Below are positions 1-36,595 of a DNA stretch of 36,595 nucleotides, in pieces; within the stretch, counting starts at the first letter, position 1, and each line of letters starts with the position of its first letter. Origin of the DNA: an uncultured bacterium (GTDB lineage Bacteria > Abyssobacteria > SURF-5). Below the pieces are notes generated by a model that was not told the origin of the DNA, made no database searches, and saw nothing but the letters and a program-made list of their open reading frames with translations. Where the stretch lies: NCBI GenBank assembly GCA_964510165.1, contig CAZEBC010000018.1:1-36595 (forward strand). The letters run 5' to 3'. A program made the translations under genes and the position numbers.

Positions 1-138
1 ATAGGCGTTTCTCGTTTCAAGCACTCGCCTTCCTGGCCGAAACCCGAATTTGCGGGATTTCGGCCTGTTTTTTTCGCAAAAAATCACAAAGAATGTTCCG
101 AAAACCGCTCAAGGGGGTAGATTTCCGGGTGGCATATC

Positions 139-147
139 TGATAGAAT
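139..147 (+). promoter_or_regulatory. Possible extended -10 promoter for rpsU
   Basis: TGaTAGAAT (TGn + TAGAAT) about 90 nt upstream of the rpsU start; no good -35. Confidence 0.35.
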
Positions 148-239
148 GAAAAAGATAGAGGCCCGCAGGATGCCGTGGGGAGGTTGCGAATTGTTATGCG
201 GTGTTCCCAAGCCTTGGCCTCGGAAAGGAGAGAAATCCA

Positions 240-404
240 TTGGCGAAAGTCTATGTAGTGGATGGCGACATCGATAGGGCCATCAGGCAACTCAGGAATA
301 AAGTCAACCGGGATGGCATCATCCGGGATTACAAGGCCAGCCAGCGATTCGTGCCCAAGAGCCAGGCTCGCAGGAAACACGATGTCAGAAAGACTGGAAG
401 GTAG
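240..404 (+). CDS. rpsU: 30S ribosomal protein S21 (short, 54 aa)
   Basis: TTG start at 240 with SD AAGGAG at 225-230. MAKVYVVDGDIDRAIRQLRNKVNRDGIIRDYKASQRFVPKSQARRK fits the bS21 pattern (V.V....ID.A.R....K....G......K..F..PS..RR) and is small and basic. Confidence 0.8.
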   Translation: MAKVYVVDGDIDRAIRQLRNKVNRDGIIRDYKASQRFVPKSQARRKHDVRKTGR

Positions 405-411
405 GATGGTT

Positions 412-439
412 GCCCCGCTCTGCGGGGTTCTTGTGTGTT
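412..439 (+). terminator. Probable intrinsic terminator of rpsU
   Basis: GCCCCGC-TCT-GCGGGGT hairpin 7 nt after the stop, followed by a T-rich tail TCTTGTGTGTT. Confidence 0.55.
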
Positions 440-650
440 GCCGATGGAACGAGTAACCCAAAAGGCCTTTTTGGCGTGTAAAACGAAGGCTTTTCAAAGA
501 GGGAGAGGTGTGTCCGTGAACTTGACCCACTTCGCCCTCTCGTTGTAACTCCCACCTTTTCCTTCCTAATGTGTTCCTTATTTCATCATTCTCAATAACT
601 TCCAGATCGCCTTCTCACGGCTCTTGAGGGGTGTCTTCTTGTGATTGTGG

Positions 651-1883
651 TTATGCGATAATCACTTCCCCCTTACTCATGCAAAAGACGACCTCGGCCC
701 TTTCCGAAAGAACCGCTTCAAGAGGGCCTCTCGATTCCTCTTCCGGAACTTCTATCCCCACGAGGTCGGCCGGAGCGCCACGCTCAAGCAGTCCACCCTT
801 CGGCGACAGACCAAGCGCCTTCAGACCGTTTGCCGTAGCCATTTTCAGAAGCGCTTCGGGTTCAACCCCGGGGTATTCCTCTCTCACGAATCTCATCTCC
901 TCAAGAATGCCAAGCGAGGGACTGCTGAGCAGACTGTCGGTGCCTAGCGCAACGTTAATGCCGCGCTCCAGCATCTTGGGAAACGGATGCTTCTCGTGTC
1001 CGAAATAGCTATGGCTGCGCGGGCAAAACACGACGCTCGAACCTGACCGCTCGATCAGCTCCAAATCATCGTCTCCCACATAATTGCAGTGGACAAGCAA
1101 GGCCGGTTTTCGGAAGAAGCCGAGCCGCTCAAGGTACCGAACGGGTGAGGCGCGAGGCGGCCGCCACCCACGCGGCAGGCCGAATTCCCTACGAAACTCC
1201 GATATCTCGCCGGTTCCTTGCTGGAGAAACTGTGCCTCCGCCAGCGTCTCGGCCAGATGAATGGAGAGCGGCAGGTCGTTCTCATGGGCGAATTCGATGC
1301 ACCGCCTCAGCAGGTCCTCAGAAACTGTATAGGGGGTGTGAGGAGAAACGCCGACAAGGGAACCTTGGGCGTCTGCATGTTCATTCACCCGCCGTTTCAG
1401 TGATTCAAAGGACAGGTTTGCCGTCTCGGGGTTGAAGTCTATTATCTCGTGGAACACCCGGATCGTGACGCCGGAACGCGCGTAGGCCTCCCAATCGGAC
1501 ACCCTTCCACAGATATCGCCGAGCGAGGTGACACCCGCCTTGCCGCTTTGCTCGAGCCCCGACCGCACGGCATTGTTGAACTCTTCGGGCGCGCACGCGC
1601 GCGTAGTCTTGATGACCTCGCGAATCCAATCGGTGAACCGGCGCTGGGGCCGAGTATCGGCGCGCGCGAGGCCAAGTTCGAGATGGGTGTGGGCATTGAC
1701 CAAGCCGGGAATCAGTACCGCACGGCCAAGGTCTATAAGCTTGGCACGGTCCGATTCTTGCTGCGGAGAGCTTTCCCGTACTTCCGCAATGCGTGCCCCC
1801 TGGACGATGACTTCCGCGTCTCGGCGCGCGCGCCCGTTCTCGTCGAGCAGGTATGCGGAGCGGAGGATCAGGGCCTGATCCAT
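651..1883 (-). CDS. Amidohydrolase-superfamily nucleoside deaminase (aminodeoxyfutalosine / MTA / 5'-deoxyadenosine deaminase-like)
   Basis: Motifs PGLVNAHTHLE, SPHTPYTVS, IHLAET, HCNY, CPRSH, ALGTDS. ATG at 1883 (MDQALILRS) overlaps the upstream gene by 16 nt; the 20 extra N-terminal codons in the ORF track are probably not translated. Confidence 0.8.
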   Translation of the reverse strand: MDQALILRSAYLLDENGRARRDAEVIVQGARIAEVRESSPQQESDRAKLIDLGRAVLIPGLVNAHTHLELGLARADTRPQRRFTDWIREVIKTTRACAPEEFNNAVRSGLEQSGKAGVTSLGDICGRVSDWEAYARSGVTIRVFHEIIDFNPETANLSFESLKRRVNEHADAQGSLVGVSPHTPYTVSEDLLRRCIEFAHENDLPLSIHLAETLAEAQFLQQGTGEISEFRREFGLPRGWRPPRASPVRYLERLGFFRKPALLVHCNYVGDDDLELIERSGSSVVFCPRSHSYFGHEKHPFPKMLERGINVALGTDSLLSSPSLGILEEMRFVREEYPGVEPEALLKMATANGLKALGLSPKGGLLERGAPADLVGIEVPEEESRGPLEAVLSERAEVVFCMSKGEVIIA

Positions 1884-2761
1884 TCGTGCCAGTCCTCGCC
1901 GATATCGCCGCGATTGCGGTAGCGCTGCATTGACTGGCCGCACTTGCAGTTGGCGGGTATTTGGGCGGCCAGTTCGGGGAGCATGCCGATTATCTCGGGG
2001 AATTTCTTGACGCTCGTCTCGACGGCGTCGCGCTCATCCTTGTCGGCCAGCCCCTCGAAGAGAACTCCCGGCTGAAACTCCTTCTCGCGCACGCCCTCTG
2101 CGTAATTCGTCACATAGCAGAGAGCGGCATAGCACATCTCGAGTTCCTTCGCCAGGAAGACTTCGGGGACAAGCGTCATGCCCACGAGGCCGGCCCCGTA
2201 CGCCGCGAACTTGCGTATCTCGGCGGGGGTCTCCAGACGCGGGCCTTCGGTACAGACATACGTGCCGCCAACCCGATAATCCAGGTTCAGCCGGGAAAGC
2301 GCCGCCCCAAGCAGCGCCCGCAGGTGCGGACAGAACACCGGATTCTGCCGAATGAAGCCGAGTCCGCCACTCTCGAAGAATGTCGCCTGCCTGCGCCGCG
2401 TTTCGTCAATGATGTCGTCGATCACGACAAATTGGCCGACTCTGTAACAGGGGTCAATCGCGCCCGGCCCCGACCATGCGAATATCTGTCGCGCGCCAAG
2501 CTCCTTGAGCGCATAGATATTGGCGCGATAGTTCACGAATGAGGCGGCGACGGAGTAACCCTTTTCGCCGTGGCGTGAGAGGAACAGGTATCTTCCGGAA
2601 GTATTGCCGAACAGATAGATTGGCTGGCTTTTCCCGAAGGGAGTCTCCACCTCGCCGAGGCGCTCCTTCTCAGAATCATCAGCGAGAAGCCGGAATGCCT
2701 GGCTGCCGCCGATCACGGCAAAGTGGGGAAGTCCTGAAGGATTGCGGGCCAAAGCGGTCAT
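1868..2761 (-). CDS. MTAP/PNP-family nucleoside phosphorylase, probably 6-oxopurine type (methylthioinosine phosphorylase-like)
   Basis: Motifs IGGS, TPFG, FLSRHG, VNYRANIYALKELG, EGPRLETPAEI, VGMTLVPEVFLAKEL. The specificity loop reads VTNYAEG. Confidence 0.85.
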   Translation of the reverse strand: MTALARNPSGLPHFAVIGGSQAFRLLADDSEKERLGEVETPFGKSQPIYLFGNTSGRYLFLSRHGEKGYSVAASFVNYRANIYALKELGARQIFAWSGPGAIDPCYRVGQFVVIDDIIDETRRRQATFFESGGLGFIRQNPVFCPHLRALLGAALSRLNLDYRVGGTYVCTEGPRLETPAEIRKFAAYGAGLVGMTLVPEVFLAKELEMCYAALCYVTNYAEGVREKEFQPGVLFEGLADKDERDAVETSVKKFPEIIGMLPELAAQIPANCKCGQSMQRYRNRGDIGEDWHEWIRP

Positions 2762-2779
2762 GCGTGCGATGTGTGGCGA

Positions 2780-3187
2780 CTATGCCCGACGCGGGGGACC
2801 CGAGGAAAGGCGGCGACTCATCTGGGCCACGCGCCCGGCCATGACCCACGAGCCGGCCGTCACTCCCGCGAACCGCTCTGAAAGAACAGCGGCGCGCTCC
2901 GATTCCATGGCCAGAGCCAGTGCGGCCCCAATGGCTGCTGCGGCCTCCTCTTCGCCCGCGGGTGATTCGGGCGGCTCCGCGAGTAAAACCGTCTGGGCGT
3001 CCGGCTCTATGGTTCTCGAATCTCCCGACTCCTGCCTCGCAACCATCCTTGAGACTACGGCGCCCAGCACCTGCATGCCGACCATCAGGATCGCGAGCAC
3101 GATAAACACGCCGACAAACCGAACGACCAGCGTGCTCATGATGAAGCCCCACGGCAGTTCTATCGCTCTCTGTATCAATTCTTGCAC
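2780..3187 (-). CDS. OadG-family protein (gamma/delta subunit of a Na+-translocating decarboxylase)
   Basis: Single N-terminal TM helix (VGVFIVLAILMVGMQVLG), Pro/Glu linker, EEEAAAAIGAALAL helix and C-terminal SWVMAGR motif. GTG start with SD AAGGAGAG. Confidence 0.65.
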   Translation of the reverse strand: MQELIQRAIELPWGFIMSTLVVRFVGVFIVLAILMVGMQVLGAVVSRMVARQESGDSRTIEPDAQTVLLAEPPESPAGEEEAAAAIGAALALAMESERAAVLSERFAGVTAGSWVMAGRVAQMSRRLSSGPPRRA

Positions 3188-3234
3188 TCGTTCGCTCTCC
3201 TTGTTCCTGAAGGTTCCACGAAGAAGTCTCTCCC

Positions 3235-3262
3235 ATTATACAAGTTTTGGTGGGAGAATCAA
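3235..3262 (-). promoter_or_regulatory. Sigma70-type promoter for the oadG-like operon
   Basis: Minus strand TTGATT-N16-TATAAT, about 50 nt upstream of the GTG at 3187. Confidence 0.6.
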
Positions 3263-3349
3263 GCCGAGCGCGGAATCGCTTTCCGTAATTCGAAACTGAG
3301 GCGCATAAAAGGCAACTTATTAACTAATGAGCGTTGCCGATGCGGCTGC

Positions 3350-3377
3350 TTGACAAATCGGGAAGATGTGGTATAAT
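3350..3377 (+). promoter_or_regulatory. Consensus sigma70 promoter for the leader / DAHP synthase transcript
   Basis: TTGACA (3350-3355), 16-nt spacer, TATAAT (3372-3377), with an extended -10 TG at 3369-3370. Confidence 0.85.
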
Positions 3378-3426
3378 TCTCTCACTCGTTTTGACATATC
3401 GAGGTTAAGCGAGGTCACGCACGGAA

Positions 3427-3501
3427 ATGTCACCGGCAAAGAGGTATTATTACTTCTTTTACTTTAGCTGGTGGCGTTCTGTGCCCGGTCGCCTCCGTTA
3501 G
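3427..3501 (+). CDS. Aromatic-amino-acid attenuator leader peptide, 24 aa: MSPAKRYYYFFYFSWWRSVPGRLR
   Basis: ATG at 3427 to TAG at 3499-3501, with GAGGT SD-like sequence at 3411-3415. Nine of ten consecutive codons are aromatic (4 Tyr, 3 Phe, 2 Trp). Lies between the promoter and a terminator upstream of DAHP synthase. Confidence 0.85.
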   Translation: MSPAKRYYYFFYFSWWRSVPGRLR

Positions 3502-3525
3502 TTTCCTCGAATAAGACAGAGTAAC

Positions 3526-3566
3526 AAGGCCACGGGCTCAGAAGAGTTCGTGGCCTTCTTGTTTTT
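3526..3566 (+). terminator. Attenuator terminator (3:4 hairpin)
   Basis: AAGGCCACGGGCTC-AGAA-GAGTTCGTGGCCTT forms a 14-bp stem with two G-U pairs, followed by CTTGTTTTT. Confidence 0.85.
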
Positions 3567-3580
3567 GGGAACAATACGCG

Positions 3581-3649
3581 CAGCGCGGCGTAGCCGCAAC
3601 CGAAACCCCTCACCCAACCCTATCCCACCGGGAGAGGGCAGGGTGAGGG
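3581..3649. repeat. Composite palindromic repeat, copy 1 (GCCGCAAC tail plus BoxC-like hairpin)
   Basis: CAGCGCGGCGTAGCCGCAACCGAAA followed by CCCTCACCCAACCCTATCCCACCGGGAGAGGGCAGGGTGAGGG (3607-3649). Near-identical hairpins occur at 17708, 21756 and 36535. Confidence 0.85.
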
Positions 3650-3710
3650 AGAAACCAAGACAGGAATTCGCGATCTTTGAACATGAGTGATGTGGAAGGA
3701 GTGATGAGCA

Positions 3711-4661
3711 ATGGCCACCGCGACCGCAACGGAAACATCGAACGACAGTATCCGCACCTGTACTGCCGGGGGAAACGGAAATGGTTCTCATGCGCCGGAA
3801 CCGCGTATGTCCGCCAAGCCATATAGATTGACGAGCCGGGAGGGACACGCCGCATCCACGATAATCGACGTCGCAGGCGTGCCGGTCGGCGGCGAGGCCG
3901 TGGTGCTGATGGCCGGTCCGTGCAGCGTGGAGAGCGAGGATGGCATCATTGAAACGGCGCGCCGCGTGAAGGAATTGGGCGCGCACATCCTGCGCGGAGG
4001 AGCATACAAGCCGCGCACCTCGCCGTACAGTTTCCAAGGGTTGGGGGCCGAGGGCCTTCGCTTCCTTTCGCGCGCACGGGAACTGACAGGTCTGCGCATC
4101 GTGACTGAGCTCATCTCGGTGACCGACATCGAGCCCGTGACGCGCTGCGCCGACCTGATCCAGATCGGCGCCCGTAACGCTCAGAATACACCGCTTCTGT
4201 GCGACGCGGCCCGAAGCGGAAAGCCGATTCTCCTCAAACGCGGCATGAGTTGCACGATCGAGGAATGGCTCATGTCGGCTGAATATGTGCTCTCCCACGG
4301 CAACCCCAACGTGATCCTGTGCGAGCGCGGTATCCGTTCGTTCGAGACGATGACCCGGAACACCCTGGATCTGAGCGCCGTGGTTGTCGCGAAACGCGAG
4401 ACGCATCTGCCTGTAATCGTGGACCCGAGCCACGCAACGGGCAAGCGTGAACTGGTGATCCCGCTGGCGCGGGCCGCGATAGCCGCTGGCGCGGACGGCC
4501 TGCTCGTGGAGGTGCACCCCGACCCCGACAAGGCGCTCTGCGACGGCGCTCAAAGCCTCACCTTTGAGCTGTTTGCCCAACTGGTCAAAGAGGTCACCCC
4601 AATAGCTCACGCCCTGGGACGCACCTTACATGCCGACTGCATGACGCCCACCGTTGTCTAG
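3711..4661 (+). CDS. aroF: 3-deoxy-7-phosphoheptulonate (DAHP) synthase, type I-beta, without an N-terminal regulatory domain
   Basis: Motifs [63 protein letters not shown] at 3696-3701. An alternative start at MSAKPY is possible. Confidence 0.93.
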
Positions 4662-4701
4662 AGGACGGTTGCCTGGCTGCCCTGACGATGCGAGGCGCGG
4701 T

Positions 4702-4730
4702 TTGACAGCCCGAGGGAACTGCACTATAAT
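4702..4730 (+). promoter_or_regulatory. Perfect consensus sigma70 promoter
   Basis: TTGACA (4702-4707), 17-nt spacer, TATAAT (4725-4730), 47 nt upstream of the ATG at 4778. Confidence 0.88.
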
Positions 4731-4777
4731 CGGTGCGTCCCGATTCGGAATGGTTAAGCGCGCAGCCAGGTGAAACC

Positions 4778-5800
4778 ATGAAAAGACAGATGCCCGCCGC
4801 CGTGTTCGAAGGAAACGGCGTCTTGAACCTTCGCACAAGGCCGGTTCCCGCCATCCGGCTGAATAACGAAGTTCTCCTGAAGATTGAGCTTGCGAGCGTG
4901 TGTGGAACCGATGTCCATATCCTCTCGGTTCCGCCCGGCCATCCCGCAACAGTCAACACGATACTCGGTCATGAGTATGTGGGCGAGGTGATCGATGCGG
5001 GTGACGGCGTCACCCATCTCTCCAAGGGCGACCGTGTTGTGGTGAACCCGAATCTGACCTGCGGCTACTGCGTGTATTGCCGAAAGTCGCTTCCCAACAT
5101 GTGCGAGAACATGACCACGCTCGGCATATTCATTGACGGCGGGTTCACGCAGTATAATGTCGCGCCGTCGGACGCGCTGTTCAAGATATCGAAAGACGTT
5201 CCGCTCGATGAGGCGATATTCGCCGAGCCGCTCTCGTGCGTGCTGAACGGGATGCGCAAGCTGAAACCGATGGCGGGCGAATCGGCGCTCCTGATGGGTG
5301 CAGGGCCGATGGGGCTGTATTTCATAACGATGTTCCGCATGTCCGGGCTCAAGGATATCATCGTCAGCGAGCCGAACCCGAAGCGCGCGCGCATGGCCCG
5401 GCGCTGCGGTGCAACCGACATTGTGAACCCGAAACGAGAATCAGTTCAGGAGCGCGTTCGCTCGAAGACGACTATCGGCGCCGATATCGTGGTAGACGCG
5501 GTGGGAGCGCTTATGTCGGAGAGCATCGCGTGCGCGCGCAGAGGCAGCAGGGTGCTTCTGTTCGGGATGAACAGCAAGGCCGTCTCGGAGATACATCAGA
5601 ACGACATAACCCGGAACGAGATCGAGATAATCGGCAGCTTCATCGCGAACGCTACGTTTCCGGCGACGGTCTCGCTGCTCGAGACGGGGAAGATGAACCT
5701 GCGTAAGCTTGTGACGCACCGGTTCAATCTCGAAGATATCCACGCCGCCATCGAGGCTATGCGGAGCGGAGAGGCCATCAAGGTGTTGGTAGAGACATGA
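4778..5800 (+). CDS. Zn-dependent MDR-family dehydrogenase (sorbitol/threonine dehydrogenase-like)
   Basis: CGTD, LGHE, structural Zn motif CGYCVYC..C, EPLSC, GAGPMG. ATG at 4778 with SD AGGTGA. Confidence 0.88.
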   Translation: MKRQMPAAVFEGNGVLNLRTRPVPAIRLNNEVLLKIELASVCGTDVHILSVPPGHPATVNTILGHEYVGEVIDAGDGVTHLSKGDRVVVNPNLTCGYCVYCRKSLPNMCENMTTLGIFIDGGFTQYNVAPSDALFKISKDVPLDEAIFAEPLSCVLNGMRKLKPMAGESALLMGAGPMGLYFITMFRMSGLKDIIVSEPNPKRARMARRCGATDIVNPKRESVQERVRSKTTIGADIVVDAVGALMSESIACARRGSRVLLFGMNSKAVSEIHQNDITRNEIEIIGSFIANATFPATVSLLETGKMNLRKLVTHRFNLEDIHAAIEAMRSGEAIKVLVET

Positions 5801-5816
5801 GAACTGGGGAAATCCT

Positions 5817-6998
5817 ATGAAAACAATCAGGCTGACGGCTGAGTGGAGTCCCAAGAGGGGATTCGTTCCGGGCGCGAAGGATATCGAAGGCAAGCTCACA
5901 TACCTCGGCAGCCGAGTGTGGCGCAATCCGCGCGTGACGGTTGAGGACAGGCCGACGCCGCAGATCGAAGATGACGAGGTGCTCGTCGAGGTAAAGGCGT
6001 GCGGCATATGTGGCAGCGATGTCCACATGGCACAGGCTGACTCGAACGGCTACATCTTCTACCCCGGCCTGACCGCGTTTCCCGTGACCCTCGGGCATGA
6101 ATTTGCCGGCGTGGTCGTCGAGGCGGGCAAGAGTGCAATCGACAAGCGCACAAACAAGCGTTTCCGCAAGGGCGACCCCGTGTGCGCCGAGGAAATGTTC
6201 TGGTGCGGACGCTGCCGTCCGTGCGCCGACGGCTACCCCAACCACTGCGAGGCGCTCGAGGAACTCGGGTTCACATGCGACGGCGCGTTTGCCGGACACG
6301 TCCGTTTGAAGGCGAAATACTGCTGGAGCCTCGAACCGCTTAGGGAACATTACTCGGAGAAGGACCTATTCGTGGCGGGCAGCCTGGTCGAACCCACATC
6401 AGTCGCGTACAACGCCGTCATCGAGCGGGGCGGCGGCATCAGGCCGGGCGACAACGTCGCCATCCTTGGCGGCGGCCCGATCGGCTTGGCCGCGGCGGCG
6501 ATCCTCAGACGCGCGGGCGCGGCGCATGTGGTCTTGTCTGAACCGTCCGACAGCCGGGCCGAACTTGCGCGAGAGATGGGAGCGACCGCCACAATCAATC
6601 CGCTGCATGAAAGCTTTTCCGACAAATTGCTTGAGATAACCGACGGGTTGGGCGCAAATCTCTATCTCGAGGCCACCGGTCTGCCGGAGATCGTGTGGCC
6701 CGCCATCGAGGACTCTATCTGGCGCGGACGCGCGCTCAACGCCACGGTAGTCATTGTAGCTCGTGCCGACGCGAAAATCCCTGTCACCGGCGAGGTGTTC
6801 CAGGTGAGGCGCGCGCAGATCGTCGGCGCGCAGGGACATTCAGGCCATGGCACCTTCCCGCGCGTGATCAGCGCGATGGCGACCGGCATGGACATGACGC
6901 GGATGGTGACCAAGAAGATACGGCTGGAGGAGGTCCCCGAACATCTCAACCTGCTCCAGACCGACCGCGAGGAGTGCAAGATCACGGCGATTCTGTAA
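5817..6998 (+). CDS. iolM: Scyllo-inosose 3-dehydrogenase (IolM, Thermotoga TM0412 type)
   Basis: Distinctive N-terminus KDIEGKLTYLGSRVWRNP, plus CGICGSDVHMAQ, YPGLTAFPVTLGHEF, VEPTSVAYNAVI and GAQGHSGHGTFPRVI, closely matching the IolM sequence as I recall it. Confidence 0.85.
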   Translation: MKTIRLTAEWSPKRGFVPGAKDIEGKLTYLGSRVWRNPRVTVEDRPTPQIEDDEVLVEVKACGICGSDVHMAQADSNGYIFYPGLTAFPVTLGHEFAGVVVEAGKSAIDKRTNKRFRKGDPVCAEEMFWCGRCRPCADGYPNHCEALEELGFTCDGAFAGHVRLKAKYCWSLEPLREHYSEKDLFVAGSLVEPTSVAYNAVIERGGGIRPGDNVAILGGGPIGLAAAAILRRAGAAHVVLSEPSDSRAELAREMGATATINPLHESFSDKLLEITDGLGANLYLEATGLPEIVWPAIEDSIWRGRALNATVVIVARADAKIPVTGEVFQVRRAQIVGAQGHSGHGTFPRVISAMATGMDMTRMVTKKIRLEEVPEHLNLLQTDREECKITAIL

Positions 6999-7031
6999 TG
7001 TTGCAATGGGGGAAGAACGCTGGAGCAAAAC

Positions 7032-8609
7032 ATGACCGACACGCAATCCCGGCCGCAAAGCCAAGCGCCGCCTGCTCCGTTCACGCTCGCCTATTACGCG
7101 CAGGAAACTCCCGCAAAGGAGGCACTGGCCGACGGCCAGAGGCGATTGACCTTTGCCGACTTCGACCGCCTCGTGAACCGCATGGCCAATGTGCTCGCCG
7201 ACATTGGCGTGCGCCGGGGCGATCGCGTGGCCATGCTCATGTACAACACGATCGAGACGATCGCGGTCGGATACGCCGTCGGCAAGCTCAAGGCCAACAC
7301 GGTGCCCATCGGCTACCGACTCAAGAGCGACGAGGTCGAGTACGTCGTCAACAACTCTCAGGCATCGGCTCTCGTGACGTCTGCCGAGTTCGATGCGGTC
7401 GTCAGGCCGGTCGCCGGCAGGTTCGAAAACATCGCGCCCGGCAAGATTCTGGCGTTCGGAGACGGCGTGCCCTGGGCTGCACGATTCGAGAAGAAGCTTG
7501 ACTCCGCCCCCGACACGTTCGTCGAGACCAATCCCGACGAATCAAGCTCCTCCATCATCTACACATCGGGGACGACGGGCAAGCCAAAGGGCGCGTTCAG
7601 GGACAACCGTCCCCGCGACCTGCAACTGATAATGAGCATCGTCTCGAACTTCCGCATCACGAGCGATGATCGCCACATCGTGGCCGGGCCGCTGTATCAC
7701 AGCGCGCCGCCGGTATTTTCCGGCCTTCACACGATACTTGGCGCGTTCGTGTATGTGATGAAGAGGTTCGAGCCCGAGGAGTTCCTGAAGGCGGTGGACC
7801 GCGAGAAGATCACGAGCACATTCATGGTGCCCACCATGCTCAACATGATCGTCAACCTGCCCGAGGAGGTCAAGGCGCGGTACAACGTCAGTTCCATGCG
7901 AAACATTGTGGTCGGCGGCGCTCCGTTCCACATCAGCACCAAACGCAAGACGATCGACCTGTTCGGCGAGGGATGCCTGTTTGAATTCTACGGGGCGACC
8001 GAAACAGGAATCAACACCATTCTGAGGCCGGAGGAACAGCTTGGGAAGGCCGGCTCATGCGGTAGAGCGTTTGACGGAAACGATATCCTGCTTCTCGATG
8101 AGGACAGGCAGCCAGTCAAGCAAGGCGAGGTCGGCGAGATGTTCATCAAGAACAATATGCTGATCGACGGCTACTTCCGGAATCCGAAGGCCACCGAGGA
8201 GTCCTTTCATGAGGGATATCTGTCGGTGGGCGATATGGCGTTCATGGACGAGGACGGCTATTATTACATCGTCGACCGCAAAAAGGACATGGTGATAAGC
8301 GGCGGCGTGAACATCTATCCCGCCGAGATCGAGATCGTCATCAATCACCATCCGAAAGTATTCGACTCGGCGGTCATTGGCATTCCCGACGACGAATGGG
8401 GCGAAAGCCTGAAGGCGTACGTCGTCTTGAAACCGGGCTGCGCCGCGACGCCCGACGAAATCATCGCCTATTGCCAGGAGAACATCGCGTCTTACAAGAA
8501 GCCAAAGTCAGTGGAGTTCCTGGATGACCTCCCGCGCAATCCAAGCGGCAAAGTGATGAAGAAAATCCTGCGCGAGAAATACTGGACGGGACAAAAGAAG
8601 GTGCACTGA
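7032..8609 (+). CDS. Acyl-CoA synthetase (AMP-forming, class I adenylate-forming enzyme)
   Basis: YTSGTTGKPKG P-loop, FYGATETG, SVGDMA, DRKKDMVISGGVNIYPAEIE, LPRNPSGKVMK. SD GGAG. Confidence 0.92.
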   Translation: MTDTQSRPQSQAPPAPFTLAYYAQETPAKEALADGQRRLTFADFDRLVNRMANVLADIGVRRGDRVAMLMYNTIETIAVGYAVGKLKANTVPIGYRLKSDEVEYVVNNSQASALVTSAEFDAVVRPVAGRFENIAPGKILAFGDGVPWAARFEKKLDSAPDTFVETNPDESSSSIIYTSGTTGKPKGAFRDNRPRDLQLIMSIVSNFRITSDDRHIVAGPLYHSAPPVFSGLHTILGAFVYVMKRFEPEEFLKAVDREKITSTFMVPTMLNMIVNLPEEVKARYNVSSMRNIVVGGAPFHISTKRKTIDLFGEGCLFEFYGATETGINTILRPEEQLGKAGSCGRAFDGNDILLLDEDRQPVKQGEVGEMFIKNNMLIDGYFRNPKATEESFHEGYLSVGDMAFMDEDGYYYIVDRKKDMVISGGVNIYPAEIEIVINHHPKVFDSAVIGIPDDEWGESLKAYVVLKPGCAATPDEIIAYCQENIASYKKPKSVEFLDDLPRNPSGKVMKKILREKYWTGQKKVH

Positions 8610-8634
8610 GTAAGGTTTGGGTCTTCCACCCGTT

Positions 8635-9495
8635 TCATGGTGCGAATGACTGCGCCAGGTCGATTATCTGCCGGCTCAGCCATTCGCCGAATGCGAAATA
8701 CAGCTCAACGAGTCGCTCACCGCAGAGCAGCGAGAGGATGGCGCCCGGCGCAAGGTATGTCCCGAACGGAATGTATTCCTCCCGCTTCCTGATCCGTCCC
8801 AGAATCAGCAGGCCGGTTATCGCCGAGCCGACCACCGAGGCGACGAGCACCGTCACGAGCACGCGCTTCCATCCGAGGAATGCGCCCACCATCGCGAGCA
8901 GTTTGACATCCCCCATTCCCATCCCCTCTTTCTTGAGAAAGAAGAGCGAGAACAGAGCCGCCAGGTAGAGCATGCCCCCGCCAAGCACGCACCCTATCAG
9001 CGAGTCAAGAAACGACTCGCTCACAAGCAGGCCGGCCGCCCACTTGTCGGGAACGAAACTCAGCGCGAGTCCCAGGACAATGCCCGGAAGCGAGATCTCG
9101 TCGGGGATGATGAAGTGCTTCAGATCGATGACCGTGACCACGATCATGGCCGACGTGAAGACCATGTATATCGCAAACGCCGCCACATTCGGGAACTGCC
9201 GCAGAAGCACGACGAAAAGGACCGCAGTCGCCAGCTCGACCGCTGGATACTGCCACGAGATGCGCTCGCCGCAACGCCTGCATCTCCCCATAAGAAGCAC
9301 GAAACTGACAACGGGGATGTTGTCGTACCAGCGTATCTCGCCCTCGCATTTCGGGCAGCGCGAGCCTGGCCAAACGAGCGACTTGCTCTCCGGAAGCCGC
9401 GCGATGCAGACATTCAGAAAACTGCCCACAATGGCGCCGAGCGCGAACACGTAAACGTGCAGGAAGATTTTGAGGGTGGCGGGGTCTTGTATCAT
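8635..9495 (-). CDS. pilD: Prepilin peptidase / N-methyltransferase (peptidase A24A)
   Basis: GSFLNVCIARLP, SRCPKC..RCRRC Zn motif, DNIP, catalytic aspartates in IDLKH and GMGMGDVKL, IPFGTYLA. Confidence 0.93.
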   Translation of the reverse strand: MIQDPATLKIFLHVYVFALGAIVGSFLNVCIARLPESKSLVWPGSRCPKCEGEIRWYDNIPVVSFVLLMGRCRRCGERISWQYPAVELATAVLFVVLLRQFPNVAAFAIYMVFTSAMIVVTVIDLKHFIIPDEISLPGIVLGLALSFVPDKWAAGLLVSESFLDSLIGCVLGGGMLYLAALFSLFFLKKEGMGMGDVKLLAMVGAFLGWKRVLVTVLVASVVGSAITGLLILGRIRKREEYIPFGTYLAPGAILSLLCGERLVELYFAFGEWLSRQIIDLAQSFAP

Positions 9496-10280
9496 TTCCT
9501 CAATGATTTGTCGAGTGTTGGCGCGGCCGGAGCGGCCTTGACCGCAGGTCGCCGCCCGGCAAACCGCATCCTCAACACGGAAGCGGTGTAGCGGATGAAC
9601 TCTTTGAAAAAGCGCGTCTTGCTCTCACCGGCAGGCCGGTTGTCATAGAAAACCGGTATCTCCAATATGCTCAGTCTGAGGTCAACGACCGACATCAGGA
9701 GTCGAATGAAATAGTCGCCGTACCCGTAGAAAATCCAGTCGAAATCGAGCCTCTCCAATGTATCGCGCCGGGCCGCGAAAAAGCCGCTCAGCTTGTCCGT
9801 TATCGGGATGCCGAGCACGAATCGAATAAAGATGTTGTACAGCAGGCTCGAATAGTAGCGCCATTGGCTGTACATGCCGCCGCCATAAAGGAATCGCGAG
9901 CCAACCACCACATCATAATACTGAATCAATTTGATGAATTGGGGGATATATTTAGGGTCGTGATTGAAGTCGGTGTCCATGATCACGATCGTCGCCCCTG
10001 TGCTGAGTTCGATCCCCCTTCTGATTGCAGTGGCCAGCCCGCGTTCGTCCGTCCTCACATCAAGCCGAACGCTCCCGTCGCCCCCGAACGCGCCGCGAAT
10101 CACGTCCGCCGTGCCATCGGGACTGTTATCGTCCACGACGATGATCTCGTAGTCGGTGATCCCATCGAGGGTCTGTTTGATCCGTCGCACCAGTTCTTCG
10201 ATGTTCCCGCGCTCGTTGTAAGTGGGAAGAACGACGGAAAGCCTGCCCTTGTGCGCCGCTTCTCTGAAATCGCGTTCCAC
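9492..10280 (-). CDS. Dpm1/Ppm1-like polyprenol-phosphate glycosyltransferase (GT2)
   Basis: VVLPTYNERGNI, IVVDDNSPDGT, RGLATA, MDTD.NHDP, VVGSRF, R.AGESK. Confidence 0.88.
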   Translation of the reverse strand: MERDFREAAHKGRLSVVLPTYNERGNIEELVRRIKQTLDGITDYEIIVVDDNSPDGTADVIRGAFGGDGSVRLDVRTDERGLATAIRRGIELSTGATIVIMDTDFNHDPKYIPQFIKLIQYYDVVVGSRFLYGGGMYSQWRYYSSLLYNIFIRFVLGIPITDKLSGFFAARRDTLERLDFDWIFYGYGDYFIRLLMSVVDLRLSILEIPVFYDNRPAGESKTRFFKEFIRYTASVLRMRFAGRRPAVKAAPAAPTLDKSLRK

Positions 10281-10424
10281 GCAAACCTCTGTTCATCCAA
10301 TGTTCATGAACCAGATGATAGATGATATACCGTATTTCCTTTTTTTGCAAACGATTCCGCGAGAAGCCGACGCCTCTTTCCCATCGGGCTTTCCATTCCT
10401 TCGGTTTGGTTTTCCGTTCATGGG

Positions 10425-10453
10425 ATGGTAGTATTATAACCGCCGTTGTTCAA
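10425..10453 (-). promoter_or_regulatory. Possible promoter for the GT2-pilD unit
   Basis: Minus strand TTGAAC-N17-TACCAT, with an embedded TATAAT (10433-10438), in the divergent spacer. Confidence 0.35.
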
Positions 10454-10483
10454 TGCACAGGCCAATCGCAATAAGTCTTGACA

Positions 10484-12433
10484 ATGGAACAAGGAAAAAC
10501 CGGTCGCGGCGTATGGAATTCGGCGGTGTGTGTCGCCGGCATGATCGCTTTCGCGCTGCTTTATCGGCATCTGAAAGCCCAGGCGTTGAGCCAGGGCTTC
10601 GTCTTGCAGGAATTGCAGCCGCTCATGGACATCGCCGCCGCCCTCGGCAAAAAACTCATCGAGGCGGGCGGTTGGCCTCTCCTCTCCACAACCGCGTTCA
10701 CCCTGGTGTTTGCGCTTGGAGCGCTCCTCACGGCAAGGACCCGCAAAACCCCGGCGGCCGCTACCTGGCCGCTCATTGGGGCCGCCTGCTTTGTGACGAT
10801 GTTCATCGGGGGCATGATCAATCTTGCCGTGTATGTCCTTGCAATGGCCGTAGTGCCCGTGCTCGCGTGGGCCGGGCAACGCCTCGATACCGCGGAATAT
10901 CCGAGCGAACCGGCAAGCGTGTCCGAAAAAGCCATCGTTGCCGGCATCGTGTTGCTGGGACTTATCCTGCGCCTGTACAAAGTGGACGTGTTTCCCCGCG
11001 TGTATCTGATCGATGAACAATTGCTGGCGGAGGCCGCCCTTCAGATAGGAGAACGCGGCAGGAATTTCTTTGACGAACCCCACATCATGAAGCCGCACCT
11101 GCTGAGACTGGCATCCATCTGCGGCGCGTTCTCGGCGCTGGGGGTGGGCCTTTTCCCGCATCGCACGGTCTCGGCGCTCGAGGGAACGCTCTGCATCGTG
11201 CTCGTGTATCTACTGTGCCGAAGACTCTGGGGCAATCGGGCGGGCGTCTTCGCTGCGTTCACCCTCGCCATAGACCCGTGGCACATCGGATACAGCCGGT
11301 TCGGGATACAGGAAATAGAGGGGCCGTTGCTGCTTCCGGCGCTTTTCTACCTGATAATACGCGCGGTGCGGATGGGCGGTGTACTGAACTTCGCGCTCTT
11401 GGGCGCTCTCGCCGGCGCTTCGGTGTACCTTTACCTCTCTTGCCTGGTGATGGCCCCGTTTGCCTGGGTGGCCGTGATTTTGGGCAGAATCCTCACCAGA
11501 AAAGAACGCAAGCCCGTTTCGTTCGGCGAGATGGGCGCAATGGCCGCCGCAACCGTCCTGGTGGCGCTACCATATTTCACGCTCGGCCTCGAAAACGTCG
11601 GAGAATTGAACGATTTCTACTCGAGGTCGGCCCACTTCCTCGCCGAAGCGAGAGACCGCGGATGGAACCCGGCCTTCGCGCTTTTCGCCAATTTCTGGCG
11701 CGGGATGGAATACCTGCTTGAATGGTCGCCCCGCGTTACCAAGGTGGCGACACATTTCTACCCGAACCCCATCCTGATGGGCCTCGCGCTCATGGGCGTG
11801 GGAGTCCTGTTCGGCCTGCGAAAGCGGCTCGAAAACATGCTGGTGCTCGCATGGATACCCGTTGCGTTCCTGCCGGTTGTCGTCTCGTATGGCTTCGCGG
11901 ACCGCCGCCTCTTTGCGACTCTCTACCCCGTCCCGGCGATGCTGGCCGGACTGGTCCTCACCAGGTTTCTCCCAAATCCCGATGCTTTCGGCGCGACAAA
12001 ATGGCTGCGTCTGCTGTTCGCCCCATTTCTCGCCACGATGGCGCTTACAAGTGTCTTCATAACGTTCCAGGGTACGGACCCACGTGGCGGCGGCTCACCG
12101 CATCCAAGGAAGGCAGCCGAATTCATCAATTCGCTTCCCCCGCACTATGATGTGATAGTGTCGGACCGCATGCAGCGGCATGCCTACTTGTTGTATCTGG
12201 CCAACTACGAACGCCTCAAACAACGAGACAGGGGAAACGCATTCAGTTTTGTCAGTTTCGAGGATCTCGCGCCGCGCATCTCGCAGGTGGCCTCGACGCC
12301 CGGGCTGGCGGTGGTGATCGAAAGGGGAGTGGAGCAGCGCAGGTTTCTGGAGGCCGTCAAGAAAGCGAATCCCAACGTCGAAATATTCCAGTCCGACCAA
12401 TATCTGGCGTGTGTGGTCCCTGCAGAGAACTGA
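10484..12433 (+). CDS. GT-C-fold glycosyltransferase (ArnT/PMT-like membrane protein)
   Basis: Many TM segments; LRLY..D..P..YLIDE acidic loop; PWHIGYSRFG motif; C-terminal soluble domain. Start is ATG 10484 or TTG 10478. Confidence 0.75.
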   Translation: MEQGKTGRGVWNSAVCVAGMIAFALLYRHLKAQALSQGFVLQELQPLMDIAAALGKKLIEAGGWPLLSTTAFTLVFALGALLTARTRKTPAAATWPLIGAACFVTMFIGGMINLAVYVLAMAVVPVLAWAGQRLDTAEYPSEPASVSEKAIVAGIVLLGLILRLYKVDVFPRVYLIDEQLLAEAALQIGERGRNFFDEPHIMKPHLLRLASICGAFSALGVGLFPHRTVSALEGTLCIVLVYLLCRRLWGNRAGVFAAFTLAIDPWHIGYSRFGIQEIEGPLLLPALFYLIIRAVRMGGVLNFALLGALAGASVYLYLSCLVMAPFAWVAVILGRILTRKERKPVSFGEMGAMAAATVLVALPYFTLGLENVGELNDFYSRSAHFLAEARDRGWNPAFALFANFWRGMEYLLEWSPRVTKVATHFYPNPILMGLALMGVGVLFGLRKRLENMLVLAWIPVAFLPVVVSYGFADRRLFATLYPVPAMLAGLVLTRFLPNPDAFGATKWLRLLFAPFLATMALTSVFITFQGTDPRGGGSPHPRKAAEFINSLPPHYDVIVSDRMQRHAYLLYLANYERLKQRDRGNAFSFVSFEDLAPRISQVASTPGLAVVIERGVEQRRFLEAVKKANPNVEIFQSDQYLACVVPAEN

Positions 12434-12445
12434 CGTCTTGGGCGT

Positions 12446-14146
12446 TCAGTAAAGCTTTATCACGACATCGATCTCGCCCAGGTCGTCCGGTTCATGATAG
12501 ATAACATACTTGATCCCATGCTCGGTCAGACGTCGGACCTCGGCCTCGTCCAGTTCGGCAAGACCAGGCCCCTCAGGCGCCAATTCGTTTGCAAAATCAC
12601 GCAGCGATTTGTCGTATCGCGACAACACTCCAGTCGGAATGGGCTTTTCGTGGACCGTCTGGTAATACATGTACTCCGTGAGCGCGTGGTACTTGTTAGC
12701 GGGAAGGTCCAGGACCGCGAATTCGCCCGGTTCCTGTGCGATTTCCGCGTATATGGGAGGGGCAGACACGACGCGCTCACGGAAACGCACATTCCATAGC
12801 TCGACCAGCACCAGCAACATGAACCCCCCGGCGACGCACCCGCGAACCACGCTCTCCCTTCGGGCTTCATTCTGCGCAGGGGTTCCGCTTAGCCTGGCCA
12901 GCACGTGAGTCAATCCAAGACACGCAAGCACGATGATTCCCATCTCCGCGAGCACGATAAAGCGGTAGGGCGTCCGCATCACATTGAAGAAGGGGAGCCA
13001 CTTGTACAGGAGCAGGTACGGCAGCGGGATCGTGGTGCTCCATTTCCAGACATGAAGGTAAGGCCCCAGACTCAACACGAAAAACAGCACAAACAGGCAC
13101 AGCCAGAGGCCGGTGGCCTTGAGAGGCGTCCTGAACAGCCCAACCGCCGCAAGCCCGATCACGGTAAACGTGAGGAACGTCGCGTGCCCGGGCACACCGG
13201 AAAGATAATAGGTGAATTCAGGCAAAAGCCCGAAAACGGAGCGGTAAAACAAATGCTTCTCTGCGGCTGGCCATACAAACCCGGCCAGATTTGCCGAGAG
13301 CATCTCGAGCGTCCACTCGGGCTGGCCTCCGGCGACGCCAGAATTAACTATCGCGATGACCTTCGGCGCAAGCACTGCCGACGTGAGGAAGCATAACACC
13401 GCAAGCCTGCGCCACACAGCCGCCCCCTTCAACTCCTTTCGCTCAAAGGCCATCCAATACGCGAGGATCACACCTGTCAGCAGGAGCAGAAAGTACGTAT
13501 ACACCGTGCAGGTCAGAAGGGTTATGCAGAAAAACAGAGCCGCCATCACCGGATTCGCGTATGATTTCTCCCGAAACGTCCTCAGCATGAACAACACGTA
13601 GAGCGCAATCCAGCCCATGCTCAACAGGTCCGTATGCACAATGTGCATCGTCCGATACGGACAGAACGCAAATGCGATTCCCCCAAAGAACGCCGCGAGC
13701 GAGTCACCGGCGAGATATCTCACGAGCGCGAACATGCCCAGCCCCGTCGTGACAAAGGTGAGCAGGATCGCGATATTACAGCCAAGTATGATCCCGCTCG
13801 GCTTGTCGAGCATCAATTGAAATGGGATCGTGAGCATGCTGTTCAAGAGCGTGAGTTCATGCAGGGCCAGACTCGTACCGTTCGGATAAAACAAGAACTT
13901 CGTGTGGAAAGGACTAGTCTTGAGGTCAACCAGCGACTTCTTCGCCCACCATGCATCCCACAGCACGATGTTCTGGTCGAAACTTTCGCCGATTTGACTC
14001 TGTGCGAACGAGACCGTTAGACGTGTGACATGGGGATACGTGAAACAAATGGCGAGCGCCGCGTAGAGGCAGGCCGCTATCAGATATGCGCGCCAGGCTT
14101 TCGATTTCGGCTGTGCGCCGCTATCTCGGGCACCCGCTTCATTCAT
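12446..14146 (-). CDS. Polytopic membrane protein, YfhO/GT-C-like
   Basis: DQNIVLWDAWW, SPFHTKFLFYPNGTSLA, FAFCPYR, LSLGP, LPFFNVMRTPYRF, YMYYQTVHEKPI; many TM helices. Confidence 0.7.
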   Translation of the reverse strand: MNEAGARDSGAQPKSKAWRAYLIAACLYAALAICFTYPHVTRLTVSFAQSQIGESFDQNIVLWDAWWAKKSLVDLKTSPFHTKFLFYPNGTSLALHELTLLNSMLTIPFQLMLDKPSGIILGCNIAILLTFVTTGLGMFALVRYLAGDSLAAFFGGIAFAFCPYRTMHIVHTDLLSMGWIALYVLFMLRTFREKSYANPVMAALFFCITLLTCTVYTYFLLLLTGVILAYWMAFERKELKGAAVWRRLAVLCFLTSAVLAPKVIAIVNSGVAGGQPEWTLEMLSANLAGFVWPAAEKHLFYRSVFGLLPEFTYYLSGVPGHATFLTFTVIGLAAVGLFRTPLKATGLWLCLFVLFFVLSLGPYLHVWKWSTTIPLPYLLLYKWLPFFNVMRTPYRFIVLAEMGIIVLACLGLTHVLARLSGTPAQNEARRESVVRGCVAGGFMLLVLVELWNVRFRERVVSAPPIYAEIAQEPGEFAVLDLPANKYHALTEYMYYQTVHEKPIPTGVLSRYDKSLRDFANELAPEGPGLAELDEAEVRRLTEHGIKYVIYHEPDDLGEIDVVIKLY

Positions 14147-14897
14147 TCGTTGGTCTCGGCCGCTCTTTTATCACGCGAGCGGGAACGCCAGCCGCAATCT
14201 TGTAAGGCGCCACGTCGCGGTTCACGAACGAGCACGCGCCCACCACCGCCCCCTCGCCGACCGTTACTCCGGGCATGACCACGCTGTTCATTCCTATGAA
14301 TGCGCTTCTCTCGATCCGCACCGGCGCGCACCTCACGAATTGCCGGTCCGCTGGAGCGCATGAGGACATCTCATAATACCGGTCGGTCTGGCCGTCGGTG
14401 TAGTGGTTCACGCCGGAATAAATCAGCGAGCCGGCAGCGATGTCCGCATAATCGCTTATCGTGAGGCCGCCCCTTCCCTGCAACAGCACATTCGAGGCCA
14501 CGTGCACGCAGCTTCCGATGCTCACCGGGCCGTTGCCCTCGATCTTCACGTTCGTGTCAAGATGGCTGTAATCGCCGACGCTCACGTTCTGCGGGGCCCA
14601 AATCGTGACGCCGAGATCTATCAAGACATTCTTGCCCATGCGCCCCAGCTTCGCCTTGAAATAAGCCCCCCGCAGGAAGAATCCCGCCGCCCCCCGGGGA
14701 TAGCTTCTGACAAACATCTCGAGGAAATCCGAGACGATTGGTATCTTCACAATGAGCCAGATGACCGACGCGATGAGCGTCATTATGGCTTGGATGCCCG
14801 AGACCAGCACGCTTTCAGCCGCGTTCAGCCTGACCGCCGTTCCGTACGCATAATCGCCTTTCAGCGCCTTGGCGATATATTCGCTGGTGTATAACAC
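14139..14897 (-). CDS. Hexapeptide-repeat (LbH) sugar acetyltransferase with an N-terminal hydrophobic segment
   Basis: Hexapeptide repeats; FIGMNSVVMPGVTVGEGAVVGACSFVNRDV..IAAGVPARVIK. Confidence 0.85.
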   Translation of the reverse strand: MLYTSEYIAKALKGDYAYGTAVRLNAAESVLVSGIQAIMTLIASVIWLIVKIPIVSDFLEMFVRSYPRGAAGFFLRGAYFKAKLGRMGKNVLIDLGVTIWAPQNVSVGDYSHLDTNVKIEGNGPVSIGSCVHVASNVLLQGRGGLTISDYADIAAGSLIYSGVNHYTDGQTDRYYEMSSCAPADRQFVRCAPVRIERSAFIGMNSVVMPGVTVGEGAVVGACSFVNRDVAPYKIAAGVPARVIKERPRPTNE

Positions 14898-14903
14898 GCG
14901 GGC

Positions 14904-16031
14904 TTACCCCCTATGCCGGGCAGAGAGCAGACTCTCACAAATGTAGTCGATGTCGCCCCCGGTGAGCGTGGGCGAGGAAGGCAGGCTGAGACCGTTCTGC
15001 GAAACCTTCTCGGATATCGGAAACCTCGCGCGCGTGGCATACATCGGAAGCAAGTGCATGGGAATAAAAACGCGACGGGTGTCTATCCCGGTCGCCGCCA
15101 GTCTCCGCGCGAGTTCCTCGGCGCTCACGCCGAACGAGGGGTCAACCATGATCGTGTAAAGCCAGTGCACGCTCCTGGCCCAGGCCATCTCAGGAGGCGC
15201 AACGATGCCTTCGACGTGCGCGAGCCGCCTGGAGTACATCTTTGCGACTCTGCGCTTGGCGGATACCAGCCGCGAGATTCGCCTCATCTGTGCCCGTCCG
15301 ACCGCCGCCTGCATGTTCGTCATTCGATAATTGTATCCGACCTCGGGATGATAATACCTGCGCTGCGTGTCCATCGAGTGATCGCGCAGAAAGCGCACAC
15401 GCTGGTCAAGCTCGGCATTATTGGTGACGACCATCCCGCCTTCGCCCGTCGTGATTACCTTGTTGCCGTAGAAGCTGAAACAGCCGACATCGGCCAACGC
15501 GCCCACCCGCCTTCCGCGATACTCGGAGCCGTGCGCCTCGGCGGCGTCCTCTATCACCGAAATCCCTCTGCCCTTCGTTATCTCCAAAATGCGGTCCATG
15601 TCGCAAGGATGACCGTACAGATGGACCGCGACCACCGCCTTCGTCCTCGGCGTAATCGCTGCGCGTACCTGCTCGGGATCAATCGTCCAGGTGTCCTCCG
15701 AGACGTCCACGAGAACAATCTTCGCGCCGATATAGGCGATGCTGTTGGCCGTCGCCACGAACGTGAGCGTGGGCATGATGACCTCGTCGCCCTTGCCGAC
15801 GCCGAGCGCCATCAGAGCGAGATGCAGCGCCGCAGTTCCGTTGGATGTCGTTGCGGCATGCGCAGCCCCGCAGAACCTCGCGAACGAACGCTCGAACAGG
15901 GGAATATGTTTGCCGAGCGATGAGATCCAACCCGTCCGTATGCAGTCCTCCAGCAGGTCCAACTCCTCCTGCCCGAGCACCGGCTCATACACAGGATATC
16001 GCTTATTCTTTGATGGCATGTGTCTCGTCAC
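14904..16031 (-). CDS. DegT/DnrJ/EryC1/StrS sugar aminotransferase (GDP-perosamine synthase-like)
   Basis: GWISSLG, SNGTAALHLAL, VHLYGHPCDM, EDAAEAHG, FSFYGNKVITTGEGGM (PLP lysine), GYNYRMTNMQAAVG. Confidence 0.9.
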   Translation of the reverse strand: MTRHMPSKNKRYPVYEPVLGQEELDLLEDCIRTGWISSLGKHIPLFERSFARFCGAAHAATTSNGTAALHLALMALGVGKGDEVIMPTLTFVATANSIAYIGAKIVLVDVSEDTWTIDPEQVRAAITPRTKAVVAVHLYGHPCDMDRILEITKGRGISVIEDAAEAHGSEYRGRRVGALADVGCFSFYGNKVITTGEGGMVVTNNAELDQRVRFLRDHSMDTQRRYYHPEVGYNYRMTNMQAAVGRAQMRRISRLVSAKRRVAKMYSRRLAHVEGIVAPPEMAWARSVHWLYTIMVDPSFGVSAEELARRLAATGIDTRRVFIPMHLLPMYATRARFPISEKVSQNGLSLPSSPTLTGGDIDYICESLLSARHRG

Positions 16032-17635
16032 TGCTCCACGCGGAATACTGAAACCAGACCTCTCTGAAACGCGAGTTTCAGGTAAGGCGCCTCATTCGGC
16101 TCGAATGCGCCGAGCCTCTTCTCCTCAGGTCCATGATAGACAAACGATATGCCGTTACGCGCGAGAAAGTCGTGCCGGACCGACGACGCCGTGTCTGCCG
16201 CAAAAAACCTCCTCGCCTCGTTAAACCGATAATCATACGACGGAAGATCATACTGGCCCAGCCATGCATGCTTGCGGGTCAAACGCGGCACGTAATTGCC
16301 CACCCATTCCCCCGAAAGAACCACCCCGTCTTCGGGACTTTCGCGAATAAATTCAAGCGCTTCATATTCATCGCGCGTGAGCGAGAACGTCGCCGGGAAA
16401 TGCTTCAACCGCCAAATCCGCTCGTATATATTATAAAAGGTACTGGGAAAAGTAAAGACAACGAGGAGCGTCGCAAGCGCCATGCCTGCGCACCGGCGTC
16501 CCCGGGCAGCGTCCCCGTCTCCGACCAGCCCGAACGCGGGAAGAATCGTCCCGAAAATCGCCCGCGCCGACAGCGCCGCCAGCGGGATCTGGAGCCCCAG
16601 CACCGCGCGCGCCTCCTGAGCCAGCAAGGGGTAGGAATACAAGAGCGCCGAGTTGACCGCCGCCCAGCAGAGCAGAAACATGTCCTCCCGCGGAAGCGCG
16701 CGCTTTCTCACCAATGCTGCGACATGTACCGCCGTCAGTATGAGAAACGGAGCGAAACCGACGAGATAGGAAAGTGGCGTGGGCGACCTCACCGGCGCCT
16801 GCGGAAGAAGGTCCGGTTTGGCCAGCGAGAGATAGGCGTAGTAGGCGAGCGGCCACACCGAGGCTGCCCCGAAGGCCACAGCCATCCGCATGGGACGCTG
16901 TCTTCTGAAAACCACCAGCGATACGAGCGCAAAGGCCCCGACCACCGCGAATATCACGACGAGGTTCACCGCATGGATGAAACCCAAGAGCAAGCCAACC
17001 ACTCCAGCAGCCAGCGCCGGCCATAAGGTCTCCCGCTGAAACGAATCCCACAGGAGCCCAACACACACGCCGATCAGGATCAGCGCGAGCGACAAGTGCG
17101 GATACGTCATGAGCGTGAAGAAAGAACTGGCCTCGGGAGTGCCCACGTCGGCAGGAATGAACGGCAGCCCCGAGAAGCGAAGCGGCATCATCATCCAGCC
17201 GGCTCCCGCGCCGAAGACTAACATCAGCATCGCGACCATCCGTTCAGCCCTCGAACGCAGGAACCTCGCAACCACATAATACGAAACGGGCACGAACGCA
17301 ATCGTGGCCGCAATCCTGAAGCCGTGATACATGGCCAGAGGACTCAGGCTCAGCCAACTCCCGAGCTTCCCGAGGAAGAACCAGAAGAACCCGTGATAGA
17401 TTCTGTCAGGCTCGCCGGACGCGAAATAGTTATGTAGAATCGGGCTCCAGCCGTCCACCTGCATCATCATCATGAAATAGAAGTTCGCGTCGCGGACGCC
17501 AGCGACTATCCCCATGAATCTCAACTCGGGCGGAAGCGCAAAGCAGCCATACAGGAGCGGAATGTTGGAAAGAATGACGAGCGCCACCATGACCGCCAGG
17601 AAAAAGATGAGTGTGCGGAGGTTGACCTTTGACAC
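16028..17635 (-). CDS. Polytopic membrane protein, probable GT-C-like
   Basis: More than 10 TM helices; D..FY..MM.Q acidic first loop; PEAS.FF....YPH; C-terminal soluble domain typical of GT-C-associated proteins. Confidence 0.6.
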   Translation of the reverse strand: MSKVNLRTLIFFLAVMVALVILSNIPLLYGCFALPPELRFMGIVAGVRDANFYFMMMMQVDGWSPILHNYFASGEPDRIYHGFFWFFLGKLGSWLSLSPLAMYHGFRIAATIAFVPVSYYVVARFLRSRAERMVAMLMLVFGAGAGWMMMPLRFSGLPFIPADVGTPEASSFFTLMTYPHLSLALILIGVCVGLLWDSFQRETLWPALAAGVVGLLLGFIHAVNLVVIFAVVGAFALVSLVVFRRQRPMRMAVAFGAASVWPLAYYAYLSLAKPDLLPQAPVRSPTPLSYLVGFAPFLILTAVHVAALVRKRALPREDMFLLCWAAVNSALLYSYPLLAQEARAVLGLQIPLAALSARAIFGTILPAFGLVGDGDAARGRRCAGMALATLLVVFTFPSTFYNIYERIWRLKHFPATFSLTRDEYEALEFIRESPEDGVVLSGEWVGNYVPRLTRKHAWLGQYDLPSYDYRFNEARRFFAADTASSVRHDFLARNGISFVYHGPEEKRLGAFEPNEAPYLKLAFQRGLVSVFRVEQ

Positions 17636-17690
17636 GCCCCGTCTATTCAGCTCCTCAGCTTGCCTTCGTAAAACCGCTCCATGCCTGGCT

Positions 17691-17751
17691 GCGCTGCAAC
17701 CAAAGCTCCCTCACCCTGCCCTCTCCCGGTGGGAGAGGGTTGGGGTGAGGG
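17691..17751. repeat. Composite palindromic repeat, copy 2
   Basis: GCGCTGCAACCAAAGCT followed by CCCTCACCCTGCCCTCTCCCGGTGGGAGAGGGTTGGGGTGAGGG (17708-17751). Confidence 0.85.
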
Positions 17752-17766
17752 GATGTCCACTGCGCA

Positions 17767-19110
17767 TCACTTGCCGCTCACCACGACGTCCTTCACCAGA
17801 ATCGTCGGCGAACCGTACCGGCTGTAAAACCGCAGGTCATCGGCGACGGCAACGACGTTTATGAGGATATCCTTCACGTTGCCCGCAATGGTGGTCTCTC
17901 GCACGGGGAACTTGACCGCGCCCCCTTCTATCCACAGCCCGTTCGCGCCCACGGAAAAGTCGCCCGATACGGCGTCCACCGTGTGCATCCCCATCACGTC
18001 CATGACAAGGTACGCGCGCGAGCAGCCGGCTATCAAGTCAGCCCTGCTGATGGTCCCCGGCACAAGGTACATGTTCGATGCGCCAACGTCCGGCATCGAG
18101 GAGTAGGAACCTCGCATGCCATTGCCCGTTGACTCGACTCCCCACTTGACGGCCGTATATGTATTGTGGAGGAATCCTCTGAGCACGCCCGATTCGACCA
18201 ACACGGTCCTTCTCGACGGAATTCCCTCGCCGTCCGACGGCGACGGGGCGAACCCTGCTGGGAACGCGCCGTCATCAATAATAGTCACGTTCAGACTGGC
18301 GACCGCGTGGCCCACCTTGTCCATGAGGAACGACTTGCGCTTCTGCGCCTGGTCGGCCATGAGCGCGTGTCCGATCGCTCCCAGAAATTCCGAGGCGACC
18401 GACGAATCCAGTATCACCGGGACCGTCGCCGTCTCTATCTGCTTCGCGCCGAGCAGTTCGACCGCGCGCTTCGCGGCCACCCTGCCGACCCGCTCCACCT
18501 CAAGCTCCTTGAAATAGAACGAATGATCGAATTCCCAGCCGTACTCGGCCTCGCCGTCCGTCTCTGCTACCGCGATGATGCTCGCGTCACACGAGGTGCC
18601 CTTGTGCCGGACCGAGACGCCGTGACTGTTGACCAGGACAATCTCGAAACTCATGTCGGAAATCGTCGAGTGCCGAACCTTGTTCACTCTCCGATCGTAT
18701 CCGCGCGCAACCGATTCCATCTGCATCGCCCGCTCGATCCGCTCGTCAACGCCCACGCTTGCAAGCTCGGGATCGAACCGGTCAACCTTCGGATATTCGA
18801 GCGAGGGCAGGGGAAGTCTGTTGAAGCGGTCGGGATGACCCGATTCGGCGTTCGCGAGCGCCTGCTTCGCAACCTGAGCGAGCCCTGACCGGCTGAGGTC
18901 CGAGGTATGCGCAAACCCGAACCGCTCATTCTTCAGGACGCGCACCCCGATGCCTGAGCCGTCTCGTACCTTCACTGTCTCGACCTGTCCCCCGCTCACT
19001 TCGACAGAGGTCGAACTCGAACGCGACAAGAAGCTCTCCGCCGCATCGGCGCCCTCCCCGAGCGCGGTCTCCAGCGCGACGGCCACCAACTTCTCTTCGC
19101 TGTGGTTCAT
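17767..19110 (-). CDS. pmbA: TldD/PmbA-family protein (PmbA/TldE type)
   Basis: GIGVRV...RFGFA.TSD, DGEGIPSRRTVLVESGVLRGFLHN, STGNG, SGDFSVGANG, ETTIAGN. No HExxxH motif seen. ATG at 19110 overlaps the trpA TGA (ATGA). Confidence 0.88.
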   Translation of the reverse strand: MNHSEEKLVAVALETALGEGADAAESFLSRSSSTSVEVSGGQVETVKVRDGSGIGVRVLKNERFGFAHTSDLSRSGLAQVAKQALANAESGHPDRFNRLPLPSLEYPKVDRFDPELASVGVDERIERAMQMESVARGYDRRVNKVRHSTISDMSFEIVLVNSHGVSVRHKGTSCDASIIAVAETDGEAEYGWEFDHSFYFKELEVERVGRVAAKRAVELLGAKQIETATVPVILDSSVASEFLGAIGHALMADQAQKRKSFLMDKVGHAVASLNVTIIDDGAFPAGFAPSPSDGEGIPSRRTVLVESGVLRGFLHNTYTAVKWGVESTGNGMRGSYSSMPDVGASNMYLVPGTISRADLIAGCSRAYLVMDVMGMHTVDAVSGDFSVGANGLWIEGGAVKFPVRETTIAGNVKDILINVVAVADDLRFYSRYGSPTILVKDVVVSGK

Positions 19111-19907
19111 CTCTTCACCGCCTTCACAAGCGAGGAAACAAATCGCGAGACCTCCGCCACAACGTCCGGCGAGGCGCCCCGCCCTTCTATCTTCTTCACA
19201 ATGGCCGAGCCTACCACAACCGCATCGGCGTATGCGGCCACCTCGGCCGCCATCTGAGGCGTGGATATCCCAAAGCCTACCGCCACCGGTTTGCCCGACC
19301 GGGAGCGAATCTTCTCCACCATCGCCGGACCGCCGCCCGCCATTTTCTCCTGCATCCCCGTCACGCCTTCTCGCGAAACATAGTACACGAACCCCGTGCT
19401 GTATCTTGATATCAGGTCGATCCTCTGGTCCGTGCTGGTCGGCGCCGCAAGATAAACGGTGCAAAGCCCCTTCATGTCCATTAGAGGCTTGTATTCGCCC
19501 GACTCTTCGGGCGGCAGGTCCAGCACCAGCGCGCCGTCTACGCCGCATTCGGATGCCCCGGCCACGAACTGCTCGATTCCCAGATGATGGACCAGATTGA
19601 AATACGCGTACAGTATTATCGGGATTTCAGATTCTGAACGAATGCGCTTGACGGTGTGCAGCACCTTCCGAAGGCTTGTGCCAGCCTTGAGCGCGCGCTC
19701 AGCCGACCTCTGATTCACGACCCCGTCGGCCAGCGGGTCCGAGAACGGCACGCCGAGTTCCAGTATGTCCACGCCGATGCGGTCGAACTCCAGCGCCAAC
19801 TGCCGCGTGACATCGAGGTTCGGGTCGCCCGCCGTGATATATGCGATGAATCCTTTCCGCCCCTCCCGCTTCAATAGTTCGAACTTGTCAACCACACGGT
19901 TCGCCAT
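19107..19907 (-). CDS. trpA: Tryptophan synthase alpha chain
   Basis: YITAGDP, LELGVPFSDPLADG, DLPPEE, YYVSREGVTG, AVGFGIS, VVGSAIV. Confidence 0.97.
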   Translation of the reverse strand: MANRVVDKFELLKREGRKGFIAYITAGDPNLDVTRQLALEFDRIGVDILELGVPFSDPLADGVVNQRSAERALKAGTSLRKVLHTVKRIRSESEIPIILYAYFNLVHHLGIEQFVAGASECGVDGALVLDLPPEESGEYKPLMDMKGLCTVYLAAPTSTDQRIDLISRYSTGFVYYVSREGVTGMQEKMAGGGPAMVEKIRSRSGKPVAVGFGISTPQMAAEVAAYADAVVVGSAIVKKIEGRGASPDVVAEVSRFVSSLVKAVKR

Positions 19908-21094
19908 CAGTTGCCTTTCGACAGAATCTCCGAGACCACCTGCACGTCCTTGTCGCCGCGGCCCGAAAGATTCACGATGACTGAATCTCCCGCATCCAGT
20001 GTCGGAACGACCTTGAGCGCGTGCGCCACCGCGTGCGCGCTCTCAAGCGCCGGGATTATCCCCTCCACCTCGCTCAGGACCTGAAACGCGGCCAGAGCCT
20101 CTTCATCCGTTGCAGTCGTGTACTCGGTGCGGCCGGCATCGCGCAGATAACTGTGCTCCGGACCGACGCTCGCATAGTCCAACCCAGCCGATACCGAGTG
20201 CGTGAAGTCTATCTGGCCGTCCTCGGTCTGAAGCACGAAGCTCATGCAGCCTTGCAGCACGCCAAGCTCGCCCGTGGCAAAACGCGCGGCATGCTTGCCC
20301 GATTCGATCCCCAGGCCGCCTGCCTCCACGCCAATCATTCTGACGCCCCTATCCCCGAGGAAGTCATAAAACAGACCAATGGAATTGCTGCCGCCTCCGA
20401 CGCACGCAATCAGCGCGGCGGGCAGCCTGCCCTCTTTCTCCAATATCTGCCTGCGCGCTTCCGCGCCGATAACCCTTTGGAAATCGCGCACCATCATCGG
20501 ATACGGATGCGCCCCGAGTACCGAGCCGAGGATGTAATGCGTGGTCCGCACGTTGGTGACCCAGTCGCGCATGGCTTCGCTGATGGCGTCCTTGAGCGTC
20601 TTGCTGCCCGTGATGACCGGCGTCACCTTCGAGCCAAGCAGCCGCATCCGGAACACATTCAGCGCCTGGCGCCGCATGTCTTCCTCACCCATGTATATCT
20701 CGCACTCAAGCCCCAACAGCGCCGCGACGGTCGCCGTCGCCACACCGTGCTGCCCCGCACCCGTCTCCGCGATCACACGCGTCTTCCCCATCCGCTTTGC
20801 CAGAAGCGCCTGCCCGATGGTGTTGTTTATCTTGTGTGCGCCTGTATGGCAGAGATCCTCACGCTTCAGATATATCTTCGCGCCCCCCAGCCGCGCGGTC
20901 AGGCGCTCCGCCAGGAACAGCGGCGTCGGTCTGCCCGCGTATTCAGTGAGATAATACTCAAGCTCGCGCCGGAAGCCGGGATCGTCCTTGTATCTGAGAT
21001 AGGCTTCCTCAAGCTCCTGCAGCGGAGACATAAGGGTCTCCGGCACATACTTGCCGCCATACGGACCGAAATGGCCTCCGCTGTCAGGTTGCAT
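19907..21094 (-). CDS. trpB: Tryptophan synthase beta chain
   Basis: [53 protein letters not shown] at 21094 with SD GGAGG. Confidence 0.97.
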
Positions 21095-21710
21095 ATCGTT
21101 TTGCCCTCCGAATGAATTCCCGCACTTTCGCCGCATCCTTCCTGCCCGGCGCCGACTCGACTCCGCTGGAGACATCTACCGCGTCGGGCGCGGCAACCTC
21201 GATGGCCCGCTCTACGTTATCGGGGCTCAGGCCGCCCGACAACACTATCGGCCTGCAATATGATTTGGCCTTGACCGCGATGCCCCAGTCGAATGTCCTG
21301 CCCGTGCCGCCCGCCATCCCCTCGACTTTGGTGTCAAGCAGAATGATGCCCGCGGGCGAACCCTCGATAACCCCCAAATCATCTTCGGTCCGAACGGAAA
21401 CCGCCTTGATCAGCCGCTTCGGGTCCAGACCCGATTCCTCGATGAACCGCTCGTCCTGCCCTTCGTAAAGCTGAATGAAATCAAGACCTATGCAGTCAAA
21501 AATGCCTTTGGCCAGTTTCGGCGTCGGATTGACAAACACGCCCACCGTCGAGACAAACGGCGGCAGTTTCGCCCGGATGCTACCCGCTTGTTTCTCATCA
21601 ACCTGCCTCCGGCTCGGCGCGAAAATGAAGCCGAGCGCGTCGGCGCCGCATTCGGCGGCCCACAGCGCGTCATCAAGATTCGTTATCCCGCAAATCTTTA
21701 CTCTCGTCAC
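21084..21710 (-). CDS. trpF: Phosphoribosylanthranilate isomerase
   Basis: [37 protein letters not shown]. Confidence 0.96.
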
Positions 21711-21755
21711 TATGTTACTCGCTATCAGTTTCTTGAATTTTTGTCGCGATTTTCC

Positions 21756-21826
21756 CCCTCACCCCAACCCTCTCCTGGTGGGAGAGGGCAGGGTGAGGGA
21801 GCCTTTGTTGCGGCTTCGTCGCGCTG
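21756..21826. repeat. Composite palindromic repeat, copy 3 (tail on the minus strand)
   Basis: CCCTCACCCCAACCCTCTCCTGGTGGGAGAGGGCAGGGTGAGGG (21756-21799), followed by the reverse complement of CAGCGCGACGAAGCCGCAACAAAGGCT. Confidence 0.85.
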
Positions 21827-21882
21827 TGTTACTCGCCTCAAAAAGCGTGAATTTCCGTCACAATCCTGCTGTACTCTTGGTT

Positions 21883-21910
21883 GTAGCGGCAGTTCGCGAA
21901 CCGCTCCTAC
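21883..21910 (-). repeat. GTAG-family REP element
   Basis: Minus strand GTAGGAGCGGTTCGCGAACTGCCGCTAC: GTAG foot plus an imperfect palindrome. Confidence 0.7.
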
Positions 21911-22677
21911 AGTAGGAGTTCCCGCATTTTCCGGATTATATCAGAACTGGTCACCAGCGCTTCGCCCACCAGGATTGCGCTGACGCCGACCCCTCGAAGC
22001 CGTCGCACGTCATCGCCCGTATGTATCCCGCTCTCGCTCACGATTATGCGGCCAACGGGCGCCTCGGGCGCAAGCCGCAGGGTCACGGCGATATCTGTTT
22101 TGAATGTCCGGAGGTCGCGATTGTTGATGCCGATGATGTCCGCTCCCGCCTTGAGCGCCACGTCGAGTTGCTCCCGATCGTGCACCTCGACCAGCGCATC
22201 CATCCCCAATTCTCTTGCAAGCGCCAGATAATCGCGCGCCTGATGCTCATCGAGAGCCGCAACTATCAACAGCATCGCGTCCGCCCCTATGGCGGCGGTC
22301 TCCCAGACCTGATAGGAGTCTATGATGAAATCCTTTCGCAACGTCGGCAGGCGCGTCGCCTCTTTCGCGGCCCTCAGGTGAGAAGACTCGCCCTGAAAAT
22401 ACTTCGCATCGGTCAGGACCGAGAGCGCCGATGCGCCTCCTTTGGCATACGCCCGCGCGAGCGCGGCAGGGTCAAAATCCGCCCGGAGCACTCCGCGAGA
22501 CGGCGACGCCTTCTTGATCTCCGCAATCAGGCTGACCCGGCCCGGCGCACTCAAGGCCCGGCGGAAGTCGCCGGGTTTGCGCGGTGTGACCTGCCGCTGT
22601 AGTTCTGCAAGGGGAAGGAGCTTCTTGGACTGTTCAACTTCGCGGCGCTTGTGCGCGATTATGTCGTCCAGGATCAA
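21907..22677 (-). CDS. trpC: Indole-3-glycerol phosphate synthase
   Basis: IAEIKKASPSRG, LSVLTD..YFQG, LRKDFI, LVEVH, GINNRDL, VSESGI, LVGEAL. Confidence 0.97.
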   Translation of the reverse strand: MILDDIIAHKRREVEQSKKLLPLAELQRQVTPRKPGDFRRALSAPGRVSLIAEIKKASPSRGVLRADFDPAALARAYAKGGASALSVLTDAKYFQGESSHLRAAKEATRLPTLRKDFIIDSYQVWETAAIGADAMLLIVAALDEHQARDYLALARELGMDALVEVHDREQLDVALKAGADIIGINNRDLRTFKTDIAVTLRLAPEAPVGRIIVSESGIHTGDDVRRLRGVGVSAILVGEALVTSSDIIRKMRELLL

Positions 22678-23684
22678 CGTGACGATCCCTCTCGCAAACG
22701 CTGAAGCTTGTCGAACGCAGCGCCGGAATCAATCGCGTGGGAGGCCGCCTCTATGCCTTCGGAGATGCTGTTGACCTTTCCGGCGGCCAAGAGCGCAAAC
22801 GCCGCGTTCAGCACAACGATATCGCGGCGCGGCCCCTTCTGGCCCTGCAATATCTCGACGAGGGTCCTTGCGTTTCCGATCGGATCGGCCCCGGCCAGGT
22901 CTTCCGGCTGCGCCCGCTTGACGCCGACTTCGGAGGGCTCGAACTCGAAGAGCGTGACTTCGCCCCCCCGGGTCTCTGCAATAAGGCTCGGGGCCGTTGT
23001 GGTCACCTCATCGAGGCCGTCGAATCCGGATACCACAAATGCGTGCCGTGTGCCGAGCTTGCTCAACGCGCGGGCCACCGGCTCGACGATGCCGCAGCTA
23101 TACACTCCAATCAACTGAGAATCTGCGAACGCCGGATTGGTCAGCGGCCCGAGCATGTTGAATATCGTCCGTACCCCGATCTCGCGTCGAGGGCCGACGG
23201 CGTACTTCATCGCCCCGTGATAGATCGGAGCAAACATGAATCCGATCCCTATGTCGTCTATCGAGCGCTCGACCGACGACGGCTCGCTCTCGATGCGGAC
23301 GCCAAGCTGCTCAAGCACGTCCGCGCTTCCGCTCTGGCTCGAAACCCCACGGTTCCCATGCTTTGCGACCGCCACCCCGGCCCCGGCCACAACAAACGCG
23401 GCGGTCGTCGAAACATTGAATGTCCTCGCTCCGTCGCCCCCCGTACCGCAAGTGTCAATCAGCGGGCGCCGCTTCGGATTGAGCCGCGTGACCTTCTCGC
23501 GCATCACTCTCGCGCAGCCCGTGATCTCGTCAATCGTCTCTCCCTTCATCCGCAGCGAGACGAGGAAAGCCGCTATCTGCGCCGGTGTCGCGCGCCCCGA
23601 CATGACCTCTTCCATCGCGGCGGCAGCCTCCTCGATGGTGAGATTCTCTCGTTCGACAAGTTTTCTGATGAATTCCTTCAGCAT
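22674..23684 (-). CDS. trpD: Anthranilate phosphoribosyltransferase
   Basis: DTCGTGGDG..TFNVST, AKHGNR..SS.SGSAD, RTIFNMLGPLTNP, DGLDE. Start is ATG 23684 or TTG 23696. Confidence 0.96.
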   Translation of the reverse strand: MLKEFIRKLVERENLTIEEAAAAMEEVMSGRATPAQIAAFLVSLRMKGETIDEITGCARVMREKVTRLNPKRRPLIDTCGTGGDGARTFNVSTTAAFVVAGAGVAVAKHGNRGVSSQSGSADVLEQLGVRIESEPSSVERSIDDIGIGFMFAPIYHGAMKYAVGPRREIGVRTIFNMLGPLTNPAFADSQLIGVYSCGIVEPVARALSKLGTRHAFVVSGFDGLDEVTTTAPSLIAETRGGEVTLFEFEPSEVGVKRAQPEDLAGADPIGNARTLVEILQGQKGPRRDIVVLNAAFALLAAGKVNSISEGIEAASHAIDSGAAFDKLQRLREGSSR

Positions 23685-23719
23685 AAGCTCCTGCAAATGG
23701 CGCGGAGGCCTCGCTATCT

Positions 23720-23745
23720 GTCATTTCTGCGAAAGCGGAAATCCA
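23720..23745. repeat. CGTC-family REP half-element
   Basis: GTCATTTCTGCGAAAGCGGAAATCCA resembles the widespread GTCATTCCCGCGAAAGCGGGAATCCA motif. Confidence 0.55.
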
Positions 23746-23811
23746 TAATGATCACGGCATGAAATGTGCGCAATCCTTTACAATGCTACATATGATTCTG
23801 AATCGGCCTTC

Positions 23812-24333
23812 TCAGCCCGGCCGTTCGGCGCTCCGCAGCGCCCTCTCTTTCTCTTCAACCGCGTTGGCCAGCTTTTCCTTATATCGGGCGAGCCTGGTTC
23901 GCAGGCGGGAATCGGTGAGAGCCAATATCTGGACGGCGAGTACCCCAGCGTTGCGCGCGCCTGCTTTCCCGACGGCCATCGTGGCCACGGGGACTCCAGC
24001 AGGCATCTGAACGGTGGACAAGAGCGCGTCCAGCCCCCGCAGCGCTGATGAATCCATGGGCACGCCAATGACCGGCAAGGTCGTATGGGCCGCGATGACT
24101 CCGGCAAGGTGCGCGGCCGCGCCTGCGCCTGCGATGATCACTCTTGCCCCGTTGCGTGATGCGTTTTCCGCAAGATCGATGGTCCTCTTGGGCGACCTGT
24201 GCGCCGAGGAAATCCGCATTTCGTATCCGACCCCGAACTCATCGAGCGCTTTTGCGGCCTCTCGCATGGTCTCGAGATCGCTCTCGCTTCCCATGAAGAT
24301 CAACACCGAAGCCGTCTTCGGACGCTTAGGCAT
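23812..24333 (-). CDS. purE: N5-CAIR mutase PurE
   Basis: MGSESD, SAHRSP, AGAGAAAHLAG, LPVIGVP, DALLSTVQMP.GVPVAT. Confidence 0.96.
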   Translation of the reverse strand: MPKRPKTASVLIFMGSESDLETMREAAKALDEFGVGYEMRISSAHRSPKRTIDLAENASRNGARVIIAGAGAAAHLAGVIAAHTTLPVIGVPMDSSALRGLDALLSTVQMPAGVPVATMAVGKAGARNAGVLAVQILALTDSRLRTRLARYKEKLANAVEEKERALRSAERPG

Positions 24334-24346
24334 CAGTGTCTCCTTT

Positions 24347-25621
24347 TCACAGGCGCCGCAGCGCCTTCTTGCCGATATCGGTCCTGTAATACTTGTTCTC
24401 GTATTGTATGGCCTCGGCGCATTGGTACGCCGCCTTTATCGCCGCCGGGATGTTCTCTCCCAACGCGGTCGCGCCAAGCACGCGGCCCCCGTTCGTCACA
24501 ACGTTCTTGTTCTTAAGAGCCGTGCCCGCATGAAACACGATGGCGCCCGGGACTCTTGCCGCTTCGTCCAGCCCCGTTATCGGCTTTCCCTTCTCGTACT
24601 TGTCGGGATAGCCCTTCGATGCGAGCACCACACAGACGGCGGCCTCATCGGTCCATTCCGCCTTCACCTTGTCGAGCTTGCCGTCAACGCACGCGAGCAG
24701 TATCGGCACGATGTCGCTCTTCAGGCGCGGCACGACCACCTGCGTCTCCGGGTCCCCGAAGCGCACGTTGAACTCAAGCACCTTCGGCCCTGCTTCTGAG
24801 AGCATCAGGCCGCAGTAGAGCACTCCCCTGTATTCGCAGTTCTCCCGCTTCAGTCCGTCTATCGTGGGCCTGAAAATGCGGCGTTCGACTTCTTTCATGA
24901 TCTCGTCGGTGACCACCGGCGCTGGAGAGTACGCGCCCATCCCGCCGGTGTTCGGGCCTCTATCGTCGTCGTATATGGCCTTGTGATCCTGAGACGGCGG
25001 CATCATCAGGATGTGCTTCCCGTCAGTGAACGCCAGCACCGACGCTTCTTCTCCCGGCACATACTCCTCAAGGACCACCCGATGGCCCGCTCGTCCGAAG
25101 ACTCCTTTGCAGAGGCAGCGTTTCACCGATTCGATCGCCGCCATCTCATCGAACGCGACCGTGACACCCTTGCCCGCCGCAAGCCCGTCAGCCTTGACCA
25201 CTATCGGCGCGCCAATGTCCCGGATGAAATCAATTGCTTCCTTGGCGTCGGAAAAAACCTGAAAGCTGCCGGTCGGAATATTGAACCTCGCCATCAGTTT
25301 CTTGGCGAACGCCTTGCTTCCCTCGAGCAGGGCGGCATCGGCGCTTGGACCGAAAACCTTGAGCCCGCGCTCCCTGAACCGGTCGACTATTCCCTCGACG
25401 AGCGGCGCCTCCGGCCCTACGACCGTGAGGTCCACTTTCTCTTTCTCGGCGAAATCGGCGAGTTTGGCAATATCGCCTCCGTCAAGGCCGACGCAGTCGG
25501 CGAGGTCGGCGATGCCCGCGTTGCCCGGCGCACAGAATATCTTTTCAACCAGAGGACTCTGGCTTATCTTCCAGACCAGCGCGTGCTCCCGGCCTCCACC
25601 GCCTACCACCAGTACCTTCAT
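24347..25621 (-). CDS. purD: Phosphoribosylamine-glycine ligase
   Basis: MKVLVVGGGGREHAL, VVGPEAPL, KADGLAAGKGV, QDHK, GPNTGGMGAYSP, EFNVRFGDPETQ. ATG at 25621 with SD GGGAG. Confidence 0.97.
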   Translation of the reverse strand: MKVLVVGGGGREHALVWKISQSPLVEKIFCAPGNAGIADLADCVGLDGGDIAKLADFAEKEKVDLTVVGPEAPLVEGIVDRFRERGLKVFGPSADAALLEGSKAFAKKLMARFNIPTGSFQVFSDAKEAIDFIRDIGAPIVVKADGLAAGKGVTVAFDEMAAIESVKRCLCKGVFGRAGHRVVLEEYVPGEEASVLAFTDGKHILMMPPSQDHKAIYDDDRGPNTGGMGAYSPAPVVTDEIMKEVERRIFRPTIDGLKRENCEYRGVLYCGLMLSEAGPKVLEFNVRFGDPETQVVVPRLKSDIVPILLACVDGKLDKVKAEWTDEAAVCVVLASKGYPDKYEKGKPITGLDEAARVPGAIVFHAGTALKNKNVVTNGGRVLGATALGENIPAAIKAAYQCAEAIQYENKYYRTDIGKKALRRL

Positions 25622-25653
25622 CAGACGCTCCCTTTTCCCCGAGTGTGCGCAAA

Positions 25654-27231
25654 TCAATGCTTGAAATGACGCATGCCCGTGAATATCATGGCCATCCCGT
25701 GCTCGTTTGCCGCTGCGATGACCTCGTCGTCTTTCTTCGAGCCGCCCGGCTCGATTATCGCCGTGATGCCCGCCTGCGCCGCAGTGTCAACCCCGTCGCG
25801 GAACGGGAAGAACGCGTCCGAACCGCATACCCCGCCCCGGGCGCGGCCATCCGCCTTGTGTGCCGCGATCATGCTCGAGTCGACCCGGCTCATCTGGCCC
25901 GCCCCCACTCCATAGACCGTCAGGTCCTTCGCGTAAACGATGGCGTTCGACTTGACATGTTTGCAGATGACCCACGCGAACAGAAGGTCCTGCATCTCCT
26001 TCTCGGTGGGCGCTCGCTTGGTGACCACCTTGAATTGCGACTTGTCATACGTCGCCGTGTCGAAATCCTGCATGAGCAGGCCGCCGACCACGCGCCGCAT
26101 GTTCGGCAGGCCGTCGCGCCGCCCGGTCAACTCGCCCGTCACCAGCACTCTCAGGCTTTCGCCCCACCACTGCGACTTCTTGAGTATCTCGAGCGCGTCG
26201 TCATCAACAGAGGGCGCGATGATCGCCTCGATAAATGTCTTCGGCTGAGCCATCAGTTCCGCCGTCTTTCGGTCTATCCGACGGTTGACGCCGACAATGC
26301 TCCCGAATGCCGACACAGGGTCTCCCTGCAATGCGCGCGAGTACGCCTCGACAATATTCTTTCCCACACCTGCGCCGCATGGGTTCGTGTGCTTGATTAT
26401 CACGGCGGCAGGCTCTTTGAAGTCCTTCACGATCTCGATCGCGGCGTCCAGATCAAGGATGTTGTTGTATGAAAGCGTCTTGCCGTGAACTATCTTCGCC
26501 GTCGAAACGCTCGGCTCCTTCGCAGCCGGGTCAATGTAGAAGGCCGCCGTTTGATGCGGGTTCTCGCCGTATCTCAGGTCGGCCGCCTTCCTGAAGGCAA
26601 GGTTAAAGGTCTTCGGAAACTTCTCCTTCTCCCCTATCTGTTCGCGCGCAAGGTAATCCGCAATCGCGCGGTCATACGTGGCCGTATGCTCGAACACCTC
26701 GCACGCAAGCTCAAATCTCAATGCGTCCGACACCCATCCGCCGTTCTTCCTGAGTTCCTCTATTATCTGCGGGTAGCGGGCCGGATTCACAACCACGGTC
26801 ACATACTTGTAGTTCTTGGACGCCGCCCTCAGCATCGTCGGCCCGCCGATGTCAATCTGCTCGACGGCGTCATCGAGCCTGATGCCCTCCTTGCTGATCG
26901 TCTCGCGGAATGGATACAGGTTCACGACTACCATGTCGATAAGCTCAATCCCGTGCCGATCGACCTCCTGCACATGCTCCAGGTTGTCCCTGATCGCCAA
27001 AAGTCCCGCATGAATCTTGGGGTGGAGCGTCTTGACGCGTCCGTCCATCATCTCGGGAAACCCCGTGTAATCGGAAACCGAGCGCACCGGTATGCCGGCC
27101 TCATCAAGCGCCTTCTGAGTGCCTCCCGTCGAAAGTATCTCGACACCCATCTCGTGGAGGCATTTGGCAAGCTCGACAATTCCCGTCTTGTTCGAGACGC
27201 TCAACAACGCGCGCTGTATCTTATTGGGCAT
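25654..27231 (-). CDS. purH: Bifunctional AICAR transformylase / IMP cyclohydrolase
   Basis: [60 protein letters not shown]. Confidence 0.97.
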
Positions 27232-27258
27232 GATCTCTCCTGGATTCTCTTCTTCTGG

Positions 27259-27286
27259 GTACGGGCCCGGCGTGCCGCGCCCGCAA
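27259..27286 (+). repeat. Degenerate GTAG-like REP
   Basis: GTACGGGCCCGGCGTGCCGCGCCCGCAA: GGGC..CGGC-GT-GCCG..GCCC hairpin in the purQ-purH spacer. Confidence 0.4.
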
Positions 27287-27307
27287 GATTCGTCCTTCGG
27301 GAAATGA

Positions 27308-28102
27308 CTACAGATTCTGCTTGACGTACTTCACTGCGTTGCGGAATACCGCCACGCCCATCCCCTCGCGCGGCACTCGTTCGCGGGTCCAGCGCGGATG
27401 ATTCGTCGGAAACAGATACGCCTCAGGATGCGGCATCAGTCCGAAAATCCTTCCGCTCGTATCGCAGATGCCCGCAATGTTGTCCTGGGACCCATTCGGG
27501 TTGTGCGGATATCCGCCCAAGCGCCCTTCTGCATCAACATATCGAACAACTACGTGGCCTCGGTCATGCAACTGCCGCAGCGTTTCCGCATCCTTGGCCA
27601 CAAGCTTGCCCTCGCCATGGCGAATCGGCAGGTACATTCTATCAATCCCTTTTGTGAAAATGCAACGTGATTCCGGGTTCACCGCGAGATAGACCCAGCG
27701 GTCCTCGAACTTGTTCGAGTCGTTATACGTGACCGTGACCTGCTGTTCTTCGTAATTGCCGCCGATCGCAGGCAGAAACCCCATCTTCACTAACACCTGA
27801 AATCCGTTGCAGATGCCGATGATCAGCTTGCCGTCCGCGATGAACCGCGCAAACTGCTCGCGCAGATGATGCCGAAGTTTGTTCGCGAGCACTTTGCCCG
27901 CCGCGATGTCATCCCCGTACGAGAAGCCCCCGGGGATGGCCACTATGTCAAACTCATCGAGCGAGCGACCGTTCGAGAGCGTGAGGTCGTTCACGTGCAC
28001 GCGCTCGGCCCTGCCGCCGACGCCTTTCATATTGAAGGCATACTCGGTCTCGTAATCGCAGTTGATCCCGTAACCCGTCAGTATCAAGACTCGTGGCTTC
28101 AT
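27308..28102 (-). CDS. purQ: FGAM synthase glutaminase subunit
   Basis: GINCD.ET, PGGFSYGD, GICNGFQVL, HGEGK, NPNGS, GLMPHPE. Confidence 0.96.
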   Translation of the reverse strand: MKPRVLILTGYGINCDYETEYAFNMKGVGGRAERVHVNDLTLSNGRSLDEFDIVAIPGGFSYGDDIAAGKVLANKLRHHLREQFARFIADGKLIIGICNGFQVLVKMGFLPAIGGNYEEQQVTVTYNDSNKFEDRWVYLAVNPESRCIFTKGIDRMYLPIRHGEGKLVAKDAETLRQLHDRGHVVVRYVDAEGRLGGYPHNPNGSQDNIAGICDTSGRIFGLMPHPEAYLFPTNHPRWTRERVPREGMGVAVFRNAVKYVKQNL

Positions 28103-28163
28103 TTTATCATCATGAAGACCTATCTAACCGTCATGTCAACCACCATGACATCCATTAACTATC

Positions 28164-31145
28164 CTACCAGTCAAGAGGCTTCTGCCACGCCTTCTTGAGT
28201 TCGAATATGTCGGCGGATACCAGCTCACTCTTGCCTTCTCTCATCAACAGAACCGGCAGTTCCGTCACCTTCCCCACTCTGGCGCACGGAACGCCCTCCA
28301 TAATCCGCTCGAATTCCTTCGATTTCCTCGGGGCAACCGTCACGACAAACCGGCTCTGCGATTCCGAAAACAGCAGATAATCGGCCCGCAACTCCTCCCC
28401 ACGCGGAACAGCCGAAACATCCACCGATATCCCCAGCCCCCCCGCGAACGCAGTCTCCGCCAGCGCAACGCCAAGCCCGCCGTCGGAACAGTCATGACAC
28501 GACGCGACCAGCTTCCTCTCCATCGCCTCGGCAAGCGCCTGATAAGTCTTTCGCGCCATTTCCGCATCCACCTTCGGCACGGTGTTTCCAACAAATCCGT
28601 GCTGCGCGAAGTATTCGCTCCCCCCGAGTTCGTTCCTGGTGAGGCCCATCACGTACACATAATCGCCCGCCTTCTTCGCGTCCATCGAGACCGCCTTGCG
28701 CACATCGTCCATCCGGCCCATCACCGAAAACAGCAGCGTCGGCGGCACCGAAATCTTCACGCCGCCGATCATGTAATCGTTCTTCATGCTGTCCTTGCCC
28801 GAGATGCACGGCAGGTCATACGCGGTGCAAAGATCGTACAGCGCCATGTTCGCCCGAACAAGCTGCGCCAGCTTGTACTGCCCGTCGGGCGTCTTCTCCG
28901 ACTCGACAGGGTCGGGCCAGCAGAAATTGTCAAGTCCCGCCAGATACCCGAGCCTCCCGCCCACGCTTACCGCATTCCTCACCGCCTCATCAATCGCGCA
29001 GGCGACCATGTGGTAGGTGTCTATATCGCTGTAACGCGGACACAGTCCGCTCGCCACAATAACCCCTTCATACGAATCGTGAATCGGCTTGAGGACGGCG
29101 GCGTCGCCGGGGCCGTCATTATCCGCCCCGACAAACGGCTTAAGCGCGCTCATGCCCTGCACCTCATGGTCATACTGCCGCACGAACGATTCCTTGCTGC
29201 ACACGTTGAGCCGCCCAAGCATCCGCCGAAGCGCCTCGCCATAATCGGCCGGCTCCGGAAAATCCGGTTCCTCACGGCGCGGCGGCGCCCATTTCGCCCG
29301 CAGTTTCATCTCGGGGACGCCGTCGTGGAAGAACTTCATGTCCAGATAGGCCACCGTCTTGTCGCGGTAAAGCACGTGGAACATGCCCGTGTCGGTGAAA
29401 TTCCCGAGCACCGTCGCCTCCACGTCCCGCCTTCGCGCTAGCTCAAGAAACTTCTCGATCTTCTTCGGATCGACCGCGAGCGTCATCCGCTCCTGCGCCT
29501 CAGAAAGCAGAATCTCCCACGGCTGCAAACCTTCGTATTTCAGCGGCGCCTTGTCGAGCCGAAGCTGGCATCCGCCCGAGAGCCTCGCCATCTCGCCAAC
29601 CGACGATGAAAGCCCGCCTGCCCCGTTGTCCGTGATCGCGCGATACAGCCCCAAATCGCGCGCCTCCAAAAGAAAATCCGTCATCTTCTTCTGGGTGATC
29701 GCATCGCCTATCTGCACCGCCGACGTCGGCGATTCGCTATGCAACTCCTCCGATGAAAATGTCGCGCCGTGAATGCCATCCTTGCCGATCCTGCCGCCCG
29801 TCATCACGATGAAATCGCCCGGCATCACGCTCTTGACATGCGCAGGCTCCCCCAGAATCTCCCTAGGCATGATCCCGCCAGTCCCGCAGAATACTAACGG
29901 TTTCCCCACGTAGCGCTCGTCAAACACGATGCTCCCGTTCACATCGGGGATGCCGCTCTGGTTGGCGCCGTCCCTCACGCCACGATGAACTCCCTTGAAT
30001 ATCCTCTTCGGATGCAGAAGCCTCGGCGGAAGCGGTTTCGCGTAATCCGGCGGCGCAAAGCAGAAGGTGTCCACATTGAATATGAGGCGGCAACCCTTGC
30101 CTGTGCCGAACGGGTCGCGATTCACCCCCACGATGCCCGTTACCGCGCCGCCGTAAGGGTCGAGCGCGGACGGACTGTTATGCGTCTCCACCTTCATCAC
30201 GAGGTTCCACCCGTCGTTGAAACGGATCACGCCCGCGTTGTCGTGGAACACCGACACCAGCCACGGCACGCGCTCGGATATCTCATCCGTCGCCCGCTTG
30301 ATATACGTCTTGAACAAACTTCGTATCGGCAGCCGGCGCCCACTCTCGTCCTCATACTCGATGGAAGCGTTGAATATCTTGTGCTTGCAGTGCTCGGACC
30401 ATGTCTGCGCGATCGCCTCAAGTTCCACGTCGGTCGGCCTCTCGTCAAGTTCCACAAGCGCCCGATCCTTCGCCGTCGCCTCGCGATGGAAATAATCCCG
30501 AATCTCGCGCATCTCCTCCAGACTCAGCGAAAGGATGCCCTCGCGGCTGATGCGGAGCAGTTCTTCATCCGGAACATCGAGGTCGAACCTCTTGACCACG
30601 ATCTCCTCGCGCTTCCCCGCAATCGGAAGCGGAAGCGATATCCCGTTGTTCCGCTTGAACTCCTCGAAATCGGCCACCCGCCATTGCTCGATAAGCCCGT
30701 TCGCAAGCAGTTTCTCCGCGATCGTCTCGGCCTGCTCCCGGCCAATGCCCCCCTTGATCACATACTGCTTCGAGGTGAATACGCTGCACTCGCCGATGTT
30801 CTCGCCGAAAATGTCAATGATGGCCTCACGCGAGGTCTTCCCTACGTTGTCCGTCACGCCCGGCTTGAACCCTATCTCGATCGCCCACGCGAATGTGTCC
30901 GCAAGCGGCGCGTCAGACGGCTCGGCCCGCAGCCTCGAGACCTCGATGATCGGGTCGGTGAACAGGGCGGTCCTCAGTCTCTCAACGTCGACTCGGGCGA
31001 GCCTCGTCAGAATGGTGTACACCCGAATCACCCGCACGTCGTCAACGGCGATATGCAGGTCTTCGATGATGTTCTTCTTGACGGATTCTCCGGCGGCGTC
31101 CAAAAGCTCAGGCCGAAGCCCAACCTCAATCCTATATGTGTTCAT
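28164..31145 (-). CDS. purL: FGAM synthase subunit PurL with N-terminal PurS-like domains (about 993 aa)
   Basis: QTWSEHCKHK, KVETHNSPSALDPYGGA, DNGAGGLSSS, SEAQERM, QYDHEV, ISGKDSM, HDCSDGG. The N-terminus has two PurS-like repeats (IEVGLRPELLD; IEIGFKPGVTDNVG). ATG at 31145. Confidence 0.95.
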   Translation of the reverse strand: MNTYRIEVGLRPELLDAAGESVKKNIIEDLHIAVDDVRVIRVYTILTRLARVDVERLRTALFTDPIIEVSRLRAEPSDAPLADTFAWAIEIGFKPGVTDNVGKTSREAIIDIFGENIGECSVFTSKQYVIKGGIGREQAETIAEKLLANGLIEQWRVADFEEFKRNNGISLPLPIAGKREEIVVKRFDLDVPDEELLRISREGILSLSLEEMREIRDYFHREATAKDRALVELDERPTDVELEAIAQTWSEHCKHKIFNASIEYEDESGRRLPIRSLFKTYIKRATDEISERVPWLVSVFHDNAGVIRFNDGWNLVMKVETHNSPSALDPYGGAVTGIVGVNRDPFGTGKGCRLIFNVDTFCFAPPDYAKPLPPRLLHPKRIFKGVHRGVRDGANQSGIPDVNGSIVFDERYVGKPLVFCGTGGIMPREILGEPAHVKSVMPGDFIVMTGGRIGKDGIHGATFSSEELHSESPTSAVQIGDAITQKKMTDFLLEARDLGLYRAITDNGAGGLSSSVGEMARLSGGCQLRLDKAPLKYEGLQPWEILLSEAQERMTLAVDPKKIEKFLELARRRDVEATVLGNFTDTGMFHVLYRDKTVAYLDMKFFHDGVPEMKLRAKWAPPRREEPDFPEPADYGEALRRMLGRLNVCSKESFVRQYDHEVQGMSALKPFVGADNDGPGDAAVLKPIHDSYEGVIVASGLCPRYSDIDTYHMVACAIDEAVRNAVSVGGRLGYLAGLDNFCWPDPVESEKTPDGQYKLAQLVRANMALYDLCTAYDLPCISGKDSMKNDYMIGGVKISVPPTLLFSVMGRMDDVRKAVSMDAKKAGDYVYVMGLTRNELGGSEYFAQHGFVGNTVPKVDAEMARKTYQALAEAMERKLVASCHDCSDGGLGVALAETAFAGGLGISVDVSAVPRGEELRADYLLFSESQSRFVVTVAPRKSKEFERIMEGVPCARVGKVTELPVLLMREGKSELVSADIFELKKAWQKPLDW

Positions 31146-31181
31146 GATCTTCCAAAATGTATTCCGCCGCAAAACCCTGCT

Positions 31182-31278
31182 TCATTGCGACCACGCCTTG
31201 GCGTGGCGCGCCTCGCGAGATGACGAAGCAATCCCGATACGGCGCGGGGTCGGGGCTTTGCCCCTTCCTCGCAATGAC
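31182..31278. repeat. CGTC-family palindromic element with a nested palindrome
   Basis: TCATTGCGA...GAAGCAATCC...CTCGCAATGAC terminal inverted repeats, with internal CCACGCCTTGGCGTGG. Confidence 0.65.
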
Positions 31279-31325
31279 CAGAAAAACGGGGACATGATGC
31301 TTCATCGTGTCCCCGCTTTTCTGGT
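31277..31325 (-). terminator. Long hairpin, probable intrinsic terminator after purM
   Basis: Minus strand ACCAGAAAAGCGGGGACACGATG-AAG-CATCATGTCCCCG-TTTTTCTGGT; A/T tracts on both sides suggest it may be bidirectional. Confidence 0.6.
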
Positions 31326-31380
31326 GTTCCTTTGCGCTCTTTGCGTACTTGCGGTCTAATGATCTCTAACGTGGTCCCGA

Positions 31381-32418
31381 TCATTCCACATATCTCACAA
31401 CACCCGTCCCGCGAATGATCCGCCCAATGCGCCAAGGCTCCTCCCCCTCATCGGCAAGGCCTTCCAGCGCCTTCGCTTCATCAGCGGGCGAAACGACCAT
31501 GACCATCCCCACGCCCATGTTGAATGTCCTCAGCATCTCATCCCGCGCGATATTCCCCTCCCGCCGGATCAACTCGAAGATCGGAAGCGGTCGCCAGCTC
31601 TTCAGGTCAATCTCCGCGTCGAGCGTCTTCGGAAGGATGCGGGGAATGTTGTCGGTCAGTCCGCCGCCGGTCATGTGAGCCATGCCGCGAACCCCAACAT
31701 GCTTCATCAGCCTGTGGACCGGTTTCGCATAACATTTGTGGGGGGTGAGAAGTTCATCGGCAAGTGTCCTTCCCAGCATATCAACGTGCTGATCGAGCTT
31801 GTATCTCTTTGAATCAAATAGCAGCCTTCGGACAAGCGAATAACCGTTCGTGTGTAGTCCGGAGGATTTCAGCGCGATTATCGAATCGCCCTCCACTATC
31901 TTTGCTCCGTCAATAACCTTCCCCTTCTCGACCACGCCGATGATCATGCCGGCAAGATCATATTCCCCGGCCTTGTAGAAATCCGGCATCTCCGCCGTCT
32001 CGCCGCCTATCAGCGAGCAGCCCGCCAACCGGCAGCCCTCCGCCAAACCCGCCACCACCTGTTCCGCAATGTCAACGTCGAGTTTGCCCAGCGCAAGGTA
32101 ATCGAGAAAGAAGAGAGGCTCCGCTCCCTGCATCAGGATATCGTTCACACAGTGCGACACAATGTCTATGCCGACCGTGTTGTGGCGTCCCGTCGCAAAC
32201 GCGATCTTCAGCTTCGTGCCCACGCCGTCAACGCTCGCAACGAGCACCGGCTCGCGGTATCGCGTCGTGTCCAGCTTGAACAGCCCGCCGAACAGGCCGA
32301 TGTCCTGCAACACCCCCGCCGAGAAGGTCCCTCGTACGAGCGGCTTTATCCTTCGCTTCAACTCGGTGGCCGCGTCAATGTCGACCCCCGCCTCTTTATA
32401 GGTGAAGCCGTCCGCCAT
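31381..32418 (-). CDS. purM: Phosphoribosylformylglycinamidine cyclo-ligase (AIR synthase)
   Basis: TYKEAGVDI, DGVGTKL, GAEPLFFLDY, GGETAEMP, SSGLHTNGYSL, TFNMGVG. Confidence 0.97.
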   Translation of the reverse strand: MADGFTYKEAGVDIDAATELKRRIKPLVRGTFSAGVLQDIGLFGGLFKLDTTRYREPVLVASVDGVGTKLKIAFATGRHNTVGIDIVSHCVNDILMQGAEPLFFLDYLALGKLDVDIAEQVVAGLAEGCRLAGCSLIGGETAEMPDFYKAGEYDLAGMIIGVVEKGKVIDGAKIVEGDSIIALKSSGLHTNGYSLVRRLLFDSKRYKLDQHVDMLGRTLADELLTPHKCYAKPVHRLMKHVGVRGMAHMTGGGLTDNIPRILPKTLDAEIDLKSWRPLPIFELIRREGNIARDEMLRTFNMGVGMVMVVSPADEAKALEGLADEGEEPWRIGRIIRGTGVVRYVE

Positions 32419-32420
32419 CG

Positions 32421-33878
32421 CTATGCCCTGACCTTTGCGGAACGCCTGTGGTCATAATAGAATTTGTCGAAATCGACCGCCAGGCTGATGGGGTATTCGC
32501 CCGAGAAACACGCCAGACAATAGTCCTCGCGCTTTCCTCCCGCCGCGTTCACAAGCCCCTCGACGCTCAGATAATGCAAAGTGTCAACCCGAAGATACTT
32601 CCGTATCTCCTCAAGATTATGCGTCGAGGCGATCAGTTCCTTGCGCGTCGGCGTGTCTATCCCGTAAAAACATGGGTGGGTGATCCGAGGAGAACTGATG
32701 CGCATGTGGATTTCCTTCGCGCCCGCGTTGCGGATCATCTTCACGATCTTCCGGCTCGTCGTCCCGCGTACAATCGAATCGTCCACCACGACCACCCGCT
32801 TCCCCTGCAACGCCGTCTGAAGCGGATTGTACTTTATCTTCGCGCCAAAATCGCGAATCGTCTGCGACGGCTCGATGAACGTCCGCCCAATGTAATGGTT
32901 CCGGATCAGACCCATTACGAACGGTATCCCCGATTCGTGCGAATAGCCGACGGCCGCCGCATTCGATGAGTCGGGCACCGGCAGCACCAGATCTGCCTCC
33001 ACCGGCGCCTCGCGGTACAACATGCCGCCCAGCCTGTGCCTCACCCGCTCCACGTCCCGCCCGAAAATCATGCTGTCGGGCCGCGCGAAATATATCAATT
33101 CGAAGATGCAAAGCCCCGTCTTCGCAAGCCGAGGACCTAATGAATACGAGTGCGCTCCCGCCCGGTTTATCACAAGCATCTCGCCCGGCTCGACATCGCG
33201 AACGTACTTGGCGTCCACTATGTCGAACGCGCAGCTCTCCGAAGCCACCACGAACGCCCCCTTCAACTTCCCCAGGCACAACGGCCTGAAACCAAGCGGA
33301 TCACGCACCGCAATCAGGTTCTCAGGGTCCACAACCACGATCGAGTATGCGCCCTGCACGCGCGTCAATGCCTCCGTAAGCGAATTGCGCAACAGCTTCT
33401 TCTTCGAACGAGCCACCAGATGGATGATGACCTCGCTGTCGCTCGTTGACTGAAAGATCGAGCCGCGACCCTCCAGGTCCGTCCTCAGCACCCGCGCGTT
33501 CACCAGATTGCCGTTGTGCGCAATCGCAAGCGGGCCTCGCGCATAATCCACCAGCAGCGGCTGCGCGTTCTTCAACAAGCTCGACCCCGACGTCGAATAG
33601 CGCACATGCCCGATCGCCACGTCGCCGACAAGGCCCTCAAGCACGTCCTTCTTGAACACGTCATACACGTGACCCATCTCGCGATAACCGTACAGACGGC
33701 CTTCGCTGCATGAAACGATGCCGGCGCTCTCCTGCCCCCGATGTTGCAGCGCGTACAATCCCAAATACGTGATCTTGGCGGCCTCAGGATGACCGAACAC
33801 CCCGAAAATGCCGCACTCATGCTTCATGAAATCGGCCTCGCGCAAGGCATGCCCGCAAGAATGACCGCAGTCGCGCAT
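32421..33878 (-). CDS. purF: Amidophosphoribosyltransferase (Fe-S, propeptide type)
   Basis: ECGIFG nucleophile Cys, LQHRGQESAG, GHVRYST, VVVDDSIVRGTT, and Fe-S cysteines (CIFE, PCFYG, CLAC). Start is ATG 33878 or 33827. Confidence 0.96.
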   Translation of the reverse strand: MRDCGHSCGHALREADFMKHECGIFGVFGHPEAAKITYLGLYALQHRGQESAGIVSCSEGRLYGYREMGHVYDVFKKDVLEGLVGDVAIGHVRYSTSGSSLLKNAQPLLVDYARGPLAIAHNGNLVNARVLRTDLEGRGSIFQSTSDSEVIIHLVARSKKKLLRNSLTEALTRVQGAYSIVVVDPENLIAVRDPLGFRPLCLGKLKGAFVVASESCAFDIVDAKYVRDVEPGEMLVINRAGAHSYSLGPRLAKTGLCIFELIYFARPDSMIFGRDVERVRHRLGGMLYREAPVEADLVLPVPDSSNAAAVGYSHESGIPFVMGLIRNHYIGRTFIEPSQTIRDFGAKIKYNPLQTALQGKRVVVVDDSIVRGTTSRKIVKMIRNAGAKEIHMRISSPRITHPCFYGIDTPTRKELIASTHNLEEIRKYLRVDTLHYLSVEGLVNAAGGKREDYCLACFSGEYPISLAVDFDKFYYDHRRSAKVRA

Positions 33879-33883
33879 AAGTA

Positions 33884-34774
33884 TCAGAGGTCCTTCCCGG
33901 TTATCAGCCGATAAGCCTGCTTGTATTTCGCCTCGGTCCCCCGAATCACTTCCGGCGGAAGCGGCGGAGCCGGCGGCGTCTTGTCCCAATCTATCGTCTC
34001 CAGATAGTCCCGCACATACTGTTTGTCGAAATTGGTCTGCGGCTTGCCCGCCTCGTAACTCTCCGCAAGCCAATACCGCGACGAGTCCGGCGTGAGCAAC
34101 TCGTCAATAATAATGGTCTCGCCGTCAACCTCCCCAAACTCGAACTTCGTGTCCGACAAAATGAGCCCGCGCGACGCGGCGTATTCGCTCGCGGCCACAA
34201 ATATTGCAAGGCTCTTCTCCTCCAACAACCGCGCCTTCTTCTCACCAATGAGCCTCGCCATTTCCTTGAAAGAAATGTTGATGTCGTGCCCCGACTCAGC
34301 CTTCGTTGCCGGCGTGAAAATCGGTTCCGGCAACCTCTCCGATTCCCTCAAGCCGGCCGGAAGCGCGATCCCGCATACCGACCCGCTCTGACGGTACTCC
34401 TTCACCGCCGACCCCGCAAGATATCCGCGCACCACGCACTCCACCGGATAAGGCTTTGTCTTCTTGACCAGCATCGACCTCCCGCGCAAAACGTCGCCGT
34501 AAGGCTTCGTCACCGCAGGAAACTCGTCAACCTCCGTCGTTATCACGTGATTGGGAACAATGCGCCGCGTGAAATCGAACCAGAACCTGGAAAGGCCCGT
34601 CAGCACTTTTCCCTTGTTCGGGATGCCGTCAGGCAATATGCAATCGAACGCCGAGATGCGGTCCGTCGCCACCAGCAATAACTTGCCGTCAACCTCGTAG
34701 ATGTCGCGCACCTTGCCCCGATTAAGCAGCTTCAACCCGTCAAATTCGGTCCTGAGTACTACGTCCGTATTCAT
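33884..34774 (-). CDS. purC: SAICAR synthetase
   Basis: RGKVRDIY, ATDRISAFD, ECVVRGYLAGS, FTPATKAE.GHD.NI, DTKFEFG, DELLTPDSSRYW, FDKQYVRD. ATG at 34774 after a G-rich SD. Confidence 0.97.
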   Translation of the reverse strand: MNTDVVLRTEFDGLKLLNRGKVRDIYEVDGKLLLVATDRISAFDCILPDGIPNKGKVLTGLSRFWFDFTRRIVPNHVITTEVDEFPAVTKPYGDVLRGRSMLVKKTKPYPVECVVRGYLAGSAVKEYRQSGSVCGIALPAGLRESERLPEPIFTPATKAESGHDINISFKEMARLIGEKKARLLEEKSLAIFVAASEYAASRGLILSDTKFEFGEVDGETIIIDELLTPDSSRYWLAESYEAGKPQTNFDKQYVRDYLETIDWDKTPPAPPLPPEVIRGTEAKYKQAYRLITGKDL

Positions 34775-34781
34775 GCCCCCC

Positions 34782-36083
34782 TCATTCATCCTTCAGTCCG
34801 GCCCTCTCAAACAACTCGTCCACAAATCTGAGGTGATGATCGAGACGCAGACAATTGTCAAGCTCCTCCTCCGTCAGATGCGACCGTATCTCCCCATCGG
34901 AAAGCAGCGCCTCGCGGAAATCGGCGCCGTCCTCCCATACCTTCATCGCCGAGCGCTGCACCAGCTTGTATGCCTCCTCCCGCGTCAGCCCTTTCCCCAC
35001 AAGCTCAAGCAATATCCTCTCGGAAAAGATCATCCCCTTCGTCCGTGCCAGATTCTTCAGCATGTTCTCCGGATACACAAGAAGCTTATCAATAATCCCC
35101 GTGAACCGCGCCAGCAGATAATCCACCAGAATGCAGCTATCGGGAATAATCACTCGTTCGACCGATGAATGCGAAATGTCGCGCTCGTGCCACAACGGAA
35201 TGTTCTCCAGCGCCGCCATCGCGTTCGCGCGGACCACCCGCGCAAGCCCCGACACCTGCTCGCATCGGATCGGGTTGCGCTTGTGAGGCATCGCCGACGA
35301 CCCCTTCTGGCCCTTCTCGAAGTATTCTTCCGCCTCCAGGATTTCCGTCCGCTGAAGACTCCGTATCTCCGTCGCAAACTTGTCGAGCGAACTCGCGATG
35401 ATCGCGAGCGTCGTCAGAAACTCGGCGTGACGGTCCCGCTGGATTATCTGCGTCGAAAGCGGCGCCGGCCTGAGCCCAAGCTTCCCGCAGACATATTGCT
35501 CCACCAACGGATCGAGGTTCGCAAACGTGCCGACCGCCCCCGATATCTTGCCAACGCCGATCGTCTCCTTCGCCCTCTGCATGCGCTCCAGGTTGCGGAC
35601 GGTCTCGGCGTGCCACAGCGCCATCTTCAGCCCGAACGTGATAGGCTCGGCATGCACCCCGTGCGAACGACCAATCATCACCGTGTGCTTGTGACCCAGC
35701 GCCTTCTTCTTCAATACGCCCAGCAGCAGCCTCAGATCCTCAATGATGAGGTCGCTCGCCTCGCACAGATTGACCGCAAGCGCCGTATCGAGCATGTCCG
35801 ACGAGGTCAGCCCAAAATGAATGAACCGCGACGCGGGCCCCACGTTCTCCCCCACCGCCGTCAGAAAGGCGATCACGTCGTGCTTGGTGACGTCCTCAAT
35901 CTCCGCCACCCGCTCAGGCGTGCAACGCGCCTTCTCCTGTATCTCTTTCAGCGCGTCCGCCGGGACCTTCCCCAGCTTCGCCCACGCCTCACACGTCAGC
36001 ACCTCAACCCTGAGCCACGTCTTGAGCTTGTGTTCCTCGCTCCAGATCGCCGCCATCCGGGGTCGTGAGTACCTACCGATCAT
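34782..36083 (-). CDS. purB: Adenylosuccinate lyase
   Basis: MIGRYSRP, HDVIAF, HFGLTSSD, GRSHGVHAEP, GSSAMPHKRNP, WHERDISHSSVER. ATG at 36083 with SD GAGG. Confidence 0.97.
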   Translation of the reverse strand: MIGRYSRPRMAAIWSEEHKLKTWLRVEVLTCEAWAKLGKVPADALKEIQEKARCTPERVAEIEDVTKHDVIAFLTAVGENVGPASRFIHFGLTSSDMLDTALAVNLCEASDLIIEDLRLLLGVLKKKALGHKHTVMIGRSHGVHAEPITFGLKMALWHAETVRNLERMQRAKETIGVGKISGAVGTFANLDPLVEQYVCGKLGLRPAPLSTQIIQRDRHAEFLTTLAIIASSLDKFATEIRSLQRTEILEAEEYFEKGQKGSSAMPHKRNPIRCEQVSGLARVVRANAMAALENIPLWHERDISHSSVERVIIPDSCILVDYLLARFTGIIDKLLVYPENMLKNLARTKGMIFSERILLELVGKGLTREEAYKLVQRSAMKVWEDGADFREALLSDGEIRSHLTEEELDNCLRLDHHLRFVDELFERAGLKDE

Positions 36084-36175
36084 CGCCAAGCCTCGCTATC
36101 AGAAAATCGCGCAACGTGCTGTGGGATATTGGGTTTGGAACTTTGAAACGAAGGGCTGAATACATGTACAGATGT

Positions 36176-36204
36176 ATGATAACAGGTTGGCCCGTGCGAG
36201 TCAA
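36176..36204 (-). promoter_or_regulatory. Sigma70 promoter of the pur operon
   Basis: Minus strand TTGACT-N17-TATCAT with an extended -10 TG, about 90 nt upstream of purB. Confidence 0.75.
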
Positions 36205-36481
36205 GCACACAAGCGCATTCCCCGCATGACCGCGCAGACCCTAAACTCTGAACCCTAAGCCCTCTGACCCGTCCGAACTTGTCCGACCCACCCTATCCCC
36301 CTCACCGGTTCGCCTTTGTCCTTTCAACCCTGAACCCTATACACCCGTTTCCCCCCTTTTCCTTTTTCCCATTTAATCCCACTCTTTTCAATCCCTTCTG
36401 ACTTTCGAAATTTTTGTTAACAAAAACTTCGTTGACCGAAGAAAATGCCCTATGCTTCAATAGCCTCATGGTCAGCCAATC

Positions 36482-36509
36482 GTAGGCGCACCGGGCCCGG
36501 CGCGCCTAC
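36482..36509. repeat. GTAG-family REP element
   Basis: GTAGGCGCACCGG-GC-CCGGCGCGCCTAC palindrome with GTAG/CTAC ends. Confidence 0.7.
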
Positions 36510-36534
36510 CCAGATTCGACTGTTGCCCACGTGG

Positions 36535-36574
36535 CCGCCCTGCCCTCTCCCCACGGGAGAGGGTTGGGTGAGGG
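36535..36574. repeat. BoxC-like palindromic repeat, copy 4 (left arm degenerate, no tail)
   Basis: CCGCCCTGCCCTCTCCCCACGGGAGAGGGTTGGGTGAGGG. Confidence 0.8.
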
Positions 36575-36595
36575 AACACAGGGCCGAACCTCCTC

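Follow-up and report, generated by a model that had tools for sequence, protein, structure and literature searches.

A putative leader-peptide attenuator with Tyr, Phe and Trp codons upstream of a DAHP synthase gene in an uncultured bacterial phylum

The stretch of 36,595 nucleotides analysed here (the window; contig C18 of a 325-contig assembly) carries, ahead of a DAHP synthase gene, what is very probably a classical ribosome-mediated (leader-peptide) transcription attenuator, as judged from its sequence and from modelled RNA folds. A short upstream open reading frame (uORF) with a run of aromatic codons, its promoter, an intrinsic terminator and an antiterminator are conserved in all seven genomes that have the gene, which agrees with the original prediction of a leader-peptide attenuator, and strands of the leader RNA form mutually exclusive pairings. 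Translation of the uORF, stalling of the ribosome, its coupling to the polymerase, and the timing and pausing of both would presumably complete the mechanism. E. coli governs the committed step of the shikimate pathway through three feedback-inhibited isozymes together with the TyrR and TrpR repressors, and Firmicutes do so by T-box control; the locus would represent a third solution, in a phylum that is uncultured and represented by 11 genomes, whereby a single RNA device could integrate all three end products via the speed of the ribosome. Taken alone, the locus would put a classical mechanism to a use that is to be expected.

Leader anatomy and conservation

A sigma-70-type promoter lies on the forward strand at 3350-3377, where TTGACA and TATAAT, 16 nt apart and with a TG extending the -10 element, match the consensus at 12 of 12 positions; two promoter-like sites occur in 2900-4200 against 0.5 expected from shuffles, and transcription probably starts near 3384. 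It is followed on the same strand by an ATG-initiated uORF of 24 codons and a TAG stop (3427-3501; MSPAKRYYYFFYFSWWRSVPGRLR), whose codons 7-16 (3445-3474), termed here the regulatory run, comprise four Tyr, three Phe, one Ser and two Trp codons, nine of the ten thus being aromatic. A screen of every ORF of 6-60 codons, covering both strands of the 4.17-Mb assembly (57.7% G+C), gave 20 ORF entries at 11 loci with at least six aromatic residues in eight; seven in eight are reached by two of these, the leader uORF and one other short ORF. The putative ribosome-binding site of the uORF is a GAGG at 3411-3414 (forward strand), a possible Shine-Dalgarno sequence 12 nt 5' of the ATG, and an RAGG motif stands 11-12 nt 5' of the ATG in all seven aligned leaders. 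This gap is long for Shine-Dalgarno spacing and counts against the attenuator.

The leader closes with an intrinsic terminator (3526-3567, forward strand) that consists of a 14-bp stem (3526-3539 with 3544-3557, eight of the 14 pairs being G-C), a 4-nt loop and a T tract, CTTGTTTTTG standing directly 3' of position 3557. Its 5' arm and loop are at the same time the 3' strand of the antiterminator. The 187-nt leader as a whole folds at -84 kcal/mol, compared with -51.9 +/- 4.6 for shuffled versions (z = -7.05), and none of 200 shuffles folded as well. The consensus promoter, the 24-codon ORF, and the 14-bp hairpin with its U-rich tail had all been called beforehand from the letters of the window, and each was recovered at the place given for it.

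Conservation was followed through a phylum collection of 11 species genomes. Apart from G000, the family is represented by nine genomes, six of which encode an orthologous enzyme (69-78% identical), and the full unit of promoter, uORF, terminator and gene is present in seven of the 11 phylum genomes, including G000, the genome of the window. Each of these carriers has one copy of the leader DNA, which always lies directly 5' of the orthologous DAHP synthase gene and points the same way (7/7). Leader DNA was not found in the remaining four phylum genomes (completeness 77-97%), which likewise gave no orthologous enzyme at E <= 1e-105. A protein scan of metagenome and genome contigs returned only distant enzymes, 63-64% identical at most, and the comparison therefore rests on seven sequences. 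In all six relatives the promoter is present (11-12 of 12 matches, TG included), and a terminator-like site lies where it would be expected. The neighbouring genes encode an outer-membrane efflux protein and an M24 peptidase in G007, AsmA/YhdP-like and amidohydrolase proteins in G006 and G005, and others again in G002 and G009. Since the next downstream gene is convergent in four genomes (G007, G004, G006 and G005), the conserved unit is the leader plus one gene; the genes at 4733-8609 of the window (for a Zn dehydrogenase, a scyllo-inosose 3-dehydrogenase-like protein and an acyl-CoA ligase) were rejected as part of it, because the relatives have that convergent gene in their place.

The expectation that related loci would share a Tyr/Phe/Trp-rich uORF held in all seven genomes having the orthologous gene. 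The leader peptides of the six relatives are MSPAKKYYGFFYFSWWRSAPARLR, MPSARRYYGFFYFSWWRSVPARLR, MSSARKYFRFYFSWWYSVPARLG, MSPAKRYSYFFYFSWWCSVPARLR, MSPANRYFWFYYFSWGIPVPGRLT and MTPAVRNFWFYYFSWWRPVPVRLE. Start, frame and stop position of the uORF are kept across the seven leaders, the one-codon deletion in G004 being in frame, and the changes within codons 7-13 are mostly synonymous or exchange one aromatic residue for another: G006 and G005 have Tyr/Asn-Phe-Trp-Phe-Tyr-Tyr-Phe at these positions and the window Tyr-Tyr-Tyr-Phe-Phe-Tyr-Phe, with at most one non-aromatic codon there in any leader. Counted per leader (n = 7), there are two to four Tyr, three Phe and two or three Trp codons. The stretch that runs from the Phe-Ser-Trp codons to the Leu codon shows hardly any nucleotide variation, even at third codon positions, in genomes whose enzyme has diverged by 22-31%.

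These comparisons also bear on two readings in which the leader would not be an attenuator worked by ribosomes. It could be a free-standing unit, either a small gene or a small RNA, that has a promoter and terminator of its own, is linked to DAHP synthase by position only and acts through its RNA or peptide elsewhere, DAHP synthase being then transcribed from a different promoter. Such a unit would suit the great and varying length of the spacer between terminator and gene (185 to 514 nt separate the uORF start from the projected start of the enzyme alignment), into which repeats have inserted in G000 and G009; it would also have parallels in Sinorhizobium trpL, for which RNAs and peptides that derive from the attenuator and act in trans are on record (PMC6614838, PMC7298713). 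Against it stand the constant position and orientation of the leader in all seven genomes despite differing neighbours and a spacer that holds no conserved promoter-like site (none with at least 10 of 12 matches in any of the seven genomes, and one of 9/12 in G007). Moreover, the uORF contains an invariant stretch that can pair with the 5' arm of the terminator, a complementarity for which a plain terminator would have no need, and the codon content of the uORF matches the pathway; we consider an independent small gene highly unlikely.

Least probable of the readings weighed here is an RNA switch that binds a ligand, a tRNA or a protein (riboswitch, T-box or TRAP-like) and in which the ORF would be incidental. 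The pronounced structure of the leader and the conservation of its nucleotides beyond coding need are what such a switch would predict, and T-boxes do precede DAHP synthase in other bacteria, for example at locus L050 (RF00230, 122.9 bits). However, Rfam gave no match anywhere in the window at gathering scores, and the eight matches obtained in 3300-3720 at E up to 10 were at chance level and belonged to no leader or riboswitch family; the same search detects the T-box of L050, which served as a control. Frame, start, stop and the aromatic identity of otherwise variable codons are also kept, which an untranslated RNA would not require. The attenuator thus remains the preferred reading, and its evidence lies further in the competing folds.

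Competing folds and ribosome position

The 5' strand of the antiterminator (3478-3494, forward strand) consists of UCUG, GCCCG and GCCU within uORF codons 18-23 and pairs with AGGC, CGGGC and CAGA in 3527-3542, an inner helix forming in addition. Its core of nine pairs is invariant, with 62 of 63 cells paired over the seven sequences, and the antiterminator is the minimum-free-energy (MFE) fold of the equivalent stretch in all seven genomes, at -19.3 to -30.0 kcal/mol. The 2:3 pairing of the original prediction (3483-3487 with 3533-3537, and 3491-3494 with 3527-3530) accordingly exists within a larger structure than had been drawn. No pair of the 14-pair antiterminator consensus has changed on both sides, because the strands never vary.

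The competitor of the antiterminator is a long imperfect hairpin at about 3399-3510 (forward strand), the putative anti-antiterminator, which encloses the GAGG, the start codon, the whole uORF and the antiterminator 5' strand, and which is part of both the whole-leader MFE fold and the RNAalifold consensus. Its base joins CGAGG to CCUCG; the region of the GAGG at 3411-3414 pairs with GCCUC (3491-3495), 91.4% of the cells being paired; a further helix joins GCAC to GUGC; the start codon and codons 2-4 pair with the Ser-Trp-Trp codons; and an apical helix lies inside the Tyr/Phe codons. Together with the terminator, the long hairpin gives a consensus of 47 pairs in which 88.8% of cells are paired and six pairs have changed on both sides, as compared with 39-48% of cells paired in a control with slid partners, and the covariation score was reached by none of 500 shuffles. 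Because only seven related sequences are available, the covariation of the long hairpin appears modest and is supportive rather than conclusive.

The conserved competitor differs from the one first proposed. Covarying stems had been anticipated, and the six both-sided changes of the long hairpin agree with this, whereas the antiterminator and the 1:2 stem have none. The short 1:2 stem does form an imperfect helix (-5.6 kcal/mol as drawn), but it is paired in 87% of cells without a compensatory change, and single pairs are broken in up to three of the seven sequences; as the main anti-antiterminator it was rejected in favour of the long hairpin, at -53.9 versus -5.6 kcal/mol. By prediction, the stabilities of the three structures appear balanced, with -26.6 kcal/mol for the antiterminator (MFE of 3477-3543), -24.7 kcal/mol for the terminator and -53.9 kcal/mol for the long hairpin (MFE).

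On these folds a conventional sequence of events can be proposed. From a strong constitutive promoter, leader RNA would be made from near 3384. With no ribosome on the transcript, the hairpin at 3399-3510 would tie up 3478-3494, the terminator (3526-3557) would form, and transcription would stop at about 3560-3567. When aromatic aminoacyl-tRNAs are plentiful, a ribosome would reach the UAG at 3499-3501 and cover 3484-3513, and the terminator would again prevail. Should Tyr-, Phe- or Trp-tRNA run short, the ribosome would stall with its A site in codons 7-16 (3445-3474), break the long hairpin and leave 3478-3494 free; this strand could then pair with 3527-3542 once the latter is made, so that the 5' arm of the terminator would be taken and the polymerase would read through into the gene.

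Two models of ribosome position were applied to this scheme. The strict model forbids pairing between RNA behind the ribosome and RNA ahead of it and ends the transcript before the 3' arm of the terminator; the antiterminator core pair then has, without a ribosome, a probability of 0.00-0.02 in six of the seven leaders and of 0.91 in that of G005. A ribosome whose A site lies on one of codons 2-16 gives a value of 0.78 or more, bar two positions in G007 (0.32 and 0.55); starting at codon 17 or 18 the value is 0.00 in all seven, so that the last Trp codon would be the last permissive stall site. As modelled, the end of the aromatic run coincides exactly with the limit of permissive stalling. 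The strict assumption also reproduces the logic originally put forward: the antiterminator strand is masked by a ribosome that has reached the stop codon and stays available when the ribosome is held up among the aromatic codons. The laxer model keeps only the ribosome footprint unpaired and allows pairs that span the ribosome; here the antiterminator is the MFE fold for six of the nine aromatic codons in G000, two in G002, one in G009 and all in G005, and for none in G007, G004 and G006. The thermodynamic support for an attenuator thus depends, in these calculations, on what is assumed about pairing across the ribosome. As for the features that define the attenuator class, the aromatic uORF, the terminator and an antiterminator sharing a strand with it were found, together with an anti-antiterminator in six of the seven leaders (not in G005) and a matching spacing, the switch from about 1 to 0 falling between codons 16 and 18 in 7/7 leaders under the strict model and being mixed under the laxer one.

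Candidate amino acid signals and the enzyme presumed to be controlled

If the attenuator operates as proposed, the choice of amino acids that it reads is a separate matter. Sensing of all three aromatic amino acids fits the data and is a possibility that we hold with some reserve: stalling at Tyr, Phe or Trp codons has the same outcome in the strict model, and a leader that sensed all three would act as an OR gate, a logic that befits the first step, common to all three products. Rather unlikely, in our estimate, is that the same attenuator senses only Phe and/or Tyr, its Trp codons being kept for pairing and a stall there being ineffective. Conservation of the Trp codons may indeed be structural, their UGGUGG serving the long hairpin as its 3' strand, paired to a CACCGG stretch close to the start codon. 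The second Trp codon also sits at the permissive edge: where it is present, in six leaders, the probability is 0.93-0.98 with the footprint edge at +14, and it falls to 0 one codon further on. G006 has lost this codon, having Trp-Gly there, and the aroR leader of Corynebacterium glutamicum is reported in a review to have responded to Phe only (PMC11802643). On the other side, at least two Trp codons are kept in all seven leaders, an additional Trp stands at codon 9 in G006 and G005, outside the UGGUGG stretch, and in the strict model a stall at either Trp codon still gives the antiterminator.

Equally relevant is the nature of the gene under control. The product of 3711-4661 (forward strand; 316 aa), whose ATG is preceded at 9 nt by AAGGAG, is a type I-beta DAHP synthase by its matches to PF00793 (E 2.7e-83), NF006421 and TIGR01361. 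The original prediction had called the gene aroF; the DAHP synthase assignment stands, and the name serves as a loose label only, because the enzyme is of the Bacillus/Thermotoga I-beta type. NF006421 covers the product over profile positions 64-336 of 338, so that about 63 N-terminal positions of the family profile are missing. Across the carriers, the leader-controlled enzyme matches this profile only from positions 50-66 on in G000, G007, G004, G009 and G002, and over its full length in G006 and G005. A second DAHP synthase of the window's genome, encoded on contig C243 and 54% identical, is a full-length match (1-336). The missing N-terminal part we take to be the feedback-regulatory domain of Thermotoga-type enzymes; if it is, the attenuator would be the main control of this isozyme in five of the seven genomes.

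Combining the two lines, it may tentatively be suggested, with rather more doubt than conviction, that OR-logic sensing of all three amino acids by the attenuator has replaced allosteric control in this phylum. Were this true, the isozyme under the attenuator would have lost its N-terminal domain (5/7), and a full-length, leaderless DAHP synthase would have been kept alongside it. In G000, no aromatic uORF was found in the 450 nt 5' of the second DAHP synthase gene, of either chorismate-binding (trpE/pabB-type) gene or of the prephenate dehydratase gene.

Known systems and similar leaders

Attenuation of a DAHP synthase gene by a leader peptide has a counterpart in aroR-aroF of C. glutamicum (Neshat et al. 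2014, as summarised in PMC11802643). This attenuator was predicted earlier (PMC4046766) and has since been characterised, its Phe-Tyr-Phe leader being reported to respond to Phe limitation and not to Tyr availability (PMC11802643). Since such an attenuator has already been characterised, the present locus is not unprecedented, and novelty was overstated in the original prediction, which knew of no characterised example (PMC11802643, PMC4046766). As described there, the C. glutamicum system likewise places a leader with aromatic codons 5' of DAHP synthase, and stalling raises read-through; its aroR peptide, however, has Phe-Tyr-Phe and no Trp, whereas nine codons in ten are aromatic here and all three kinds occur. 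The present locus also belongs to another phylum and controls a type I-beta enzyme, and the likeness proposed is one of function.

The trpL and pheL leaders of E. coli each read one amino acid and control genes of the terminal branches. The locus described here resembles them in its promoter, its short uORF with codons for end products, its 1:2, 2:3 and 3:4 pairings and its intrinsic terminator, and also in the proposed logic by which a ribosome at the stop codon would favour termination and a stalled one read-through. It differs in that three amino acids are represented, that the target is the common first step, and that the anti-antiterminator encloses the GAGG and start codon of the uORF itself. 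Both E. coli attenuators are named in PMC11802643 and PMC3082878. Neither Rfam Trp_leader nor Phe_leader matched the window at gathering scores or 3300-3720 at E up to 10. Multivalent leaders, with codons for several amino acids of a shared pathway in one peptide, are familiar from the thr and ilv operons; the present leader mixes several amino acids of a pathway in the same manner and differs in the amino acids and genes concerned.

The T-box leaders of Firmicutes, such as that of L050 (RF00230), share with this locus the control of DAHP synthase by tRNA charging through alternative terminator and antiterminator structures; a T-box, by contrast, binds uncharged tRNA directly and needs no translation, and none was detected here. 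Closer in design are eight of 80 distant DAHP synthase loci in named genomes, labelled Clostridia/Christensenellaceae (L071, L080, L084, L102, L104, L108, L115 and L117), which have a consensus promoter and a uORF of alternating Tyr and Phe codons. A terminator was identified by script in six of the eight and is visible in the sequence of the other two, and Rfam gave no match in any of them. With the present locus they share a consensus promoter, a Tyr/Phe-rich uORF, a hairpin followed by a terminator, and a type I-beta DAHP synthase, while their leader sequences are unrelated to this one and have no Trp.

A full-text literature search, with subscription journals largely outside its scope, returned no Tyr/Phe/Trp leader before DAHP synthase outside Corynebacterium and no description of the Clostridia/Christensenellaceae aromatic uORFs. 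The survey of Naville and Gautheret (2010) makes no mention of aromatic, aroF, aroG, aroA, DAHP or shikimate (PMC2965389), and Seliverstov et al. (2005) report seeing no conserved RNA elements ahead of Phe or Tyr operons in Actinobacteria (PMC1262725); neither of these comparative surveys covers the present case. Considered alongside the C. glutamicum case and comparable uORFs that precede DAHP synthase in other phyla, the locus suggests that aromatic leader peptides at the DAHP synthase step are widespread, yet absent from Rfam-type libraries; such an absence bears on genome annotation and on the engineering of producers of aromatic compounds.

The criterion of at least five aromatic residues in eight is by itself non-specific: among 80 metagenome loci it was reached by five upstream regions and by six reverse-complement controls, and among 80 genome loci, a set with no controls, by 15 upstream regions. 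One of these 15, at L050, was discarded as an artefact of the T-box terminator, and an initial set of 30 loci gave weak, unrelated matches at L024 and L029. Aromatic-run uORFs of other types, some of them with Trp, were seen at an Acidobacteriota-labelled locus and at metagenome loci, and a uORF type ending in S-P-x-G-G-x-V-G occurs at L068, L156 and L159.

Two DAHP synthases and the N-terminal region

The genome carrying the candidate attenuator encodes two DAHP synthases, one at 3711-4661 in the window, preceded by the leader, and the other at 1415-2434 of locus L215 (contig C243). The leader-controlled enzyme lacks approximately 63 N-terminal profile positions, a part that is absent from five of its seven orthologues, counting this one and those of the same-family relatives. 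The second enzyme is full length and has no such leader, with no aromatic uORF in the 450 nt upstream of its gene.

Additional elements around the leader

A second TTGAC box lies at 3391-3395, approximately 8-12 nt past the inferred transcription start, and is kept in five of the seven aligned leaders (alignment A2, columns 8-12). No matching -10 box was found downstream of it, and the element may serve as an operator or else belong to the RNA.

The spacer that separates the leader terminator from the start of the DAHP synthase gene holds a palindromic REP/MITE-like repeat at 3577-3674 (core CCCTCACCC ... GGGTGAGGG), which also occurs at 17706-17752 of the window. This stretch has 58 further matches in its own genome, a count that includes both strands and thus exceeds the number of distinct places. 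In the same-family relative G009 (locus L010), the corresponding spacer of approximately 400 nt is filled by three copies of a different short repeat. The leader-gene spacer looks like a hot spot for insertions.

Further downstream in the window, the ORF at 5817-6998 matches scyllo-inosose 3-dehydrogenase IolM (528.7 bits against a curated cut-off of 450) and has a second Zn-dependent dehydrogenase gene and an acyl-CoA ligase gene next to it; these genes are unrelated to the candidate DAHP synthase attenuator.

Aromatic uORFs upstream of other DAHP synthases

At loci labelled Clostridia or Christensenellaceae, namely the genome contigs L071, L080, L084, L102, L104, L108, L115 and L117 and the metagenome locus L152, a full-length type I-beta DAHP synthase is preceded by a consensus promoter, by a uORF containing a run in which Tyr and Phe alternate, and by a terminator. 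An Rfam search of these loci gave no match, and their uORFs look like an independent, undescribed candidate family of aromatic attenuators.

At L050, a T-box leader (1972-2224; RF00230, 122.9 bits) lies upstream of a Eubacterium-labelled DAHP synthase, and the aromatic 'uORF' returned there by the uORF screen was rejected as an artefact of the T-rich terminator of this T-box.

Other types of aromatic uORF were also found upstream of DAHP synthase: those of L068, L156 and L159 share the ending S-P-x-G-G-x-V-G, one of the three including Trp; that of L174 carries a Phe/Trp/Tyr run; and at L090, a Tyr/Phe-run uORF and a terminator (-21.4 kcal/mol) are followed by another ORF and then by DAHP synthase.
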